From: a virus
Lineage: Duplodnaviria; Caudoviricetes
Length of the DNA stretch: 64,000 bases
Virus record (IMG/VR): IMGVR_UViG_3300032300_000346
Location: 3,595-67,594 of that record
Direction: 5' to 3' (one strand)
In this document: positions 1 through 64,000 of the stretch, piece after piece
Layout: each line of letters opens with the position of its first letter
How positions within the stretch are numbered: position 1 is the first letter of the stretch
Translations under genes and position numbers: made by a program
Notes under the pieces: model-generated
What the model was told of the DNA's origin: nothing
The model's database searches: none
What the model saw: the letters and a program-made list of their open reading frames with translations, nothing else

Positions 1-546
1 GGTAATCTTGTCCTTGACCACCCGCAGTTGCTCTAGATCTTTGCTCAGCAGAGCTCTTTCGATGTCTCGCATGACACCATCTTTTTTGGCTTCCACAGCA
101 CTGTCATCTACTTCTGGTTTGATTTTCTTGGGTTCAACCAGCCATTGACTTTGAACTATGCTATACACGCCTGTGCTGTGGTGTGGCTCATCTTCGCCCT
201 GTACATAACATTCTACAGGTAAGCCTTTAATAGTAATTGTGTGCTGTTCTGCCCACAGTGCCTTTTTGGCCGAAAACAGTTCACGTTCTTCATCACTAGG
301 TGTTCCGGGCACAATTAGATGCAGATCTAGATCTGAGTAGGCAGTCCAAGTATAGTTGGCATTTGAGCCAGTTATGGTATAATCAATAATCTTTAGATCA
401 ACACCGATAAATTCTTCAAAGGCTCGGGCTATCTGTTTCAGTTTGTTCGCAACTTCAGGCGCTAATTCTCCATCACGCCATATCTTGGGATTCAATCGAC
501 GATTTACTGTGACCACCGGCGATGCTGTAAACTCTCTTAACTTCAC
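1..546 (-). CDS. Pol-beta superfamily nucleotidyltransferase (runs off window start; missing from ORF track)
   Basis: Manual translation from GTG at 546 is open to position 1: MKLREFTASPVVTVNRRLNPKIWRDG...ITGSNANYTWTAYSDLDLHL...VECYVQ. It has the GS..DxD NTase signature plus a downstream acidic strand. Confidence 0.8.
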   Translation of the reverse strand, partial: MKLREFTASPVVTVNRRLNPKIWRDGELAPEVANKLKQIARAFEEFIGVDLKIIDYTITGSNANYTWTAYSDLDLHLIVPGTPSDEERELFSAKKALWAEQHTITIKGLPVECYVQGEDEPHHSTGVYSIVQSQWLVEPKKIKPEVDDSAVEAKKDGVMRDIERALLSKDLEQLRVVKDKIT

Positions 547-547
547 T

Positions 548-889
548 TTAAACTCCGTACCTGTTGCGTTTTACTTGAGCTACAGGACTGACTGTGGCTG
601 TATTGTCAGTTTCGTGACTGCCACGATCTGCTACCATTTGTCCTCGATGTCCAGTGACTCGTTCTCCGGCACGTATGATTTCTTCTTCTTCTGGAGTATA
701 AGCACTGATAACAGCATGTTGAGCAGTGACACTGGTTGGCGCAATTTTGTGATTGGCCATAGCAAGTCCAAATCTATAGGCCTGATAACCATCACTACTG
801 GGCATGGTGGGAAATTCGAAAGTGGTTGTCATGGGCCCACTTTTTCTTTTTGAAAAACTACGTTCTACAATAAATTCTTTTGCTCGCAT
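548..889 (-). CDS. hypothetical protein (113 aa)
   Basis: ORF preceded by CTAAATA late-type motif (894-900); tightly packed with neighbours. Confidence 0.6.
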   Translation of the reverse strand: MRAKEFIVERSFSKRKSGPMTTTFEFPTMPSSDGYQAYRFGLAMANHKIAPTSVTAQHAVISAYTPEEEEIIRAGERVTGHRGQMVADRGSHETDNTATVSPVAQVKRNRYGV

Positions 890-892
890 TCA

Positions 893-1129
893 TTATTTAG
901 CCCACATCAAATGATACATGGCCAATGTCTGCTCGTCGTAGAATTCTGCCACTAATCTGCAGTAAAGATCATTTTGTTCCAAGATCAGCTGGCATACATT
1001 ATGCGGCTGTTCTAGCAGCCATTTGGTATGATCCAAGCCCAGTGTTTTGTGTACCTTGGGCCAATCTATTTCTATTGTTTCGTTCTCTTCGGGAACCCAG
1101 CTTAACAGTGAAACTTTTTTATTCTTCAT
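893..1129 (-). CDS. hypothetical protein (78 aa)
   Basis: ORF overlapping the helicase stop and filling the gap in a co-directional run. Confidence 0.55.
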   Translation of the reverse strand: MKNKKVSLLSWVPEENETIEIDWPKVHKTLGLDHTKWLLEQPHNVCQLILEQNDLYCRLVAEFYDEQTLAMYHLMWAK

Positions 1130-2549
1130 CGTTCATCGAGTTCAAAATCTCACGTAGCTTGGTGCTTTGTACACTGCCTCGAACTCGACCTAGACTAGAA
1201 CCCTGTGTGGGATCTGCTATCTCACCGATTTCTGGATCTGCTTTTACAGTTGATCTATTTTTAATGCTTTCAATCAGTGAACTAGACCCGCGACTGGTAG
1301 CACCGTTAGATTCTTGTTCATCTTCGGGTAGGTCACTGATTTTAAGAGTTTCGATATTGAACTCTAGATCAATTTTCATACCCACACCACTGCTTGAACG
1401 TGTCTTCATTAACTGCAATTGATACCTACCACGTTCACGCATTGCACGACTTGTAAAGATACCAATCACATTATCTGCCGTTTGAATCTTAGATAGTCCG
1501 CCTGAAATATGACTGTGATCGAATTCAACTTCTTCAACTGCACCACGATTCAACTGTGCCGCAGTCACAAACACACATTGCTTTTCCATTGCTAGATTAC
1601 GCAATTCTTCTGACACATACTTGTCTTTGACAAACAAGTTTTCTGCGGAGATCTTCTTGCCAATTGGCATTAACAAGTCCATATAGTCTACTAGTAGAAC
1701 ATCTACTTTCTTACCGCATTTAATTTCATATTCTTTTAGATATGCACGAATGTCGTTGACTGTTTTACCTGACGGCATATATTTGACCTGTAGCATACCC
1801 GACTTCTTGCCAATCATCTTGACCTTCATTTCGATATCATCTAGATTCTTAAAGATTTCTCTAGTGCTAACTCCGGTAACCATACTGTCAATACGCATAC
1901 TTACCAATGCTTCACTAAGTTCCAGTGTTAGGTATACCACATTAAGGCCAGCCAGTGCAAAGTTAACGCCTAGATTTGCCAAGAACAAACTCTTGCCTGC
2001 ACCCGAGCCACCTGCAAATATGTTGAGCTCTCCACGATTGAATCCGCCAAATAGCTTGCGATCCATACAAGGCCACCCTGTACTGACTTGTCCGTTCTTG
2101 TCTTTTAGTCCCATTAGACGTGCTCTAGGATCTGCAAAGTAATCTGTGCCCATATCGCGAGCAAGACCAATCTGAACTGCTTCTTTGATCAGAGCTTCTA
2201 CTTCACCGTAGTTTTTATTTTCCAATAATTCAGCACTGCTGATAATAGCACGTTCTAGTGCTTTATGACGAGTAAAGTTTTCAAACTCGTCGAGCAGCCA
2301 GTCCATGTGGCCTTCTTTCATATCTTCCGGCTTTTTGAGATCTGTTCTGCAACTGGCATTGACCATGTCAAAGTCAGGCAATACATTGTAGCCCTTGGCA
2401 TATTCATTCATGAACTCTGCCGCATCCTGTAGCTTTCGATCAAACAGCGTGTGATCGAAAATACCTTGACAACGAACAAATACTTCTGCATCTGCCAACA
2501 TCAATTCAAGATATAATTTTTGTACTTCGTAACCGTAATCTTTTATCAT
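1119..2549 (-). CDS. gp41: replicative DnaB-like helicase (T4 gp41-like)
   Basis: Walker A AGGSGAGKS, VDYMDL Walker B, AAQLNR, IQTADNV motifs. Start moved to ATG 2549 because the upstream GTG lies in a TATAAT promoter. Confidence 0.93.
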   Translation of the reverse strand: MIKDYGYEVQKLYLELMLADAEVFVRCQGIFDHTLFDRKLQDAAEFMNEYAKGYNVLPDFDMVNASCRTDLKKPEDMKEGHMDWLLDEFENFTRHKALERAIISSAELLENKNYGEVEALIKEAVQIGLARDMGTDYFADPRARLMGLKDKNGQVSTGWPCMDRKLFGGFNRGELNIFAGGSGAGKSLFLANLGVNFALAGLNVVYLTLELSEALVSMRIDSMVTGVSTREIFKNLDDIEMKVKMIGKKSGMLQVKYMPSGKTVNDIRAYLKEYEIKCGKKVDVLLVDYMDLLMPIGKKISAENLFVKDKYVSEELRNLAMEKQCVFVTAAQLNRGAVEEVEFDHSHISGGLSKIQTADNVIGIFTSRAMRERGRYQLQLMKTRSSSGVGMKIDLEFNIETLKISDLPEDEQESNGATSRGSSSLIESIKNRSTVKADPEIGEIADPTQGSSLGRVRGSVQSTKLREILNSMNDEE

Positions 2550-2554
2550 AATAC

Positions 2555-2585
2555 TATTATACACGAATCTCTATATGTTTCACAA
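2555..2585 (-). promoter_or_regulatory. putative sigma70-type promoter for helicase
   Basis: TTGTGA-N18-TATAAT on minus strand, inside the end of the upstream gene. Confidence 0.5.
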
Positions 2586-3504
2586 CCCCAAGATCTATAT
2601 CACGTACTTGTTGCTTAGTGTGATATAAAACAGCACCAATACTACTGCTAGGGTCTCCCGGATTAGGCAACGACCAAATATATTTAAATTTAGGTTCGAC
2701 TACACTCTTGTTGGCCTTACTATTCATGGCACATCCGCCCATATATACTAGACAATCGGAGCCAGTTAGTTCTTTTGCCTTATTCATGATCAGTTCAATT
2801 TGTTCTTCAAACACCAATTGAACAGCAGCAGCAAGATTACATTCGTCTTCTATGCTATCTATGTAGAATTCTTGATCGGTAACACCTTTGTGAAAATTAT
2901 AATTCAATTTCAAAAGTCCTGTAAAATATTTTTTTACTCTGTAATAAAAAATTTTAGGATTACCTTTTTCAGACATTTGTTGTAACTGGTATTCGTCTCG
3001 AATTGGAGTCATTCCAAGGGCGTGAGTGAATGCACTATAAAATAGTCCCAAGCTGTGCGGATAACTACGGCTCCATACTTTTGTCATCTCGCCGTGATGA
3101 CAATTCCATATAGTTGCACACTCGAACTCACCAATAGCGTCAAGCACAACAACCACACAACGATCGAACGGACTAGTGTAGTATCCGGCCGCAGCATGAC
3201 TGCCGTGATGAGGAGTATAAGTAATAGGTGCATAGTGTACTTTTATTTTGTTTAGATATTGTTTAGGCAGAACACTTAGATCAAATGCTCTACGATATTG
3301 CCCCGAACGTAGTTGTCTTGCTTTTTTAAGCCAAGGACGCTCGTACCAAAATATACGATCAGGACCTCCATGATACAGTGCTTCAAAGATTGCAGATTGA
3401 TCTAATTCGTCATTAGAAGAACTTTGATTCGATATTAGTTTACCTTCTTTAATCACTGCAAGACTGCTGCCGTGATTAAGAGCGTTAATCCCCCACTCAA
3501 TCAT
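2557..3504 (-). CDS. NodU/CmcH-family carbamoyltransferase, N-terminal Kae1-like domain only
   Basis: NHGSSLAV, HHGSHAAAG, VLDAIGE, SLGLFY, GGCAMNSKAN, PGDPSSSIGA motifs; ends at 315 aa without the C-terminal GPRALGxRS (YrdC-like) domain. Confidence 0.85.
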   Translation of the reverse strand: MIEWGINALNHGSSLAVIKEGKLISNQSSSNDELDQSAIFEALYHGGPDRIFWYERPWLKKARQLRSGQYRRAFDLSVLPKQYLNKIKVHYAPITYTPHHGSHAAAGYYTSPFDRCVVVVLDAIGEFECATIWNCHHGEMTKVWSRSYPHSLGLFYSAFTHALGMTPIRDEYQLQQMSEKGNPKIFYYRVKKYFTGLLKLNYNFHKGVTDQEFYIDSIEDECNLAAAVQLVFEEQIELIMNKAKELTGSDCLVYMGGCAMNSKANKSVVEPKFKYIWSLPNPGDPSSSIGAVLYHTKQQVRDIDLGVVKHIEIRV

Positions 3505-3617
3505 TTGTAGATAAAAGGATCACGTTTTCGTAGTTCTTCCAAACGTTTTTTCATCCTTTGTTTTTCTTTATATTGATAATAGGGATAGCTTATCCAATAC
3601 CATATTTTTTTAAACAT
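3501..3617 (-). CDS. small basic protein (38 aa; missing from ORF track)
   Basis: MFKKIWYWISYPYYQYKEKQRMKKRLEELRKRDPFIYK; start overlaps primase stop and stop overlaps next ATG (ATGA), i.e. coupled on both sides. Confidence 0.7.
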   Translation of the reverse strand: MFKKIWYWISYPYYQYKEKQRMKKRLEELRKRDPFIYK

Positions 3618-4626
3618 TTTCATTCCTTATTTTTATCTTTTGTTCTTGCATTTTCTTTGCCATTTCTAATCTAATAGCACCGTGTTGTGCGGTCTTGATA
3701 GCATCGACTATGACAAATAATTTACCATATTTTTTTACAGCATCTGCACAATCTTTAATATCTTTATCCCAGTTAGGGAACGCCACTGACCAATCGTAGT
3801 CTATGGCCTGTTTGATCAATAGTACTCCGGCTTGATCTTGATCAGGGATCACAATAACTTCTTTGCCTAATTGATTAATGATGTGTGCCTGTTGTTGTGA
3901 TATTTCATTGGTTAATAATGCAACTCCGTCGATTGCCAACGCATCAAACGGCCCTTCACACACGAACACATATTTGCTCAAAGGATCCTGTGCATCAACA
4001 TTGAACACAAAAAAGGGATGTTGATCTGATAGATACTTAGGCTTACCGTCTCCTACTTTACGAGCAGTATTACCAACTACAACTCCGTCATACTTAAAAG
4101 GAATAATTACACGATCAATAAATCCAGGAGCAGGGCTCCAGCAGAAATTGTCATCCAGAGGATCGTATCCTCTGCCTATTAGATAATCAATAACCTTGCC
4201 AATGTCTTCGGCAATATCTGGCAAGTATGCACTATTGACCCACTCTGCAATGGTCATTGTTGCTTCGGGCAGATCTTTCTTGGTAAATTTAACCTTTTCA
4301 ACAAAGTGTTCAGGTTCGTAGTCTAGGCTTTCAGTTTTGAGTGCTTCAAAGACCAAATGTTTGATCTCATCATCATTAGCGCCTAGCCATCGACATAGTG
4401 TTTTAAACTTTTCAGTTAGTGTTCTTCCTGGTTGCCAATTAGCTGTATATTTGCAGTTAAAACAGTTGTAGACAACTCCTTCACTGAACATTATGCCAGC
4501 ACGTTTTCGAGTATCTCTTGCGTGACCTCTGTGTTGACAACAGGGAGCATTGAAACTGATCCATCCACTGGGGCTGGATTTAATTTTGGGCAATAATAAG
4601 CGGAAACGGTCTAAGACAAGTGTCAT
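3610..4626 (-). CDS. DNA primase (Zn-finger + Toprim; gp61-like)
   Basis: N-terminal CC.H...YNCFNC zinc motif, RVIIPF, PKY, VCEGPFDA and IPDQDQAG Toprim motifs. Confidence 0.88.
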   Translation of the reverse strand: MTLVLDRFRLLLPKIKSSPSGWISFNAPCCQHRGHARDTRKRAGIMFSEGVVYNCFNCKYTANWQPGRTLTEKFKTLCRWLGANDDEIKHLVFEALKTESLDYEPEHFVEKVKFTKKDLPEATMTIAEWVNSAYLPDIAEDIGKVIDYLIGRGYDPLDDNFCWSPAPGFIDRVIIPFKYDGVVVGNTARKVGDGKPKYLSDQHPFFVFNVDAQDPLSKYVFVCEGPFDALAIDGVALLTNEISQQQAHIINQLGKEVIVIPDQDQAGVLLIKQAIDYDWSVAFPNWDKDIKDCADAVKKYGKLFVIVDAIKTAQHGAIRLEMAKKMQEQKIKIRNENV

Positions 4627-4632
4627 AGACTT

Positions 4633-4661
4633 AGTATACTATCTATACAGCACTTTGTCAA
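4633..4661 (-). promoter_or_regulatory. sigma70-type promoter for primase operon
   Basis: TTGACA-N17-TATACT. Confidence 0.8.
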
Positions 4662-5442
4662 CGGTTCCGGAGGTCGGAGTGTGTTTTATTCTAAACCAAT
4701 TGTATTTGCCGACCAAATTGTGATAATCATTAACAGCATTTTCAAAATTCAATGTAGCAACATCAGCCCAAACTTCTGGACTTCCACCGTCACTAAGACT
4801 GCCTTGAATAATTACCGATCCACTGTAGTTTGTAAAGTAAAATTGAAATGTATGCAAGGAGTTTGGAGCAGTGACTTCTGGTTTAGCATCGATAATACTG
4901 CTGATATAATAATCGATAAAATTTTCTCCAAAACTCTTGTGTAGACTAAAAACTTTGATTGAGTTACTGTCAGTAGCAGAACCGTAGATAGAATGTGCTA
5001 CTTCTATGGTACCCAGTGTGCCGTACTGACTGTCAGAATACAACGGAGTTTTTTCAGATACTAGGTATTCGTTTGCATTTATAGTAGTTCTAGTTTCTCT
5101 ATGCAAACTGTATTGATAACTACCTGTTTCAATATCTAGTAGATCAGCAGCGGTAAGGGTAACGTTAATTTTGCCTGTAACTAGATCAGTGACTGTGCAG
5201 TCTTTTTCTAAAATCAATTCTTGAGTGTCTCTGCCCACTAGGGTAAAAACCACTGTAGATCCGGTTATATTCAAGGATTTTTGATCGGCATTTTTGACCT
5301 GCACTTTGATCCGGTTATCCATTCCGCCGTAGACTTTTATGTTTCGTTGATACACTTTTCGATACCTCTCTGTTGTCCAGGCGCCGACATTTGTAAACAC
5401 ATCGATGTTATTTGGGTATAAATAAACTGAAATTTGTTGCAT
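4639..5442 (-). CDS. putative virion/baseplate protein with BppU-like N-terminal domain
   Basis: IKVQVKNADQKSLNITGSTVVF...GKINVTL pattern resembles BppU_N; late-type promoter at 5464-5471. Confidence 0.45.
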   Translation of the reverse strand: MQQISVYLYPNNIDVFTNVGAWTTERYRKVYQRNIKVYGGMDNRIKVQVKNADQKSLNITGSTVVFTLVGRDTQELILEKDCTVTDLVTGKINVTLTAADLLDIETGSYQYSLHRETRTTINANEYLVSEKTPLYSDSQYGTLGTIEVAHSIYGSATDSNSIKVFSLHKSFGENFIDYYISSIIDAKPEVTAPNSLHTFQFYFTNYSGSVIIQGSLSDGGSPEVWADVATLNFENAVNDYHNLVGKYNWFRIKHTPTSGTVDKVLYR

Positions 5443-5472
5443 ACATTAACGGACCTTTAGCAATATTTATCT

Positions 5473-5844
5473 ATGAGAATAACAGAAAACTTACAACAAA
5501 ACTTTCCATTTATATCCGTGCTAAACCACGTAGATCAAGAATATGTTGGTATTATAATTAACCAAGATAATCAGATTACTAGTATGTACGACTATTCGTT
5601 GATAAAATCAGACCTAGAAAAAAGCAGGTTTATAGAACTTGGAGAAGCTTGGTGGTGGGAATCCAACCGTCAAATACCTATCAGTATCTTTCTTGCTAGA
5701 GAAATTTTTACTTATAGATATGCTATACGAAATTTTGCAACCAAAGATATTAAAGTTATACTAGGACCAATCACCAGTCTCAATGATATCATAATCAAAC
5801 GTGTAAAAAGAAAATCTATTACACTAGTAAGAAGAGTGCCCTAA
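5473..5844 (+). CDS. hypothetical protein (123 aa)
   Basis: Fills gap between divergent/convergent neighbours; 4-nt convergent stop overlap at 5841-5844. Confidence 0.65.
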   Translation: MRITENLQQNFPFISVLNHVDQEYVGIIINQDNQITSMYDYSLIKSDLEKSRFIELGEAWWWESNRQIPISIFLAREIFTYRYAIRNFATKDIKVILGPITSLNDIIIKRVKRKSITLVRRVP

Positions 5845-6419
5845 GAGTACCCGTAACTAATTTGTTCGCAGATTAAATTTATTTGAACAACAATAGCAAC
5901 AGCATAGGCTGTAGCATGGCTTTTCTTAAAGTAATAATCGTCAGTCTCTGGTTTCATCCACACTTCCGTCATCACAGTTGTCCAATCTTTTCCTATCAGA
6001 TGCCGCTTGGCCGGCCGTATCATTCCCAACACTGCCGCTAGTTGTTCTACGTTTTTCGGCTGCATTTCTTTGAGTATGGAACCATGCCCGTTGACGTGAA
6101 AAAGCAAACTGGTGAAATCGTCTTGTAGTAGTAAATCCCATAACGGCTCCTGATTCATTAGGTGTACTAAGTGATTTTCATCTTTAATACCTTTGTATAA
6201 TCCAACATTGAGAAAATCTATTTTAAAATACTCTCTTTGTTCAGCAGTATCATAAGGAACTGCACATAGTCCTGTTAGGGCGTTAACTGGTACTTCGTGC
6301 ATATAGATGCCAGTGTTATGCTTGACCAATCGATTGTTTTCAATACGACTGGCTCCTACGTGTTTGAATAGTTTTAATGCAGAATCTCTGTCTGTAAAAT
6401 CTATGTCTATGTCAGGCAT
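5841..6419 (-). CDS. miniature C-family (DnaE-like) polymerase core, 192 aa
   Basis: Starts at MPDIDIDF and has HNTG, FKIDFL, LAAVLGMIRP and FKKSHATAY, colinear with Pol III alpha palm/finger motifs. Confidence 0.8.
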   Translation of the reverse strand: MPDIDIDFTDRDSALKLFKHVGASRIENNRLVKHNTGIYMHEVPVNALTGLCAVPYDTAEQREYFKIDFLNVGLYKGIKDENHLVHLMNQEPLWDLLLQDDFTSLLFHVNGHGSILKEMQPKNVEQLAAVLGMIRPAKRHLIGKDWTTVMTEVWMKPETDDYYFKKSHATAYAVAIVVQINLICEQISYGYS

Positions 6420-6658
6420 TATTGCAATCTCGTGCTTTCAAAAAGTAATAATGGTAGTGTCTCTGCTAAAAACTGTGCATATTCTTCAGCGTCTTCAGCG
6501 TCTTCAAATCCGGAGAATTTTACATAAACGTCGCTAGAGTCTTCGGCCACAACCACTTCGATATCGATGTCGTCTCTGGATATATGTTCTTCGTTGTCTT
6601 TAAGTTCTTCTTCAACAACTTCTGGTTCTAGCTCTTCTCGTCGTTTCTTAAAAATCAT
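6419..6658 (-). CDS. acidic hypothetical protein (79 aa)
   Basis: Coupled ORF (overlaps at both ends). Confidence 0.55.
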   Translation of the reverse strand: MIFKKRREELEPEVVEEELKDNEEHISRDDIDIEVVVAEDSSDVYVKFSGFEDAEDAEEYAQFLAETLPLLLFESTRLQ

Positions 6659-7341
6659 AATATTTTTGCCTCCTTAATGACATCTTTTATTAATTCAACA
6701 TCAGCAGGCAGTGCTTTAAATCTTCTCATCCAAAATTGTGGATCAATGTATGGCTCAACAATGGCCAGTTGTTCGTCGTTCATTTTTGTCAACATCTCTT
6801 TGCCTGCTTTCGTATTTAACACAAGCCAAGGACTAATTGTGCCTTCTTTAATATCATGAGTAGCTCGATTGAGATTCACATAGGCAAAGTAGTGTTCCCA
6901 TTGTGCATTGTTCACATTGGCCCAATCCATCATGGTTTTAATTGATCGCTGAATAGCGCCGTCGGCCGGTTCTATTTTTATTAATTCAGAAACATAGGTA
7001 TCATAAAGTTCATCACGGCACCAATGATCTAGTTTGATACCACTCTTGATCACATAGTCTATAAATCTTTCTGGATATATCGGCGATGTATTAACTAAAA
7101 AACTTCCGAATTTAACAAAAGCAGTATAGTATGGACTACTAGCAAAATCATCAAAACTTTTAGTAGATTTGACCGTTTGGGTAATTTCATAGAATCTCTG
7201 ATAGGTTAGGAGTCCTGCCTGAACGTGCTTTTCTGTTTTTGACATATGGCGACGTTTTTGTTCGCAGACATGAACAAATAGTGTTTTTTCTTTGGCGAAA
7301 AGTTTTTCACAGAATTCGCATTTATAATTTAAGTTCTGCAA
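6655..7341 (-). CDS. hypothetical protein with N-terminal zinc-finger-like motif
   Basis: YKCEFCEKLFAKEKTLFVHVCE (Cx2Cx12HxC); start set at TTG 7341 to limit overlap with upstream gene. Confidence 0.65.
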   Translation of the reverse strand: MQNLNYKCEFCEKLFAKEKTLFVHVCEQKRRHMSKTEKHVQAGLLTYQRFYEITQTVKSTKSFDDFASSPYYTAFVKFGSFLVNTSPIYPERFIDYVIKSGIKLDHWCRDELYDTYVSELIKIEPADGAIQRSIKTMMDWANVNNAQWEHYFAYVNLNRATHDIKEGTISPWLVLNTKAGKEMLTKMNDEQLAIVEPYIDPQFWMRRFKALPADVELIKDVIKEAKIL

Positions 7342-7801
7342 TTTGTTTTTTATCCCAACCGAGGTCTTGGCAGTATTCTTTAATTTCTTTGTCTGTGGTA
7401 ATTGCGGCAAGAGTTTCAATATCATTGTGTTTCATATTAGGAAAGAATTGAGAAATTATTTCTTCTTTTTTATTCTTGGATTTTTTTAAGGGTATGTATT
7501 CGTGAAAGTGTGTTTTTCCATCGCCATAACTACACAGACACAACAACATCCAAACCAACTTGGGATGTTGTTGTATAACTGCCCAATTTTTATTGTAGAT
7601 TTCATTTGTGATTTCTACAAAGTGTTCCTGGATTTCTTTGTTGGAACTTTTGACATTGCTAATGTAGCGATTTAAATTCCAAAAATCGCCTTTGATTTCT
7701 TTACGACCTTCGTCTGTGGTAGCATCCCAAAGTTCTTTGACTCCTAGATCTACTGCAGGAATTATATCTTTAAAAAGATCTACGTGTTTATTCTTTGCCA
7801 T
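7322..7801 (-). CDS. putative clamp-loader small subunit (gp62-like)
   Basis: Size and FWNLNRYIS...NEIYNKN...HPKLVWMLL pattern reminiscent of T4 gp62 family; replication context. Confidence 0.5.
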   Translation of the reverse strand: MAKNKHVDLFKDIIPAVDLGVKELWDATTDEGRKEIKGDFWNLNRYISNVKSSNKEIQEHFVEITNEIYNKNWAVIQQHPKLVWMLLCLCSYGDGKTHFHEYIPLKKSKNKKEEIISQFFPNMKHNDIETLAAITTDKEIKEYCQDLGWDKKQIAELKL

Positions 7802-8048
7802 GGTCTTTACTCAAATGATATAGTATTTTAACACGATCTATGGCTTCTTGTAAAGTGGGATTTGTCCGAGATTCATTAATAATATCTTTCCAAACGGTTT
7901 CTAACTCGTAGTCCAATGTTAGATTTTCAGCAAAAGGATCAAGGTATTGCCCAATTACTGTTCTTTCAAGTTTTCCAGATTCTCTAGAATAAACGGTGCT
8001 GCCTACCCTTTCATAGATATACGTAGCGCCTGGTTTAAGTGTTCCCAT
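7788..8048 (-). CDS. hypothetical protein (86 aa)
   Basis: Overlapping co-directional ORF. Confidence 0.6.
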   Translation of the reverse strand: MGTLKPGATYIYERVGSTVYSRESGKLERTVIGQYLDPFAENLTLDYELETVWKDIINESRTNPTLQEAIDRVKILYHLSKDHGKE

Positions 8049-8604
8049 GATCGATTTCCGCCATAATAAAATATTTTTTAATGAGCATTGGTTTTTTCTG
8101 TCCCTTGGGAATTTTGGTATGTTCCAAGTATTTTTCGTCTAAAATTTTATAACCTAAATTTAAAAACTTTTGTTGCCACCATTCTTTAGATTCTAATATT
8201 AAATGAGCATTTCGACCATCGGGTAAAATTAATTTTGCTGGGCCAAGAGCTATTAAATGATAAATGTATCGACTTCTTTTAGAAAGATATTCTAAAGTTT
8301 GATCTATAAATTCAGGCTCAATATGTTCTAAAACATCAGTAGACATTAAAAGATCTACATAGACATCATCTAGAGGAGAATCAAACTTATAATTTCCTGG
8401 ATCATATCCTTGTATTGTTTTGTCTGGGTACTGTTCTTTTAATTTATCAACTAATCTTCCTTTACCGCATCCAAAATCTAGAATGCTGTTAGGATTAATT
8501 TTAGCAATAAAGTCTTCGGCAAATTTTGGAATTTTAGATCTTTTGCCAAACGGAGTGTCGGTATGTATATCTGTTAGAATTTTTTTATATTTGTCGCTAA
8601 TCAT
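8035..8604 (-). CDS. class I SAM-dependent methyltransferase
   Basis: ILDFGCGKG motif I, GYDPG, DVLEHIEP. Confidence 0.88.
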   Translation of the reverse strand: MISDKYKKILTDIHTDTPFGKRSKIPKFAEDFIAKINPNSILDFGCGKGRLVDKLKEQYPDKTIQGYDPGNYKFDSPLDDVYVDLLMSTDVLEHIEPEFIDQTLEYLSKRSRYIYHLIALGPAKLILPDGRNAHLILESKEWWQQKFLNLGYKILDEKYLEHTKIPKGQKKPMLIKKYFIMAEIDHGNT

Positions 8605-9440
8605 TTTACTTTTAATAACTCTTGTATAGTATATAATTGTTGCATAAAAAGAGACGGGTTGTCAAGCACACTTCGCTCGAGATCGCCCGCCCTTCTTGGA
8701 CATATCTGAACATCAAACTTACAGTCATTGACTTCTTTATATAACTCGATCATTTGTTTAACTGTGGTTCCGATTCCGTGCCCTAAATTTTCTATTTGAT
8801 TCGTTGAACGATCAATTGCTTGTTCAAGAGCACAACAAATTTCGTTAACATGAGTGTAGTCGCGTACAGCAGATCCGTCTAGCGTATTATAATCGTCACC
8901 AAACAAATTGAACACTCCTGTCTTTTGTGCATTCATTAAATTCCACATTAGTCCGTCGGGATTAGTAGGATCTATACCGTCGGATCCTGTTACATTGTAA
9001 AATCTAAATGTAGTAAACGGAATAGATTTTTCTTTGCAATACTGATCTACAATTTCTTCAGAGGCTCGCTTACTAATACCGTAAGGATTATTCATTGGCC
9101 CTGCTGACCCTGTACTTGCATGTATAAATCGTTTGTATTTTAACTCTTGGAGAATTCGTAATGTACCTATGGTATTTGTTTGATAATATACTATGGGATT
9201 TTTTACACTCCGTCCAACCGCCACTTCTGCTGCCAAATGAATTACACAGTCAAATTCAAAATCTTTTTGCCATAGAAAATATCCAGGCATTGCAATATTA
9301 TTTTGAGAATGCTCTTTAACCGGCAACTGCGGAACATTTCTATCTAGGCCGTACAATTCTAGATCATCTCTCTTGCTTAACAACTTGGTTAAGTGACTAC
9401 CGATGTATCCGGAATTACCTGTTATCAGTATTTTTTTCAT
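8601..9440 (-). CDS. galE: NAD-dependent epimerase, UDP-glucose 4-epimerase-like
   Basis: ITGNSGYIGS, HLAAEV.VGRSV.NP..YY..N, PYGISK (YxxxK), RFYNV.G, GSAVRDYTHV, RRAGD. Confidence 0.8.
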   Translation of the reverse strand: MKKILITGNSGYIGSHLTKLLSKRDDLELYGLDRNVPQLPVKEHSQNNIAMPGYFLWQKDFEFDCVIHLAAEVAVGRSVKNPIVYYQTNTIGTLRILQELKYKRFIHASTGSAGPMNNPYGISKRASEEIVDQYCKEKSIPFTTFRFYNVTGSDGIDPTNPDGLMWNLMNAQKTGVFNLFGDDYNTLDGSAVRDYTHVNEICCALEQAIDRSTNQIENLGHGIGTTVKQMIELYKEVNDCKFDVQICPRRAGDLERSVLDNPSLFMQQLYTIQELLKVK

Positions 9441-9994
9441 ATAAAATCAAAGATAAGTTCAGGACCATTCCAATTAGAAAATCTTTCTTTGTACCAATCA
9501 ATATTTCGGCCTATAGTACACTTATCAGGTTCTAATAATTTTAGTTTTTTAGGTTTTACATCTGCAACACCACTTGATTTCAATTCGCCTATGTAACAAA
9601 ATTTAGTGGATAATTTTTCTAGATGTTCTTTTAATATAACAAGATCGTCGTCCGGAATAAAACCTAAACATTGTATTAATATAACTCCGTCGTATTTTTT
9701 ATTAAAAGAAGGATAATTTTCAAATTCTGGCCAACAAGGATCAAATTTAGCAACTTCCTTGACTCCTAAATAATTGTCTAAGGTAGTAGATATACCAGAT
9801 TCCCATTCTGTGTTTTGTGTGTATTGATAACCTTTTCCGCATCCATAATCTAAGATCGAAGCAGCGTCATGTTTTTCTACTAGTTTTTTAATATTTCTAG
9901 CATAAGGAACAGTATGTAATCCATTCCAAGATTTTGTGCTATTGTGATAGCGTTTTCCATTTTCTACAATTCTATAATAAGCATCACTAAACAT
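9437..9994 (-). CDS. class I SAM-dependent methyltransferase
   Basis: SILDYGCGKG, FDPC; paralog-like to 8035-8604. Confidence 0.8.
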   Translation of the reverse strand: MFSDAYYRIVENGKRYHNSTKSWNGLHTVPYARNIKKLVEKHDAASILDYGCGKGYQYTQNTEWESGISTTLDNYLGVKEVAKFDPCWPEFENYPSFNKKYDGVILIQCLGFIPDDDLVILKEHLEKLSTKFCYIGELKSSGVADVKPKKLKLLEPDKCTIGRNIDWYKERFSNWNGPELIFDFI

Positions 9995-10003
9995 CTCGAG
10001 TCC

Positions 10004-10594
10004 TCACCAAAGTTCTACGGGTATATTAAATTTTTTAAATTCTTCTATGATTTTATCTTCTCTTATTTTGTATTTTTCAGGTTCTGAAAACATAGTGCTG
10101 TGCCATTCGATATAAAGTTTATTAATAAATTTTAGTCGGCCATCTGTTATAATTTTTTCTAGTGTGTCGTATTCGGCGCCTTCGATGTCCATCTTTAAAA
10201 TAGTATAATCATCTTCAGATAAATTTTGTACAAGCCACTCACTTAAATTTATTGTTGGAACTTCGACTTCTTCAACAAACGGTTTGCTGCCAGCTGGCCT
10301 CCATTCGTCTAAAGATACAATACTAGAGCCTGTTCCTGACCTAGCATCATTCCCATCTTTATCTGTAGACTTTTGAACATTAAATTTTACTTTACCATTT
10401 TCGTTGCTTATTGCTGCATGATAAGCAGTTAAATCTAAATGTTTAAATCTTGGATTTTCTAAAAAAACTTGGTAGGTATAAGGATTAGCTTCCCAAGCAT
10501 ATACCTTCCAGCTTGAATCAATATTATTAATTTCAATTTGTTTTTTCAAACCTTTTCCAAAATGGCTACCGCAATCTAATAAAACTTTTTTCAT
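10004..10594 (-). CDS. FkbM-family methyltransferase
   Basis: LDCGSHFG, WEANP, AAIS..NG, LKMDIEGAEY, YIEWH. Confidence 0.88.
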   Translation of the reverse strand: MKKVLLDCGSHFGKGLKKQIEINNIDSSWKVYAWEANPYTYQVFLENPRFKHLDLTAYHAAISNENGKVKFNVQKSTDKDGNDARSGTGSSIVSLDEWRPAGSKPFVEEVEVPTINLSEWLVQNLSEDDYTILKMDIEGAEYDTLEKIITDGRLKFINKLYIEWHSTMFSEPEKYKIREDKIIEEFKKFNIPVELW

Positions 10595-11265
10595 GGTGCG
10601 GCCTTTTTTGCTTCTTCTCTAGCTATTACAGCATCTTTATATTCTTGAGAAGTAATTTGATCTTTTGAACCGCCCTTCCATTGTTTAGAGTATCGAGCTT
10701 TATGTCTTGATGCATACCATCCGTATGGTCTTAATTCGAGACTCATACCGTTATAACTATATATTCCAGGGGCATTGGGTTTTCCAATCTTTTCCCACAT
10801 CTTAATCCAGGCTACGCTATCGCCATGCCATTTCTTTTGTTCTAAATCAAAATATGTAAAACATTCTTCAAAGAAAGGCAGTGAAGATTTTTTTGCTAGA
10901 CGCCATGCAGGAGTCATTACTATAGAGTCATTTCGATGTAGCATACACACATCGGTGGTTAGTTCTGGAAATTCTTGCAACAATCTAAAATCTGGTTCAA
11001 GAAACCAATAAACTTCATTATCTACCGCATCTCTTTTTAAGAATTCAACTATAAGTTTTTCTCGATTGTAGATAACTTCGCTCTTATTATCAACATCATA
11101 AAAATAATTTTCATCTCCCCAGCCATCGTGTCCAGTTATTGTTAAATGAATTAAGGGAATGTTAAATTCTTTTAAATTTTCTCGTAATCCCTTGACTAAA
11201 TCTTTATAAATCCCTTCGCCGTGCCAATCGTATCCTACATCAGCATGAAATAATACTGCCTTCAT
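10591..11265 (-). CDS. putative GT-A glycosyltransferase-like protein
   Basis: YNREKLIVEFL...WFLEPDFRL (DxD-like), KWHGDSVAW; sugar-gene context. Confidence 0.4.
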   Translation of the reverse strand: MKAVLFHADVGYDWHGEGIYKDLVKGLRENLKEFNIPLIHLTITGHDGWGDENYFYDVDNKSEVIYNREKLIVEFLKRDAVDNEVYWFLEPDFRLLQEFPELTTDVCMLHRNDSIVMTPAWRLAKKSSLPFFEECFTYFDLEQKKWHGDSVAWIKMWEKIGKPNAPGIYSYNGMSLELRPYGWYASRHKARYSKQWKGGSKDQITSQEYKDAVIAREEAKKAAP

Positions 11266-11870
11266 TATGTTACCTCCATTGGTATAGTGTTTATGTTTTT
11301 TAAAAAACTATCTTTGTCCTGCCAAAAATTATTATTATTTTTAACTAGAGCTACACATCTTAAGTTATCCATTATTGTATTTTCTAAGATTGTGTAGTTG
11401 GAATTCAGAGCAAGATCACTGAAGAATTTTTCTGAATAGTAATAATTGCAATGATTTGCAAAATGTCCTTGAGTCAACGGCTCAATGTCGGGTATTAGAT
11501 GAATCATTAATCCACCAACCTTAACGCACTCGTGTAATATTTTAAAACAATCATATTGACTTTCAAATGGTTCAACATGTTCAGTAGTACCTGAATTTGT
11601 TAAAATATCAAAGTATTCTGGCCATTCAGAAAAATCTGCTGATTTTGTTAAATCTTTAATCAGCGATCCTCGATTTCCGTTTAGGTCTATTGAAATATGA
11701 TTATATCCTAAGTTTGTAAAATATTCTTTACCAGTTCTTTCAGATAACCCAGATTTCTTTTTTACAACTTGATCACCTAGTTCTAACATTTTTAGACCAC
11801 TAATGTTTAGCCCATACACTCTTTCAATGGCTGCATTTATAAAATCAATGTAAGACAGGCGTAGTGCCAT
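11265..11870 (-). CDS. putative SAM-dependent methyltransferase
   Basis: MLELGDQ, SIDLNG, FDILTNSGTTEHVE, KVGGLMIH. Confidence 0.75.
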   Translation of the reverse strand: MALRLSYIDFINAAIERVYGLNISGLKMLELGDQVVKKKSGLSERTGKEYFTNLGYNHISIDLNGNRGSLIKDLTKSADFSEWPEYFDILTNSGTTEHVEPFESQYDCFKILHECVKVGGLMIHLIPDIEPLTQGHFANHCNYYYSEKFFSDLALNSNYTILENTIMDNLRCVALVKNNNNFWQDKDSFLKNINTIPMEVT

Positions 11871-12214
11871 TATTTGTTATATCCAACAGTTTCTCTAGCA
11901 ATATCATCATGATCAAATTCTGCCCAATATAATTCAAAGGCAATGCAGTCTGTTATTGCTTCAAATTGATGATATTCACCCGGAGCAACTTTTGTATATT
12001 GACCAGCCTTAAGCAATGTTTCGTCGACTAGGTCATAATTATTTTTCCAAACGCGAATAATCATCTCACCCTTTTCAACAAAGAATCCATTCCATTTAAA
12101 TTGATGTTTGTGTTTTGAACACACACCACCGGCCGTAGCTTCAATACGGTGAAATTCTAATACACCGTTAGCTTCTAACAATTCTGTTTGTCCCCACACT
12201 TTACCTGCTTTCAT
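11870..12214 (-). CDS. cupin-fold protein (sugar isomerase/epimerase-like)
   Basis: GKVWG, SKHKHQFKWNGFFVEKG, PGEYHQF cupin motifs. Confidence 0.8.
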   Translation of the reverse strand: MKAGKVWGQTELLEANGVLEFHRIEATAGGVCSKHKHQFKWNGFFVEKGEMIIRVWKNNYDLVDETLLKAGQYTKVAPGEYHQFEAITDCIAFELYWAEFDHDDIARETVGYNK

Positions 12215-12236
12215 ACAACGTCCTTTTTAAGTCTGC

Positions 12237-12280
12237 GCAATATTTATTAAACTGTAACTCCCTATTAATATAAATATTGC
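12237..12280. promoter_or_regulatory. back-to-back T4-late-like promoters (ATAAATATTGC on both strands)
   Basis: GCAATATTTAT at 12237-12247 and ATAAATATTGC at 12270-12280; the latter overlaps an exact TATAAATA at 12269-12276. Confidence 0.7.
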
Positions 12281-12283
12281 ACT

Positions 12284-12982
12284 ATGACACCATTAAACTT
12301 AGAATCAAAAATTAATAAAAACGGATTTCTTCTTACCTGCGATACAAAATATTTTAGTATGTGGGCTAAGCCTTTGTTTTTCTCCATTAAAGATAATTGT
12401 CCTTGGGCACACATTCATTTTCATATCTTTGATCCAGTTCCCGGAGACTTAGAATGGGCTACTGTACACGGATGCACCACTAGTAGTGAAGTTACTCCTA
12501 TTGAATTTACTAAAGATTTAACAACTAAAGCAACCTATTGGTGTTTAGCTAGGTACTTTAGAGTCCCTGAAATATATGAAGATACTGCTCTAGTAATTAA
12601 TTTAGACGTAGATAGTGTTATGGTAAATCCTTTATCAGAAAAAGAATTCATTGCAGATCTGCAGACCACGTGGATTCCTACTAGGAGCAAAGGTGGCCAA
12701 ATAAAAAGTCTAGCAAGTGCTATGGGATTTGGGGCAGATAACGGTCGTTATATTTTAGCAAAAAGATTTAAAGAAAAATTAAAAGAAGAACTATTTTGGG
12801 GCATTGATCAATCAACGCTTAACGAAATGCTTGCAGCAAACGAAATAACAAAAATGGACCTTCGATACACCGATTACAAATTCGGAAAAAAAGGTCCGTC
12901 ATATTCGTGGACCGGAAAGGGTGAAAGAGTTCACTCTGAAATATTTGTAAAAGAAATAAGCAAATATAAAAATAGAGTTTAA
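12284..12982 (+). CDS. putative GT-A glycosyltransferase
   Basis: RYFRV...INLDVDSV (DxD), WGIDQ, WTGKG; own TATAAATA promoter. Confidence 0.6.
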   Translation: MTPLNLESKINKNGFLLTCDTKYFSMWAKPLFFSIKDNCPWAHIHFHIFDPVPGDLEWATVHGCTTSSEVTPIEFTKDLTTKATYWCLARYFRVPEIYEDTALVINLDVDSVMVNPLSEKEFIADLQTTWIPTRSKGGQIKSLASAMGFGADNGRYILAKRFKEKLKEELFWGIDQSTLNEMLAANEITKMDLRYTDYKFGKKGPSYSWTGKGERVHSEIFVKEISKYKNRV

Positions 12983-13575
12983 TTAGTTTTAAATTGTGTT
13001 ACTATTGATGTGCTAATATCAGAGTTAACTAATTTTAGTATTTCTATTGCAACGTCTTCTGCTTCGTGATAATTTAGCGTTGGATTAATTCTGTGCATGG
13101 TCATTGGGGTTTTTGTTCGTTGCGGATTAATCAATGAAATAACAATGCTATCGGATTCGAAATAATCTTTAGCCCCTTGCCACAAACTATATAACGCTGC
13201 TTTACTGGCGGCATATACCATATATTCTTTTTTTCCAGAATCATAACACACAGATCCAACCATAATTATAGTAACAGGTTTAACAGGACGATTTGTCATG
13301 TAGTGACGAATTATTGACCAGTTACTACCAAAATTAACAGCCATAATCTTTTCATGAGTGTCTGTGTTAGTTCCAAAAAAACCAGCAGAGTTTATAACAA
13401 CATCGGGATTTATATCAGATAATAATTTTAAAATTTGACCTGCACTTTGAGGCTCAAATAAATTAATATCTTTCCTAGAAATTATTAGTGTTTCATAATT
13501 GTTGTTAGATAAAAGACTAGCGGTGGCGGCACCAATACCACTAGTACCGCCAAAAATTACCGCAGTCTTTTTCAT
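12979..13575 (-). CDS. short-chain dehydrogenase/reductase
   Basis: GGTSGIG, VINSAG, VGS, YAASK. Confidence 0.9.
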   Translation of the reverse strand: MKKTAVIFGGTSGIGAATASLLSNNNYETLIISRKDINLFEPQSAGQILKLLSDINPDVVINSAGFFGTNTDTHEKIMAVNFGSNWSIIRHYMTNRPVKPVTIIMVGSVCYDSGKKEYMVYAASKAALYSLWQGAKDYFESDSIVISLINPQRTKTPMTMHRINPTLNYHEAEDVAIEILKLVNSDISTSIVTQFKTN

Positions 13576-14891
13576 CGATAAAGACTCATAAACCCATCAA
13601 CTTTTTCTCCAATGTAGGCAATTTGCTCAGGAGTAATAACTGGGCTACATCCGTGAAAGAAAGTGTTCTTCATCGTAAATGTAGCAACCGGAAAGTTATC
13701 ACGTGCATCAGTTGGGTTCATTAAATGGCTATAGGCCGGTTGTAGCATAATATTACCGGCAAAATAAGGGCGTGTCTGTATTAGATTTTCTTCAAGATAA
13801 TCAACAATATCCATACGAGCAAATGGAGCGTCCTCACGAATAGTCAACGGAAAAGCAAACCAGCTAACATCTGCTTTTTCTCTAGCTCTAGGTAAGTAGA
13901 AAAACTCTTCATACTTTTCATAGATAGCAAACAGTAAACTATAATTACGTTGACGCAAGGCATGAATTTCTGGAAGTTTTTTAATCTGTTCAAGACCCAT
14001 TGCGGATTGTAGTTCGATTGGTTTTAAATTATAACCAATCTCATCGTACACATACTTGTGATCAAAAATTTCGCCCGGCATCTCTGGGATCCATTCGTTA
14101 AATCGTTTGCCACAAGTTCCGCACTTTAGCTTGTTTGCTTCTGGGCCAACACAATAACAACCGCGGCCCCATTCACGCAAACTACGAACAATAATTTCTT
14201 GTTGAGGATCGTTCATGGCAACAAAGCCGCCTTCGCCCATAGTCATATGGTGTGCTGGATAGAACGAACACGATGCCATTTCACCAAAAGATCCCAACGG
14301 TTTGCTATCATAAGTAGTGCCTAAACCATCACAGCAATCTTCTAATAGAATTAAATTATATCTGTTGACTAGTTCCATTACTTTATCCATATTAGGTGGG
14401 TTTCCTAATACATGAGCAAACGTAATAATCTTAATGTTTGGGTCACTAGCAAGTATTTGTTCTGCTTGATTCAAATCAATGTTTAACGTATCAATTTCAA
14501 TGTCACAGAATACAGGAGTAAAGTCATTTTGTATAGTTGGATTAAGTGTAGTTGGAAATCCTGCAATAGGCATCAATACTTTTGTGCCGGGTGGAAAATT
14601 ATGACCGCGTTTGGATTTCATAGCTGCCATCATTAACAAGTTGGCACTACTTCCAGAATTAGTTAGTACGCCCTTAGTTTTTCCAAATTCTTTAGGAAAT
14701 GTTCTTTCAAATTGCAGACTTTTATTGCCCATCACTAACCAGCCGTTGAGTAGAGCTTCGGCTGCTGCCACATACTCATTGGCATCGAAATATGGGCCGG
14801 CATAGTTAACAAAATCTTTGCCAGCTACCCATGTTTTTTCTGATTGTTTTTGTTCTATAAGAACGCGAATTTGTTCTAAAATTTCTTTCAT
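13572..14891 (-). CDS. rfbH: CDP-4-keto-6-deoxyglucose 3-dehydrase (RfbH/DdhC, DegT/DnrJ PLP/PMP family)
   Basis: NSGSSANLL, FAHVLGNP, EDCCDGLG, SFYPAHHMTMGEGG (His at the position of the usual Lys), WGRGCYC, DHKYVY..IGYNLK. Confidence 0.9.
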   Translation of the reverse strand: MKEILEQIRVLIEQKQSEKTWVAGKDFVNYAGPYFDANEYVAAAEALLNGWLVMGNKSLQFERTFPKEFGKTKGVLTNSGSSANLLMMAAMKSKRGHNFPPGTKVLMPIAGFPTTLNPTIQNDFTPVFCDIEIDTLNIDLNQAEQILASDPNIKIITFAHVLGNPPNMDKVMELVNRYNLILLEDCCDGLGTTYDSKPLGSFGEMASCSFYPAHHMTMGEGGFVAMNDPQQEIIVRSLREWGRGCYCVGPEANKLKCGTCGKRFNEWIPEMPGEIFDHKYVYDEIGYNLKPIELQSAMGLEQIKKLPEIHALRQRNYSLLFAIYEKYEEFFYLPRAREKADVSWFAFPLTIREDAPFARMDIVDYLEENLIQTRPYFAGNIMLQPAYSHLMNPTDARDNFPVATFTMKNTFFHGCSPVITPEQIAYIGEKVDGFMSLYR

Positions 14892-14894
14892 AAA

Positions 14895-15836
14895 TCACCA
14901 AATAAAATTATTTCGATAGTACTCAACAACTTTTTCTAACTCTTTGTCAAAGTCTGCTGTTGCTGACCACCCTAAGTTTTTTAATTTAGTATCGTCGATA
15001 CTATATCTTAAATCTTGACCAGGCCGAATCATATCAGTTAGATATTTTTCAATTTCTGTATCACCGTTTACTAATTTAATAATCTTTTTAACTACTTCGA
15101 TATTTTTTTCTTCGTAGTTACCTGATATATTAAAAATTTCGTTTTTAACTCCTGATTCAATTATTGTAATGACAGCCCTTGCAGTGTCTTCTGCGTGTAA
15201 CCATGTGCGTACAGGAGTACCTTTATTATGTAGGTCAATCTTTTTACCAATTGACAAATATTTTACACTTTTGGGTATTAATTTTTCAACATATTGTCCA
15301 ATACCGTAATTATTAGTAGGTCTTAAAATTACATAAGATAAATCGTAAGTCCTACTCCATGCCAACACTAACATATCTGCTGCGGCCTTTGTAGCACTAT
15401 ATGGATTACTTGGCTTTAGTACATCGTCTTCTGTATGAGATCCTTTAAGAATATCTCCGTATACTTCGTCAGTACTAAAATGTAATAGAATAGGAGTTCT
15501 ATGTTTTAATTTTTGATTAATTAATTTTAAGAGATGATGAACTCCGTCAATGTTTGAATGAACAAAATGATCGCTGCGTTCTATTGAGTTATCTACATGT
15601 GTTTCTGCCGCAGTATTGATAATATAATCACAATCATACAACATGTCCAAATCATTTATATCTGACTTAATAAATTTAAAATTAGGAAATTTTTTAAACT
15701 CTAAAAGAAATGACTCGTTGCTAGCGTAAGTCATTTTATCTACACCTATTACATACCAGCCTTTGTCTAGACAATGTCTAGTAATATGAACTCCAATGAA
15801 TCCCAAACATCCAGTAACGTAAACAATTTTTTTCAT
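14895..15836 (-). CDS. rfbB: dTDP-glucose 4,6-dehydratase-like
   Basis: TGCLGFIG, AAETHVDNSI, STDEVYGD, NPYSATKA, NNYGIGQ..EKLIP, RPGQDLRY. Confidence 0.9.
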   Translation of the reverse strand: MKKIVYVTGCLGFIGVHITRHCLDKGWYVIGVDKMTYASNESFLLEFKKFPNFKFIKSDINDLDMLYDCDYIINTAAETHVDNSIERSDHFVHSNIDGVHHLLKLINQKLKHRTPILLHFSTDEVYGDILKGSHTEDDVLKPSNPYSATKAAADMLVLAWSRTYDLSYVILRPTNNYGIGQYVEKLIPKSVKYLSIGKKIDLHNKGTPVRTWLHAEDTARAVITIIESGVKNEIFNISGNYEEKNIEVVKKIIKLVNGDTEIEKYLTDMIRPGQDLRYSIDDTKLKNLGWSATADFDKELEKVVEYYRNNFIW

Positions 15837-15866
15837 ACTAGTCCTTTAAACTGCACACTTTACTTA

Positions 15867-16373
15867 TCACAAAACTTTGTCCAGTTGTAGTATTTCACTT
15901 TGTCTACTGACTTCTTTGACAAAATACGCACAAGGCGGATTAGGATCGTCGTGTAAAGGCACAGTTAATAGCTGTCCGTTTTTCATCTTAGGAAAATACC
16001 AACGCACGTCTTGATAAATGTTAACTATTTCTATAGGCATATATTCACATTTAAATCCCTTAACAGGATTAAAAATAAATGCATCAAATCCTCGTTCATT
16101 TATGCTGGTCAACGGTAATACTTCTGGATCCATGCCGCAGTCGCGATCTCCTACTATCATACACCAGTCTAAAGGCATCTGTATTTCATACCCGCCAATG
16201 TTTAACAATATTGCAGGACTATTAAATGATTCAAGAAAAATCAACGGCATAAAGAAGAAATCAGGCTCGCTGGGATTTGAATTATCTAGTACTGAAAATC
16301 TTGTATCTTCATCTACCTCATCGGGTAATTCGTTTAGATCAAAAGATCTATTGTTTAGTGTTAGTATTTTCAT
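15867..16373 (-). CDS. hypothetical protein, possible catalytically dead Hint-fold domain
   Basis: Pattern resembles intein/Hint blocks without Cys1, TxxH or terminal HN; ATGA-coupled to UvsW. Confidence 0.45.
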   Translation of the reverse strand: MKILTLNNRSFDLNELPDEVDEDTRFSVLDNSNPSEPDFFFMPLIFLESFNSPAILLNIGGYEIQMPLDWCMIVGDRDCGMDPEVLPLTSINERGFDAFIFNPVKGFKCEYMPIEIVNIYQDVRWYFPKMKNGQLLTVPLHDDPNPPCAYFVKEVSRQSEILQLDKVL

Positions 16374-17824
16374 ATATTGACCTTTGTTATCACGAAGGGG
16401 TACTTCGCTTCTTTATAAAATTTCTTACGTTCTGTAAGATGTCTTTTAGCGTATTTGCAGGCGCTGGTGATATCCCAGATCTCGACGTGGTCTTTGTCTT
16501 CGGCTCTCCGAATACCCCGTCCAATGCTTTGTATAACTCGAACAAAGCTCTTTCCGGGCTCAATAAGAACCAGATTAAAAATACGGGGGATATTAATACC
16601 CACAGCGGCCACACCGTAAGTCGCCACAATAATCTTATCAGAACTAGTTTTAATTTCATCATATTCTTCTTTTCTATCAATCAATTTAACTGCACCACTG
16701 ACAAATACTGCATCAGGAATCAGTTCAATTAATTTGTTTCCTGTGTCAATTCTATTCACTAGCACAAGAGTGTTGCCAGTCTGAGAAATTTCTTTGATTT
16801 TATTTCCCATCCAACTAATACGATGATCGTCAGTGACTAAAAAACTATATTCTTCTTGATAATTGCGGAATACCTGTACGTCATTGGTTTGAAGAATGTT
16901 AATTTGTAAATTGGCCAATACGCCTTTTTCTTGTAGATCGTGCGCAGATACTTGATTGATCACTGGTCCTATACTGGCCAGTATTCCTTGAAATTCCCAG
17001 GCTTCTTTGGGCACAGTACCCGTGAGTCCCCAACGTATAGCACAGTTGCTAAAATTCTGTGTCAACAATTTTGTTAACACTTCTGCCTTGGCCTGATGCA
17101 CTTCGTCTATGATAATGGCTGCTACACCTTCAATAAATTCTGCCAAGCTCAGTGTAGCATTGTCATAACTTTTCTTATCGAGTACGTTGAGACTTTGCCA
17201 CGTACAAATGGTATGTGTCTTGCCTAATTCTTTTCTATCACCGAAGTATACGCCAACATCCAATCCTAGATTTCGATAGTCTTCTTCAGTCTGCACCACT
17301 AGACTCTTGTTAGGTACAATAACCATTGTGCGTCCATAAGTCTCGCATAAGTGACTGAGTGTGGCAGTGGTAATAGTTTTGCCTGCGCCCGTAGCTACTT
17401 CTTGCAAGGCCTGTGGATTTTCTAAAAATTTATTAACTACGTCGAATTGATAGTCACGCAGTACGATAGGTGTGCCAGCCTCTGGATGTCCTTTGGGCCA
17501 AGTTTTGCCTTGATCTGCCCAGTAGTTTTCTGTAATAGGTTCAAATTCTATTTGACTGTGTTGTCTTAGATCTTCTATGAGAATTTCGTAGCCTGCATCT
17601 TCTACTATAGGAAGAATTACATCTAGATGTGCAAGATATCCGGTACCGCCAATACCAAAATAGGTTTTAGTTCCGTCCCATCTACCCAGTTTGTAAGAAG
17701 GCATATGACGTGCGTAAGGCAAATCAAACTTTAATTTGTTGGCAATCTTTCGTCGTGTTTCTACTGCAAGTCCTTCAAACTTGATATTCACTTCGTCTTT
17801 TATTATGAGTCTACAAGATGTCAA
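16370..17824 (-). CDS. uvsW: superfamily 2 DNA helicase, UvsW-like
   Basis: LRDYQ, ATGAGKT, IIDEVH, GLTGT, GINIP, QSIGRGIR. Confidence 0.92.
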   Translation of the reverse strand: MTSCRLIIKDEVNIKFEGLAVETRRKIANKLKFDLPYARHMPSYKLGRWDGTKTYFGIGGTGYLAHLDVILPIVEDAGYEILIEDLRQHSQIEFEPITENYWADQGKTWPKGHPEAGTPIVLRDYQFDVVNKFLENPQALQEVATGAGKTITTATLSHLCETYGRTMVIVPNKSLVVQTEEDYRNLGLDVGVYFGDRKELGKTHTICTWQSLNVLDKKSYDNATLSLAEFIEGVAAIIIDEVHQAKAEVLTKLLTQNFSNCAIRWGLTGTVPKEAWEFQGILASIGPVINQVSAHDLQEKGVLANLQINILQTNDVQVFRNYQEEYSFLVTDDHRISWMGNKIKEISQTGNTLVLVNRIDTGNKLIELIPDAVFVSGAVKLIDRKEEYDEIKTSSDKIIVATYGVAAVGINIPRIFNLVLIEPGKSFVRVIQSIGRGIRRAEDKDHVEIWDITSACKYAKRHLTERKKFYKEAKYPFVITKVNI

Positions 17825-19007
17825 ATGATTTTGCCCCTTTAGGTAACGTTGGTTTTATTTCTCCTAGATAAATGACACAAGGATGACTTGTCATCCAGTC
17901 GTTTACATAGGTATTGGGATTTACATATAAGTTATTTGTTACAACTATTTTAACATCAATATTATCTTTAAACAACCACTTAGACGGTTTATGTTCAAAT
18001 ATAAAAATTTTTCCGTCTTCAACTGGTCCACCAAGGCCGTTGTCTTTTATCCATTGATTGAGTCCAGTATTAGATTCCTTAGATTCTCTAAAACAAATTC
18101 TAATATCGGACCTTGAGATTTGACATTTTTCAGAGTCTTTTATAAAATTCTGTAACCATTGTTCTTTGTTAGACGCACGATCCAACACTATACAAATTTT
18201 GCCATCTATTTTTTTATATACATCAAACAACTTTTCGTTACTATCGATCCAAAAAACATTATTACTACTTGATGCAATTTTTTCCACAAGTTCTTGTGAT
18301 TTCGAAATAAGGTTCAAGGGAAATTGCATGGATTTTGCCAGCAGCATATCGTGGTAGATATCACCGGTTGAATTTTTTTCAAAGTATGCATCTGCATATT
18401 CATTGCTGTTTATCAAGACTAATTGATTTTCAAAAATTGTGCTGTAAGGTAGAAAATCTTCCTGGTTGGCCCATATTTCTTCCACTGATTCTACAGCTTC
18501 CAAAAAGGAATCATCTATGTCAAAATGATGTCTCTGTAAAAACTCATAAAGAGCCACAACATTAATTTCTGAAAATTTTACTTCTCTCAGTTTCTTTTCT
18601 TGGTTCCATTTCGAATGTCTAAAATGGTCTTGTGTTGTCAAAAATTCTCGGTCAAACACTTCTTTCATACTGAACGGAAATTTTAAAAATATCAAAAGTT
18701 CTCCAGTCTCGTCTTTTTCTACAAATATTTTTTTAGTAAGGTCTAGAATTCTAAACTCGTTTTTCCATACTGGATTTTCGATTTGATCAGCGTAGTCGAA
18801 ATTATATTTTTGTGCTATGGCCTTGTGTTTTTTCAATATTTTTATGATCAGTCCGGCCTGACTCTGAGTCAATAGAGACCCCGTTGATATCAACGAATAA
18901 AAATTATAAGTAGCACTCTGATCTTGGCCTGTTAAGGCAAAGCCGTGACGTACCATAAGATTATAAAATTCTAAAAAGATGTCTTCAGTGTATTCGTACG
19001 GTACCAT
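17811..19007 (-). CDS. hypothetical protein (398 aa) heading the UvsW operon
   Basis: Long ORF with consensus sigma70 promoter upstream and overlap with uvsW start. Confidence 0.7.
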   Translation of the reverse strand: MVPYEYTEDIFLEFYNLMVRHGFALTGQDQSATYNFYSLISTGSLLTQSQAGLIIKILKKHKAIAQKYNFDYADQIENPVWKNEFRILDLTKKIFVEKDETGELLIFLKFPFSMKEVFDREFLTTQDHFRHSKWNQEKKLREVKFSEINVVALYEFLQRHHFDIDDSFLEAVESVEEIWANQEDFLPYSTIFENQLVLINSNEYADAYFEKNSTGDIYHDMLLAKSMQFPLNLISKSQELVEKIASSSNNVFWIDSNEKLFDVYKKIDGKICIVLDRASNKEQWLQNFIKDSEKCQISRSDIRICFRESKESNTGLNQWIKDNGLGGPVEDGKIFIFEHKPSKWLFKDNIDVKIVVTNNLYVNPNTYVNDWMTSHPCVIYLGEIKPTLPKGAKSFDIL

Positions 19008-19013
19008 TGTTAT

Positions 19014-19042
19014 ATTATAACACCGATAATTTTAAAAATCAA
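19014..19042 (-). promoter_or_regulatory. sigma70-type promoter for 398-aa ORF/uvsW operon
   Basis: TTGATT-N17-TATAAT with extended -10 TG. Confidence 0.75.
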
Positions 19043-19893
19043 CTGTGTGCGTGTAATAGATGCTCGATGTGTGTTTGTAGTCTAAGAATCGGCATACCCT
19101 GGCCAATTTCTTCTACAGTCCATTCGCTATGACACAGTTTTAAAAACCAGTCATCTCGATCGGGCAGTTGAGGATTTTCTAAATTTTCCCATTTTTCACT
19201 GACTGGATATGCTAAACTTGAAGAATTGCAAATCACTGGAATTCCATTTAATGCGGCTTGAACTCCTGGTCCGCTGTTGTGATTTATTACACAATGATAA
19301 TTGTAGTTGATGTCAAAGTCGTCGTAGCTGCCTTGTATTTTTCTTGGTGGCTCGACCACAGCGTCTATGAATTTTTCACGAATTTGAGATCTCGGATGGG
19401 GTCTAACCACAATTTTTCTATCACTGTATTTCTTTATTTCAATAATGGTTTGCTTGACCCATTGTTCCATCGACGGCTGATCACACCATTGCAAACTAGC
19501 ACTGTGTTGGCAGGCAATTAAAATTTCTTGCCTTCGATGTTGATTCATCGGTTGCAGTGAAACACCTAAAATTTGTGGTCTTGCTAGATCTAAATCTTGT
19601 TGATTGCCAAATATGCCAAAATTGTTGATATGAGTTAGGCCTATTCGCCAGGTCACTCCTCTTTTTAGATTTCCTACCTCAATGATTATAATAGGCTTGT
19701 GATTTTTGATAGAATTTTCATAAATCAACTTATTTGGCTGCATTCTTCCCTGCCACAGTACTGACCAAATCACACAAACGTCTTCATCTTTGTCTACTAT
19801 TGAGTGTCCTAGCTTTTTTAAACCTGCAGAAAACGCCGCAAACACTGGTGTGCTGTTTAGTGCTCCATTTTCTTGATAAATTCTAAAACGCAT
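19039..19893 (-). CDS. KpsC/KpsS-like (capsule polysaccharide biosynthesis-type) GT-B protein, paralog 1
   Basis: ILIACQ...VVRPHP...VINHNSGPGVQAALNGIPV...WFLKLCHSEWTVEEI. Confidence 0.55.
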   Translation of the reverse strand: MRFRIYQENGALNSTPVFAAFSAGLKKLGHSIVDKDEDVCVIWSVLWQGRMQPNKLIYENSIKNHKPIIIIEVGNLKRGVTWRIGLTHINNFGIFGNQQDLDLARPQILGVSLQPMNQHRRQEILIACQHSASLQWCDQPSMEQWVKQTIIEIKKYSDRKIVVRPHPRSQIREKFIDAVVEPPRKIQGSYDDFDINYNYHCVINHNSGPGVQAALNGIPVICNSSSLAYPVSEKWENLENPQLPDRDDWFLKLCHSEWTVEEIGQGMPILRLQTHIEHLLHAHS

Positions 19894-19902
19894 TTTGTTT
19901 GA

Positions 19903-19924
19903 AATAAATATATGAGTATTTAAT
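19903..19924. promoter_or_regulatory. divergent late-type promoters
   Basis: AATAAATA (+, 19903-19910) and ATTAAATA (-, 19917-19924). Confidence 0.55.
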
Positions 19925-20330
19925 GAAACCTATGAACAAGTTTATTAAAAGAATTAGTAAATCAAAAAAAAATATTAGAAATATTCTAGTAGTGGGCACC
20001 GGATGGGAGAAATTATCAAATCTTTGTGATGTATATCCCAGCGTGTTTATAATTTCCACCGGGCCACAAGACTTTCGAAGAAAAAATCTCATTTACAAAG
20101 AAAGTTTTGATCAAATAGAAACATTACCAGACATAGATGCCATTGTAATAGATAGAGATCAAGATATACATGTGTCTAAATTGCTTCCGTTGCTCAATAA
20201 ATATCAATCAGTTATACTAGTTCAAGGTGTTGAGTTGTTTGCCAAGACAGAATACAAGTTTTTAAAAACATACGGATATGCTGTTACAGAAATGTTTGGA
20301 GATTCACACCTATGGAAAAAAATAAATTGA
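19923..20330 (+). CDS. hypothetical protein (135 aa)
   Basis: ORF with late-type motif AATAAATA at 19903-19910; overlaps next gene. Confidence 0.6.
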   Translation: MKPMNKFIKRISKSKKNIRNILVVGTGWEKLSNLCDVYPSVFIISTGPQDFRRKNLIYKESFDQIETLPDIDAIVIDRDQDIHVSKLLPLLNKYQSVILVQGVELFAKTEYKFLKTYGYAVTEMFGDSHLWKKIN

Positions 20331-21160
20331 AAATTGCAGTCGTAACTACCTTTCACGAGGAAGGTTTAAAAAAATATGCACAACGTATGATCAATACGTT
20401 TTGCGATAACTGGCCAGCTGAGGTTGTCCTTCATCTTTATCCCGAAATGTGTAATCCCGTAATTCGTGACCACAATCACGTTACGCTGAAACGGTTAGAA
20501 GAAGTTGAAGAATTGATGTCTTTCAAAAACACCTGGCAGAATATACCAAAAGCTAACGGCGATGTATCTGCTGACCCTGTGAGATCACTAAGAAAAGATG
20601 CCGGAAAAGGATTCAAGTGGCATGCAGTGAGATTTGCACACAAAGTCTATGCTATTTTTGACTGCGCAAAAAATACCGATGCAGATATCTTGATATGGAT
20701 GGATGCAGACACCATTTGCCATAGTCCTATCACCATGCAGGATCTATATAGAATGATTCCTACTGATAGCGAGTTATGTTATCTAGGCAGAAAAGGAAAA
20801 TATTCAGAGTGTGGACTGTACTCTATGAATCTACGATCAGCAAATGTACAGGCATTCCTGAAAGAATTTCAAAGATTTTATGATCAAGCAGAACAGGGAA
20901 TTTTTCAGTTAGCCGAGTGGCATGACAGTTTTGTTTTTGATGCTGTACGGGTGAAATTTCCGCAAATGAAGCAGTTAGACTGGGCAGCTCATCTACATGA
21001 CATTCGTCCAAAGTTAGGAAGTTCTCAAGGTGAAGGTCATCCACTAATCAATAGTGAATGGGGTGGTTGGTTAGATCATCTAAAAGGCGGTAGGAAGAAT
21101 CTTGGTAGAAGTAAACGTGAAGATCTCAAAGTTCACCGAACCGAAGCATACTGGCGCTAG
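20312..21160 (+). CDS. GT-A glycosyltransferase
   Basis: IAVVTTF, RFAHKVYA, IWMDADT (DxD), YLGR..YSECG, WHDSFVFD, LDHLKG. Confidence 0.75.
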   Translation: MEKNKLKIAVVTTFHEEGLKKYAQRMINTFCDNWPAEVVLHLYPEMCNPVIRDHNHVTLKRLEEVEELMSFKNTWQNIPKANGDVSADPVRSLRKDAGKGFKWHAVRFAHKVYAIFDCAKNTDADILIWMDADTICHSPITMQDLYRMIPTDSELCYLGRKGKYSECGLYSMNLRSANVQAFLKEFQRFYDQAEQGIFQLAEWHDSFVFDAVRVKFPQMKQLDWAAHLHDIRPKLGSSQGEGHPLINSEWGGWLDHLKGGRKNLGRSKREDLKVHRTEAYWR

Positions 21161-22080
21161 ATATATTGTTTGAAAAATTTCCAGGCTTCACCGGATCGGA
21201 GTTCGTCAAAATTCCAATGACACATACTAATTTTTTCAACCCAGGCCTGACGTTCTAATAAAGCTGGATTTTCTATATTACTTAGGTCGATATTGGCCAC
21301 TGCAACGGTTTGACTGTGTTCTGGTATTGGATCAGTTAAAAAAATTGGAATTCCTTCAATTACACTGGCTACACTAGGACTACTATTGTAAACCACTGTG
21401 GCCCAAGCATTATATAAATCTTCTTTGAGCTCGGGTTTAGTACTAAGTGAAACTGCTTTGTGATTTATCTTGAGATAGCCCATAATTTTTTTATCCCCAG
21501 GGTGCGCTCTAACAACTATTGGCCGTTGACTATACTTTCTTATTTCTAAAATAGTAGCATTCATCCATTGTATAACATCTAATCCACCCAAACTCCAGCC
21601 ACCATTGCGTTGAAGGCATAGAAGAATATGATTACAAGTTTTACGATATGGCTTTAGTGAAATATTTAAATTTTGACTAATTTTTTGCCACCTATTACAA
21701 TCAATATCTTTATCAAAATAAAATCCTGTGGTGGGAAATACTCCGTCGAAGCTATATCTTAGATAATGCCAAGGATTAGATTTATTTGAAAACAAAAAAA
21801 GACTGCTGTCTACTATTAACGATCTTTTATTTTGTTTTTTTTGCAAATTCACTGCATTTTTTCTTAATTGCAGATGCGGTGCAGATTTACCGTGGTCATG
21901 TACAAAACCTTGTATCAATGCAACATCACAAGGAACAACATTTGTTCCATAGTGTGCTACAGCGGTATCACCTATAGCTGCAACACCTTGACAAAAATAG
22001 TCTAATATTTGAGGTTTTTCTAAATTTTTGTTATTGGGCGGTATACCAGCATAATAGGCTACTGCTGTGATATTAGACAC
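21157..22080 (-). CDS. KpsC/KpsS-like GT-B protein, paralog 2
   Basis: ILLCLQ, VVRAHPGD, VVYNSSPSVASVIEGIP, ISMCHWNFDEL.SGEAW. Confidence 0.55.
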   Translation of the reverse strand: MSNITAVAYYAGIPPNNKNLEKPQILDYFCQGVAAIGDTAVAHYGTNVVPCDVALIQGFVHDHGKSAPHLQLRKNAVNLQKKQNKRSLIVDSSLFLFSNKSNPWHYLRYSFDGVFPTTGFYFDKDIDCNRWQKISQNLNISLKPYRKTCNHILLCLQRNGGWSLGGLDVIQWMNATILEIRKYSQRPIVVRAHPGDKKIMGYLKINHKAVSLSTKPELKEDLYNAWATVVYNSSPSVASVIEGIPIFLTDPIPEHSQTVAVANIDLSNIENPALLERQAWVEKISMCHWNFDELRSGEAWKFFKQYI

Positions 22081-23167
22081 TGTGATATTCCTTCACAATA
22101 TTTAATGCAGTGCCGTCCATTAACTCATCGTAAGTAAATTGGCAGTAGCTGAGCCATGCTAACCAATCTCCCAGTGGTCCGTAGTACAGGTCATTGATCT
22201 GTGCAAGATTGTTTCTAGTTACAGAATTACTCACGTGCTTGTTGAGAGTGATGGCAGGTACGCCTGCCCAGATAGATTCCACAGCACTGTTAGAATTAAT
22301 GCTAATTGTGCAATAGTAATCTCCTTGCAGCAATGTCTTATATAAACTGGTTCGAGTTTTTTTATTAACTTTGGATCTAATCTCGATAGGTCGATCTGTG
22401 TGTTTTTTTAACTCTGTTATTACAGACTTGGTCCAAGATTTTACATCGATATGCATAATATTGGCAGCAAATTCACCCGGCTCGACAATCAATATTTTGT
22501 TACCCTTTTTACACCAAGGCTTAGGAAATTCTGCAAAATTTTTCAGTCTATCTACAGGTGCAACAAATTGGTTATTAAAGTGCAAGTGGTTTCTTGTGAG
22601 CCTATGCCATTTTTTATTAGATTCAACAAAATTTGTATATCCACTATCTATAAACCAAAACGGAAGACCGTTATCAATTTTATCTATAATGATATTTTCG
22701 TTGCCTACTGTATTTCGTAATAGACAATCTTCTGCACTGTTTATGAAATCTTTCCGTCTAACCATAGTTGCTGTAGGATCAATTTGTTGTCCAACAGTTT
22801 TAATAAAATATTGTCGATTACTTTTCATATAAGAGTCAATAATATTGTTGACTCCTAATTTTTCTATTACATATTCTGTTTGTTTATGTATTTGACTAAA
22901 ATAATTTTTTCTATAGTTTTCTAAAATTGTATTGACTTTACTGCGCCATTCTGTAGTATCTGCAGTCACTCCCCTTAGCAATTTTTGTTTAAATTTATCA
23001 CGAAATTTCTCAATGTCAAATTTATGATGATTTCTTTTGTCAATGACAAAATCTATTGCTTCGGCGGTTTTTAATTCATTTAACTCAATATGAGAACAAT
23101 GATCTTTTAGATCTATAAGACTTATAAGATAGTGTGCAATTTCTTTGTCGTTTACTAGTAGTTTCAT
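22073..23167 (-). CDS. KpsC/KpsS-like GT-B protein, paralog 3
   Basis: FIDSGY, KWHR, ILIVEP, HTDRPIEIR, NSNSAVESIWAGVP, LSYCQFTYDEL.DG.A. Confidence 0.55.
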   Translation of the reverse strand: MKLLVNDKEIAHYLISLIDLKDHCSHIELNELKTAEAIDFVIDKRNHHKFDIEKFRDKFKQKLLRGVTADTTEWRSKVNTILENYRKNYFSQIHKQTEYVIEKLGVNNIIDSYMKSNRQYFIKTVGQQIDPTATMVRRKDFINSAEDCLLRNTVGNENIIIDKIDNGLPFWFIDSGYTNFVESNKKWHRLTRNHLHFNNQFVAPVDRLKNFAEFPKPWCKKGNKILIVEPGEFAANIMHIDVKSWTKSVITELKKHTDRPIEIRSKVNKKTRTSLYKTLLQGDYYCTISINSNSAVESIWAGVPAITLNKHVSNSVTRNNLAQINDLYYGPLGDWLAWLSYCQFTYDELMDGTALNIVKEYHSV

Positions 23168-23934
23168 TGGTTTAATATTTTCCAGGCTGTGCCGTTAACT
23201 ATTTCTTCATTGGTGAATTGACCATAGGACAAGGTCTTACACATCTTAGTTATATCTTCTAAGAGTGGTCTATACGGATTTTTAAGTGTAGACAGATCAG
23301 TAGATGCCAATGTGCTGGCCGCGCAAGGTACTGAAATAAATGCAGGAATACCGTATAGTACACTTTCCAAAGATGCTATACTATTAAAAGAAACAGTGGC
23401 ATAGACTCCGCTATCAAAAGCATTATAGATAGAATATCCGTGATTTCTTTCGCTTCTTGCACCCTTGACCCTAACTTCAACAGGAAGATCTGAATAAGTC
23501 TTAATTTTTTCTGTGGTTTCTACAATCCAAGCATCACAGTCTATATCATAATATCTACAGGCTTTAGGATTAGGTAATACTAACAAAATTTTCTTATTGT
23601 GATTTTTCCATCCTTGCCATACTAGTCTAGGATCTTGTTTCTGTAATTTTTCCCATCTATCAGAATCTACATTTTTAGGAAGTGAATGTTGTAGGTTGTT
23701 TTTAACTACTCTGTGCCATATTTTTTTCCCAGAAGTATTTCCTGGACTAGGAAAATTCCCCAAATAACCAGTATCTATATAATAGAAATCTCTTTGCGTT
23801 TTTTGACATTCAACTATTTCACTTTTGCTAGTTACACCACGAACTACCATAGGCTTAGAAAATTCTTCCATTTTTGTTGTACAGTAATTATTTGAACCCT
23901 GTACCAAAGCTTCTTCTAAAGATAGTTCTTTCAT
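23164..23934 (-). CDS. KpsC/KpsS-like GT-B protein, paralog 4
   Basis: YIDTGY, IWHR, ILLVLP, FNSIASLESVLYGIP, LSYGQFTNEEI.NG.AW. Confidence 0.55.
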   Translation of the reverse strand: MKELSLEEALVQGSNNYCTTKMEEFSKPMVVRGVTSKSEIVECQKTQRDFYYIDTGYLGNFPSPGNTSGKKIWHRVVKNNLQHSLPKNVDSDRWEKLQKQDPRLVWQGWKNHNKKILLVLPNPKACRYYDIDCDAWIVETTEKIKTYSDLPVEVRVKGARSERNHGYSIYNAFDSGVYATVSFNSIASLESVLYGIPAFISVPCAASTLASTDLSTLKNPYRPLLEDITKMCKTLSYGQFTNEEIVNGTAWKILNQ

Positions 23935-24722
23935 TGTGTTAATAGTTCCATTGCCTTGCCGTTTTTTAATTCTGAATTGTGAAACTGCCCGTAGGCTAGA
24001 TGACAGGCCCAGGCATATAATTTATCTTGGTCGGGGTAGTAAGGAGTCTGGATCTTACTGATATCTTGAAGACTTACTGGACTTGCTGCATTTGTAGGAG
24101 CAAGAGTAAATGCTGGAATACCATGAAATACGCTTTCTATTGCTGCAACACTGTTGAATGTTACTAGAGCAAATACATCATTATCAAGCGCCTGCTGTAA
24201 TGTGTCTGTGACAATTCTATCTATTCTTTTAGGTGCTCGCTCTCTAACTATTACTGGTCTATCAGTGTGTTCTTTGATTTTTGCAACAGTTTCATGAACC
24301 CATTGATCCTTAGTAACTCCGTAGAATTTGCAAGGTTTTTCGTCTGGCGCTGCAACCAGTATCTTTCTGCCGTCTTTTTTCCAGGGACGAAAAGTTTTAT
24401 TAAATTTCTTAAAACGATCGTCGGGTCGCGAAATAATCTCACTGTGTTGTAGATCGTTTTTTACTATACGATGCCAAAGTTTCCAACCGTTAGGATTAGA
24501 TGCAGTTCTTTCATTGCCAAAATATCCGGTGTCCATATAATAAAATGTGCGACCGTCTTTCCAGCAACGTTTCATTATTTTGTGTTTAAGAATTCCTCTT
24601 AAGATAATTGGATCTTGAGAATCTGTATAAACAAAATCATCTGTTGATACTGGTGCAGTTTTACATCCCGAGGCAAACAAGTTGATGTATTCGTCTTCGC
24701 CTTCTTTACTTAGAAAAATCAT
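23931..24722 (-). CDS. KpsC/KpsS-like GT-B protein, paralog 5
   Basis: YMDTGY, LWHR, ILVAAP, HTDRPVIVR, FNSVAAIESVFHGIP, LAYGQFHNSEL.NG.A. Confidence 0.55.
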   Translation of the reverse strand: MIFLSKEGEDEYINLFASGCKTAPVSTDDFVYTDSQDPIILRGILKHKIMKRCWKDGRTFYYMDTGYFGNERTASNPNGWKLWHRIVKNDLQHSEIISRPDDRFKKFNKTFRPWKKDGRKILVAAPDEKPCKFYGVTKDQWVHETVAKIKEHTDRPVIVRERAPKRIDRIVTDTLQQALDNDVFALVTFNSVAAIESVFHGIPAFTLAPTNAASPVSLQDISKIQTPYYPDQDKLYAWACHLAYGQFHNSELKNGKAMELLTQ

Positions 24723-25396
24723 AGATTGCGTTGTAGACAGTAATCTGTATAAATGCGTTCACGGTGCCATTCGTCTCCCATGGGAGTTGTAGCAAAGTCA
24801 TGAAAACTTGGAGTACCTAGAGTGTAATGTAACAACTTTGCATCTTGATTTGCGCCGAACTCATCAGGCAACCAGTTCCATACTTTAGGTAATTCTCCAA
24901 TCAATTCATCAGCTAGCCAAGTAAATCTATGAAGTTGTGCGCCTGTGGCAGTTTCAATAAATTCAGGAGTTACTACTTTATTTGCGGAATGACCACAGTT
25001 CCAAAGAATAACACTTGACCAATTCTTTCGAGGATAGTTTTCGTTTTTAGCACCTAGGTACTTTTCTGTCATCTTGGTTTTGTAATCGTGTTTAACTACC
25101 ATTACTGCTTTGCTGTCATCTCGGAGAGCCCATAACTTTTCAATGTCATCTCGAACTAACATATCACCATCCATAAAGATTGCCCAACCTTTGTACTCCA
25201 TTAAATGCGGAACAAGAAAGCGGCTATAGATAAACTGATTACTACCATCGGTGTGTGTCTCTTGATAATCTTGCATATTTGTCAACGCAAGTGGTGTAAA
25301 CGAAATTGATTTACTAGAATGTCTAATAATACTATTGGCACATACATGATATGCTACGGCCTCACGATGGTCATAACCGATAAAAATATTAATCAT
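24719..25396 (-). CDS. GT-A glycosyltransferase (GT8-like)
   Basis: IFIGYD, F..SRFLVP, FMDGDM, NYPRKNWSS, WNWL, LHYTLGTP; start at ATG 25396 (ATGA overlap). Confidence 0.82.
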   Translation of the reverse strand: MINIFIGYDHREAVAYHVCANSIIRHSSKSISFTPLALTNMQDYQETHTDGSNQFIYSRFLVPHLMEYKGWAIFMDGDMLVRDDIEKLWALRDDSKAVMVVKHDYKTKMTEKYLGAKNENYPRKNWSSVILWNCGHSANKVVTPEFIETATGAQLHRFTWLADELIGELPKVWNWLPDEFGANQDAKLLHYTLGTPSFHDFATTPMGDEWHRERIYTDYCLQRNL

Positions 25397-26154
25397 TTTC
25401 TTTCTATGTCCTCTTCTACACAATTTTCACCATATTGGATTTCAATAACTCGCAAGGGTTGATCTGTCTCATTACATAACTTATGCCATTGAGTTCTATT
25501 AATATGTATGTGTTGATGCCGTGTGTATTCACCTAAAAGATCCATGTCTGAGCTGTGATCTATGGTATAGACTGTGGCCGTACCTTCAGCTACAAACCAA
25601 TGTTCTGCACGGTCTTGATGACGTTGCATACTAAGGCAAGTCTTAGGATTAACAGTTAGTTCTTTGAGTTTGACATGATTGCCAACTTCATGTAATACTC
25701 GATAGTACCCCCAGGCTCTACCAGTTTTAGGGGCTTTCCATTCTTGAAGAATCCACGAACTAGAATTCTTTTTATCCTCGCCCCCTACCCCAAATACAAA
25801 TGATAGATTAGAATCCACAACATCCATTTCTGGAATGTTATCTTTGGTCCTATCGCCACCGTTGGCAAATATTAGTTCGGCATCAGGATAATGTGCTCTG
25901 GCTTGTTGAATAAAATGTTTTGCGGACCCATCATCATCATTAAAGGTATAAACTTCGTCAACCATTGATAAATTATTGATAATGCAGAGTCGTTCGTTCC
26001 ATGGCATAAAAGCTGCACCTTTTTTACGAACAAGCCAATCGTCGGAATTTAATCCGACAATTAACATGTCACCCAGAGTTTTTGCAGATTTGAAGTAGGC
26101 AATGTGCCCGGAATGTAGGGGATCAAATCCACCAGTAATTAAAACTATTTTCAT
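25393..26154 (-). CDS. cytidylyltransferase-like (HxGH) domain fused to a type II PMI-like cupin
   Basis: GGFDPLHSGH, GLNSD.WL.RKKG, ANGGDR; C-terminal WGYYRVL...SMQRHQDRAEHW...IEIQYG.EEDIER. Confidence 0.85.
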   Translation of the reverse strand: MKIVLITGGFDPLHSGHIAYFKSAKTLGDMLIVGLNSDDWLVRKKGAAFMPWNERLCIINNLSMVDEVYTFNDDDGSAKHFIQQARAHYPDAELIFANGGDRTKDNIPEMDVVDSNLSFVFGVGGEDKKNSSSWILQEWKAPKTGRAWGYYRVLHEVGNHVKLKELTVNPKTCLSMQRHQDRAEHWFVAEGTATVYTIDHSSDMDLLGEYTRHQHIHINRTQWHKLCNETDQPLRVIEIQYGENCVEEDIERK

Positions 26155-26187
26155 GCAGATATTTATCTGCGTATATAATGCAATGGT

Positions 26188-26643
26188 TCAAAGAGTGGCG
26201 TCTTCTAGACCAGCTGTACGTAGTTTTACAATATTGCTTAACTGCCACTGTTTTATGTCTAGAGCTTTAATAATGCCTAACCATTTGTTGCGTAGCAGTG
26301 CAAAATCGTTGATGATCTTTTCAAAATCTACAACGTCAGCTTCGCCTTCGACAAACTTTTCACAGTCTCTAGAGCTTAACTGACGTTGATAGGTTTCAAG
26401 ATATTTGCGAAAATGTTGACTACGAAGTCTACGAAGTTCAATATTGAGATATTCTAAAATACCTTCAATTTCTTGCAGTTGGTTAAATCGATTTTCTACA
26501 ATGCCGGGCATCTGCGCAGAGGCTTTTTCAATGTTGCCTGCTACACGGACATCTTGTTTTGCATGAATTAATTCAGCTTCATAATAAGCCACGGCATCTG
26601 GAATATTTGAAATATCTTTAGAAACACGATCATACCAATTCAT
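26188..26643 (-). CDS. uvsY: recombination mediator protein (UvsY-like)
   Basis: Helical ~150 aa protein with F.KY.E.Y.R.LSSRD.EK..GE; downstream of uvsX. Confidence 0.7.
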   Translation of the reverse strand: MNWYDRVSKDISNIPDAVAYYEAELIHAKQDVRVAGNIEKASAQMPGIVENRFNQLQEIEGILEYLNIELRRLRSQHFRKYLETYQRQLSSRDCEKFVEGEADVVDFEKIINDFALLRNKWLGIIKALDIKQWQLSNIVKLRTAGLEDATL

Positions 26644-26874
26644 TTATTCCTCATCTTCGTAGCTGTCTTCATCCTCGATGTCTTCTCCGTCGATGGCATA
26701 ATCAATTGCAGTATCAAGATATGTGTCAACGCCTTTGAGGCTGTCAAGTACACTTTCTTTGATACCATAATCTATTAGTGTATTAACAAAATCCGCTGCT
26801 ACATCTTTGCGATGTTTTTCAGGAATATGTTCCAGTACCAATGTCCAAATATCTGCAATTAAATCTTCTTTCAT
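26644..26874 (-). CDS. acidic hypothetical protein (76 aa)
   Basis: Coupled ORF between uvsX and uvsY. Confidence 0.6.
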   Translation of the reverse strand: MKEDLIADIWTLVLEHIPEKHRKDVAADFVNTLIDYGIKESVLDSLKGVDTYLDTAIDYAIDGEDIEDEDSYEDEE

Positions 26875-27950
26875 TCAGTGACCTCCAAGTCTGGTTCAAC
26901 TGTAGTAGTTATCTCAGAAGTGGAAATTTCACCGTGTTTAGAAATGTCTGCCATTGCAATGTCTAAGCCAGTCTTCTCATTCTTTTCCCATGCCTTGCGG
27001 AACTGTTTAATAATCTCACCATCTTTAGTAGTGTAGACAAGACTGTTACCTTCTTTCTTAAGCAACCCCTTAGCCTCAAACAAGTCTACCAATCCACTAT
27101 ATGGACTCATACCTGTTTCATAAGGAATCTCAACCTGTACACTTTCAAACGGTTTTGCATAACGAGTTTTCATAATCTTACAGGCTGCACGAATACCTTG
27201 AACAGTTGTAGTCTTGTTGCCGTCTGCATCAAGTTTCAATTTTAATTTACGCATAGCAACTACAATTGAACTTGCATAGATAAAACCTTGGCCGCCACTA
27301 ATCTTATCATCTGGGTCAAACATGTCTTGACTTGCGTATGTGTGATTGGTACATACCATACCGATGTTGTAGGCGCCAAACATATTAACACAGTTGCGAA
27401 CCAGTGCTGTCAGTGCCTTAGGCTTACGACCCATGTCACCTTTCATGTCGCCTGCTTGAAACTGATTAACGTCTGTAGGAGTCAACAACATACCCAAGCT
27501 GTCAATAATAAACAAGATCTTAGGACGCTCTGCCTCATCCATTGTTTTGTATTCTGCAATAAACTCTGTAATAGTTTTTGCCACATCGTCAATCATGGCC
27601 ATGTTAAGTTTCAACAACTTGTCTGGACTTGTATCAACGCCAAGAGCGTGTAACCATTTTTCATCAAGCGCATTTTCTGTATCAATCAAGATAGGATAAA
27701 TGCCCTGTGCCTGTGCGTTTTTAACTAGGTTGCCTGAACAGATAAATGATTTACCTGCACCACTTTCTCCTGCAAACACAGTTACTTTGCCTAACGGAAT
27801 ACCACGATCAAAGTATCCGCTGATAAGATAGTTTAATGCGTAGTTGTTTGTACTAACCCAGTCTGTTGGATCGTTAAAGCCAATACTTAAACCGTCAATA
27901 GATTTAGTAATTGACTTTCTAAATTTAGAAATATCAAATGCTTTTGCCAT
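26871..27950 (-). CDS. uvsX: RecA/UvsX recombinase
   Basis: AGESGAGKS, IDTENA, IIDSLG, NHTY, SGG.G..Y.SS; start at ATG 27950. Confidence 0.95.
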   Translation of the reverse strand: MAKAFDISKFRKSITKSIDGLSIGFNDPTDWVSTNNYALNYLISGYFDRGIPLGKVTVFAGESGAGKSFICSGNLVKNAQAQGIYPILIDTENALDEKWLHALGVDTSPDKLLKLNMAMIDDVAKTITEFIAEYKTMDEAERPKILFIIDSLGMLLTPTDVNQFQAGDMKGDMGRKPKALTALVRNCVNMFGAYNIGMVCTNHTYASQDMFDPDDKISGGQGFIYASSIVVAMRKLKLKLDADGNKTTTVQGIRAACKIMKTRYAKPFESVQVEIPYETGMSPYSGLVDLFEAKGLLKKEGNSLVYTTKDGEIIKQFRKAWEKNEKTGLDIAMADISKHGEISTSEITTTVEPDLEVTE

Positions 27951-27974
27951 ATTATTTTTTTGCCCTGTTGAGAA

Positions 27975-28002
27975 ATAGAGTGTGAGTTGCCTCACACTCT
28001 AT
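27975..28002 (-). terminator. 12-bp GCAA-tetraloop hairpin between gp32 and uvsX (terminator/attenuator or stability element)
   Basis: ATAGAGTGTGAG-GCAA-CTCACACTCTAT followed by weak TTCTC tract. Confidence 0.7.
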
Positions 28003-28013
28003 GTTTAGTCTAA

Positions 28014-29009
28014 TTACTTTTGACGATTGCGAATCATGGCAAGGATGTCTTGCGCACGACTTGCACTTTCACCAGTAGGTGCTGCTGGTGCTGCCTTCAC
28101 TGCTGGAGTAGCAGGTTCTTCCCAAGGAGCATCTTCTTCAACTGCTGAAGCGGCTACTGGAGCGGCTACTGCGGCACGTGGTGCGGCGGATTTATTAGGA
28201 TCACCTGTAGCTTGACCCATTCCTGCTGGTTTGAAGTATTGACCCCAACGATCCATATCATATGCTTCACCGTCAACTGACGCTTCGAACATTTCTTTCA
28301 TGACCTTGAGCTCAACATCTGTAGGCTTTTTAGGCAAGAAGTCACTTAGATTGTGTAATCCAAATTGTTCAATAGCTGCCTTGTCTGCATCAGAAATTGC
28401 ACGTTCACGACGGCTCCACTTTGAAGTAGAGTAGTCAGCAAAGCCACCTTTTGATGTCTTTGCAATACGGAAGTCTACGCCACGCATATAGTCAGTTGGC
28501 AATTCTTCCAACTCTGGATCCATTAATGCTGAACGAATGATTTGATAGATCTGAGGACCGATGATAAATCTACGGATAGGATTCTCTGGAATTCTATCTT
28601 CCTTGATAGGATCTTCTACCACAAAGCCTTGAAAGATGTATGAACGTTTCTTCCAGTATTTACGACCCATTTCTTCCAGAGCCTTGTCTTTAAACCAGCC
28701 ACGAACTTCTGTAAGAATTGGGCAGGCTGTACCGTCATTGTACATTTCTACACAAGGAACCTGTACCTGTACAGCTCGTGAATCTGTTTCACCTTTGATA
28801 CCTGCAAACGGTAATTTGATCATTGCACGTTCTACCCAGAAAAATGTATTGGCAGAGTTGCCATCGGGTAGTAAGCGAATTACTGCTTCCTTGCCTTCCT
28901 GCATATTCCAATGTGGGTAAATTGCGTTGTCTCCACCGCCGGTGGATTGTCCGGTGGACTTTGATTGTGCTTCTTGAAGTTTCGCACGAATTTCTGCTAA
29001 TGTTGCCAT
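28014..29009 (-). CDS. gp32: single-stranded DNA-binding protein (gp32-like)
   Basis: VIRLLP, VQVPC...CPI, KKRSY, G.DF.I.KT..GGFADYSTSKW, flexible C-terminal tail. Confidence 0.88.
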   Translation of the reverse strand: MATLAEIRAKLQEAQSKSTGQSTGGGDNAIYPHWNMQEGKEAVIRLLPDGNSANTFFWVERAMIKLPFAGIKGETDSRAVQVQVPCVEMYNDGTACPILTEVRGWFKDKALEEMGRKYWKKRSYIFQGFVVEDPIKEDRIPENPIRRFIIGPQIYQIIRSALMDPELEELPTDYMRGVDFRIAKTSKGGFADYSTSKWSRRERAISDADKAAIEQFGLHNLSDFLPKKPTDVELKVMKEMFEASVDGEAYDMDRWGQYFKPAGMGQATGDPNKSAAPRAAVAAPVAASAVEEDAPWEEPATPAVKAAPAAPTGESASRAQDILAMIRNRQK

Positions 29010-29065
29010 TTTAAATGCCTCCTATATTATGCCTAAAATGTTTATATGCCTTATGCACATATGTT

Positions 29066-29094
29066 ATTATGCGCTTTTTATTTAGCAAGGTCAA
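29066..29094 (-). promoter_or_regulatory. sigma70-type promoter for gp32
   Basis: TTGACC-N17-CATAAT, with CTAAATA late-type motif embedded in the spacer. Confidence 0.7.
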
Positions 29095-29141
29095 TGATTA
29101 TTTTTAATTTTTTTGAAGTATATTACCAAATGCAAATTCAC

Positions 29142-29459
29142 TCAAGAATCCACGTTTGCTCTAGTTTGACTCAATTCTTTTTTCAAAGACTCATAATCTT
29201 CCAACACAGATAGTGTAGGTAAATTTGCTCCGCGATATGCAGGAGACACAGTCTGCCATTCTGATTCTTGCACACCAGAAACAATCATTGCATGATACTC
29301 GTGTCCATCACTGGTATGTAATTTTACACGCTGGAAGCCATGAACTGTCTGTGCTGCCTTGAGCATGGCGTTAGCCAATGCTCGTAACGCAGAAGGATCT
29401 GCTACTACCACGAGATCTTCTTGTGGTTCAGCGTGGGGATATATGTGTAGTCTAGCCAT
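29142..29459 (-). CDS. hypothetical protein coupled to DnaE-like gene
   Basis: TAATG 1-nt overlap with the dnaE-like stop. Confidence 0.6.
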   Translation of the reverse strand: MARLHIYPHAEPQEDLVVVADPSALRALANAMLKAAQTVHGFQRVKLHTSDGHEYHAMIVSGVQESEWQTVSPAYRGANLPTLSVLEDYESLKKELSQTRANVDS

Positions 29460-31132
29460 TATGTAATGTGTTCAATGTCTTTGATATCTAATCTCTTACT
29501 CTTGTATACTTTAACACACTCACTGCGATTTGTATAGTCCAATTTACCTTTACCCCACAAGATTGGTTGATCGTGGAAACTGATAGCATGATTCAGCATG
29601 ACATCCAAATAGCGACCATTGCCGGTGCCTATGGTTGCAAAGGTCATGTAATTTTTTGGACCACTCTTGAACACTCTATAGTTGGCCACTAGCCCTAAGA
29701 ATTCAACTTCGCCCGGACGCCTTATTTCTTGACAGGCTGGAATGAATCGTTCGCTGCTCCAGCGTCCGGTGCGAACTAATTCACTGCACTCGTCACCCTC
29801 ACCAAAACTACTCACAGCGCCAGCTAACTTGGCTTCTTGCCAATAGACCCAACGACTGTAACTGCCTTGGCAGTGTTTCAGCACTGCTGCCCAGAATGCC
29901 TTAGGATTGTGTGCTTTCTGGTAGGCCAATGCCCAAATCAATCTGCCCAAATTAGTAGCATGGGCACGGCATAGACCAAAGTGGCTCAGTTCTCTAAGTG
30001 CGGTCAACACACTGTCTCTCTCAGGATGATCACCGATCAACTGCATGAACTCAAAAATCTTTTCTTCATTTTTTTTGGCAAATGCTCGGCGCCACATGTC
30101 TGCGGTGTACATGTCACATTTTAGAATATCTGCTATCAATGTGATAGCATCATCCTCAAACACAATAGTGTGATCGAAGTTGTCTTTACTCCAGTCCTGA
30201 AATGCACTGGCCTTGCGTCGACCCATGGTAGCTACTGGTCTAATCAATGCAGTGGCCAGTGTGCAGTCACTACGACTTTTTACTCGCAGTGCTCGAAACA
30301 ATCGTTTCATGGCTGGCGATTCTCCTTGAGTCACACCCAGCACATTGCCTTGCTCTAGTATTCGACTGGTGGCTTCATCGTATTCAGGATAGTCCATTAG
30401 CGGTCGTTGATCTATTTCCCACAGTTGACTAAGACCTCTATTAGCCAGTATGTCAATCTTGAAGTGTTCGAGATCCTCACACTCATTTTTGTCCAGCAGG
30501 ATTTGATTGGTCTGATTGATTAAACTCTTAGGTACTGCTCGATCAAAGATAATGATGCCGCCACAGTGTTTGCTGATACAGCGTTTCTTGCCCATTAACT
30601 TGGCCGTGATCCTCTCTGCTTCAGCAACTTCTTGTTCTGGTAATACATCATCAAATTTAAAGTTGCGTTTAAGTACTCCCTTGGCACCCATACGCTTGGC
30701 AGCTTCTCGCCTAGCTGACTTTTCTTTATACATGATATAATTAGACACTCGAGCACTTTGGCCTGGCCAGCGTTTGAATATTCTATTCATCACTGTTTCT
30801 TGTTGCCAATGCGGAAAATCTAAATCAATGTCCGGTAAGTCATCGCGTTTGGGGTTCATGAATCTAGCAATAGGTATGCCTTCTGCTACAGGATCTAAAT
30901 CACTAATGCCCATAAGCCAACATACGAGACTAGAACCTGCTGACCCTCTGGTGATGTGTGGTATGTCTGTTGTGAGATCTAATATTTCTCTCACTCGCAA
31001 AAAATGTTTGCTGAAATTCTGATCTCTAATTAGTTCTAATTCTTCTGCTAACCTATCTGTATATCTAACATCTTCTGGTATTGTGCGCCTAAATTGTGTT
31101 ATGAGCTGTTCTAAGTCTTTGTATCTATCCAT
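29459..31132 (-). CDS. dnaE: DNA polymerase III alpha-like (DnaE) lacking PHP domain
   Basis: RGSAGSSLV, RFMNPKRDDLPDIDLDF, HCGG, KIDIL, LGVTQGES, ALIRP, FGLCRAHA; C-terminal OB-fold-like segment. Confidence 0.88.
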   Translation of the reverse strand: MDRYKDLEQLITQFRRTIPEDVRYTDRLAEELELIRDQNFSKHFLRVREILDLTTDIPHITRGSAGSSLVCWLMGISDLDPVAEGIPIARFMNPKRDDLPDIDLDFPHWQQETVMNRIFKRWPGQSARVSNYIMYKEKSARREAAKRMGAKGVLKRNFKFDDVLPEQEVAEAERITAKLMGKKRCISKHCGGIIIFDRAVPKSLINQTNQILLDKNECEDLEHFKIDILANRGLSQLWEIDQRPLMDYPEYDEATSRILEQGNVLGVTQGESPAMKRLFRALRVKSRSDCTLATALIRPVATMGRRKASAFQDWSKDNFDHTIVFEDDAITLIADILKCDMYTADMWRRAFAKKNEEKIFEFMQLIGDHPERDSVLTALRELSHFGLCRAHATNLGRLIWALAYQKAHNPKAFWAAVLKHCQGSYSRWVYWQEAKLAGAVSSFGEGDECSELVRTGRWSSERFIPACQEIRRPGEVEFLGLVANYRVFKSGPKNYMTFATIGTGNGRYLDVMLNHAISFHDQPILWGKGKLDYTNRSECVKVYKSKRLDIKDIEHIT

Positions 31133-31159
31133 AATGTACCTTTGTGTGCCTAAGGTAGA

Positions 31160-31167
31160 TATTTATA
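31160..31167 (-). promoter_or_regulatory. T4-late-consensus promoter before dnaE-like gene
   Basis: Exact TATAAATA 28 nt upstream of the ATG. Confidence 0.65.
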
Positions 31168-31204
31168 ATCAACTTGGATTGGATTATATTTTATTTTGCC
31201 AATA

Positions 31205-31232
31205 AAAAAGCCCAGGGCTTAACCGTGGGCTT
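31205..31232 (-). terminator. rho-independent terminator
   Basis: AAGCCCA-loop-TGGGCTT followed by TTTT. Confidence 0.75.
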
Positions 31233-31383
31233 CTCTATATTTAGCCAATGCTATTTGTCTAGCTAGCCATAATCTAAATTTTACATAATCTGATAATTCA
31301 TCTTCAACTATCTTACCAAACTCACGAGCCTTTAGATTACGACCAAAAGTAACCTCATCGTCTATTATGAGGTCACTCTCGTC
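31219..31383 (-). CDS. probable small protein lacking a canonical start codon
   Basis: Open frame ...DESDLIIDDEVTFGRNLKAREFGKIVEDELSDYVKFRLWLARQIALAKYREAHG ending in the loop of a terminator; start uncertain. Confidence 0.4.
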   Translation of the reverse strand, partial: DESDLIIDDEVTFGRNLKAREFGKIVEDELSDYVKFRLWLARQIALAKYREAHG

Positions 31384-31393
31384 TAAACCAAAA

Positions 31394-31639
31394 TTACTTC
31401 GCTGTGGTAGTAGCTGGCTTTGTGTCTGCTTTAGCTGGCTCTTTCTTAGCAGGCTCACTTTTGACAGGCTTCTTTTCGTCCTTCTTAACTTCAGCTTTGG
31501 CTGGTGCTGGAGCACTTGCTGTTGTAACTGGTGCTGTTGCAACCGGTGTTGCTGGTTTGGCTTCTTCTTTCTTAGCAGGTGCTTGTGCAAATGCTGATAC
31601 TGCGAACACGGTAGCGAGGATTGCGATTGCTGATTTCAT
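31394..31639 (-). CDS. secreted/periplasmic Ala-Pro-Lys-rich protein with Sec signal peptide
   Basis: MKSAIAILATVFAVSAFA|QAPAKKEEAK; low-complexity KKEEAK/KKDEKK/KKEPAK repeats; AAAAGGAA Shine-Dalgarno. Confidence 0.75.
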   Translation of the reverse strand: MKSAIAILATVFAVSAFAQAPAKKEEAKPATPVATAPVTTASAPAPAKAEVKKDEKKPVKSEPAKKEPAKADTKPATTTAK

Positions 31640-31729
31640 TTTAAAGTTTCCTTTTGGTTAAGTAGGAATTTCTACCCCTACATATATATAACGCGGTAGC
31701 CAATGAACTCGTTGACAATCAATTTAGCC

Positions 31730-31754
31730 AAAAAGAAAGGGCACCTAAGTGCCC
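31730..31754 (-). terminator. rho-independent terminator
   Basis: GGGCAC-TTAG-GTGCCC-TTTCTTTTT. Confidence 0.8.
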
Positions 31755-31774
31755 AGTCTGGTTGATATTAAATC

Positions 31775-33772
31775 TTAATAGCCTGCAAGTTCTCTAATAC
31801 GAGCAAGTTCTGCAATCTGCGGATCTTGCTGTTGTGGAGCCATTCTTTCTACCATTTTGCGAGCAACCATTTCTGCCTGTTCACCAAACTTTTTGCCTAC
31901 CATAATAGCAACGCCTTCTGGACCTTTAGGGAATGTGCCTGATTCGCGATCATAAAATGTATGAACAAATTCAGCAAGTTCTTGAACATTCATTTTAGAC
32001 TGCATGCCTTTTTGTGCTAATGCTCTAGCACTATCTTGACCTGTTCGGTTCGGATTGTTGGGCTTTTTAAAATTTGACTTTTCATCATCTGCATCCCAAG
32101 GAGGAGAATGATCATCATCGTCTTTTTTAGACGGTTCTGTGTCAGCTTCTCCCATACCTAGTTCTTGTTTTCTACGTGCTAGACCAGCGGAGCTAGTTGG
32201 CGATTTTGTTTTCTCGTCATCTATATCCTTGGTGCTCATTTTCCAATCATCATCGCCTTTGGCTTTTCTCATAAAAGCAGGAACATCACTTTTATTTGGA
32301 CCATTGGCTTCTTCTTGTGGTGCTTCTGGCGCTGTTATATCACCCCCTTGGTCAGTCGCCGGCGCTTCACCTTCTGGTTCAACAAAATCACCAAAGTCTA
32401 GTTGTTCTAGCGTATCTGGTGCATTTTGTTCTAACCATTCTTTTACTAAACCTCTTGTATCTAGTTCAGAATCTTGTTTTGATTGTTCTTTAATTGATTG
32501 AAATAATTGTGGATCTTCAATTATACCTTTTAGGCTTTCGATAGCATTTGTACCATCTACACCTGCTGGAAATGCTTGGCCTACTAGCTCTTGTAATTCT
32601 TTTATGGCTGCTGATTTTTCTTCTTGGTCTTCGCTGGAAATGGCTGAAGCCTCACCTAGCCCCATTGCCCAAGTTTCAAATTTAGCAAATGGATCGTTGT
32701 AATTTACAGCAACCTCGTTTTCTACTACGTCTGGTTGCGTCATTTCGACTATGTCGTCATAGCCTATTTCGTTTTCTTTCATTATTCTATACAGAACAGG
32801 AAATACTGATTTGATATCTTCTTTGAAATTTCTTACTGTAAATTGATCTGTGTACTGTTCTACTACATCTTGCGGAATCTCTACGGGTTCCATTGCCTGG
32901 AAATTTTCTTTGTATGCCTCATAATGACTTTGTTTGGCCAGTGCTTTGATTTGTTCTCTTAGACCATTTAAATACTGAGATGATCTTTCTACAATAGAAT
33001 TGTTTATTGAATTCATTAGGTCATTGCGTACAACATAACTTTCAAAACTTTTTAGTTGCGCAATTTCTTCACTCATACCTACAATACTTTTTCCAAGTTC
33101 ATCATAAGGTAATCCACCATTGGCTACGTGACGTTGCATAGCACGAGCACCAGCTAGGTGAATAAAGGGATACTTGAATCTCTCACCGTCTTGATTTTCC
33201 ACAAACAATGCACCAATGTTTCTTGTTCTGCTACCTGGGGCAGTGTCGTCCATGACTGCTTTGCTGTGTTTGATGATTAGACGTGTATCCATCAATTTTT
33301 GGAAGCTGACGTTCTTGCTACCATACATTGCGCTTTCGCTCATAATTGATTCTCCAACAGTGGTGTTAATTGTATTTGGTTGTGTTTTTTTTGGTGTGTT
33401 GTATTGACTTAAAAACGCAAAGTCTCTACGATCTAGATTGTCTTTGGCAATATCTCTAGTATCAAAACTCATTAATCTTCTTTTTGCAAATAAACGTAAT
33501 TCTTTTAAAAATCCATACCAGCCTTCCTTCTGTAAGGTATCCATACTTTCTGTAATACCTGTGCTGAAATAAACTTTGATAGAATTATTTTCAGCAAGGC
33601 TGATACTTACATGACCAATGGCTGCTTCACCGTCTTTATAATCAAAATCAAAGAATCTTGCTTCTTCGGGATTAATAGTGATAGCGCCTGTTTCGTTGCC
33701 TAATTTTAGGCCAGAAAATCTACTACGAATTTTGTAGAATAGATCAGTGGCAATATTGTTTGTTGCATCCAT
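31775..33772 (-). CDS. large acidic hypothetical protein, probable head/virion component
   Basis: ~665 aa ORF after terminase with GATAAATA motif at 33778-33785; start at ATG 33772. Confidence 0.6.
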   Translation of the reverse strand: MDATNNIATDLFYKIRSRFSGLKLGNETGAITINPEEARFFDFDYKDGEAAIGHVSISLAENNSIKVYFSTGITESMDTLQKEGWYGFLKELRLFAKRRLMSFDTRDIAKDNLDRRDFAFLSQYNTPKKTQPNTINTTVGESIMSESAMYGSKNVSFQKLMDTRLIIKHSKAVMDDTAPGSRTRNIGALFVENQDGERFKYPFIHLAGARAMQRHVANGGLPYDELGKSIVGMSEEIAQLKSFESYVVRNDLMNSINNSIVERSSQYLNGLREQIKALAKQSHYEAYKENFQAMEPVEIPQDVVEQYTDQFTVRNFKEDIKSVFPVLYRIMKENEIGYDDIVEMTQPDVVENEVAVNYNDPFAKFETWAMGLGEASAISSEDQEEKSAAIKELQELVGQAFPAGVDGTNAIESLKGIIEDPQLFQSIKEQSKQDSELDTRGLVKEWLEQNAPDTLEQLDFGDFVEPEGEAPATDQGGDITAPEAPQEEANGPNKSDVPAFMRKAKGDDDWKMSTKDIDDEKTKSPTSSAGLARRKQELGMGEADTEPSKKDDDDHSPPWDADDEKSNFKKPNNPNRTGQDSARALAQKGMQSKMNVQELAEFVHTFYDRESGTFPKGPEGVAIMVGKKFGEQAEMVARKMVERMAPQQQDPQIAELARIRELAGY

Positions 33773-33783
33773 AGTTATATTTA

Positions 33784-35373
33784 TCAATAACCGCTACTGA
33801 CAAAGATCGGCATTGGCATTTGATCTTCTGTAAGTTTTTCCGTCATTTTTTCATAGATTTTGGGATCCCAGTCACTGAGAATGGTGGCCATACGCAGTAT
33901 CAACAGTGTTGCACTCACAAGATCGTCGTGTTCACCTGTTTTAGCTCCAAATCCTACCCCGTGAGCCACAAAAGTTTTTAATTCAGAAATTAAAGGCTTG
34001 CTGTTAAGTTTCATCTTTTGTGTTTCCAGCATATGCTTGAGCTGACTACAAGTAGTTATTTTTGTACGATGTGTGGTATTAAATCCTTTACGGAATTTTC
34101 GAACATGACCTTTGCGTATGGGTTCACTTAGAAACAGTCCAGGAAAGTTTTCTTCGCCTATATTGTTGATCACAATTAATGCAGCTTCACCCAAGGTATT
34201 ATTTTCTACACTATAGTAAATCTGCGAACTTGCGCCACCTAGTTCTGTGCTTCTGTCTTGAATGTATTTGCAAACTTCTCTTAGATGTTTTACTTGAGTC
34301 TGTATAGGAGTTAAATTGTGACGCCACTCGGCTACCTGAATCATACTAGGCATTTCAAACACCTGGATGGCAGCATAGTCTCCGCCGGTACCAAGACTGG
34401 GATCTAATGATACTAGATAGGTGCATCTAGAATCAATTTCTTTATACCAACGTGTTTGACCCATGGTCATTATGGGATCGATGCCTTTTAGTTCTGCAAG
34501 TTTAACAGCATTGATCAGTGTTTCATCAAAGATTAAAAATTCGCAATCAAATTCTCTACGAAATCGTTCGTCTCCTATTTTGGCTCTTTCTGTTTGAGCC
34601 CAAGCATCGTCGCGATCGGGGTGTTCATTCCAGTGTGCAAAAAAGCTGTGAAATCCGTTGGATCCTAATGGGGTTTCATTGCCAAACTCATCAAAACGTT
34701 TTTGAGCTTCTGTCCATATTAGAGCAAACTGATCTTCGTCGGAGTTCGGAGTTGATGTAATAATACACTTACCACCTGTCGATAAGGTAGGTGATAACGC
34801 AGTCCAAAACTCTTTGGCTTTCTCTGGCGGTTGCACAAATGCAAACTCATCGCAATAAATTAATGAAAGAGACTTACCACGACCTGTATTTTCCGTTGTA
34901 GTTACTGCCTGTATACGAGCGCCGTTGTCATATTCAATGGTATTTCTGTTATACGAATAAACGCCAGCACGAATAAAATCGGGAAGATTTTCATAACCAA
35001 ATCGATATCTATTCATGATATCCTGGGCACCTTCGTACTTGTGAGCAGCAATTAATACTTGTGCTTCCGGTACAAACTGTGTGTACCATAATAAGTATCC
35101 TGTGGCGCAGGTAGTTTTGCCCATCTGACGAGGTAACATACCAATAGACTGTTTATAGTTGTGGTATGATTGAATCAATCGTTCTTGATACTCGTAGGGT
35201 ACAAAGGGAATTGATCCTCGCACGGGATGTTGAATTTTTAAAAAGTTTTTACAAAAATATAACGGACCGTTAACAGGATCCATGCAGGCTTCTAGATGTT
35301 TGACTTCCTCTAACGTATATCGCTGAGGTGCATGTGCTTTCTTAATTAAATTACCGTCTAGTGATTTTGCCAT
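33784..35373 (-). CDS. gp17: terminase large subunit
   Basis: PRQMGKTT Walker A, IYCDEFAF Walker B, TSTPN, DPSLG.GGDY, HDDLV. Confidence 0.95.
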   Translation of the reverse strand: MAKSLDGNLIKKAHAPQRYTLEEVKHLEACMDPVNGPLYFCKNFLKIQHPVRGSIPFVPYEYQERLIQSYHNYKQSIGMLPRQMGKTTCATGYLLWYTQFVPEAQVLIAAHKYEGAQDIMNRYRFGYENLPDFIRAGVYSYNRNTIEYDNGARIQAVTTTENTGRGKSLSLIYCDEFAFVQPPEKAKEFWTALSPTLSTGGKCIITSTPNSDEDQFALIWTEAQKRFDEFGNETPLGSNGFHSFFAHWNEHPDRDDAWAQTERAKIGDERFRREFDCEFLIFDETLINAVKLAELKGIDPIMTMGQTRWYKEIDSRCTYLVSLDPSLGTGGDYAAIQVFEMPSMIQVAEWRHNLTPIQTQVKHLREVCKYIQDRSTELGGASSQIYYSVENNTLGEAALIVINNIGEENFPGLFLSEPIRKGHVRKFRKGFNTTHRTKITTCSQLKHMLETQKMKLNSKPLISELKTFVAHGVGFGAKTGEHDDLVSATLLILRMATILSDWDPKIYEKMTEKLTEDQMPMPIFVSSGY

Positions 35374-35386
35374 ACTGTTATTTACT

Positions 35387-35415
35387 GAAAAAAATAGGCT
35401 CCGAAGAGCCTATTT
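35387..35415 (-). terminator. rho-independent terminator with C(UUCG)G loop
   Basis: AAATAGGCTC-TTCG-GAGCCTATTT followed by T run. Confidence 0.88.
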
Positions 35416-35432
35416 GAGTTTATGTTGTTATA

Positions 35433-35786
35433 TTAAGCAACAGTAATACTTGTCGCTGCTGTAACGGTAGTTCCTGTAACGTCAATATCATTAGGGCCAA
35501 CTACTGTACCTAGGTTTCTAATCCTAGTTTGAATATCTGCTGCTGAAAGACTTAAATCAGTAACAATGTGTATTGTTCCTGCCGATGAATCAGTTACCAA
35601 AAACATCAAAGGATTAATTTCTTTAACAATCATTTCAACTGTTTCGTCTACAGCATCATCTTCTGCTCTTAGATCTCGTGCGCTTGCTGCTGCATTTTTT
35701 ACCGTGATTAAAAATGCATTAGCATTTAAATTATACAGGGTGGCTACTGTACAGTTAAGTCCGTTTGTTCTTGTAAATGATCCCAT
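35433..35786 (-). CDS. probable small virion structural protein
   Basis: Thr/Ala-rich, strong AGGAG SD, followed by strong terminator. Confidence 0.55.
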   Translation of the reverse strand: MGSFTRTNGLNCTVATLYNLNANAFLITVKNAAASARDLRAEDDAVDETVEMIVKEINPLMFLVTDSSAGTIHIVTDLSLSAADIQTRIRNLGTVVGPNDIDVTGTTVTAATSITVA

Positions 35787-35796
35787 TTATAGCTCC

Positions 35797-36666
35797 TTAA
35801 TCTTTTAATCTACCATCAGCTTCGGCTGACTTTAACATTGCTGCACGGTCTGAATAGCTTCCACGCTTGACATCTTTAGCGGCTTTCTTCTCACCCGGAG
35901 TAGGATTCTTAATGTGCTTTAATGGATCAAACTTTTCAGATTTGACTTCTGCTAAACGATCACGTAGTTCATTTCTAATAGAAGTTCTTAAATCAACAGC
36001 TTCAACACGTTGCATGGGATTGTCGCCGCCTGCTACTTTAGGATATGTGCCTTTAGGTCTGTTCATGCCGCCCGACAGTTTGTTCACCATATAATCGATG
36101 TCTTTGTATTTTTCTTCCGGCTCGTTAGCATACTCATTTTTCTTTTCGTCGTCTTTTTCCATGCCGCGATCATCGTCTTTTTGATCATCTTCATCGCTTG
36201 AGACTTTGTCGATGTCATTAGGCATATTATCAGAGTCCATGTCGCTTGGGCCGCCCATGTTATCTGCATCTGGCTCGTCGTGTGGTTTGTCCATGTCTAG
36301 ATTAGGCAACATTTTTAATGGTCCTGCATCTAGATTACCGAGATCGCCTATAGCAGATATGCTAGGTCCTGGAGGAGTCAACGATGGCATGGCAGTCATG
36401 GCAGGCATTGGCATCATCTTAGATGGCTGATTAATCATATCTGGATTTACTTTGGTCATTAACTTTAGTAAACTTTCAATATTATCCATACCTTGTGCGT
36501 TTAGGTTAACACTCATGCTTGGATGTGCAGGAGGAGGCTGATCATTCACCGACAGTGGCATACTCATAGGCATAGGTGCATCACCACAGGCTTCTGTAGC
36601 AGGCATCGATTGTGTAGTTGGTTGATCCAAGTCTCTCATCTTGGCTAACAGTTGATTAAAATCCAT
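35797..36666 (-). CDS. hypothetical low-complexity (Met/Pro/Asp-rich) protein
   Basis: Long ORF in morphogenesis block, GGGGAG SD. Confidence 0.6.
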   Translation of the reverse strand: MDFNQLLAKMRDLDQPTTQSMPATEACGDAPMPMSMPLSVNDQPPPAHPSMSVNLNAQGMDNIESLLKLMTKVNPDMINQPSKMMPMPAMTAMPSLTPPGPSISAIGDLGNLDAGPLKMLPNLDMDKPHDEPDADNMGGPSDMDSDNMPNDIDKVSSDEDDQKDDDRGMEKDDEKKNEYANEPEEKYKDIDYMVNKLSGGMNRPKGTYPKVAGGDNPMQRVEAVDLRTSIRNELRDRLAEVKSEKFDPLKHIKNPTPGEKKAAKDVKRGSYSDRAAMLKSAEADGRLKD

Positions 36667-37235
36667 TATTTACTCCCCATTGCGCTTTTAAGGCCCAACT
36701 TGTCAGTCTTGCCTTTGGGCAGCTTATATTCAGTTGGCCCAGTTTGATCTTTTTTACGTTGTTTTGCAGTCTTTTCAAGGTCTTTTAAAAAACTTTTGTT
36801 GAAGTCATCACCAAAATAGTCTTTGTGTTTGACATTTGTGTTTTCTTTGTAGTTGGAATCTGTCAACAGTGCCTGTCCTGATGGTTCATTATCTAGCAGA
36901 ACTTGATCAGCTTCCGTTGGTTCACTGCCACCCCGTACACGAAAACTAGATTCGTCGAGTCCTAATGCCTTGACATCATTGGTTATTTCTGGTCCTGTAA
37001 TAGGATATTCACAAATTACTTCGAACACAGTTACTTCACAATTTTTCATTGTGGGAAAGTCTAGGGGCAATGCCTGTATTGGTGTGGTCTTGATTTTTTC
37101 TAACTTGATACATTTGCAGCGATCTAGTGCTGTCTTCAAGTTTTCTTGAAAAGCCTCAGGCAATTCTCCAGCCACTTTGACTTTAAAGTTATAGATTTTT
37201 TTGCTTTCAGCAAGATATTCTGTAAATGGTTTCAT
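36666..37235 (-). CDS. hypothetical protein (189 aa)
   Basis: CATAAATA motif at 37241-37248; coupled to next ORF. Confidence 0.6.
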   Translation of the reverse strand: MKPFTEYLAESKKIYNFKVKVAGELPEAFQENLKTALDRCKCIKLEKIKTTPIQALPLDFPTMKNCEVTVFEVICEYPITGPEITNDVKALGLDESSFRVRGGSEPTEADQVLLDNEPSGQALLTDSNYKENTNVKHKDYFGDDFNKSFLKDLEKTAKQRKKDQTGPTEYKLPKGKTDKLGLKSAMGSK

Positions 37236-37243
37236 GTTAGTAT

Positions 37244-37732
37244 TTATGCTTTTCCGCTTAATTTCTTAATGAGTTCGTTGCGATCTGTAATTACATAACC
37301 CTGACCGTTGATCACGTCATTTGGGTCTTCGTTGTTATCTTTATCAATCTTGTATTTTTTTAGTTGTAGATCTATTGCCTTTAGCTTTTTATCTATTTTA
37401 GCAGATTTAGCATCGATAGCGTTTTTAAGCATTCCACCTGCTACTTCAAATATACGCCCACTGTAACGCACTTCAACATTCATACCTAGATCCATGAGAT
37501 CATCGTAGGCCTTTTCAGCTTTGTTGGCAAGACTATCTAGATCGCTGTCATTTAAATCATTTAATTCAACTATCTGTGGTAAACTCTTGGTTATTTGATT
37601 TACAGCTTCGATGCTGTCATCTAGACTTTTTACTTCTGTGGCTTTTTCTACTAATTCTTCGTTAATAGTCTTAGGCACAACATTTATCTGTTTGTCGTCT
37701 AAATTAAATAATTCTTCAAGTTTTTTGGTCAT
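37244..37732 (-). CDS. putative terminase small subunit (gp16-like)
   Basis: Helical pattern AYDDLMD...RIFEVA...TDRNELIK; next to gp4 and near gp17. Confidence 0.55.
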   Translation of the reverse strand: MTKKLEELFNLDDKQINVVPKTINEELVEKATEVKSLDDSIEAVNQITKSLPQIVELNDLNDSDLDSLANKAEKAYDDLMDLGMNVEVRYSGRIFEVAGGMLKNAIDAKSAKIDKKLKAIDLQLKKYKIDKDNNEDPNDVINGQGYVITDRNELIKKLSGKA

Positions 37733-37743
37733 AGCAATACTTA

Positions 37744-38181
37744 TCAGCGTTTTGAACCTTGATGGAAAATATGTTCCTCGTTGACCACACGAAACTTTAT
37801 ACCTTGCTGTTTACACCATTTAGTGGCAGCTTCCCATTTGGCCAAATTCTTTACATACTGTTGTTGATTATAAACACTCTTGCCGACATTGGCCAACAGT
37901 GTTTGACTAGCTGGTTTTACCTCAACCACTTCTGCATGCTTTGCTCCGTTCTTGTCAACGTAGGTAATAAAAAAATCAGGTACATATATGGTATATTTTC
38001 CTGTCAACGGATCTCTGTAAGGTATTTGTATGCTTTCGCTGGCCCATTTTTCTACACCCTGATGTTCATCTAACATTCGCATAAAAACAAATTCCCAACT
38101 TGATCTTGCCAATGGTGTTTTGGTCCCAACATACTTGCCAGGATTTTTCATTTCGAATCTTCCTTGAGCAAATTTAGCCAT
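37744..38181 (-). CDS. gp4: head completion nuclease (gp4-like, TnsA-like PD-(D/E)xK)
   Basis: QGRF...NP.KY.G...RSSWE..FM..LD....WASE...IPY...Y.PDF...EVKP..Q. Confidence 0.9.
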   Translation of the reverse strand: MAKFAQGRFEMKNPGKYVGTKTPLARSSWEFVFMRMLDEHQGVEKWASESIQIPYRDPLTGKYTIYVPDFFITYVDKNGAKHAEVVEVKPASQTLLANVGKSVYNQQQYVKNLAKWEAATKWCKQQGIKFRVVNEEHIFHQGSKR

Positions 38182-38552
38182 TATGGTAAAATGTTTCTAG
38201 TTTGATTTATCTTAATAACATTTAGGGCTCTGAATCCTAATGAAGATGTGTTGGGACGATATTTGTTGAGAATCTGTGCAACTACTGCACTGAGTTGTGT
38301 ACCGTTGAGTTCTTTCAAGGTGTCTAATATTTCAAAAACAGCAACGCCATCGATTTTGGCCTGCCGCAGTATGGTCATTGCTGTGGTCAAGGCAGCTTCT
38401 TCTTCAAATCCTCTACCTGTAAAAAATCCTATACTGGCAGTGACTTCATTGGAGCCAAATTCCAAAGGGCGGCGGCCGTAGGTATCAAAAAATAATTTTG
38501 TACTTGAAGCACTGTCTGTTTTTGTAACTGCTGGTAAATTAATTGTGCTCAT
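38181..38552 (-). CDS. hypothetical protein (123 aa)
   Basis: Coupled between tube-like gene and gp4. Confidence 0.6.
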   Translation of the reverse strand: MSTINLPAVTKTDSASSTKLFFDTYGRRPLEFGSNEVTASIGFFTGRGFEEEAALTTAMTILRQAKIDGVAVFEILDTLKELNGTQLSAVVAQILNKYRPNTSSLGFRALNVIKINQTRNILP

Positions 38553-39631
38553 GGAAATTCAGTTGGGCTTTCGTTACTGCTGCCAGATGATAATGGGAAT
38601 GTGTTATTGGCTGACTGTGTCTGCAAAACTTTCCTAGTGGCAGTAGTGGCTGCAATAGATCCTAATGCAGCACCTATTTTAGGAAAACTGGCTCCTACAA
38701 TTCCGCCGACTGTGTTGGCCGCTGTTAAAATATTTGCAGGATTTCTCAATTCTCCAATAACTCCATCCACTGTGGGGAATTGTCCCCCATTGTTTTTGTA
38801 GGTATTGATTTGAGAAATTGCTGTGCTTATAAATCCGCCTGGATTTTTCAATATGTTCTTTTTGGTTACATCACCGAATACAGATTCGATGCCACCTAGC
38901 ACATCTCCAACTGAACCCAGCACGTTGCCTAGTCCTAACGAACCTCCTAGCACATTGGGACTTTGCACAACATCGTAAGACAGACTTGCAAATCCATCAG
39001 GCTGTCCATAGGCCACACTGCCCGAAAGATATTTTACACCTTCGTACTCGACAGTCATTGTGTTATCTAGCGGTTCATTCGATGAATAATCTACCTGTCC
39101 GTGAGACCAAGATTTAATTCTTGGCGCCAATAGTTCATATCCGTTAAATCTATGTCTGCTTAGAGTATATAAAGATATTTTTCTAAAAAAGTTTGTTGGG
39201 GTAGCAAAGCCCATTCCATAACTTCCAGAATAATTGAACAGACTCATGGGATGATCGTTTTGACTGTTTCCACCGTCGCTGGCATAGTGTGCGTAGTAGG
39301 CCGAATACATTGAGTGCATTAGACCCGCATTGTCATCGTGGAATGACAAATTAAGAGGGTCGTAATTTATTTTCTTATAAACGTGTTTGGTACGATTGTA
39401 CACATTTTTATTTGACGTATCAAAATTAAATTTAGGCAGGTCAGTTGATTTGATTAGTAGGCTAACTTCTCTTTCAGCACCTGAGAATACAGCATAATAA
39501 AGAAATTTGGTTCTAGGAGTTAATCGATAGTTGTTGTCAACAAATATTCGTGTGGCATGCTGAAAATTCCCAACCACACCTTTGGGTCCTCTGAGAGCAC
39601 TATTTAAAAATCGTGTAAACTTATTGGCCAT
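38549..39631 (-). CDS. tail-tube-like baseplate/tube initiator protein (gp48/gp54-like)
   Basis: gp19-fold pattern LIKSTDLPKF.FD...YDP..LSFHDD...W..G..DY...TVEYE. Confidence 0.6.
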   Translation of the reverse strand: MANKFTRFLNSALRGPKGVVGNFQHATRIFVDNNYRLTPRTKFLYYAVFSGAEREVSLLIKSTDLPKFNFDTSNKNVYNRTKHVYKKINYDPLNLSFHDDNAGLMHSMYSAYYAHYASDGGNSQNDHPMSLFNYSGSYGMGFATPTNFFRKISLYTLSRHRFNGYELLAPRIKSWSHGQVDYSSNEPLDNTMTVEYEGVKYLSGSVAYGQPDGFASLSYDVVQSPNVLGGSLGLGNVLGSVGDVLGGIESVFGDVTKKNILKNPGGFISTAISQINTYKNNGGQFPTVDGVIGELRNPANILTAANTVGGIVGASFPKIGAALGSIAATTATRKVLQTQSANNTFPLSSGSSNESPTEFP

Positions 39632-39647
39632 ATAATTATTTAGTCAT

Positions 39648-39677
39648 AAAAAAAGCCCGAATAATTCGGGCTTTTTT
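39648..39677. terminator. bidirectional rho-independent terminator after tail tube gene
   Basis: AAAAAAGCCCGA-ATAAT-TCGGGCTTTTTT. Confidence 0.85.
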
Positions 39678-39692
39678 GTGTTCGGGTATTAA

Positions 39693-40328
39693 TTAAATAC
39701 CTGAGCTACCTACTGATAAAGCACTAGCTGTTGGTCTAGCTGTACCGGCTGTTCCTATACCAATGACACCAACTGCATCTGGTGTGTGCATTGCATTGTC
39801 ATAAACAATAGTCAATGCCACTGTGGCTGGTTCGTTGGTTGTATAGTTCAAATCACCGTAGTCGGTGTTTTGCAAGAAACATCCATAGCATTCCCAGGTT
39901 TCTAAAACTACTGGAGCAGCAGCTCCGTTACCGCCGTCTAGTATTTCAATACGTGTGGTAAACTTGTAGTCAATACCAGAACGGGCACTGGCCTGCTCAT
40001 GGAAATCGAACTGCTTCTGAATCTGCTGACCAACCAACTTGATAACACTACTGCTGGCATCATCTCTGAGGTTCAGCGTAATATTTTCCCAGGTGTACTT
40101 GCCTGCAATTTTGATCTTGGAATTGTAAATTTCGATTGGAATTTCTTCAAAGGAAACTTTTGGTCGAGTAACGTCCATGACCTGTTTGGTAAGTTCTGTA
40201 CTAGACGATGTGCCGAAACCTAGTAAAGTAACACGAAAGCGATACTTTAGTTTCGGCATCAACATACCGGTATTTGAACCAGGACCAGATGGGTTAATCG
40301 AGTAATTTGTTAATGATGTAATTGCCAT
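39693..40328 (-). CDS. gp19: tail tube protein
   Basis: PKLKYRFRV...DVTRP.V.FEE...AGK.TW..IT..LRDD...W...GCF....YGDL.Y; directly downstream of sheath. Confidence 0.85.
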   Translation of the reverse strand: MAITSLTNYSINPSGPGSNTGMLMPKLKYRFRVTLLGFGTSSSTELTKQVMDVTRPKVSFEEIPIEIYNSKIKIAGKYTWENITLNLRDDASSSVIKLVGQQIQKQFDFHEQASARSGIDYKFTTRIEILDGGNGAAAPVVLETWECYGCFLQNTDYGDLNYTTNEPATVALTIVYDNAMHTPDAVGVIGIGTAGTARPTASALSVGSSGI

Positions 40329-40358
40329 TGTCTTATGCTCCGATATTGTATTTATTCA

Positions 40359-43300
40359 TTAAATCTCACCTGTGTTCTTGAGACGCAATGGTATGTAAAT
40401 AAATTCAACGGCCTTGGTTGGCTCAATGGCAACATCTACATATAATTCATTACGATCAATTCTACTCGGTGTGTTGTTGGATTCGTCGCATACTACTGCA
40501 AAGTCATAGATAGCTCTTAGACCCACTAATTCCAGCAACAAACTTTCTACAGCTTGTTTGATCTCGTCACGAGTGATAGAATCGTTTGGCTCAAAGATAT
40601 ATGGACGAGCAAGTTTTGTCAACTGGCTGCGTAGATATACAACTAGACGTGCTACATTGATGCGATCTAGTGCTGATGCATTTCTTGCACGAGTCTTTTG
40701 ACCATAAGCTACTAATCCTGTACCTACAAAGAACGGAATTGGATTAACTTTTAGATCATACAGTGTATCTCTCTGACCGTTGTTTAGAGCAACACTTTGG
40801 AATTCACCTGTCAATGAATCAATGTATCCCACTGCTGTGGCATTGGTAATACCGCCACGACGTGTGCCTGCTGGAGCAAACCATGGAAAGCTCACTTGGT
40901 CGCTTAGAGCAATGGTTCTCAGCATCATGTGACTAGCCGGAACCACAGCATTTGCACCTGTAAGGTCAGTAGTAAATCCATTTGGATAGTAAACCGCTGC
41001 ATATTCGTCATAGGTAACAATGCCATTATCTCCGTTGTCCAGTGCTAGATTAGCATTGGTACCCCAGGTTGTTAGGCTTGTTGCATCGCTCTTTAAACGC
41101 AATGGTGTATCACCAACCACAAATGCTGTGACCTTGCGATCCAGATTCAAGTTGATTAGATTGCTAAGTGCTTCTGGATATCCAGGGCAAGCAATTAGGT
41201 TGAAGTTTCTGCGTTCTTCATCACGTGCTTCTTCGCTGGTATCAATCGCGCTCTTCAATGCAGCAACAACAGCTGATCTTTGTGCCTTACGACCAAAGCT
41301 GCCTGAACCATCTTCATTGTTAGGACTAGCTGTGGTCCAACGATCTGGCCAATATGCTTCCATACTTGGTGATCCAGATTGTCTTAGGTTGTCTGCTGTG
41401 GTGTCAATATAACCATTGTTGTATTTCTTAACGTTTCCACCGCTTCTACGTAGATTCCACAGCAACATGCCTTTTGGATATAGGTCTGGATCTGGTGCAT
41501 CTGGATCTAAGAAGTCATCGGTCAACAAGTCTTTGATTGATCCAGTAGGTGCAGCAGTGGCTGAACCACCACTAGTACCTGCACGAGCATCAGCAAATAA
41601 AACACCTTCTTCTGTGGTTTGATCAGTCTTGTCAACTAATACCCATTTTTGTGCAAGTTTTGTGCCTGCGTCAGGGTTGAATTTGTATATGCTTGGGAAG
41701 TTTTCTAGATCAGCTGTGCTGATCCAAATGTCACCGCTGACTAAGGCAGTACCGTCGGTTTGTGTTTCTGGCATTGATGCAGATACAATCGGACCTTCTG
41801 GATCAGTTGTAGCATATCCTGCAAAGTTTTGATAACCTACCCATGTTGTTCCATTGTGTATCATTAGATCCACTTCGCCAAATGCAGGATTGTACCATAG
41901 TTGTCCATCTGCTGGTTCTTCTAATGGTGCATCTGGTGTAGCAGCAAATACATCATTGACTAATGGAATCCACAAAGAAGCCAGGTAACTTTCTGGTGCA
42001 CCTGTGGCCAACCCACTTGACAATGCGTAGAAATTACTGGTTCCTGCACCTGTTGCTACATTGTAGGCTGCAAACAGTGTTCCAAAAGTAGTGCCTGTGA
42101 CATCAGTTAATCTAATGTCGCCGCCGGTCTTGTGTGTAAGTACCAATTCGTTATTGGTTGTAACACTAGCCACCACGTTATTTGTAATGGCAGCGGCTGT
42201 TGAGTCTAGGTAACTAGCACTATTGATCAATCCTGCGATAGTAAATGCATCGTCGGCTGTGCCTGCCGCTGTAAATGAAAATGTTGTTGCTCCACTTAGT
42301 GCTACGTCACCAACAATTGATTGTTTGATTGAGAACGTTCTTGCTACTGTACTTAGTGTGCCTACAGTAATAATTTTAGATTTTATCGAAGTTGTGCCGC
42401 TGGCAGCTCTTTTCCACAATCTAAATGTGGCATTAGCCAGTGTTTCATCCATGGCATCAAAACCATTTAGTGCTCCAGTAGTAGCAGAATATGATCCTGC
42501 GTGTTCTCTGGCATTTGTTTGCACAAATAATGCATCTTTAGGAAGATTTGTGCCGCCACCTGATTTATCTAAAAAGTACAAGGCAGAGTGCGGAGTTGCG
42601 TACAAAGGTGCTTCATTGGCTACCCAAGCATCAGTACTTTGATTGTAGCGTTTTACTCTCCAACGAGCTCCATTGTTTGGCTCAGTAGTTTTTAGCCATA
42701 CAGAACCTGTAGGACGAGCATTTACAGTAGATCCAAAATCTGATCTCTTAAACAATGGTATGCTGGTGTGTGGCTGTTGAGCCAGTACTGGACACATGTA
42801 TGTGCCAGCCGCAATGTTCAATTTGCCAGTACCAGTACCTAGTGCAGTTCCACTGAGTACAATACCGCCAGTTCCGCCGCCAATTGCAGTGGAGTCACCG
42901 CCTGTAGCAGTAGAAGTACCGTCACTGTATAGATACAATCTGTTGTTGCGAACTTCCGCTGTGATACCGCTGCCGTTCATGAGGGTTGTAATGCTGGTTA
43001 AACAGGCAATAAGATCAACGCCTACTGTGATAGAAACATCGTTAATAATCAATGTGCCTGATAATGCACCAGTCACTGCTGCTGAGCTAAATGCTGTAGG
43101 GTGACTAGCAGCCCAATTAGGACTGCCAACTAGTACCCAAGCACCAGCATTGATGCCCATTCCACTATTGCCGTTGCTCTTGTAGTACATTCTTACCAGT
43201 TCATCATCAGCTAAAAATGTTCCGTCGCCGGCTGCTGTTTGAAACACAACAGCATAGTCACCGATTGTGCCTACTGATTCTTTAGGAGCATTGCTGTTGA

Positions 43301-43829
43301 TATTGTCAAGATCAGCGTCTGTGAGCACTAATGGAGTTTTAGCAGTGAATTTTTGACCACTGTCTGCTAAGGCTAAACCGTTCCATTCGTTAATACCCCA
43401 AGTAGTGGTTTGTGTGTCTACCCACCATTTGCCATCAGCTGGGTCCGCTCCCGGTGCATCTGTTTTACCTTCTAATTCATTTAGGTTAATATCTGCACGT
43501 AGTATGAATGCAGAATTTGAAACACCCAACAAGCTGTAAGCAGCTAGAAGACCGTATTCGTTTCTTTCTCCACCGTGTATAGGACTGGCCGATACTGTCT
43601 TTTCAAAGAACGGTGAACCAAATGTATCAACGAGTTCTCGTTGACTTGTAACTCTAAATACCTTACCTGCATTGGCTGCAGTGGTACCCGAAGCTGTGCC
43701 TGTGCCAGCTCCGTTTATTTTGTTTTCAGCAGTGGCTACAACAATTAACGGAACCGTACCTGGTTCGGCTGGAGTATAAAAACTCTCGTCAATTACTTGT
43801 ACTTCTACGCCTGGTGATGTTAGTGCCAT
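40359..43829 (-). CDS. gp18: contractile tail sheath protein with large central insertion
   Basis: MAL.SPGV.V...DES N-terminus; PW.APAG.RRG, RD.LY...VNPI, G..T, ALDRINV.RL, FEPND, P.K..EFI. Confidence 0.95.
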   Translation of the reverse strand: MALTSPGVEVQVIDESFYTPAEPGTVPLIVVATAENKINGAGTGTASGTTAANAGKVFRVTSQRELVDTFGSPFFEKTVSASPIHGGERNEYGLLAAYSLLGVSNSAFILRADINLNELEGKTDAPGADPADGKWWVDTQTTTWGINEWNGLALADSGQKFTAKTPLVLTDADLDNINSNAPKESVGTIGDYAVVFQTAAGDGTFLADDELVRMYYKSNGNSGMGINAGAWVLVGSPNWAASHPTAFSSAAVTGALSGTLIINDVSITVGVDLIACLTSITTLMNGSGITAEVRNNRLYLYSDGTSTATGGDSTAIGGGTGGIVLSGTALGTGTGKLNIAAGTYMCPVLAQQPHTSIPLFKRSDFGSTVNARPTGSVWLKTTEPNNGARWRVKRYNQSTDAWVANEAPLYATPHSALYFLDKSGGGTNLPKDALFVQTNAREHAGSYSATTGALNGFDAMDETLANATFRLWKRAASGTTSIKSKIITVGTLSTVARTFSIKQSIVGDVALSGATTFSFTAAGTADDAFTIAGLINSASYLDSTAAAITNNVVASVTTNNELVLTHKTGGDIRLTDVTGTTFGTLFAAYNVATGAGTSNFYALSSGLATGAPESYLASLWIPLVNDVFAATPDAPLEEPADGQLWYNPAFGEVDLMIHNGTTWVGYQNFAGYATTDPEGPIVSASMPETQTDGTALVSGDIWISTADLENFPSIYKFNPDAGTKLAQKWVLVDKTDQTTEEGVLFADARAGTSGGSATAAPTGSIKDLLTDDFLDPDAPDPDLYPKGMLLWNLRRSGGNVKKYNNGYIDTTADNLRQSGSPSMEAYWPDRWTTASPNNEDGSGSFGRKAQRSAVVAALKSAIDTSEEARDEERRNFNLIACPGYPEALSNLINLNLDRKVTAFVVGDTPLRLKSDATSLTTWGTNANLALDNGDNGIVTYDEYAAVYYPNGFTTDLTGANAVVPASHMMLRTIALSDQVSFPWFAPAGTRRGGITNATAVGYIDSLTGEFQSVALNNGQRDTLYDLKVNPIPFFVGTGLVAYGQKTRARNASALDRINVARLVVYLRSQLTKLARPYIFEPNDSITRDEIKQAVESLLLELVGLRAIYDFAVVCDESNNTPSRIDRNELYVDVAIEPTKAVEFIYIPLRLKNTGEI

Positions 43830-43863
43830 TCGACTGTCTCCTAGGGTTAAATCAATGTACTAT

Positions 43864-43871
43864 TATTTAGC
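43864..43871 (-). promoter_or_regulatory. late-type promoter for tail sheath
   Basis: GCTAAATA upstream of AGGAG SD; same motif precedes gp19 (40349-40356), gp17 (35379-35385) and other structural genes. Confidence 0.65.
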
Positions 43872-43936
43872 GGCATCATTAAAAAACCCCAGGATATACA
43901 AGATTGAAAAGGGGCTGAAAAGGTGTAAATAGTTTT

Positions 43937-44272
43937 ATGAGACCCCTTTGTAAGTGCGGACAACGACCCCGTGCTGTTAACTATAAAAAGAACAACAAGA
44001 TCTACTATCGATCATTGTGCGAGATCTGTATGGCCAATGGTCTAGGCTTTGGTATTCCTAGATGGCATCGCGCTGGGTATCGAATTAAAAATCAATGTGA
44101 CAAGTGTGGATTTCGCTCAACCCACAAAGAAGTTTTTAGAGTATTTCACATAGACGGTAATCTAGATAATTGTCGACACAGCAATTTAAAAACTGTGTGT
44201 TCTAATTGTGCTCAAATACTAGGCAAAGAAGGAATCACTTGGCGACAGGGAGATCTTGTCGCCGACTACTAG
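43937..44272 (+). CDS. HNH-like zinc-binding protein
   Basis: CDKC...FHIDGN..N...NL..VC.NC; extra N-terminal Cys motifs; own GTAAATA promoter. Confidence 0.75.
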   Translation: MRPLCKCGQRPRAVNYKKNNKIYYRSLCEICMANGLGFGIPRWHRAGYRIKNQCDKCGFRSTHKEVFRVFHIDGNLDNCRHSNLKTVCSNCAQILGKEGITWRQGDLVADY

Positions 44273-44875
44273 ACTAGCCGACTGTCTATAAAGGTCGTCA
44301 ATAGAACCATTGTTGTCGATTACTACATCAAAGTCGCTGCCTAACCAAGCCCACTCGCTGGCGTGTATCTTGCGCATTTTCATTGCGTTCAATCCCACGT
44401 TGTTGCCTTGATTTGCACTGACTGCATCTGCATACCAGTCGGGCAGTGTACCTCTTTGTACCCAAACAATGCTACCTCCTGCCTGTTTTAGAGATTCAAT
44501 TTCATTGGGAAATCTGCAATCTGAAATTACAATATTATCTCGACTGTTGCGCAGTTTGTTTTCTAGGCTAGCAATCCATATATCATCGTGAAATGCCTTA
44601 CGACAAACTTCAGTACCCCAATATTGCAACACCCATCTTGGAGTTAATGTGGGCATATCAAGTCTAGCGGCCCACCATGGATCTACTTGTTCGCGCCATT
44701 CACGGGCTTCTTTGGTACGGCCTTCTAGCATGGTTCTATCCCAACCGAATACTGATGCCACTGCATCTTTTAAAGTTGATGCAAAGCTCTCTCGTCTAAA
44801 TTCGTGAAAGTTTTGTAAGTAATCTGCAACGGTATCCTTACCACTGCCTATAAAGCCGCATACACCTATAATCAT
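44219..44875 (-). CDS. gp1: deoxynucleoside monophosphate kinase
   Basis: IIG.CG..GSGKDT, FA..LK, TPR..LQ..GTE, ISDCRF.NE, H.SE; start at ATG 44875. Confidence 0.92.
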   Translation of the reverse strand: MIIGVCGFIGSGKDTVADYLQNFHEFRRESFASTLKDAVASVFGWDRTMLEGRTKEAREWREQVDPWWAARLDMPTLTPRWVLQYWGTEVCRKAFHDDIWIASLENKLRNSRDNIVISDCRFPNEIESLKQAGGSIVWVQRGTLPDWYADAVSANQGNNVGLNAMKMRKIHASEWAWLGSDFDVVIDNNGSIDDLYRQSASLVVGDKISLSPSDSFFA

Positions 44876-44895
44876 AATATTCTCCAACTGTATAA

Positions 44896-44924
44896 AGTAT
44901 ACAGGAGAATACCATCGGAGTCAA
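44896..44924 (-). promoter_or_regulatory. sigma70-type promoter for dNMP kinase
   Basis: TTGACT-N17-TATACT. Confidence 0.8.
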
Positions 44925-45679
44925 CCTATAATAAAAGTATATCCTTGGCCGCCCGGTACTAATTTTATCAAATCATCTGTGAGTTTTTCAATTTCAGCAG
45001 TGGCTTCTGCTTTCATTGCCGCACCGTTTAGACTGCTTCCACCTTGCGGGCCAGCAATTTGAGCAAATTTTTCACGAGCTTGACCTAGCATCATCTTGCA
45101 GTTGGCTAAACTATAGTCTTTGATCCATTGTCCTGCATAGGTATCGTCAATAATAGCAAAATCTGGTTTAGTATTGTAAACCCATAACATCACTTCTTCA
45201 TCACCCCTAGGACGCTGTTGAATCATTATCTTGCGACTTTGTGGTTGCCAGGTAAAATTAATAAAAGATCCAAACATCTTGCCTACTAATTCTTGATAAC
45301 CACTGAATAATTCGTAGGTTAATAGTCCGCCCATATTTGTCGAACTTAACAAATAGGTGTTGGTATAGGCCATGTTAAACGGCTCAAATACTGTGCCACC
45401 GGTGCCGTTACCACTTCTTGATCCAACTGATCTACGAAATATCTGTCGAACCTGTTGTACTTCTTTGGGTAAAATATATTCTTGCTGATTTTCTCTCAGC
45501 GTTAAAAACGCATAACTTTCTTCAACGGCATTATCTGAACGCTGTCGAAATACGCCTAATGCTCTGTTTAGTGCAGTTTCGTAATGTATGGGATCTAGCT
45601 CTACGTCAATCATGCCGTCGCCTAGCATGGCTTTGCAGTAACTAAAAACTTCTTGCTTGGATTGGTCTATTTGGCTCAT
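44921..45679 (-). CDS. gp13: neck protein (gp13-like)
   Basis: LG..MIDVEL...H...AL......W.KDY.LA..K...G.AR.KF....GP.GG..LNG; start at ATG 45679. Confidence 0.85.
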   Translation of the reverse strand: MSQIDQSKQEVFSYCKAMLGDGMIDVELDPIHYETALNRALGVFRQRSDNAVEESYAFLTLRENQQEYILPKEVQQVRQIFRRSVGSRSGNGTGGTVFEPFNMAYTNTYLLSSTNMGGLLTYELFSGYQELVGKMFGSFINFTWQPQSRKIMIQQRPRGDEEVMLWVYNTKPDFAIIDDTYAGQWIKDYSLANCKMMLGQAREKFAQIAGPQGGSSLNGAAMKAEATAEIEKLTDDLIKLVPGGQGYTFIIG

Positions 45680-45684
45680 ACAAC

Positions 45685-45705
45685 TATTTATCGTAGCGGT
45701 AAATA
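45685..45705. promoter_or_regulatory. divergent late-type promoters for gp13 and gp14
   Basis: GATAAATA (-, 45685-45692) and GTAAATA (+, 45699-45705). Confidence 0.7.
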
Positions 45706-45712
45706 TATGACT

Positions 45713-47104
45713 ATGCCAAGACTGAGCCTTTACCGTCCTGAAAAGGGCAATGATTATAAATTTATAGATAAAAATATCTGGGAAATGTTCCAGGTTGGTG
45801 GTACTGATGTGTTTATACATCGATATCTAGGTCCCGGATCTACTGGGAATACTGCCTCTCCTACACAACCCGTATATAACACCAGTGATCCTACACAAAT
45901 CCAAGACCTGCTGTTTTTAGAAAACAGAGATCGCAAGTATGATCCCGATATCTATATTATGCGAGGAGTGTACAGCCTTCAAGATCTAGATTTTAATCTA
46001 AGCCAGTTTGGATTATTTTTACAAAACGATACTGTTTTTATTACGTTTCATATCAACGACACTATAGAAAAATTAGGCCGTAAGTTGATCAGTGGAGATG
46101 TTATAGAACTGCCGCATTTAAAAGATGATCATGCTCTTAATGACTTTCAATTTGCTCTTAAAAGATTCTATGTAATTGAAGAAGTAAATAGGGCTGCAGA
46201 AGGATTCTCAGTTACTTGGTATCCGCATCTATATCGTGCCAAATGTAAACCTCTAGTTGACAGTCAAGAATTTAAAGAAATACTAGATCAAGTTGCTAAT
46301 AAAGATGCAATGGTTGGTACATACAACTCTGCTGTAACCTATTATCCAGGTGATGTTGTTACTGGGTTGGATGGAAAAAATTATACAGTGCTACAAGAAG
46401 TAACTGGAGTTGCACCTCCTAATGCTACCTATTATGAACTAGCTGACAGTCTAAGAAACATAATGAGCACCTACGAAAAAGAAATGCAGATCACTCAGGC
46501 AGTGCTTGATCAGGCTGAAGCAGATGCTCCAAGAAGTGGCTCAGACACCACACAGTTTTATACTCTTACCGTAGACGCAAATCAATTACCTGTACTGGTC
46601 AGCGCAGATAACAGCCTATTAGATGCTAGTTTGGAAACTCAGGCCACTGACGAAGCAGGCAATCTCTTGTTTAATACCGACGGTACTCCTGTATACGTAG
46701 GATCCACTGCTGCCACCGCTCTATTATCGTCGGAAGTATCTGGTTATAACGGATATCTTGTTGGTGATAGCGTTCCTCCAAATGGTGCTCCATTCACAGC
46801 CGGTATAGCCTTTCCATTAGCTCCTGCAGATGGTCAATTCTGTCTTAGAAAAGATTATTTTCCATATAGATTGTTTAGATACAATGGATCAAGATGGGTC
46901 AAGGTTGAAGACCAGGTTAGAATGACCATGAGTAACTTGGGACCAAGTGATGTAGGTGTAGGTGATCAATTTGAAGGCAAGGATGTTCGCCAGACACAAA
47001 AAGCTGGATTCATCAACAATACAAATACCGACACAATAAATGGACACACTGTGAAAGAAAGACAGAGTCTCAGCAAGGCTCTTAGACCAGAGGCAGATGA
47101 ATAA
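45713..47104 (+). CDS. neck/head-closure protein (gp14-like) with insertion
   Basis: LLFLENRDRKY, LSQFGL, GDVIELP; divergent from gp13, upstream of gp15; start at ATG 45713. Confidence 0.65.
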   Translation: MPRLSLYRPEKGNDYKFIDKNIWEMFQVGGTDVFIHRYLGPGSTGNTASPTQPVYNTSDPTQIQDLLFLENRDRKYDPDIYIMRGVYSLQDLDFNLSQFGLFLQNDTVFITFHINDTIEKLGRKLISGDVIELPHLKDDHALNDFQFALKRFYVIEEVNRAAEGFSVTWYPHLYRAKCKPLVDSQEFKEILDQVANKDAMVGTYNSAVTYYPGDVVTGLDGKNYTVLQEVTGVAPPNATYYELADSLRNIMSTYEKEMQITQAVLDQAEADAPRSGSDTTQFYTLTVDANQLPVLVSADNSLLDASLETQATDEAGNLLFNTDGTPVYVGSTAATALLSSEVSGYNGYLVGDSVPPNGAPFTAGIAFPLAPADGQFCLRKDYFPYRLFRYNGSRWVKVEDQVRMTMSNLGPSDVGVGDQFEGKDVRQTQKAGFINNTNTDTINGHTVKERQSLSKALRPEADE

Positions 47105-48582
47105 TGGATTATTTTTACGATGCGCAAGTAAGGCGATATGTCACACAGTTTATGAGAATCTTTATAGGATTCAAATACAAAACTGGAGGTGATGTTCCCG
47201 AAGAGAGACACGTGCCTGTGTTGTACGGTGATATGACCAGACAGGTTGCCAGCATGATTAAAGACAACAGTGAAAACAAACTGTCAACGGTGCCTAGAAT
47301 AGCCTGTTATATCAGCGGTCTTGAGTTGGATAATTCTAGACTCAGTGACTATAGTTATGTTAGTAAACTATCTGTGAGAGAACGGCAGTATACTACTAAT
47401 CCAGCAGGCGAAAGAGAATACGGTGGTGTACAGGGCGGTGGATACACAGTAGAAAGACTCATGCCTACTCCATTCAAACTGTCTATGAAAGCAGAAATTT
47501 GGACCAGTAACACAGATCAAAAACTTCAATTGCTAGAACAGATTCTGGTTTTGTTTAATCCCAGTCTTGAAATTCAAACCACAGACAACTATGTTGACTG
47601 GACCAGCATTAGCGTGGTAGATCTCAGCAGCATCAATTTTAGTTCCAGAACCATTCCTCAGGGCTCAGAAAGTGATATTGATATCTGTACTCTAGACTTT
47701 CAAACACCTATCTGGATCAGTCCACCAGCCAAAGTTAAGAAAATGGGAATTATTAAAAACATCATCATGAATGTATTTGGAGAATCGGGTCAATTGTTGG
47801 GTCTAGAAGATCTCATATTCAATGGTGACGGTGCAACTACCCAAGTACGAAACACAGTGGATCGATTTGGTGTATTGCTGATCTTGAACAAGGCCACAGG
47901 ATTCTATGATCTCACTGTGCTAAATGTCTACGAAGCAGTGATAGCCTTGGGATTAGATGAGACTCTGTACAAAGGCAATCAACAAAGATTAGATTGGTAC
48001 AAGGTATTAGAGCTTCACGGCGGGTATACAGGTACTAGTAGAATACATTTTACACAGCCCAGTGGTTATGAAGTCACAGGAACATTCACAGTAAATGAAA
48101 TTGACCCCACATATCTAGTGATAGATCTTGATATGGACACAGTCCCTACTAATACATTATTACCGGTGACTGCTATCGTTGATCCCTACAAGTTTAGCCC
48201 TATTGAAAAATTTGGAAGTATTGCCGCAATTCCTGTAGGCACAAGATATCTAGTATTAGACGATGTCAATAACAGTGCCAATGTAGGACAGCACGTGGAA
48301 AATGCGGGCTGGAACAACTTTGATTCTGGATCAACTGCCTACGACGGCCCAGATGCATGGAAAGATCTCATAGGTAATGACACTGTGATTAAGGCCAATT
48401 CTATAATTCAATGGACCGGTACTGTATGGCAAGAAACGTTTGACCCTAGTATAGTGACAACTATTCAGTATTTCACCAACTTGACCACAGGTGTGCAATA
48501 CAAGTGGGACGGCACACAATGGTTACGATCATTTGAGGGCGAATACGCTGCCGGATATTGGAGATTTGATCTAGACGCTTGA
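47104..48582 (+). CDS. gp15: tail terminator / sheath stabiliser (gp15-like)
   Basis: YFYD.Q.RRY..QF..IF...VP..YG...R; P.PF.L.....IW....DQ.LQ.LEQIL..F.P. Confidence 0.85.
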   Translation: MDYFYDAQVRRYVTQFMRIFIGFKYKTGGDVPEERHVPVLYGDMTRQVASMIKDNSENKLSTVPRIACYISGLELDNSRLSDYSYVSKLSVRERQYTTNPAGEREYGGVQGGGYTVERLMPTPFKLSMKAEIWTSNTDQKLQLLEQILVLFNPSLEIQTTDNYVDWTSISVVDLSSINFSSRTIPQGSESDIDICTLDFQTPIWISPPAKVKKMGIIKNIIMNVFGESGQLLGLEDLIFNGDGATTQVRNTVDRFGVLLILNKATGFYDLTVLNVYEAVIALGLDETLYKGNQQRLDWYKVLELHGGYTGTSRIHFTQPSGYEVTGTFTVNEIDPTYLVIDLDMDTVPTNTLLPVTAIVDPYKFSPIEKFGSIAAIPVGTRYLVLDDVNNSANVGQHVENAGWNNFDSGSTAYDGPDAWKDLIGNDTVIKANSIIQWTGTVWQETFDPSIVTTIQYFTNLTTGVQYKWDGTQWLRSFEGEYAAGYWRFDLDA

Positions 48583-48593
48583 TAAGTATCTAG

Positions 48594-48992
48594 ATGCAAC
48601 AACGTGCCGGTCTACTGTTTCTAAGTAAAAACACCAAAAGAATTCTTCTTATTTTAGAAGACGCCAAATGGACTGTGCCTACATTTGTGAGAAACAGCAG
48701 TCTATTAGAAGATGCTGAGCCGTTGTTAAATAATTTTTCAGTGGGTAAAATTTTACCCATAGAATTGTATCTCAGTGAGGATCGTGGATTTGAATACGGC
48801 ACATATATCTGTCTAGTTGATGATGAATTTCTCACAACATCATCTGCTACTATATGTTGGGCTGCGTTGAATCACTTGCCTAAACAATTGCACACAGGTT
48901 TAAAAAACACACTGAGTAATACCATAATTCGTACAAAAATTGAAACTATATTGGAGTTAGAAAATGTCAAGCATACTGCAAAAATCTACTAG
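48594..48992 (+). CDS. Nudix-fold-like protein with eroded Nudix box
   Basis: AGLLF...RILLI...W...F..Y.C.V..EF...W...LP..LH.GL layout, but no GGx5-6Ex7REUxEE. Confidence 0.5.
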   Translation: MQQRAGLLFLSKNTKRILLILEDAKWTVPTFVRNSSLLEDAEPLLNNFSVGKILPIELYLSEDRGFEYGTYICLVDDEFLTTSSATICWAALNHLPKQLHTGLKNTLSNTIIRTKIETILELENVKHTAKIY

Positions 48993-49242
48993 ATTTATCA
49001 AAGACTGTGAAAGATATGAATCAGTGATAGCCACCATGCCAGAGGGCAATGTAAAAAATGAAACTGTGCAATTGTTGCAAAAGTTATCTTATAGCATTAA
49101 AAAACTTGATAACATGCATCTAGAAATGATATACTCTAGACAGTTGCCAACTATGGGCAATGAGATGAAACAAGAAATATCAGATTTACGAAAAAAATTA
49201 GAAACTAGAATTAGAGACTGGTCGCAGACTCAGAAAAATTAA
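48964..49242 (+). CDS. hypothetical protein (92 aa)
   Basis: Helical ORF; 4-nt convergent overlap with next gene. Confidence 0.55.
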   Translation: MSSILQKSTRFIKDCERYESVIATMPEGNVKNETVQLLQKLSYSIKKLDNMHLEMIYSRQLPTMGNEMKQEISDLRKKLETRIRDWSQTQKN

Positions 49243-50060
49243 ATACTAATAAAGTTTTTAACTACAATAGTACCTACCATAGCAGCATGAACGCTACACT
49301 GATATCTGTAGTTGCCGGAAATATCACTTGGGATTTTCCAATACAGTGTACCAGATGTTTGTCCTTGAGCTGCTGATTCTATAGTCACCGTGCCTCCTGT
49401 AGTAACGTGAATCAATCCAGTGTTGTAATTTGTGCCTGCATTATTCTGTATCAAGAAAGGATGACCAATTACATTGAGATTAAAAGCTATAGTAGTACCA
49501 TTTATTGCATATATTGTAGGGTCGTCACCACCGTATTGATCAAATCTGTACGCACTGGCGCCGTTATTGGTTACATTTAGTCTTGTAATTGCTGGTAGAT
49601 AAAATTGGTCAATGGTAAGGTCTGCACGATCACTCAGCCCAGTAAACACTGTAGCGCCTGCCGATGCAGTACTAGTGATTGTCACAGTATCTGTAGCAGC
49701 ATTAGTTGTAAGTGTTATACCTGTACCAGCCACTAGTGTTAGCGTATCTGAGGACGAATCCGCTACCACTGAACTTTGACCAGCTATCGCTATAGTTGCA
49801 AAACTATCAGATGCTGCGCCACCTCCAGCAACTGTAGCCCATGTGTTGTCGCCTCTTAGATATGTAGTAGCATCTCTTGTGCCTGCTGTGCCTAACCTTA
49901 AGACCGGAACAGTGCCGCTGCTTAAATTTGTAGCATTTAAGGCGGTAAGATCTGGGCTGCCGCTAATGACATTCCAAGCAGTGCCGTTATAACGCCACGA
50001 TTTTTGATCAACGGTGTAGACTTCATCGAGTGTTGGACTGTTAGGAAAATTTATAGGCAT
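49239..50060 (-). CDS. fibre-like virion protein with C-terminal cupredoxin (type-1 copper) domain
   Basis: MPINFP.SP...W.YNG.AW fibre motif; GHPF...YQCSVHAAMVG gives H-C-H-M ligand set. Confidence 0.75.
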   Translation of the reverse strand: MPINFPNSPTLDEVYTVDQKSWRYNGTAWNVISGSPDLTALNATNLSSGTVPVLRLGTAGTRDATTYLRGDNTWATVAGGGAASDSFATIAIAGQSSVVADSSSDTLTLVAGTGITLTTNAATDTVTITSTASAGATVFTGLSDRADLTIDQFYLPAITRLNVTNNGASAYRFDQYGGDDPTIYAINGTTIAFNLNVIGHPFLIQNNAGTNYNTGLIHVTTGGTVTIESAAQGQTSGTLYWKIPSDISGNYRYQCSVHAAMVGTIVVKNFISI

Positions 50061-50084
50061 TTTTTAATCTCTTTAAAATATTTA

Positions 50085-52112
50085 TCAACGACCCAATCTC
50101 AGTTTTAGACCACTGGTAATATTGAGATTGGAAAGAATTTTTCTTGACCCTATCCTAAATCTAGCATCGAATGGTCCTTGATAAAGCACTCGAGCATCGC
50201 CGCCTTCGAGACTTTCATAGTCCAGCCAATTGGCTGTATTAGTAGTAGTTGATTCTGTACCAAAATAAAAATCGGCAGCGTCTTGTGTTTCTAAAGATTG
50301 CAGCCATGCTTTGACTTCTACCCAGGTCCAATCTCTATTCCACTCTAACACAGTGGCTATAAGTCCTGTGGCCACAGGGCAGGCAGCACTAGTTCCACTA
50401 AAAGCAGCATCGGTAGCATTTCCAGAATTGTAGCTTAGAGCAGCGTAAGTGTCGGGTCTTGGCCAATTTGTGCCATAGCCTCTATTAGCTGCCAACGTGC
50501 CATCTGCAGGAGCATATACGTCTATGCTGTTTCCCCTATCGCTGTAAGAAACTTTGGCTTCTTTTGAAGTTTTATAATCATCATCCAATGCACCTATATT
50601 GATCACAGGATAAATCACTGTGCCGTTGACATCGGTGTATTTGCCGCCTGCTTGAGGGAATCCTCTTCTATTTGTTGTGCCAAATACTGCAACGCCAAAT
50701 TCAGTAAACGTAGAATCGGCCAGGCTTCCGCCATTAGTAGTGGTAATAAAATTGTTAAAGTCTGGATGACTGCTATTCACTTGTTTTTGATTGCTGTTGC
50801 CGGAAGCTGCAACAAAAATTACTCCAGCAGCAATCAATTCATCTTGTGCTGTAGTCAATGAATTTGTTTTCATTTCACTTTTCCAACGGCCGCTATCGCC
50901 CTGTGTGCCCATATGACTCAGCCAATTTATCCCTACTTCAGTAGTATAGGCAGTGTTACTTGTTGATCTATGAGTGTAATAATAAGTTGATCCGCCGGGA
51001 TCTTTGTTGGCTCGATAGCCCCAGCTATTGCTTGTTATTGTGGGATTTCTAGTATTAAAAAGAGGGTTTACTGGCTTTACTGTATGGAATATTTTCATCA
51101 GATCGAACCCCTCTTCTATGCCTATCCCTAAGCCTCCGTATAGATCTAATACCCATTTATTGGAATTATAAGCCCAGCCTTGTGTCCTACCAAAGGTCAG
51201 AGCAGCACAACATGTGCCGTGATCGCCTTCGTTAGATAATGCAGCATTAGTACCATTGCAGTTTGCTCTAGTATAATTAGAAGTAACACTCACTGTTCCT
51301 GCATTCGCAAACTGTGTGCTGCGTTGGGAACTGGTTGACCACCATGATCTTGCCACTGATTCCACAGGAACCGTGGTGCCGTCCCATCTAGTGATTAATC
51401 TTGACGCGGCATTAGCATTGAACCAATCTGGATCTATGTAATATGGAGCATCTAGAACTAGATCTAATAAATCACAGGTGCCGTTGCCTGGAAGTAAATT
51501 ACCTCCGACATAGCCACTGGGCTTTGGCACAGCTTCAAACGGACTAGAATCGGACAAACTATTACTTTGAAATTCTGGGTGCCCAATCCAGGTGCCGTCA
51601 TCCGCAACTATGACATCTATGTTCTTGCCCGTGCCGTATTGTGGAATGTTGATATTGACCACTGCATTGTCTGCTAGTGCAGCATCTACCCAGGGATCTA
51701 ATTTTTGTATGCATCTATAAAGCTGATATCCGGTTCTGTTGACGTCTGACGTATCAGGAGTGGGGGGCAACGTGTCAGAAACAGAAAATTCTCTGTAATT
51801 TTTCACCGAATCTGTATATCTGTTTACTAAATCTGGTCTTACTGAATGCAGTTCGTCGGGCGGTGGTTTGAATTCAGCGTAGCGTTTATAATCTATGTTA
51901 ATGAATTTTATTCTTGGATCAGTTTTTAACTGTTCTGCTTCTGCGTCAGTGAGAAGATACGTGCCTCGAGTTAAACTGTGCAGTTGATCATCTACGCATT
52001 CAATTCCTCGAGAAGGAACAGATTGACTAACATGCCCCGTCGAAATTAGTTCAGCATTTAGCTCGTCCCATTCTGCTTCAGTATGAGTTGCTAATTGATA
52101 ATACTTTTCCAT
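50085..52112 (-). CDS. subtilase (peptidase S8) with propeptide-like N-terminus
   Basis: Catalytic triad DVIVADDG, HGTCCA, FSGTSAACP; oxyanion AASGN. Confidence 0.9.
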   Translation of the reverse strand: MEKYYQLATHTEAEWDELNAELISTGHVSQSVPSRGIECVDDQLHSLTRGTYLLTDAEAEQLKTDPRIKFINIDYKRYAEFKPPPDELHSVRPDLVNRYTDSVKNYREFSVSDTLPPTPDTSDVNRTGYQLYRCIQKLDPWVDAALADNAVVNINIPQYGTGKNIDVIVADDGTWIGHPEFQSNSLSDSSPFEAVPKPSGYVGGNLLPGNGTCDLLDLVLDAPYYIDPDWFNANAASRLITRWDGTTVPVESVARSWWSTSSQRSTQFANAGTVSVTSNYTRANCNGTNAALSNEGDHGTCCAALTFGRTQGWAYNSNKWVLDLYGGLGIGIEEGFDLMKIFHTVKPVNPLFNTRNPTITSNSWGYRANKDPGGSTYYYTHRSTSNTAYTTEVGINWLSHMGTQGDSGRWKSEMKTNSLTTAQDELIAAGVIFVAASGNSNQKQVNSSHPDFNNFITTTNGGSLADSTFTEFGVAVFGTTNRRGFPQAGGKYTDVNGTVIYPVINIGALDDDYKTSKEAKVSYSDRGNSIDVYAPADGTLAANRGYGTNWPRPDTYAALSYNSGNATDAAFSGTSAACPVATGLIATVLEWNRDWTWVEVKAWLQSLETQDAADFYFGTESTTTNTANWLDYESLEGGDARVLYQGPFDARFRIGSRKILSNLNITSGLKLRLGR

Positions 52113-52115
52113 AGA

Positions 52116-53162
52116 TTAATGCAGATCTACCCAAACACCTGCTGCTCGAACTTGTAGCTTATTGGTAGTTGTGTTATAGATAACATCGCCGTTGGCTGCT
52201 ATCAAAAGATCTCTTTCCCCAGATGTAAAAGACGCCATTTTCAAAGGGCTTGCAGTTATTTCTACACGGGTACCAGCTGTTAATTGTATTTCACTGTCTG
52301 AAAATAATTCAGGAATACCAGATCCCTGACTTGAAAAATTGCCAGTTAGTACAATGTCTTTTACAGTTAATTGATTATTCACTGACAAATTCAATGCAAC
52401 ATCAACACTGTTATCTATCACAAGATTATTTTGCACAGTGACATCAGATTCAAAAATCACCGCGGGCGTAAATATTATAGCGGAAGAATCCGAAGAGTCT
52501 ATAGTGGTAACAGCAAAGGTAATATTGCCTGTAGAACCACCACCAATGATTGTGATGTTGCCCGAGCCATCGGAGGTTGTAGTAATGCCGCCGGCTCCAG
52601 AGAATCGAACTATACTGCCTGATGTAACTGGGTTTAATGTAGAGTCGTCTGCTTCTACATTTAATACAAATGTTGCGGCCGATACAGCTGAATTAACAAA
52701 TGCTGTAGTGGCTAATCCTGCTGTGGCAGGCAGTGCTGCTACTGTGGAATTTACATAAGATATTGTGGCTAAATTTGTAATATCAGGATACGGAGATACT
52801 GGTTGGATCCATTGACTGCTGGATCCGTCGTTAAAGTAAACATATAGTATACCAGTATTAGTGTCTAACCACAAATTTCCGCTAGAAGGAGATACAGGTA
52901 CACTGCTACCTACTGAAACTGTGGTATTTCCACCACCACTTACTCCTGCTAAATTAGCTTTGGAAAGAAAGTCTGAGTTAGTAACGTTAGTTAAATCTGC
53001 TTTTGCTAAACTTACGCCGCCGACTGTCGATCCGTTGTAAATTCTAAGAGTGTTAACTGTTTGATCGTAAAAAACTTCGCCCCTCGATCCTGAATTTCTA
53101 TTTAAAAATCCAGAATCTCTAGGAATTATTCTTACTGCATCGAATACGGGTATTTTGGCCAT
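52116..53162 (-). CDS. tail-fibre-like virion protein
   Basis: Repeated GEVFYDQT/GNLWLDTNT/GDVIYNTT motifs, Ser/Thr/Gly-rich; late-type motif at 53168-53175. Confidence 0.65.
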   Translation of the reverse strand: MAKIPVFDAVRIIPRDSGFLNRNSGSRGEVFYDQTVNTLRIYNGSTVGGVSLAKADLTNVTNSDFLSKANLAGVSGGGNTTVSVGSSVPVSPSSGNLWLDTNTGILYVYFNDGSSSQWIQPVSPYPDITNLATISYVNSTVAALPATAGLATTAFVNSAVSAATFVLNVEADDSTLNPVTSGSIVRFSGAGGITTTSDGSGNITIIGGGSTGNITFAVTTIDSSDSSAIIFTPAVIFESDVTVQNNLVIDNSVDVALNLSVNNQLTVKDIVLTGNFSSQGSGIPELFSDSEIQLTAGTRVEITASPLKMASFTSGERDLLIAANGDVIYNTTTNKLQVRAAGVWVDLH

Positions 53163-53174
53163 ACTATTATTTAT

Positions 53175-54044
53175 TTAAATGTAACGCATGTTTGATAGAT
53201 ACTTTATGTATTTTTCAATGCCTGCATTAATTTGAATAAAATTTTCAACATTTACTCCTGAACTGATTAGTAAATTAGTATCAGCAAGGGTGTTAATTTG
53301 ATACTGATTTTTAAGATCAGCTGGCATATCTATGAATTTTTTTGTTCCTGACCCTGTATGATCTATTATTGTATCCGCAATAGTTTCAAAATCTACCCTA
53401 TTACCAGAGCCTAAATCATAAATTCCGGGTTGATAATTGTTATACATAAAATGGTATATGGTCTTTGCCACGTCCTCTACCCATATAAAATCTCTAAAAT
53501 AATTCTTACTGTTTTCAAATATTTTTATTTCTCCAGTCTTGTTGAGTTGATCAAACCAGTGTAGAATTGAAGAAGCCATTCTGCCCTTGTGATATTCATT
53601 GGGTCCGTATACATTAAACAGTCGAAGAATAACTCCGTCTATTTCATTCTCGCTGAGTAGTTTGCTAAACGCATATTGATTCATCGGGCCTTGGCCGTTA
53701 CCGTATACTGCTGCACTTGAAGTAAAAATAAAAGGTATGTCACGTTCTTTACAAAATATATTCCACTTTCTTGTTGATTTAATATTTGAGGCATAAATTG
53801 AACTCCAATTTTTTTCTAAAGTGTTCGAATTAGCACCAATATGTATTACTCCGGTGATATTTTCATTAATAAAGTCAACATCATCTATCGATAACAGCCT
53901 TTTATACTGTTTACCGATTAAATTTTTATATTGATTTTCATAAGGCAAATCATCAACTATAAGAATATCAGTTATTTGTTGAGAGTTTAAATATCCCAAC
54001 ACCACGCTGCCAATAAAGCCACCCGCACCTGTTAATACTATCAT
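53175..54044 (-). CDS. hldD: ADP-L-glycero-D-manno-heptose 6-epimerase
   Basis: TGAGGFIGS, TSSAAVYG, YAFSK, LFNVYGPNEYHKGRMAS, RDFIWV.D; start at ATG 54044 (ATGA overlap). Confidence 0.88.
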   Translation of the reverse strand: MIVLTGAGGFIGSVVLGYLNSQQITDILIVDDLPYENQYKNLIGKQYKRLLSIDDVDFINENITGVIHIGANSNTLEKNWSSIYASNIKSTRKWNIFCKERDIPFIFTSSAAVYGNGQGPMNQYAFSKLLSENEIDGVILRLFNVYGPNEYHKGRMASSILHWFDQLNKTGEIKIFENSKNYFRDFIWVEDVAKTIYHFMYNNYQPGIYDLGSGNRVDFETIADTIIDHTGSGTKKFIDMPADLKNQYQINTLADTNLLISSGVNVENFIQINAGIEKYIKYLSNMRYI

Positions 54045-54799
54045 AAAATTTCTTCTAATGTCGGAGCATAGCATCCAACGTGTTGAACTGTAACAGCGGC
54101 AGCTTGGTTGGCAAAATCCATTGCTCTTGTTATATTTTTAGTGTGTAGGTAATTGTAGGCTAGTGCAGCAAGAAAAGTATCTCCTGCACCTGTAACGTCT
54201 ACTACCTCTACTTTTGGTGCCTTGGAACTATACTGCTGATGTATAGCATCTGCACCACTAGGACCACGTGTAACAATAAGTCCACTGCATTCACTTTTAA
54301 TTTTGCTATACTCTAGTTCATTAATTTTAACCCATGCTCCTTGAAAACGATCTAAGTCTGTTTTCTTTGTATCTACAAATACAGGAATTTTGGTTTTAAT
54401 TAATTGTTCTATTAGCTCATAGCTAACGGTTCCTTTATTGTAATCACTAATTACAATAGCATCGTAGTTGTCTAAATTGTAGTTAATTGTTGCCGATGTA
54501 GAGATTACATCATTGTCAATTCTTACAATCTGTTGTTTACTTCTAATATCAATTAATCTAGTCTTTGTACTGTTTTCTCCGTATACAGAATAAACTTTGC
54601 ACCCTAGGGTTACTAGATTATTACAGACATTTCCGGCCATGCCGGGTCTGCTTTCTTCGTGACTAAATTTAAATACAGGAACTGGAGCTTCGGGACTAAT
54701 ACGATCAACAGTACCATATTGATATATGTCTGTACAATTATCCCCTATGAGTAATATCTTGTATTGCTTTGGTTGTTGAGTATGGTTCAACTCTGTCAT
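54041..54799 (-). CDS. hldE: heptose-7-phosphate kinase (HldE/RfaE domain I, PfkB family)
   Basis: LIGD..D.Y.YG.VDRISPEAPVPV, GMAGNV, KTR, SDYNKG, DVTGAGDTFLA. Confidence 0.9.
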   Translation of the reverse strand: MTELNHTQQPKQYKILLIGDNCTDIYQYGTVDRISPEAPVPVFKFSHEESRPGMAGNVCNNLVTLGCKVYSVYGENSTKTRLIDIRSKQQIVRIDNDVISTSATINYNLDNYDAIVISDYNKGTVSYELIEQLIKTKIPVFVDTKKTDLDRFQGAWVKINELEYSKIKSECSGLIVTRGPSGADAIHQQYSSKAPKVEVVDVTGAGDTFLAALAYNYLHTKNITRAMDFANQAAAVTVQHVGCYAPTLEEIL

Positions 54800-55142
54800 A
54801 AAATTTTATCTCTTTACAATATTCTGCACCTATTATAGGTCTGTCCCGATAGTCACTGCCTTTGACCATTACATCAGGTTTAAAATCTTTGATTAGATCT
54901 ACGAGTTCTTGATCAGTGTTAAAAATTTCTACTCGATCTACAAATTTCAATGCCGATAATAAATTTAAACGATCGTATTGTGAATTTATCGGACGATTAT
55001 TATCTTTCAACTGTTTTACTCTGATATCACTATCTATAGCTACAAGAACAAACGAATTAGGATAACACCTTGCATATTCTAAAAGTTTTATATGTCCTAA
55101 GTGAACGATATCAAACGTTCCGTTTACAAAAATCTTAGTCAT
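54738..55142 (-). CDS. hldE: heptose-1-phosphate adenylyltransferase (HldE/RfaE domain II)
   Basis: NGTFDIVHLGH, AIDSD..V..LK...RPIN, VKGSDY, YSTT. Confidence 0.88.
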   Translation of the reverse strand: MTKIFVNGTFDIVHLGHIKLLEYARCYPNSFVLVAIDSDIRVKQLKDNNRPINSQYDRLNLLSALKFVDRVEIFNTDQELVDLIKDFKPDVMVKGSDYRDRPIIGAEYCKEIKFYDRVEPYSTTKAIQDITHRG

Positions 55143-55620
55143 TTAATAATATATTTCGAATTTCTTCAAAGTTGTTTTTGTATAGTAAACCAATACCACC
55201 AACACTATTCCATTCGTGAATATTGCTGGTACGATCATCGATTAAAATATCGCCGGGCATACAGTGTGTGTGTTTGTCTTTGCTATACGGACCAAACATA
55301 ACAGGAATATCTGAGTAGTGTTCTTGTATCCATAATACTTTATCATAAAAAGCCCACGAAACGTCATTAGCTTTAGGAACCGCAGTCAAAAACAACAGTT
55401 GATATTTGTTCTTTTTGCAATATGTTTTACAAAACTCTACAATTATATCGGCTTCTTTTGTTTTTTTTAAATTTCTATAAAGTCTAGGATTTTCTTTTAA
55501 TACATTCCAATCCTCGTCATCCCATCGATCGTGAACAATCTGTTGTTTATTTAAAATTTCGCTAGCATAACCGTTAAAGTCTGCTACAACACCGTCCATG
55601 TCTAAGTACAAAGTTGTCAT
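55135..55620 (-). CDS. HAD phosphatase, 5'(3')-deoxyribonucleotidase-like
   Basis: YLDMDGV.ADF, FLTA.P, K..W, ILIDDR..N..EW...GG.G. Confidence 0.82.
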   Translation of the reverse strand: MTTLYLDMDGVVADFNGYASEILNKQQIVHDRWDDEDWNVLKENPRLYRNLKKTKEADIIVEFCKTYCKKNKYQLLFLTAVPKANDVSWAFYDKVLWIQEHYSDIPVMFGPYSKDKHTHCMPGDILIDDRTSNIHEWNSVGGIGLLYKNNFEEIRNILLND

Positions 55621-55979
55621 TGTTGACTGTCTCCTGGAAATATTCTAAAATTATCTTCAACTGAATCTGGCGTACTGACTTCAAAAATACTAGAATTTTC
55701 TTCTAAAGATTCTACCTGATGGGGTAACATAGGCGGGTTATGCCATATGTCGCCTTGCTTTAGTATTTGTTCGGTTACATTTGTTGTGTTAGTATCTAAT
55801 ATTCTTAATTTAAAACTACCAGAATTAATAAACCAAGTTTCGTCTTTTTCTTTGTGAAGGTGCATAGAAAACTTTGATCCAACTTTTTCAAATACCATTA
55901 TTTTTCCGCAATATTTGTCAGTAGTTGCCCAGATTAATTCGTGGCCCCAACCTTTCTTAACAAATCCCGTTAGTCTCAT
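55617..55979 (-). CDS. cupin-fold sugar isomerase-like protein
   Basis: KGWGHELIW, SMHLHKEKDETW, PPMLPHQ, EVSTPD..ED..R. Confidence 0.82.
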   Translation of the reverse strand: MRLTGFVKKGWGHELIWATTDKYCGKIMVFEKVGSKFSMHLHKEKDETWFINSGSFKLRILDTNTTNVTEQILKQGDIWHNPPMLPHQVESLEENSSIFEVSTPDSVEDNFRIFPGDSQQ

Positions 55980-55997
55980 TTTATTGCCTGTATCCTA

Positions 55998-56627
55998 TTA
56001 ACTATCAATAGTTTCTACTCTTAAATTTCCTGATATAGAAATCCTATAATCGTCCGACGAATAAAACGGATAAACAGTGTGCATCATTTTTGCAGGAAAC
56101 AATATCATTCGACGTTCATACGACTGATCGGTTGGAATGCACCACGGTGCAATCTGTCCTAATGCGTCTGTATAATGAAAGAGAAAACTACCCGGAACTC
56201 GAAAATGTTCCGGGACGTGTGAAGTATATTTTTTTTCTTCTTCTATAGTATAAGGAATTTTTACATATATTACAAAACTAAAATCGCCAGAATGATTATG
56301 TAATGGATTGAACTCATGTTTTTTTTGAAAGTTGATCCAGACGTCGTCCATTGACAATTTAGATTTTTCAGGAATTTTAAATGATGGATATACTATTTGG
56401 TATCTCGATGACATTTGTATTGCTAAAGTTTCAATAAGGACATGAGTTTTTTTTATCAAATATTCGTGTTTAATATGCCCAATTAATGTATCATTCATGG
56501 GCTGTGCTTGACTAAAGTTTTCTTGTATTTCCAATGCTTCTTCTAAGATTGGTAAAAATTCGTCATCCGATAAATCACATCCCATAAAACCTACATTAGG
56601 GAAATTGCAGTGATAGATATTATTCAT
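55998..56627 (-). CDS. putative 2OG-Fe(II) oxygenase
   Basis: WINFQ...FNPLHNH.G.FSFVIY...LFPA.M.H.VYPF...RISISGN. Confidence 0.8.
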   Translation of the reverse strand: MNNIYHCNFPNVGFMGCDLSDDEFLPILEEALEIQENFSQAQPMNDTLIGHIKHEYLIKKTHVLIETLAIQMSSRYQIVYPSFKIPEKSKLSMDDVWINFQKKHEFNPLHNHSGDFSFVIYVKIPYTIEEEKKYTSHVPEHFRVPGSFLFHYTDALGQIAPWCIPTDQSYERRMILFPAKMMHTVYPFYSSDDYRISISGNLRVETIDS

Positions 56628-56636
56628 ATATATTTC

Positions 56637-57896
56637 TTAATCTATTATAGAAATCCAGTCAACTATCAAATGTATTCTATCGTTGTCACTGTTATTTTTA
56701 ACACTATGAATCTTGTTAGTATTATTAATTTCCCATATTTCTCCAACTTTCATATGCATTATTTCATCCCCAACTCTAAACTCACATTGATCATTTGTAA
56801 TAAGCGGAATATGCATTCTATGACAAGCATCTAAACTAATGCCAGAATCTATATGTTCTGGTATAACACTATTAGCTGTTAAGTTTACCAAAATTGCCCT
56901 GGTTATATATCCAAAACCTAATTTTTCTTCAAAGATTGCAGTCAATACTTTTATCTCATCGGCAAAACGTTCAAAACCGGGATGATAATTTACATTTTCT
57001 GATTCAAAATCTTTACTAAAAATTAAAGGAATAGTCAGTGTCTTTGCATGAACATCAAAAGTTTCTTGTCTAAATGTAAATTCTTTCCAGACATTGTTAT
57101 CAATACTTGTTAATTTATTTTTTAAATTTTCTATATTTAAATTAGCTATAAATTTAAAATTAAAATTGTCTAATTCAATTAGTGTATAGCCACACTCAGA
57201 TAACACTGCTATTTTTTTAGAAAATACAGAATTTATAATTTTTAATTGTTTGTCCGATAATTTTTTAATTTGCAACTCATTCATATTTAAAATCTTTGAA
57301 GAGTATCCTTTGGTGTTAAAAATCCTGTTGTTATCTATTCTGGTAATGTTTAAATATTCTTCTATCTGTTTAACAATTTCGGCAGTATTATTTGTTAGAT
57401 CTTCGTATGTAAAAACTAAATCATTTAAATATGTTTCACTGTGTTCGAGTTGTATTTCTAAACATCTAATTGCATGAGTAGCTGCATCTATTAGCGAGGC
57501 GGCCGGATTTGCACGCAAGATGCTTTCGACCATAGCGTAAGGATTCCTAATCATTATTATGAACTTTGTATCTTCGAACTCTTCAGCTAACATATCAGCT
57601 CGTAATATATCTGGAGGACTTTTTTGTAAAAATACAGTTGCATTCGGATTTGAATTATTCCAATGAAAATTCCACTGGCGTTTAATTATTTCCCACTCAT
57701 AATTTTTTTTGTTTCTAAATATATCTTCTTTTTTAGTAAAAAAATGAGCAACGCCATACTGGTAGGCAAGTGGTCCAACAAAATTCTCGCAAAACTGTCC
57801 TTCACCTGGTAAAATTGCAACATCGGGAGAAGTTGCAATTAGATCATGTAATATAGAACTGCCGCTGTTATTGGGAACTAATAGAAATAAATGCAT
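56637..57896 (-). CDS. sulfotransferase domain fused to Asp/Asn beta-hydroxylase-like 2OG domain
   Basis: PNNSGSSIL, QKSP, IRNPY (PAPS-binding-like); C-terminal I.EH.D..RMHIPL.TN..GEIWEINN..HSV.N..R.HL..D. Confidence 0.78.
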   Translation of the reverse strand: MHLFLLVPNNSGSSILHDLIATSPDVAILPGEGQFCENFVGPLAYQYGVAHFFTKKEDIFRNKKNYEWEIIKRQWNFHWNNSNPNATVFLQKSPPDILRADMLAEEFEDTKFIIMIRNPYAMVESILRANPAASLIDAATHAIRCLEIQLEHSETYLNDLVFTYEDLTNNTAEIVKQIEEYLNITRIDNNRIFNTKGYSSKILNMNELQIKKLSDKQLKIINSVFSKKIAVLSECGYTLIELDNFNFKFIANLNIENLKNKLTSIDNNVWKEFTFRQETFDVHAKTLTIPLIFSKDFESENVNYHPGFERFADEIKVLTAIFEEKLGFGYITRAILVNLTANSVIPEHIDSGISLDACHRMHIPLITNDQCEFRVGDEIMHMKVGEIWEINNTNKIHSVKNNSDNDRIHLIVDWISIID

Positions 57897-58446
57897 TTTT
57901 GTAATCCTCTAAATTGTCAAAATTCCAACCCATACTTAAATTAACCCTACTGTCAGTAGATAGTATTGTGGTTCCATGAGCAGTGTGTGACGGACTAAAT
58001 GCCCAACCATCACCTGGTAAAATCTTGTAAAGTAATCCATCTATAATTGGATTGCCACTAAACTCTGGTTTTTCCATAATTAAATTAATTCTTAGATGAA
58101 ACGGACCATAATCGTCCTTATGGCGTTGTATGTAACTTGGTGCAATATTATAAGTAATGATATTTCCAATCTTGGTATCGGGAGAACCGTTGTGTTGATT
58201 AAATATTTTGTTAAATGATGTAATAATATCATTGATCGGTTCAAATTTGTTATCTAGAATTCGATAACGCCATCGATTGGCGCCAGCCATATTTTTTGAC
58301 ATTTTGCCTTCTTCGAATAATGTGCGAGAATATGTTGCAATTTGATTGCAAGTTTCAGCTGACAGAATATTTTTAAAAACGACTACGTTTTGAAGTATGT
58401 CTGAAAATTTCTGGATAGAATAGTTTGTAAAATTCAATGTTGTCAT
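57868..58446 (-). CDS. putative 2OG-Fe(II) oxygenase
   Basis: HKD...H.T...R.NL iron/2OG pattern. Confidence 0.65.
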   Translation of the reverse strand: MTTLNFTNYSIQKFSDILQNVVVFKNILSAETCNQIATYSRTLFEEGKMSKNMAGANRWRYRILDNKFEPINDIITSFNKIFNQHNGSPDTKIGNIITYNIAPSYIQRHKDDYGPFHLRINLIMEKPEFSGNPIIDGLLYKILPGDGWAFSPSHTAHGTTILSTDSRVNLSMGWNFDNLEDYKNAFISISSQ

Positions 58447-59233
58447 CTATAATTTCCTGGTTATGTGCGCCCAAAATTGAATAGTCTGGCTCTCGATATA
58501 CAATTTCTTTACCCACTGTATGATCAACATACGACCAATATGCCGAATCATATTCTTTTATTTTATGATTTAAATTCGTGAAGTCATGTTGAAAATGATC
58601 ATAACCTAACGAATTATATAATGATGTTATTGTAGTCTGCGGATCTTTAGTAAGATCCTCGTAGCGTATAACGATAAAATCGTCAGGATATTTTTTATAA
58701 AGATCATAGAACTTTGGAAAAAACGGTAAACAAATGCCAAGAGCACTCATAGGATTTTTAAGCCAAAATTCTATTCTATCTTTTTGATTTAATCGATGAG
58801 GAGTAAGTCCTTGGTATTCGGGTAAAGAAAATCTTAGATACGGAAATTCGGGTAAAAGTTTTTCAAAACTTAATATAATTCCTCGTAGATCTCGAACACA
58901 AAAAATAAATTTTGCTTTTGGATATATTGTTTTTAACTCGTCATAAAACATTATCCAAGGTCTACCTTTACTAAACACCACAGGTTTATCGGTTTCGGCG
59001 TCGTGCCAACCTCGAATTGCGCCTTCTAACATTCCGTAAAATCGTTTTTTTAAATTCTTGTGATCGGTAGATGTAAAATCTGACTGCGGACCCATATTTT
59101 TTACAATAGTCTCGACAATGTTCGGAACTGGAGTAGTTCCAGTAGCATAAAAATTTGGATTTTGATCAAGAACAGCAGTCAGTGTTGTAGAACCGGTTCT
59201 CGGAAGCCCTATAATAAAATGTATATCTTTCAT
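58373..59233 (-). CDS. sulfotransferase family protein
   Basis: GLPRTGST.L, K.I..VRD.R.I..S, RYEDL...P; start at ATG 59233 (ATGA overlap). Confidence 0.88.
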   Translation of the reverse strand: MKDIHFIIGLPRTGSTTLTAVLDQNPNFYATGTTPVPNIVETIVKNMGPQSDFTSTDHKNLKKRFYGMLEGAIRGWHDAETDKPVVFSKGRPWIMFYDELKTIYPKAKFIFCVRDLRGIILSFEKLLPEFPYLRFSLPEYQGLTPHRLNQKDRIEFWLKNPMSALGICLPFFPKFYDLYKKYPDDFIVIRYEDLTKDPQTTITSLYNSLGYDHFQHDFTNLNHKIKEYDSAYWSYVDHTVGKEIVYREPDYSILGAHNQEIIDDNIEFYKLFYPEIFRHTSKRSRF

Positions 59234-59844
59234 CGTAGCGGTCTTCCTTTTATCCAGGTAACTAGCGCCCATCTTTCGCCGTGTGTAACTGGCAACACTT
59301 CATGAAACGCCAACGACGGAAACAACACAACTTGACCTTGCTCTTTGGGTAGTGTAATATCAGTTCTAAGATATAATATTAAATCGCCACCTTCAAACTC
59401 AGACGGGTCCGACAGTAATGCGGTATAGGATATTTTTCGAGTAGTGAAATTACCTCCAAAGTCACTATGTTTGTTATAATGGTCTTGGACTTTAGAGAGC
59501 GGATCGAATTTATATTGTAATAATTCTAGTGTCTCAATAAGATTAACATCTAGATTCCAAAAGTCTTTGTTAGCTGTTAACAGAGTATTACAGACTTTGG
59601 TGTATATCCAACCAAATTCTTCGTTATTAGGTATAAGCCATCGATTAACTTTCCTAAAAAATGTATCTATGGTTGCACCTTCCGAATTAATCTCTGCTGG
59701 AACAAGCTCTAAACTATTGCTTGCTTTTTTAATTCTTTCACATTCAGACGGTGTCCACATAAACTCTCTAGCAGGTTGCGGAGTATCCTTGTTAATTAAT
59801 AAATAATCTATCCATTGTTGATAAGCATTATCAATATAGAGCAT
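59230..59844 (-). CDS. 2OG-Fe(II) oxygenase (PKHD/prolyl hydroxylase-like)
   Basis: HSD...RKIS...L....FEGG.L...FPS..HEV.PVT.G.RWALV.W. Confidence 0.88.
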   Translation of the reverse strand: MLYIDNAYQQWIDYLLINKDTPQPAREFMWTPSECERIKKASNSLELVPAEINSEGATIDTFFRKVNRWLIPNNEEFGWIYTKVCNTLLTANKDFWNLDVNLIETLELLQYKFDPLSKVQDHYNKHSDFGGNFTTRKISYTALLSDPSEFEGGDLILYLRTDITLPKEQGQVVLFPSLAFHEVLPVTHGERWALVTWIKGRPLR

Positions 59845-61541
59845 TATTTTTTTTCCAGCAATAAAGAAACTTCAGGTAGGTACAAGTATTTTAAATCACT
59901 TTTTCTTAAAGTGCTTAATGCATCATCGATAGTTTCTACTAGTGGATCTCCGCCTAGGTTAAAACTTGTATTGAACAAAATTGGCACATTGCTTAATTTA
60001 TTAAATTCTTGAATTAACTTGTAGTAATGAGGATTCTGTTTTTCTGTAACAGTTTGAACTCTGCAAGTATCATCCACGTGAGTAATAGACGGCACAACAC
60101 CTAACTTTTCTTTTCTTACATCTACTGCATACATCATAAACGGACTTTCTTCCATTCCTGCCATATCAAACCATTCGTGTACATTTTCTTTTAGTACAGT
60201 ACCTGCAAATGGTCTAAACCACTCACGACGTTTAACTTGATTAACAATGTCTTTGCCGTTAGGCACAGTAGGATCAAACAAAATACTTCGATTTCCCAAT
60301 GCACGTGGGCCGGCCTCACTTCCGCCTTGGAACATACAAACAATATTTTTATTTCTTATGAGACCGGCAATGTCTGCGTACGATACTGTAGTTGCTTTAA
60401 AATCATCTAATTCTATTAATTGATTAACATCAATAGTATATTTTGGCCCGTGATATATATTAGTCTGCGGATGTTTTACGTCATTTTGAAATTCTTTAAA
60501 ATGTACAAGTCTCGCAGCACCGATCGATGTACCGGCATCGTGACTAATAGGCTCCACATACAAGTTAACATCTGCCGGGAGATTTTTCTTATAGAAATAA
60601 TTTGCCACACAATTTAAACCGTATCCGCCTGCAATAACTACATTTTTATTGCCCGATAATTCAATTCCTTTTTTAATTAAATTAAGTACTGCGTGTTGTG
60701 TATCTAATTGCAATTTATAAGCAAGATTTTTTTGATTGATCAACGTAGTATCAGCAAGAAACTCGTAATTATTTGTATTAATATCTGCCGCGGAGGGAAT
60801 AGTAGGAGTAATTAAATTGCGATTGCTTGCTCCATTGGATAAGAAAAAATCTGGAATTCTATTATCCGCTTCGCCATAAGGAGCAAGACCCATTGTTTTT
60901 CCAGCTTCAATGGCTGAAAATCCACAATATTGTGTCACAGCTTCATAACATTTTACGATTCCTGGTTGATCGGCGATCCAGCACTCGGCAGTCTCAACGT
61001 TTTCTATCTTGATATGTTGTCTTGCTGTTCCGTAATTTGTTTGATAATTTTTGTAAAGTGGGGTAAAGTCAGTGGGATAGTTACAGTTAATAATTGATTC
61101 AGCTTCCCAGAATGTAATTGGCATGCCTGTATTATTAGTACCATCATACCTCGATCCAGCGCCGTCGACAATAATAGCAACAGCACTGTCAAACCCACTA
61201 TTGTAAAATGCGCAGGCAGCATGCAGTTGATGATGAATATGTCCCATCAAATATACTGGAGTATTGTGATCAATAAGATGGTGTTTTCTCAAAAGTTCTA
61301 CATAGACATTATTTGAACACCAGTCTGATTGAGGAGCACTATTATCTGTGTGCGCTATAGCAACAGCATCTATTCGATCTGTAAATTTTTTAGTTTCTTC
61401 TAATGCTCTAAACGGAGTTCCGTCATGTTTATGTCGTGTTAATCTTTCTTCTTCTATATAAAATAGTTGTTCGCCGTTTTTAAGTAGGCAAACACTGCTG
61501 TTATGTCCTCTAGACATTCCTAAAATATAAGTATCTTTCAT
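59844..61541 (-). CDS. full-length NodU/CmcH carbamoyltransferase
   Basis: EEERLTR.KH, HHQLHAA, VDGAG, GKTMGLAPYG, GGYGLNC..N, D.G..IGAA, EAGPRALGNRS, RE.FRPFA, TSFNL. Confidence 0.92.
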   Translation of the reverse strand: MKDTYILGMSRGHNSSVCLLKNGEQLFYIEEERLTRHKHDGTPFRALEETKKFTDRIDAVAIAHTDNSAPQSDWCSNNVYVELLRKHHLIDHNTPVYLMGHIHHQLHAACAFYNSGFDSAVAIIVDGAGSRYDGTNNTGMPITFWEAESIINCNYPTDFTPLYKNYQTNYGTARQHIKIENVETAECWIADQPGIVKCYEAVTQYCGFSAIEAGKTMGLAPYGEADNRIPDFFLSNGASNRNLITPTIPSAADINTNNYEFLADTTLINQKNLAYKLQLDTQHAVLNLIKKGIELSGNKNVVIAGGYGLNCVANYFYKKNLPADVNLYVEPISHDAGTSIGAARLVHFKEFQNDVKHPQTNIYHGPKYTIDVNQLIELDDFKATTVSYADIAGLIRNKNIVCMFQGGSEAGPRALGNRSILFDPTVPNGKDIVNQVKRREWFRPFAGTVLKENVHEWFDMAGMEESPFMMYAVDVRKEKLGVVPSITHVDDTCRVQTVTEKQNPHYYKLIQEFNKLSNVPILFNTSFNLGGDPLVETIDDALSTLRKSDLKYLYLPEVSLLLEKK

Positions 61542-61542
61542 T

Positions 61543-62073
61543 TTATTCTATTCTTCCTAACAAATTTAATTTAAGAGCACATGTTATTCTTAGCACATTA
61601 TCGTTACTCGGGGCAGATCCAAAGTGCTGATATTTACTAGGGAAGCATACCACTTTCCCCGGTTCAAAATTTATTTTTGCAATTTCTCCATTGGGCAATC
61701 TTATTTCAGTTTGCCCGGTTGGATCATTCCACAATTTATTAACATAATACACGAGCGTGTATTTGTTGTCAATATCATAATCTCCAGAATATAAGTCTAC
61801 GTGCCAACAGGTTTGCTGATCTTTAGTCTGCCCGTTTAACACACAACTCATCATTTCGAACTGCATTTGATATTTTTTTGAAAACTTAGCTAAAATATAT
61901 TCAGCAAAAAAATTATGAGGGCCGTCTTGTTCATAAAGAGTTGACCCCCATATTAGATTGTCTTTGTTTAATGCTGATTTTCTTCCGTAAAACCAAGGAA
62001 CAGATTCAGTGCAATAATTATCAAACATTTCGATGAATGTTTCATCAAATAATTCGTTGTCAACTATATACAT
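61543..62073 (-). CDS. putative 2OG-Fe(II) oxygenase
   Basis: WH.D...YY.N..W....G.T...VV.FPS...H......R; start at ATG 62073. Confidence 0.75.
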   Translation of the reverse strand: MYIVDNELFDETFIEMFDNYCTESVPWFYGRKSALNKDNLIWGSTLYEQDGPHNFFAEYILAKFSKKYQMQFEMMSCVLNGQTKDQQTCWHVDLYSGDYDIDNKYTLVYYVNKLWNDPTGQTEIRLPNGEIAKINFEPGKVVCFPSKYQHFGSAPSNDNVLRITCALKLNLLGRIE

Positions 62074-62077
62074 TGTA

Positions 62078-63061
62078 TTAACAGCATGATGATTGAACTG
62101 GCTTCTCAGCAATTTGAGTAGGCGGTAGTAGTATATCCTTGGCTGTTTTTTTCTCAATATCTATTTGTATTTGTTGATACATACTGCTGATTTCGTCTTC
62201 ACTAAAATCCATTATGGTATCGTTGGCTCTATCAGCTAGATCAATATCTGGCACAGAATCTGTTATACGTATTGGACTGTACATTTTTTCCTGATCCTTT
62301 TCCAAGATTTGGAAATGATTTTGATATGACACATTTTCTACAAATGTACTACCCATAATAACTGTGCCTGGTTTGTTAAAGCTTCTTGCCATATGCTGTC
62401 CGCTACTATCGCAACCTATAAAATAATTACAAGTTTCAATCAGCGCCATATATGTTCTGATATTTAAATTAGCTGGTTTAAACGACCACTTGTCTTCAGC
62501 TACTGGGAATTCACTCATTACTATTACGCAATAGTATTCACTCAATCGTTTGGTTAATTCTAAATATAATTCTTTACTAAAACTTCTGCTAGATTTATCA
62601 TATAAAAATTCATTTTCGTAAATTACACTTCTTCCAAACGGTTGTACTATTACTACTTTATTTTTTCCTGAGGCTAATTTTGCTTGATTGATAATATTGG
62701 CAGCATACACTTCTTCTTCTTTATTGAGATATAAATTAGGAATGGTTAGATCTGAATGATCTGTAGTATTATTAATGATTTCATCAAATGCTTCTATAAG
62801 GTGAGATTTTTGATTGAAATAACTATTGAGCCTGTATGGTTCGGGGGTAATAATTTCGCAGTGTTTAAGTTGATCTTCGAATAAATTCTTTGTCCAAATT
62901 GGATAAGTTTTTCTATAGAGATATGGATGTCCTTGAAAGGCCTCTACTGTGCCTTCTACTACAATAATAAAATCATCAGTAGTAGCATAAAGTTTTTCTA
63001 ATGCAGGAATTGAACATATTTGTCTTCCTAATCCTCCATTAATAAAAATCGCTTTTTTCAT
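62078..63061 (-). CDS. GT9 (heptosyltransferase-like) glycosyltransferase
   Basis: GGLGRQI..IPAL; FIGCDSSGQHMARSFNKP..V..GST matches GT9 FIGxDSGxxHxA.A...P....G.T. Confidence 0.75.
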   Translation of the reverse strand: MKKAIFINGGLGRQICSIPALEKLYATTDDFIIVVEGTVEAFQGHPYLYRKTYPIWTKNLFEDQLKHCEIITPEPYRLNSYFNQKSHLIEAFDEIINNTTDHSDLTIPNLYLNKEEEVYAANIINQAKLASGKNKVVIVQPFGRSVIYENEFLYDKSSRSFSKELYLELTKRLSEYYCVIVMSEFPVAEDKWSFKPANLNIRTYMALIETCNYFIGCDSSGQHMARSFNKPGTVIMGSTFVENVSYQNHFQILEKDQEKMYSPIRITDSVPDIDLADRANDTIMDFSEDEISSMYQQIQIDIEKKTAKDILLPPTQIAEKPVQSSCC

Positions 63062-63097
63062 TGGTTTCCTCTATTAAACTATCTTATATTTATTTTG

Positions 63098-64000
63098 TTA
63101 ATTTTTCAGTATGTTAGATTGTGAATGCGAATTTCTCAATTGTGCAAACTTGTCATACAGCCCAAGATTATGTAAATTCTGATAAAATGAACTTAGATGC
63201 CAAGTACCAAAATCTTCATTTGATGCTAACTTTGAATTATTCAATTTTGAATAATCTATCATTTCTATAAATTTTTTATTGTTTATAGCTTGTTTCATAT
63301 TAGTTTCACCTTTGGACTTTGCAAATTTCCAAAAATTTGTGTCAAACTGTGATCCTGCAAAATAATGCAACATAATAACATTTTCTATTTCTGTTATGTG
63401 TTTATTATAATATTGATTGGCCACTGTTTGATCTAATTTGTTGAACCACACATCGTAAGCCAATCTGTTGATGTTGTCCATAAATGAAATCGATGTTGCC
63501 TCTAATGGTTCTAGAAAGAATGACGAGTTTCCATTGTATGCAGCTCGGCCATCGAAATTATTTTTTTTATAATAATTTTGAAAACTGAACGAATTAGTAT
63601 GATCACTGGGAGTTAATTTATAATCTTCAAAAATGTGTTTTACATCTTCTTTAATCTCGTCCAACGAATTAATATTGTTGTTATACAAATAACCAATTGA
63701 GCATCGATTTTGCAAGGGAATACCAAAAACCCATCCATATGGTCTTGCAAGTGTTAAGGTGTACTGGAACTTGGCATAATCCCAATAGCATTGTGTTACA
63801 TAAACTGAATTTACCGGAATAGACTCCGACATCGTATAATCGTTATAACTGTTAGGTTTTCCAGCACAATCTAGTATGTATTCACTGTCAATGTCTTTAT
63901 GATCGATGTGATTTTCAATTATGCGTAATCTTGGGTTTCTAGAAATTGTTTTTAGAATGTGTTCTTGTAACTTTATTGCATTAAAGTGATAACCAACACC
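63098..64000 (-). CDS. tryptophan-halogenase-like flavoprotein (5' part outside window)
   Basis: Frame open to window edge (GVGYHFNA...ILDCAG); GWVFGIP, GN...FLEPLEATS. Confidence 0.82.
   Translation of the reverse strand, partial: GVGYHFNAIKLQEHILKTISRNPRLRIIENHIDHKDIDSEYILDCAGKPNSYNDYTMSESIPVNSVYVTQCYWDYAKFQYTLTLARPYGWVFGIPLQNRCSIGYLYNNNINSLDEIKEDVKHIFEDYKLTPSDHTNSFSFQNYYKKNNFDGRAAYNGNSSFFLEPLEATSISFMDNINRLAYDVWFNKLDQTVANQYYNKHITEIENVIMLHYFAGSQFDTNFWKFAKSKGETNMKQAINNKKFIEMIDYSKLNNSKLASNEDFGTWHLSSFYQNLHNLGLYDKFAQLRNSHSQSNILKN

Follow-up and report, generated by a model that had tools for sequence, protein, structure and literature searches.

The gene at position 5841–6419 of the window (the whole stretch of 64,000 nucleotides of viral DNA analysed here, belonging to a 67.6-kb contig) raises the question of how a protein of only 192 amino acids comes to carry all three catalytic aspartates of a C-family DNA polymerase. 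It might be the remains of a full-length DnaE, one half of a naturally split polymerase, or a nucleotidyltransferase with an independent function. The gene, termed the C-unit in the following, and its motifs are located as follows:

5841–6419, minus strand: predicted C-unit of a split minimal Pol III alpha, 192 aa, ATG start (ORF, phrog_11778, AF2 model, dN/dS)
6396–6416, minus strand: PDIDIDF motif, residues 2–8, read directly from the sequence (the protein starts MPDIDIDF)
6210–6224, minus strand: KIDFL motif, residues 66–70, codons read; D68 corresponds to D555 of E. coli, the third catalytic aspartate
6012–6020, minus strand: IRP finger motif, residues 134–136, corresponding to LYRPGP of DnaE and aligned to 5lew 616–664
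5904–5930, minus strand: FKKSHATAY finger motif, residues 164–172, corresponding to FNKSHAAAY of DnaE and aligned to 5lew 773–787

By reading the open reading frame directly we could confirm an earlier, sequence-only reading that this 192-aa ORF carries DnaE motifs: they follow each other in the order found in DnaE, with KHNTG at residues 33–37 and with D3 and D5 corresponding to the metal ligands D401 and D403 of E. coli. The protein consists of the aspartate-bearing palm strands and a reduced finger module. Standard searches hardly recognize it. Pfam reports PF17657 below threshold (E 0.036, 13.8 bits, cut-off 22) and does not report PF07733, and phmmer against the PDB yields only non-significant DnaE matches (E 2.4–8). 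M. tuberculosis DnaE1 (5lew) is matched locally at 413–424, 616–664, and 773–787; the three segments are colinear, each of them non-significant on its own and with a whole-sequence E of 2.4.

The predicted structure is much more informative. The AF2 model of the C-unit has a pLDDT of 96.3 and a pTM of 0.88, and the 18 best Foldseek matches are all Pol III alpha or PolC. In VIA, residues 1–190 match E. coli alpha 400–784 (Z 8.5), Taq alpha 461–841 (Z 9.4), and PolC 971–1296 (Z 9.5), and the first match outside the C-family follows at Z 3.7. On E. coli alpha about 185 residues superpose and about 200 are deleted within this range, and nothing corresponds to the sequence before 400 or after 784. 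Thus, the PHP domain, the RGS region, most of the fingers, and the HhH and OB domains are absent as had been noticed previously, and in addition the thumb is gone. The C-unit shares the Pol-beta-like palm and the PDxDxDF, KxDFL, RP(G), and KSHA motifs with DnaE and PolC (E. coli 2HNH, Thermus aquaticus 2HPI/3E0D, M. tuberculosis DnaE1 5LEW, Geobacillus PolC 3F2B). Unlike these proteins it is about six times smaller, has no PHP domain, and would find its RGS loop on a separate polypeptide. The thumb is deleted, DxD and the third aspartate being separated by about 60 residues compared with about 150 in E. coli; the fingers comprise about 120 aa, and the clamp-binding motif, HhH, OB, and the tau-binding region are lacking. 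The RGS/GS dNTP-binding loop is not found on the C-unit, which begins after this loop; within the window a motif scan and PF07733 find it only in a 557-aa gene discussed below. Judged by sequence and model, the C-unit carries the Pol-beta-like palm, with PDxDxDF and the third aspartate of KxDFL, of a C-family polymerase whose activity is predicted.

Could this small protein be what is left of a full-length DnaE after decay or truncation, or the product of an assembly error? Its length, six times below that of cellular DnaE, and the sub-threshold Pfam finger match might suggest so. The family tells otherwise. The C-unit matches phrog_11778 with E 2.2e-64 (residues 3–186 against profile positions 8–194 of 197), and tblastn retrieves 96 phage records, 95 of which cover at least 80% of the query, nearly all from jumbo-sized genomes. 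The C-unit shares 52% identity with Agrobacterium phage Atu_ph07, 49% with Sinorhizobium phage Phosso, and 36–39% with PA5oct, RaK2, and 121Q-type phages. More than 545 relatives are present in IMG/VR; 71 of the 78 ORFs extracted are exactly 192 aa long and all fall between 189 and 193 aa. At E<=0.001, 7,947 clusters (90% identity) are retrieved, the best 120 listed being 192–210 aa long, and a HMMER scan of 1.84 billion proteins gives 420 clusters at 50% identity with the full-length matches listed at about 180–220 aa. Members of the family are very common in environmental viromes.

Forms longer than the C-unit were found in the search of 1.84 billion proteins only as fusions of 336–376 aa with an N-terminal partner (see below). 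A word-indexed search likewise found no close homologue of at least 337 aa, which is weak evidence and superseded by the full HMMER scan. Hence the relatives never carry the C-unit inside a long DnaE, and the gene is not a truncation. The gene is also under strong purifying selection (dN/dS 0.06–0.10), as had been asked for the aspartate motifs in particular: PDIDIDF is invariant in 79 close relatives, and in 85 diverse representatives sharing 27–60% identity D3, D5, K66, D68, and P136 are invariant and D7, I134, R135, K165, and H168 are each conserved in at least 90%. In agreement with the earlier reading there is no frameshift debris: when the entire contig is searched in six frames with PF07733 (E<=10), only the unrelated 557-aa gene is returned. 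Together with the conserved gene order, the uniform length, the selection, and the invariant catalytic residues refute the remnant explanation, to which we give practically no chance.

A split minimal Pol III alpha has been predicted from sequence for group 2.2 jumbo phages, its C-terminal unit binding Mg2+ and the template and its N-terminal unit, with RGS, binding the NTP; according to the paper these phages are devoid of further Pol III domains (Iyer, Anantharaman, Krishnan, Burroughs, and Aravind 2021, Viruses 13:63; PMC7824862). Using a six-frame search we found separate ORFs for the N-terminal unit (N-unit), matching PF07733 at model positions ~11–97 only, in Phosso (177 aa), RaK2 (ORF162, 172 aa), and Ettore. 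It is also present in the uncultured relatives G002, G003, and G005 (155–168 aa) and in G006–G008, one of which, a 337-kb genome with terminal repeats and rated 100% complete, encodes both units. The N-unit carries the RGS motif, whose loop (R149 G150 S151 in the numbering of the fused protein P0206) is invariant across the N-units, and ends with ...EF(L/F)(N/K), exactly where PDIDIDF of the C-unit starts. Both genes, in RaK2 ORF162 for the N-unit and ORF124 for the C-unit, lie in different gene blocks, about 35–225 kb apart in the records in which both could be located. By tblastn the N- and C-units are placed in the same phage genera, and the counts (N/C) agree almost exactly: 34/34 for phages of Escherichia, 8/8 each for Erwinia and Salmonella, 4/4 each for Xanthomonas and Yersinia, and 2/2 for Agrobacterium.

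The contig itself did not yield an N-unit. It is 19% complete and also lacks the GroES-like and MazG-like genes that are usually found next to the N-unit gene; the regular expression [RK]GS[AVGS], phmmer with the N-units of RaK2, Phosso, and the relatives, and the six-frame search all return only the 557-aa gene. In the assembled part of two long relatives (79% and 56% complete) no N-unit was detected either. In G001 its expected position, inferred from the gene order in relatives, is just past the contig end. For this phage itself the pairing is thus presumed from its relatives. The suggestion that a fragment with both PHP and RGS would be the partner has to be abandoned: the N-unit of the relatives has the RGS motif in a system devoid of a PHP domain.

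Natural fusions of both units, which are rare, are what the present analysis adds to the known family, together with the 557-aa DnaE described below. Three fused proteins of 375–376 aa (P0206, P0271, and P0272) stem from three different assemblies, and a fourth (P0264) has 336 aa; their C-terminal halves are 35–37% identical to the 192-aa C-unit. In the two contigs that were read, those of P0206 and P0272, the local gene order is that of the split C-unit loci, including a convergent ORF of ∼120 aa. The fold of P0206 was predicted with an alignment containing 10 C-units, in which both halves are in register; MAFFT alignments combining N-units and fusions with a large number of C-units were discarded as they misplaced the N-units onto the C-terminal half. 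Residues 80–375 of the model mostly have a pLDDT above 90, and a short linker of low confidence joins the N-unit to the C-terminal half. The model superposes as one body on Taq alpha 289–830 (Z 22.0, 290 residues at 3.1 Å) and on E. coli alpha 272–773 (Z 15–16), followed by Pol-beta-type nucleotidyltransferases at Z ∼3. In a midpoint-rooted FastTree phylogeny the P0206 group nests within the split forms, whereas P0264 joins a different clade of such forms. As they sit among different split clades the fusions look secondary and independent, and judged from these sequences the N- and C-units appear to have been fused at least twice.

These observations bear on whether the C-unit could act without an N-unit as a terminal transferase, as a nucleotide-modifying or signalling nucleotidyltransferase, or as a primer-processing enzyme. 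A chain that is predicted to fold alone with a pLDDT of 96 is compatible with an independent function, as are the large distance to the N-unit gene in its different gene block and the failure to find an N-unit in the contig and in two long relatives. Nucleotidyltransferases of the Pol-beta fold, on the other hand, require a G[GS] loop. This loop is missing from the C-unit and is present and invariant on the N-unit. Furthermore, both units occur in the same phages and were fused at least twice, the modelled fusion matches a Pol III alpha palm at Z 22 compared with Z 9 for the C-unit alone, and the expected N-unit site in G001 is just beyond the contig end. Thus, a stand-alone enzyme is disfavoured and in our opinion improbable. 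In contrast, the separate N-units, the co-occurrence in phage lineages, and the rare natural fusions support the proposal that the C-unit is one of the two halves of a naturally split polymerase.

The window encodes a second C-family polymerase:

29459–31132, minus strand: 557-aa PHP-less unsplit DnaE in which RGS, DxD, and the third aspartate are all present (PF07733 E 3e-38, finger domain E 1.7e-9)

This protein belongs to the phage DnaE-like polymerases (phrog_405), which are likewise phage-borne C-family catalytic cores. Unlike the C-unit they are single chains combining RGS, DxD, and the third aspartate with more complete fingers and an extension at the C-terminus. The 557-aa DnaE was considered as the missing half and rejected because it is self-contained and because most phages with a C-unit lack it. 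The C-unit might still work with it or modulate it, either by providing an alternative palm/finger module or by acting as a regulatory subunit, since both genes are in the window and G006–G008 also carry both a C-unit and a 557-aa-type DnaE. But the 557-aa protein needs no complement, its similarity to the C-unit is marginal (E 0.014), and PF07733 detects no gene of this type in RaK2, Phosso, or Ettore or in what is assembled of five long relatives with a C-unit. Between phages with C-units of only 35–40% identity this gene reaches 78%, which suggests that it moves independently. We therefore regard such a partnership as very improbable.

The genes next to the C-unit are arranged as follows:

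6655–7425, minus strand: 256-aa upstream protein with a C2H2-like zinc finger (phrog_11058 E 4e-61)
6419–6658, minus strand: acidic 79-aa upstream ORF, translationally coupled (TAATG), recognizable only in close relatives
5473–5844, plus strand: convergent 123-aa ORF (phrog_11637 E 2e-32), its 3′ end overlapping the C-unit by 4 nt
4639–5442, minus strand: BppU_N/virion-structural-like protein (PF10651 E 1.2e-5, phrog_14467), position conserved
3610–4626, minus strand: gp61-type Toprim DNA primase, downstream (phrog_47 E 3e-32, Toprim_2), order as in RaK2, Phosso, and Ettore
1119–2564, minus strand: gp41/DnaB-type replicative helicase, downstream (PF03796 E 3.5e-19)

It had been stated that the C-unit is coupled to upstream replication genes. 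The coupling as such is real, as the start of the C-unit overlaps the stop codon of the 79-aa ORF in TAATG. Directly upstream, however, there is no known replication gene, and it is downstream, on the same strand, that the primase and the DnaB helicase are found. From RaK2 to Atu_ph07-like phages the genes keep their order. The phrog_11058 protein is also encoded ahead of the C-unit in Phosso, RaK2, Ettore, and six uncultured relatives (G001–G003 and G006–G008), and before the fused forms the place of the 79-aa ORF is filled by ORFs of 75–78 aa. The phrog_11637 ORF adjoins the C-unit in every jumbo-phage-type locus examined, including two loci with fused forms (L096 and L178), and is convergent in all loci but L030 (∼1.3 kb away); beside P0264 (L097) it was not found. 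In the ESM Atlas the 256-aa protein retrieves only unnamed viral clusters and the 123-aa protein gives no functional lead. The contig also encodes a gp32-like SSB.

With neighbours of unknown function and others annotated as virion proteins, and with neither a thumb, most of the fingers, nor a clamp-binding motif, the C-unit could be imagined as a non-catalytic replisome scaffold that keeps a polymerase-like fold. Across about 420 clusters at 50% identity, however, the three aspartates together with K66, R135, P136, K165, and H168 are invariant or nearly so. A pure scaffold has very little chance of being correct, because metal-binding aspartates and finger residues would not be expected to be kept.

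Taken together we suggest that the 192-aa protein is very probably the C-terminal subunit of a predicted, stripped-down C-family polymerase encoded by two genes in T4-like group 2.2 jumbo phages. The gene is not a defective DnaE, and it is not something new either: the idea of a split polymerase is already known (PMC7824862). Like the C-unit described there, it has about 190–210 aa, starts at DxD, and is located beside a primase and a helicase in what is probably a T4-like jumbo phage, and its relatives encode the N-unit far away as well as a family-B polymerase. The present system differs in that it comes from an uncultured environmental clade (IMG/VR), that neither its N-unit nor its PolB is encoded on the contig, and that the same phage also has the unsplit PHP-less DnaE of 557 aa.

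How would such an enzyme be assembled? The C-unit would supply the palm beta-strands with the metal-binding D3, D5, and D68 and the reduced finger module with RP and KSHA. The N-unit, about 155–177 aa from a distant gene outside the contig, would supply the helical N-terminal palm and the RGS loop, which is predicted to hold the triphosphate of the incoming dNTP. We infer that the two chains dock and complete one nucleotidyltransferase fold of the Pol-beta type. The resulting catalytic core of about 300 aa would be devoid of PHP, thumb, clamp-binding, HhH, and OB domains.

The main replicase of the phage is presumably a gp43-like family-B polymerase. A PolB of ∼890 aa is present in six of the eight long relatives searched and was not found on the 19%-complete contig. 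Since PolB would be the main replicase, the mini enzyme most likely is an accessory DNA polymerase of low processivity at the fork. Its likeliest jobs would be primer extension before hand-off to PolB, gap filling, or repair, because the C-unit is always embedded in a primase–helicase block. DNA polymerase activity is not guaranteed, as the thumb and most of the fingers are missing. In the literature searched we found no biochemical or genetic tests of the N- or C-unit, and the PA5oct omics paper and the RaK2 paper are silent on these genes.

A more far-reaching proposal, which we put forward tentatively and hold to be possible although rather doubtful, is that the N+C pair and the 336–376 aa fusions are the smallest active C-family DNA polymerases, that they work independently of a clamp and without proofreading, and that they extend primase-made primers before the gp43-like PolB takes over. 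The convergent ∼120-aa and the zinc-finger proteins would then be further subunits replacing the thumb and the DNA-binding domains. If true, this would be the phage counterpart of the division of labour between DnaE and PolC in B. subtilis and of the hand-off from Pol alpha to Pol delta in eukaryotes.

For this window the result mainly means a correct annotation. For the family, which rests on sequence prediction, tests are feasible using the cultured hosts of RaK2, PA5oct, 121Q, and Atu_ph07. If active, the two-piece enzyme would represent the minimal C-family replicative core, with about 300 aa instead of more than 1,000, and it would demonstrate that a Pol-beta-like palm can assemble from two chains split right before the catalytic strand. 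Many giant phages would then run two, and some three, DNA polymerase systems.

The protein encoded at positions 5841–6419 on the minus strand (192 aa, N-terminus MPDIDIDF; C-unit in the following) is very probably the C-terminal half of a split minimal DNA polymerase III alpha subunit. According to Iyer et al. 2021 (PMC7824862), the family-B polymerase of group 2.2 jumbo phages is joined by a Pol III alpha in a "phage-specific minimal version". In their description two widely separated genes encode its halves, an N-terminal protein that binds NTP and a C-terminal protein that binds Mg2+ and the template. The split enzyme has thus already been described from sequence in 2021, and the gene of the window is a further member. 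We re-derived the split arrangement independently by profile searches of named and uncultured phages.

All motifs noticed in the sequence-only reading are found in the C-unit, with the order of Pol III alpha kept:

residues 2–8, PDIDIDF
residues 33–37, KHNTG
residues 66–70, KIDFL
residues 134–136, IRP
residues 164–172, FKKSHATAY

Plain sequence comparison gives little more: Pfam yielded a sub-threshold finger-domain match and nothing else, and a phmmer-type search of the PDB was weak, with three colinear C-unit segments in M. tuberculosis DnaE1 (413–424, 616–664, and 773–787). The dedicated PHROGs family phrog_11778, which has the same length as the C-unit, is matched with E 2e-64.

The AlphaFold2 model of the C-unit (85-sequence alignment) has a pLDDT of 96.3 and a pTM of 0.88, and all of its top 18 Foldseek matches in the PDB are Pol III alpha or PolC.

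Alignment of the C-unit model (residues 1–190) with VIA-align; about 185 residues are aligned per C-family target
E. coli alpha, 400–784: Z 8.5
Taq alpha, 461–841: Z 9.4
Mtb DnaE1, 419–811: Z 8.9
PolC, 971–1296: Z 9.5
First unrelated chain: Z 3.7

Given this placement on the C-family polymerases, the modelled C-unit comprises a reduced finger module and the portion of the palm with the aspartates. In contrast to bacterial Pol III alpha it has no thumb, about 200 further residues are also deleted, and there is no counterpart of the PHP domain, the RGS region, the clamp-binding region, HhH, or OB. The structural alignment hence bears out the earlier observation that PHP, the RGS region, HhH, OB, and most of the fingers are missing.

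Such a short protein could be a truncation, an artefact, or a pseudogene. These readings are excluded by the constant length of the C-unit, its low dN/dS, and its invariant residues. By tblastn it is present in 96 phage records, nearly all of jumbo-sized genomes, with identities of 52% to Atu_ph07, 49% to Phosso, and 33–39% to the PA5oct, RaK2, 121Q, GAP32, and CBB types; IMG/VR holds more than 545 relatives. Among the ORFs extracted from the best IMG/VR loci, 71 of 78 are exactly 192 aa long and all 78 fall within 189–193 aa. Clustered at 90% identity, a collection of 5.8 billion proteins contributes at least 7,947 groups with E<=0.001, and the top 120 listed are 192–210 aa in length. When 1.84 billion representatives were scanned in full with HMMER, 420 clusters at 50% identity were obtained; the full-length matches listed among these have ∼180–220 aa, and their N-termini lie only a few residues from the DxD motif. 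The C-unit is under purifying selection (dN/dS 0.06–0.10 versus the closest relatives). In 85 representatives of 27–60% identity D3, D5, K66, D68, and P136, and thus the catalytic aspartates, are invariant, and conservation is 90% or higher at D7, H34, G37, R135, K165, and H168.

The other half of the enzyme is encoded separately. A six-frame search of Phosso, RaK2, and Ettore revealed ORFs which match PF07733 at positions ∼19–97 only and lie far from the C-unit; in RaK2 (ORF162) and Phosso this N-unit is annotated as a protein of 172–177 aa. Its C-terminal pattern (...GRGSSV.SY.L.L.G.H.V.S..Y.LD..EFL(N/K)) ends exactly where DnaE goes on with PDxDxDF and where the C-unit begins. Three of the five long uncultured phages related to that of the window have an ORF of this type (155–168 aa). 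The relatives G006–G008 have one too, and the 337-kb genome G007 (terminal repeats, rated 100% complete) contains N-unit, C-unit, and PolB together. Matches to both units come from the same phage genera in equal counts.

Where the sequence-only reading proposed to look for an N-terminal fragment with PHP and RGS elsewhere in the genome, relatives carry the RGS-bearing N-unit, and no PHP domain belongs to this system. In the window and the whole 67.6-kb contig profile, motif, and N-unit-query searches did not find it, nor the GroES-like and MazG-like genes which flank the N-unit in relatives. This absence is uninformative because the contig is only 19% complete, these flanks are missing, and the two units lie ∼170–185 kb apart on the linear contigs of the closest long relatives with both located (G002, G003, and G005). 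In three uncultured loci (L091–L093) the N-unit neighbourhood is conserved, with two structural-like ORFs upstream and GroES/gp31-like and MazG-like genes downstream. Among the Phosso and RaK2 loci (L009, L010), Phosso keeps the GroES gene downstream and has a MazG-like gene upstream instead; in RaK2 a 'head morphogenesis' ORF occupies the GroES position.

Natural fusions of both halves exist as well. Only two of the 150 best representatives, P0206 and P0264, are clearly longer than the others:

P0206, 375 aa: C-unit match at 190–371
P0264, 336 aa: C-unit match at 112–284
L096 1066–2193 and L178 519–1649: single-chain mini Pol III alpha of the group P0206, P0271, and P0272 (375–376 aa, three assemblies)
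L097 1516–4181 (8-kb contig): PF03090 "Replicase" gene (552 aa) and the gene of P0264, which directly follows and overlaps its end

Both proteins read GRGS...EFIK, a short linker, and then D(F/Y)DI(D/E), which is DYDIE in P0264, and the PF07733 match spans the junction. P0271 and P0272 are relatives of P0206 with 78–81% identity. The P0206 and P0272 contigs show the order of the window, namely small upstream ORFs, the polymerase gene, and a convergent ∼120-aa ORF homologous to 5473–5844. P0264 and its Replicase may be a primase/replicase–polymerase pair of a smaller element. In a FastTree tree with midpoint root, which covers 100 C-halves, P0206, P0271, and P0272 (support 1.0) fall within a clade of split forms with 12 members (0.99), and P0264 groups with another split clade (0.88), which suggests two secondary fusions, depending on the position of the root.

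The AlphaFold2 model of P0206 (alignment of 35 N-units, 10 C-units, and four fusions; pLDDT 84.5, pTM 0.78) is mostly above 90 pLDDT at residues 80–375, whereas the linker (∼181–190) averages 65 and the first ∼80 residues are poorly predicted. It superposes as a single body on the C-family polymerases.

Structural matches of the P0206 model
Taq alpha, 289–830: Z 22.0 (290 residues, 3.1 Å)
Mtb DnaE1, 303–800: Z 21.6
PolC, 817–1288: Z 21.0
E. coli alpha, 272–773: Z 15–16
Pol-beta-type NTases (MenT, Cid1, CutA): Z ∼3

Since Z increases from ∼9 for the C-unit alone to ∼22 for the fusion, both halves are predicted to be packed together like the palm of a C-family polymerase, and the predicted fusion is at present the best stand-in for the heterodimer. 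The separate N-unit ending at the start of the C-unit, the equal genus counts, and the natural fusions all favour the half of a naturally split polymerase put forward in the sequence-only reading.

The C-unit lies in a gene block which is conserved in RaK2, PA5oct, Phosso, and uncultured relatives; in order, with one insertion, it reads:

7322–7801, minus strand: phrog_11758-like ORF
6655–7425, minus strand: phrog_11058 C2H2-like zinc-finger protein (YKCEFCEK...H..C)
Between this gene and the C-unit: small acidic ORF, 79 aa in the window, whose stop shares TAATG with the C-unit start codon
5841–6419, minus strand: C-unit
5473–5844, plus strand: convergent phrog_11637 ORF, 123 aa, 3′ end overlapping the C-unit stop by 4 nt
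4639–5442: virion-structural-like protein
3610–4626: gp61-type primase
2557–3504, minus strand: Kae1-like carbamoyltransferase N-domain gene, 315 aa (insertion)
1119–2564: DnaB-type helicase

In RaK2, Phosso, and Ettore the phrog_11058 and phrog_11758-like proteins are encoded at the corresponding place. As their ORFs overlap by ∼100 nt in the window, the phrog_11058 ORF (256 aa) probably has an internal start near 7341. Primase and helicase are adjacent in these three phages, whereas in the window's phage the carbamoyltransferase gene is inserted between them. At all jumbo-phage-type loci that we checked, the fused loci L096 and L178 among them, the phrog_11637 ORF accompanies the C-unit; next to P0264 (L097) it was not found. 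Its product is a candidate for a partner subunit. Pfam and Atlas gave no functional lead for this product, nor did domain and Atlas look-ups for the closest C-unit neighbours.

A further polymerase-type gene is found elsewhere in the window:

29459–31132, minus strand: 557-aa PHP-less, unsplit DnaE (PF07733, E 3e-38 in the contig scan)
29142–29459, minus strand: 105-aa ORF coupled to it
28014–29009, minus strand: adjoining gp32-like SSB

This DnaE carries RGS, DxD, the third Asp, a finger domain, and a C-terminal extension on a single chain. We rejected it as the missing N half, since it already forms a complete unit and shows no more than marginal similarity to the C-unit. It occurs at 57 IMG/VR loci; PF07733 scans found none of this type in RaK2, Phosso, and Ettore or in the assembled sequence of five long relatives, and the distribution looks patchy. 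In G006 and G007 it is 78% identical, whereas their C-units are only 35–40% identical to that of the window. Together with the negative scans of the other phages and the GC-richer stretch (0.42–0.44 versus 0.34–0.39), this suggests lateral movement among co-occurring jumbo phages.

No bench test of the split enzyme was found in the literature searched. Since all catalytic and dNTP-binding residues are invariant in both halves, it appears fairly likely that the complex of both units would be a working DNA polymerase. In Bacillus subtilis DnaE and PolC divide the labour of replication. By this precedent and the fixed place of the C-unit next to primase and helicase, primer extension or gap filling at the fork beside PolB would be the leading candidate role of the complex, although its probability is rather low. 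Modest additions of this study are the natural fusions with their predicted model, the selection statistics for the C-unit, and the finding that some of these jumbo phages hold three polymerase systems, with PolB, the PHP-less DnaE, and the split mini enzyme encoded in the one complete genome of G007.

Follow-up and report, generated by a model that had tools for sequence, protein, structure and literature searches.

A cupin as a candidate sedoheptulose-7-phosphate isomerase in a five-gene ADP-heptose module of T4-like oceanic phages

In this study, we analysed a stretch of 64,000 nucleotides (referred to below as the window) from a large, T4-like oceanic phage with a genome of roughly 350 kb, of which the 67.6-kb parent record covers about 19% as estimated by CheckV. 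The locus of interest consists of five overlapping genes, all on the minus strand, in the order cupin, NT5C-like HAD phosphatase, HldE-type adenylyltransferase, HldE-type kinase and HldD-type epimerase. The cupin (55617-55979, 120 aa) is a candidate sedoheptulose-7-phosphate isomerase, which would be a functional analogue of GmhA, and the HAD protein (55135-55620, 161 aa) is a candidate D-glycero-beta-D-manno-heptose-1,7-bisphosphate 7-phosphatase, that is, a possible functional analogue of GmhB. They are followed by the predicted heptose-1-phosphate adenylyltransferase of the HldE domain II/HldC type (54738-55142, 134 aa), the predicted heptose-7-phosphate kinase of the HldE domain I/HldA type (54041-54799, a short form of 252 aa) and the predicted ADP-glyceromanno-heptose 6-epimerase of the HldD type (53175-54044; the longest open reading frame spans 53175-54074). 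As read from the sequence, cupin and HAD genes share an ATGA overlap at 55617-55620, and HAD and adenylyltransferase genes overlap by 8 nt (ATGACTAA, 55135-55142). Another ATGA overlap, at 54041-54044, joins kinase and epimerase if the latter begins at its second ATG (position 54044, giving MIVLTGAGGFIG), which is the more likely start compared with 54074. Thus the five genes, their positions and their identities were all found as the original prediction had described them, and its overlaps were confirmed in the sequence; the 62-nt overlap of adenylyltransferase and kinase (54738-54799) had not been spelled out there.

Bacteria synthesise ADP-heptose with GmhA, HldE (or HldA together with HldC), GmhB and HldD. 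Three of the phage proteins could be related to this set by family models. For the kinase, TIGR02198 (rfaE_dom_I) is by far the best family with 165 bits, followed by ribokinase with 56 bits, while PfkB gives 76.8 bits; for the adenylyltransferase the best family is TIGR02199 (rfaE_dom_II, 110 bits), the next specific one being glycerol-3-phosphate cytidylyltransferase (47 bits), with CTP_transf_like at 55.5 bits; and the epimerase matches TIGR02197 (heptose_epim) with 224 bits, GalE coming next with 44 bits. The expected motifs are visible in the translations: HxGH (VHLGH) in the adenylyltransferase, GAGGFIG and YxxxK in the epimerase, and in the kinase a GAGD motif that is invariant in the alignment of phage relatives, all of which have the same short 252-aa form. 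Since a heptose-specific NCBIfam model is far the best match for each of the three enzymes, the pathway was assigned to heptose, with the caveat that all three scores stay under the equivalog cut-offs (345 for the kinase, 181.5 for the adenylyltransferase and 274.6 for the epimerase); the kinase is accordingly filed as HldE-type by best match and not as an equivalog.

The original prediction had also pointed to the lack of a SIS-fold GmhA and a canonical GmhB in the window. This holds for the entire 67.6-kb record, where GmhA (TIGR00441), SIS_2 (PF13580) and GmhB (TIGR00213) gave no match at E≤1. Because only about 19% of the genome lies in the record, this absence says little about the virus, and a canonical gmhA, perhaps together with gmhB, could sit in the remaining 81%, leaving cupin and HAD with accessory roles. 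We consider such an arrangement highly improbable in view of the relatives. Among 49 cupin-bearing phage records, which include the 364-kb G006 (CheckV 100%) and others that are 79%, 67% and 51% complete, none scored above 12.4 bits with TIGR00441 and PF13580 had no match; five kinase-bearing records without the cupin did not match GmhA or SIS either, so that a SIS gene is found in 0 of 54 related records. A tblastn search of about 330 loci with two real GmhA proteins gave no match, and the positive controls, Cr30 and LR756504, were recovered. Moreover, where gmhA does exist it adjoins the kinase gene and is not distant from it, both in cells and in Cr30, a T4-like Caulobacter phage which forms the complementary case: its SIS-type GmhA gene lies next to the heptose kinase gene and there is no cupin.

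The cupin itself passes the Cupin_2 model (PF07883, 29.4 bits vs a cut-off of 27.2), and its metal-site residues H40, H42, E47 and H87 are kept in 80-96% of 76 relatives, among which E14, K26, K45, E100, D109 and R112 are also conserved. As neither Pfam nor NCBIfam scans gave a SIS or GmhA match, and the AF2 model (pLDDT 96) shows a cupin barrel built of beta-strands only, the protein can only be an analogue of GmhA and not a member of its family. In the structural comparison, the CapF cupin domain ranked first (Z 15.6; rmsd 1.9 over 111 residues) and exceeded the second-ranked match by 1.3 Z; also matched were a 110-aa phosphomannose isomerase of Thermococcus (Z 14.1), a lyxose isomerase (Z 13.5) and a cupin phosphoglucose isomerase (Z 12.7). 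The fold match has no discriminating power for the function of the cupin, its best neighbour CapF being a nucleotide-sugar C3-epimerase.

Gene context is more informative. In all 80 of the best cupin loci the adenylyltransferase, kinase and epimerase genes lie beside the cupin, and when loci were selected by the kinase alone the cupin was found within 6 kb of it in 73 of 80. The cupin is thus a near-universal companion of the phage heptose kinase and adenylyltransferase, and SIS or GmhA is missing from every related record searched. Cupin and GmhA are both missing from the seven other kinase-selected loci, some of which are incomplete. Two clusters without the epimerase (L092 and L104) retain the cupin. 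The cupin is also found as part of longer polypeptides, fused to an NT5C-type HAD (P0137), to a mini-HAD (P0147, P0168, P0185 and P0239) or to the adenylyltransferase, either behind it (P0205) or ahead of it (P0268). In the CPR genome G492 it follows the kinase in a single 441-aa frame.

An independent comparison was provided by CPR bacteria. In a sample of 401 CPR genomes, 33 bear the kinase and 28 of these have GmhA, directly adjoining the kinase in the cases listed; in two of the five lacking GmhA, the cupin either adjoins the kinase or is fused to it. GmhA is likewise missing from nine further genomes in which cupin and kinase lie within 6.5 kb of each other. In total, GmhA is present in 0 of 11 CPR genomes with a kinase-adjacent cupin vs 28 of 31 others (Fisher p = 8.5e-8), and the same comparison inside the random sample alone gives p = 0.019. 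In CPR bacteria that possess a heptose kinase, GmhA and the kinase-adjacent cupin therefore exclude one another. Since several CPR cupins assigned to the same profile family (about 80-113 bits) have no heptose genes next to them, linkage to heptose does not extend to the whole family. Both GmhA and the kinase are present in three CPR genomes that also contain, away from these genes, a weaker match to the cupin.

These distributions bear on a different role for the cupin, as a metal-dependent tailoring epimerase or isomerase of nucleotide sugars that partners an HldD-type SDR, comparable to CapF or the Campylobacter enzymes, with the first step left to the GmhA of the host. In favour of this role are the CapF domain as top structural neighbour and a weak match to the WbuC family (TIGR04366, 22.9 bits, below the cut-off of 42), which is the nearest NCBIfam cupin model after oxalate decarboxylase. 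Fusions with the adenylyltransferase fit it equally well, and the one published connection of cupins with heptoses that we found concerns cupin C3/C5 epimerases functioning in heptose modification in Campylobacter jejuni (PMC7949155); no publication on a cupin replacing GmhA was found. However, the cupin persists in clusters without the epimerase and in CPR operons that consist of cupin, kinase and adenylyltransferase only, and it is fused to the kinase and to phosphatases, which act ahead of the nucleotide sugar. GmhA also excludes it in CPR genomes that bear the kinase, which would not be expected of a tailoring enzyme. At E≤0.01, no Pfam match of the cupin to the RmlC-like sugar-nucleotide 3,5-epimerase family (PF00908) was obtained, the operon has no 4,6-dehydratase or C4-reductase, and cyanophages whose hosts have no LPS heptose (see below) carry the same cupin. 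We regard a tailoring function as unlikely.

Still less credit, and in fact very little, is given to another ADP-sugar as the product, for example ADP-mannose from fructose-6-phosphate with the cupin acting as phosphomannose isomerase. The JGI family name ('mannose-6-phosphate isomerase-like'), the small cupin phosphomannose isomerases among the fold neighbours and one distant relative (P0181), which passes the type II phosphomannose isomerase cupin domain PF01050 (24.8 bits vs 23.6), would agree with it, but the window cupin itself gave no PF01050 match at E≤0.01 when scanned with Pfam. Most clusters, moreover, include an HldD-type C6 epimerase, which requires a heptose side chain, the kinase and adenylyltransferase match heptose-specific models best, and a GT9-fold transferase is encoded nearby. 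The assignment of the cupin to the GmhA step, as originally predicted, is supported computationally by its linkage in phages, the absence of GmhA, the fusions and the mutual exclusion in CPR bacteria, and we consider the cupin a likely sedoheptulose-7-phosphate isomerase of a new fold.

The assignment of the second unusual gene is somewhat less firm. The HAD protein passes the NT5C model (PF06941, 37.0 bits vs 24.8) and has no NCBIfam match, GmhB of the HAD-IIIA type (TIGR00213) included. Its catalytic motifs I-IV are intact, with D7xD9 (motif I reads DMDGVxADF), T79, K116 and D128-D129 invariant. The protein could be an ordinary phage 5'(3')-deoxyribonucleotidase placed in a sugar island by chance, the GmhB step being carried out by a host or housekeeping phosphatase, and we hold this to be possible, though the less favoured reading. 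Besides the NT5C cut-off, it would account for the annotation of phage homologues as deoxyribonucleotidases and for homologues of 55-60% identity that are located among the clamp-loader, PhoH and gp46/47-like genes of replication and repair modules, where a dNMP nucleotidase would be expected. Only one NT5C-like copy is present in each record of four larger relatives, and a phosphatase of their own is dispensable for most heptose clusters: about 47 of the 80 kinase-selected ones have none of three types (GmhB-like, mini-HAD or NT5C-like), and both GmhB-like and NT5C-like genes are missing from the complete genome G006.

Against a chance placement, the HAD gene is translationally coupled to both of its neighbours, NT5C-like genes occur inside heptose clusters in at least five gene orders, and one of them is fused to the cupin (P0137). 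The three phosphatase types alternate, with never two in one cluster; GmhB-like genes (78-99 bits) were detected in 23 of the 49 cupin-bearing records. Heptose-linked HADs are not monophyletic in the tree, but the linkage is clustered on it, with 8 changes vs a shuffled mean of 19.5 and none of 500 shuffles as low. They also share a distinct signature, W33/E56/Y102, found in 19 of 23 linked and 1 of 31 unlinked proteins, members from replication modules having Y/Y/F; two of these positions fall between HAD motifs I and II and thus presumably in the cap region. Alternation, fusion and residue signature lend moderate computational support to the GmhB step proposed originally, and we favour, with some reserve, a heptose-bisphosphate phosphatase.

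The operon is located in an island with further genes of possible relevance, likewise on the minus strand. A gene for a GT9-like protein resembling heptosyltransferases (62078-63061, 327 aa) lies 6 kb upstream, in the same island and outside the five-gene operon. Its product has no Pfam match at the default threshold (PF01075 is weak, 13.7 bits vs a cut-off of 22) and none in a profile search against PDB sequences, but among the Foldseek matches listed for its AF2 model (pLDDT 89.7) ranks 1-26 are all GT9 enzymes, headed by WaaF (1psw, E 6.5e-11) and followed by TibC, WaaC and 3tov. The protein is a likely consumer of the ADP-heptose. Between it and the operon a carbamoyltransferase is encoded (59844-61541; Carbam_trans_C, 198.8 bits). 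Directly downstream of the operon lies a gene for a fibre-like protein (52116-53162, 348 aa) with a repetitive, Ser/Thr/Gly-rich translation and no family match in Pfam and NCBIfam scans, which is possibly the acceptor or simply structural context. In cyanophages P-SSM2 and S-CAM3, GT9-like homologues adjoin the heptose genes, the carbamoyltransferase gene is directly upstream of them and tail-fibre genes flank the cluster.

Taken together, we find it reasonably probable that the five genes act as a single module, linked by translational coupling, which converts sedoheptulose-7-phosphate into ADP-L-glycero-beta-D-manno-heptose. In the first step, the His-His-Glu-His metal centre of the cupin would likely isomerise the ketose sedoheptulose-7-phosphate to the aldose D-glycero-D-manno-heptose-7-phosphate through an enediol, as in cupin phosphomannose, phosphoglucose and lyxose isomerases. 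The short HldE-type kinase would then, very probably judging by homology, phosphorylate C1. Removal of the 7-phosphate is ascribed, more cautiously, to the NT5C-like HAD, and presumably falls to housekeeping enzymes in clusters without a phosphatase. Homology also makes it very probable that the HldC-type adenylyltransferase yields ADP-D,D-heptose, and nearly as probable that inversion at C6 is the task of the HldD-type epimerase. The GT9-fold transferase is the probable user of the product and would heptosylate a phage-made or cell-surface acceptor.

Heptose is absent from cyanobacterial LPS (PMC4390846), and cyanophages nonetheless carry the same cupin cluster. In the broadest form of our proposal, which we favour only slightly, a metal cupin of 110-130 residues, unrelated to GmhA, replaces it in thousands of aquatic T4-like phages, among them cultured cyanophages in which the cupin is misannotated, and in part of the CPR, and feeds a self-contained phage supply of ADP-heptose, with which viruses of heptose-free hosts would heptosylate fibres or the cell surface via a divergent GT9 enzyme, the phosphatase step having been filled independently by three HAD lineages. 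That such a supply lies near genes for a GT9-fold transferase, a carbamoyltransferase and fibres suggests that the phages direct heptosylation in hosts not using heptose themselves.

To our knowledge, all nucleotide-heptose pathways are considered to start with GmhA, which serves as a marker for genome-based prediction of heptose capacity and is also an antibiotic-adjuvant target. A second, unrelated isomerase, if true, would mean that phages, CPR bacteria and possibly others are credited with heptose synthesis too rarely, and would correct old cyanophage reference annotations in which the mini-phosphatase figures as 'phosphoheptose isomerase' and the cupin as 'cysteine dioxygenase'. The three-way alternation of HAD phosphatases at a single pathway step would be a clear case of repeated non-orthologous gene displacement.

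Compared with the bacterial ADP-L-glycero-beta-D-manno-heptose pathway, the phage module likewise comprises five activities, and its kinase, adenylyltransferase and epimerase are homologous to HldE domain I, HldE domain II and HldD. It differs in having a 120-aa cupin instead of the SIS-fold GmhA, a split HldE with a short 252-aa kinase, and an NT5C-type instead of a HAD-IIIA phosphatase, both belonging to the HAD superfamily; its genes are part of a phage tail-fibre island rather than an LPS core locus. With the cupin-fold aldose-ketose isomerases (the Thermococcus phosphomannose isomerase 7zvy/7zvm, PF01050 proteins, the archaeal phosphoglucose isomerase 1j3p and D-lyxose isomerase 7nzo) the phage cupin shares a single small barrel and a His/His/Glu/His metal site, and the proposed reaction would be the seven-carbon counterpart of the phosphomannose isomerase reaction, but identity is just 11-23% and none of their family models is passed. 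The CapF cupin domain, WbuC and the Campylobacter jejuni C3/C5 epimerases are also cupins of sugar-nucleotide pathways beside SDR enzymes; they act, however, on 4-keto nucleotide sugars produced by a dehydratase which the operon does not contain, and the distribution of the phage cupin tracks the kinase and not the SDR. The phosphatase passes the model of the NT5C family (human mdN/cdN and phage 'deoxyribonucleotidase' genes) and shares its HAD motifs, yet its gene lies within a sugar operon to which it is coupled; the protein bears the signature described above and, with 161 aa, is shorter than the mitochondrial 5'-nucleotidase chain of known structure that it matches (4mum_A, 207 aa).

A further close counterpart is found in cyanomyoviruses (P-SSM2, PSSM2_309-313; S-CAM3, gp148-151; the heptose gene set is also present in S-SSM7, S-CAM1, S-SM2 and P-TIM68), which have the same module, made up of adenylyltransferase, kinase, small phosphatase, cupin (about 40% identical) and epimerase and likewise adjoining carbamoyltransferase, GT9-like and tail-fibre genes. 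There, the gene order differs from that of the window, the epimerase is on the opposite strand and the phosphatase is a mini-HAD of 106-114 aa of the EcbF/BcbF type (TIGR01689, 35-37 bits) rather than the NT5C type; in the deposited records this mini-HAD is named 'phosphoheptose isomerase' and the cupin 'nucleotidyltransferase' or 'cysteine dioxygenase'.

The minus strand carries five ORFs in tandem at 53175-55979, and both these ORFs and the overlaps of the originally predicted operon were confirmed from the sequence. The leading gene encodes a 120-aa cupin (55617-55979, minus strand; Cupin_2, 29.4 bits), and the second a 161-aa HAD enzyme of the NT5C family (55135-55620, minus strand; 37 bits). 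They are followed on the same strand by genes for a 134-aa adenylyltransferase (top model TIGR02199, 110 bits), a 252-aa PfkB kinase (TIGR02198, 165 bits) and an SDR epimerase (TIGR02197 heptose epimerase, 224 bits), all three scoring far over every other family and under the NCBI equivalog cut-offs. Overlaps include ATGA at 55617-55620, 8 nt at 55135-55142 and 62 nt between the adenylyltransferase and kinase genes, as well as ATGA at 54041-54044, which is conditional on an epimerase start at 54044. It is very probable that this module makes ADP-heptose. Using blastn, no match to the operon was found in the isolate phage collection.

The window covers bases 3595-67594 of a 67.6-kb IMG/VR virus record with an estimated completeness of 19% (CheckV). 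Because T4-type genes for tail sheath, tube, gp15, large terminase, UvsX and gp32 are present, we regard it as a fragment of a T4-like phage of roughly 350 kb; contigs of relatives reach 320-365 kb. Canonical GmhA and GmhB had been reported missing from the window, and indeed nothing in the whole 67.6-kb record matches GmhA, SIS_2 or GmhB with E ≤ 1; absence from a 19% fragment is, taken alone, weak evidence for their loss.

Relatives of the cupin number at least 597 in IMG/VR and make up 3804 clusters in the protein collection, with 'mannose-6-phosphate isomerase-like' as the sole JGI label. Homologues of the adenylyltransferase, kinase and epimerase adjoin the cupin in all of the best 80 cupin loci. 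When loci were chosen via the kinase alone, the cupin was located within 6 kb of it in 73 of 80, and it is kept in clusters devoid of the epimerase. The HMM did not find it in the remaining seven, some of which are incomplete. GmhA was not found in the five records searched among these seven, and the flanking genes of the three loci scanned (cell-wall hydrolase, D-Ala-D-Ala carboxypeptidase, SDR, GT2) offered no isomerase candidate. In the library of 50%-identity representatives the cupin is also fused to an NT5C-type HAD (P0137), to mini-HAD phosphatases (P0147, P0168, P0185, P0239) and, in both orders, to the adenylyltransferase (P0205, P0268). The cupin thus belongs to the core of a phage module with a wide distribution.

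GmhA was searched for with TIGR00441 and PF13580 in 49 whole records carrying cupin clusters, among them a genome of 364,554 bp (G006, CheckV 100%) and records of 79%, 67% and 51% completeness, and nothing scored above ~12 bits. Two TIGR00441 matches at 12 bits (G033 and G036) fall inside a 2554-aa frame and were rejected as noise. In tblastn, two authentic GmhA proteins recovered only the positive controls (Cr30 and LR756504) from ~330 fetched loci. A Polynucleobacter GmhA query revealed no relative in viral contigs, which is weak evidence as exact peptide patterns were used, and the argument for GmhA absence therefore rests on the family-model searches. The co-occurrence survey proposed along with the original prediction thus shows the cupin keeping company with the heptose kinase, with GmhA absent from the records searched.

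Cellular genomes served as an independent test. Searched with a 12-sequence cupin alignment, Patescibacteria MAGs yielded relatives of 44-46% identity that adjoin a heptose kinase and in part the adenylyltransferase too, and gmhA had no match at E ≤ 1e-5 in any of these 9 genomes. Of 401 Patescibacteria genomes sampled evenly, 33 contain an HldE-type kinase, and 28 of these possess GmhA, directly beside the kinase in the listed cases. Two of the five GmhA-less genomes have the cupin beside or fused to the kinase, and the kinase matches of the other three are close to contig ends. One genome without a gmhA match (G492; L345:5997-7229, contig C1, ~270481-271746) unites kinase and cupin matches in a single 441-aa frame, followed on the same strand by an adenylyltransferase and then an HldD-like epimerase. 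GmhA is thus present in 0 of 11 genomes with a kinase-adjacent cupin vs 28 of 31 without one (Fisher p = 8.5e-8), a value to be read with the reservation that related genomes are not independent and that the two sets were gathered by different routes; the random sample alone gives p = 0.019. Several CPR cupins of the same profile family do not adjoin heptose genes, hence the family is broader than one role.

Three further contigs of 153-357 kb (L175, L176, L178), binned as Neomarinimicrobiota or Comchoanobacterales MAGs, hold a phage-type cluster of kinase, adenylyltransferase, epimerase, cupin (62-69% identity) and GmhB-like genes; they probably stem from jumbo phages and entered these MAGs through mis-binning.

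The AF2 model of the cupin (pLDDT 96.3) has the classic metal ligands H40, H42, E47 and H87 conserved, together with E14, K26, K45, E100, D109 and R112. In the fold search CapF, a C3-epimerase of nucleotide sugars, took the top row with its cupin domain (Z 15.6), ahead of a tied group at Z ~14 (KdgF, a 110-aa Thermococcus phosphomannose isomerase and quercetinase), lyxose isomerase (Z 13.5) and cupin phosphoglucose isomerase (Z 12.7). Foldseek returned many cupins with no discrimination among functions, and PDB chain sequences yielded only generic metal cupins, e.g. oxalate decarboxylase. Going by the model, the fold is compatible with a metal-dependent aldose-ketose isomerase. As these matches do not prove an isomerase, they keep alive the alternative of a tailoring epimerase acting on a nucleotide sugar; we disfavour it, because the distribution of the cupin tracks the kinase and not the SDR, because the cupin is fused to enzymes acting ahead of any nucleotide sugar, and because GmhA and the cupin exclude each other. 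We therefore consider the cupin the likely isomerase of the pathway. Full-text literature searches turned up no proposal of a cupin that acts as a sedoheptulose-7-P isomerase, and the sole published cupin-heptose link found concerns the Campylobacter C3/C5 epimerases (PMC7949155).

The phosphatase position is more variable. Clusters hold a GmhB-like enzyme, an NT5C-like one or a mini-HAD of 106-114 aa, never two at once according to tblastn. A GmhB-like HAD stands beside the cupin in 23 of the 49 records (TIGR00213, 78-99 bits, under the cut-off), and a 24th has only a weak TIGR00213 match (32.8 bits) ~80 kb from its cluster. About 47 of the 80 kinase-selected clusters are without any of the three types. 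The complete G006 genome, whose four-gene cluster (L013) consists of cupin, adenylyltransferase, kinase and epimerase, contains no GmhB-like or NT5C-like gene that we could find anywhere. Considering these clusters and this genome, a dedicated phosphatase is optional, in agreement with the reportedly leaky phenotype of E. coli gmhB mutants. Two clusters in which HldE is fused and a HAD phosphatase is missing have a gene for a Nudix hydrolase immediately upstream of hldE (L062:5576-6019 and L071:5486-5926), and its product might have a role in sugar-nucleotide turnover.

All HAD catalytic motifs are invariant in the NT5C-like enzyme. Its heptose-linked relatives are clustered on the tree, not monophyletic, and 19 of 23 carry W33/E56/Y102; 20 of 31 unlinked ones have Y/Y/F at these alignment positions, two of which presumably lie in the HAD cap region. 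The main rival reading is that of a plain nucleotidase found in the operon by chance, and it draws on unlinked homologues of 55-60% identity, which sit among clamp-loader, PhoH, gp46/47-like and PD-(D/E)XK genes, replication/repair surroundings such as a nucleotidase would show. PDB sequences gave one marginal match, to a mitochondrial nucleotidase (E 0.069), and no second HAD copy was found in four larger relatives, whose records are 17-39% complete. On balance we lean towards a heptose-bisphosphate phosphatase, and a phage nucleotidase lineage may well have been recruited to the GmhB role. The predicted replacement of GmhA by the cupin and of GmhB by this HAD is thus supported by comparative genomics, short of proof.

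Heptose genes have been mentioned as auxiliary metabolic genes of cyanophages and pelagimyophages (PMC7378029, PMC7029224). In P-SSM2 (PSSM2_311, L174:6655-6999), S-CAM3 (gp150, L173:5688-6008) and other cyanophages, the name 'phosphoheptose isomerase' has been given to genes for mini-HAD phosphatases of 106-114 aa, which match TIGR01689 EcbF/BcbF (35-37 bits) and HAD-IIIA and lack a SIS domain; the adjacent cupin goes under 'putative nucleotidyltransferase' or 'cysteine dioxygenase' (PMC7378029). From their sequences, these names are probable annotation errors propagated through cyanophage genomes.

As to the use of the product, the neighbours of the operon are a fibre-like gene and genes for sulfotransferase, 2OG-oxygenase and carbamoyltransferase. 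A 419-aa chain (56637-57896, minus strand), encoded between the operon and more genes of the latter three kinds, joins an N-terminal sulfotransferase to a C-terminal Asp/Asn beta-hydroxylase-type 2OG oxygenase. After the operon, on the same minus strand, are genes for a 348-aa Ser/Thr/Gly-rich fibre-like protein (52116-53162) and a 675-aa protein with a subtilase domain (Peptidase_S8; 50085-52112), both 93-100% identical in the nearest relatives (L001-L004). A protein encoded in the same island (62078-63061, minus strand) has no Pfam match at the usual threshold (Glyco_transf_9, 13.7 bits only), and its profile found nothing among PDB sequences. Its AF2 model (pLDDT 89.7) places GT9 heptosyltransferases first in Foldseek (WaaF, 6.5e-11; the protein heptosyltransferase TibC; WaaC), so it is by fold search alone that it is identified as GT9-like. 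Its homologues adjoin carbamoyltransferase and heptose genes in P-SSM2 and S-CAM3. Since cyanobacterial LPS is without heptose (PMC4390846), hosts of the cyanophage members at least are unlikely to supply or need it; gmhA matched 39 of 151 Cyanobacteriota genomes at 1e-10, 10 of them over the cut-off, which is uninformative on marine picocyanobacterial hosts. Heptosylation of a putative acceptor, a phage structure or the surface of the infected cell, is a reasonable inference.

Caulobacter phage Cr30, also T4-like, encodes a true SIS GmhA and no cupin (L337, record 2793-6532), next to a 327-aa 'D,D-heptose 7-phosphate kinase', an epimerase and a glycosyltransferase. These genes resemble a heptose pathway built on GmhA, which makes the phage a natural contrast for clusters with the cupin.
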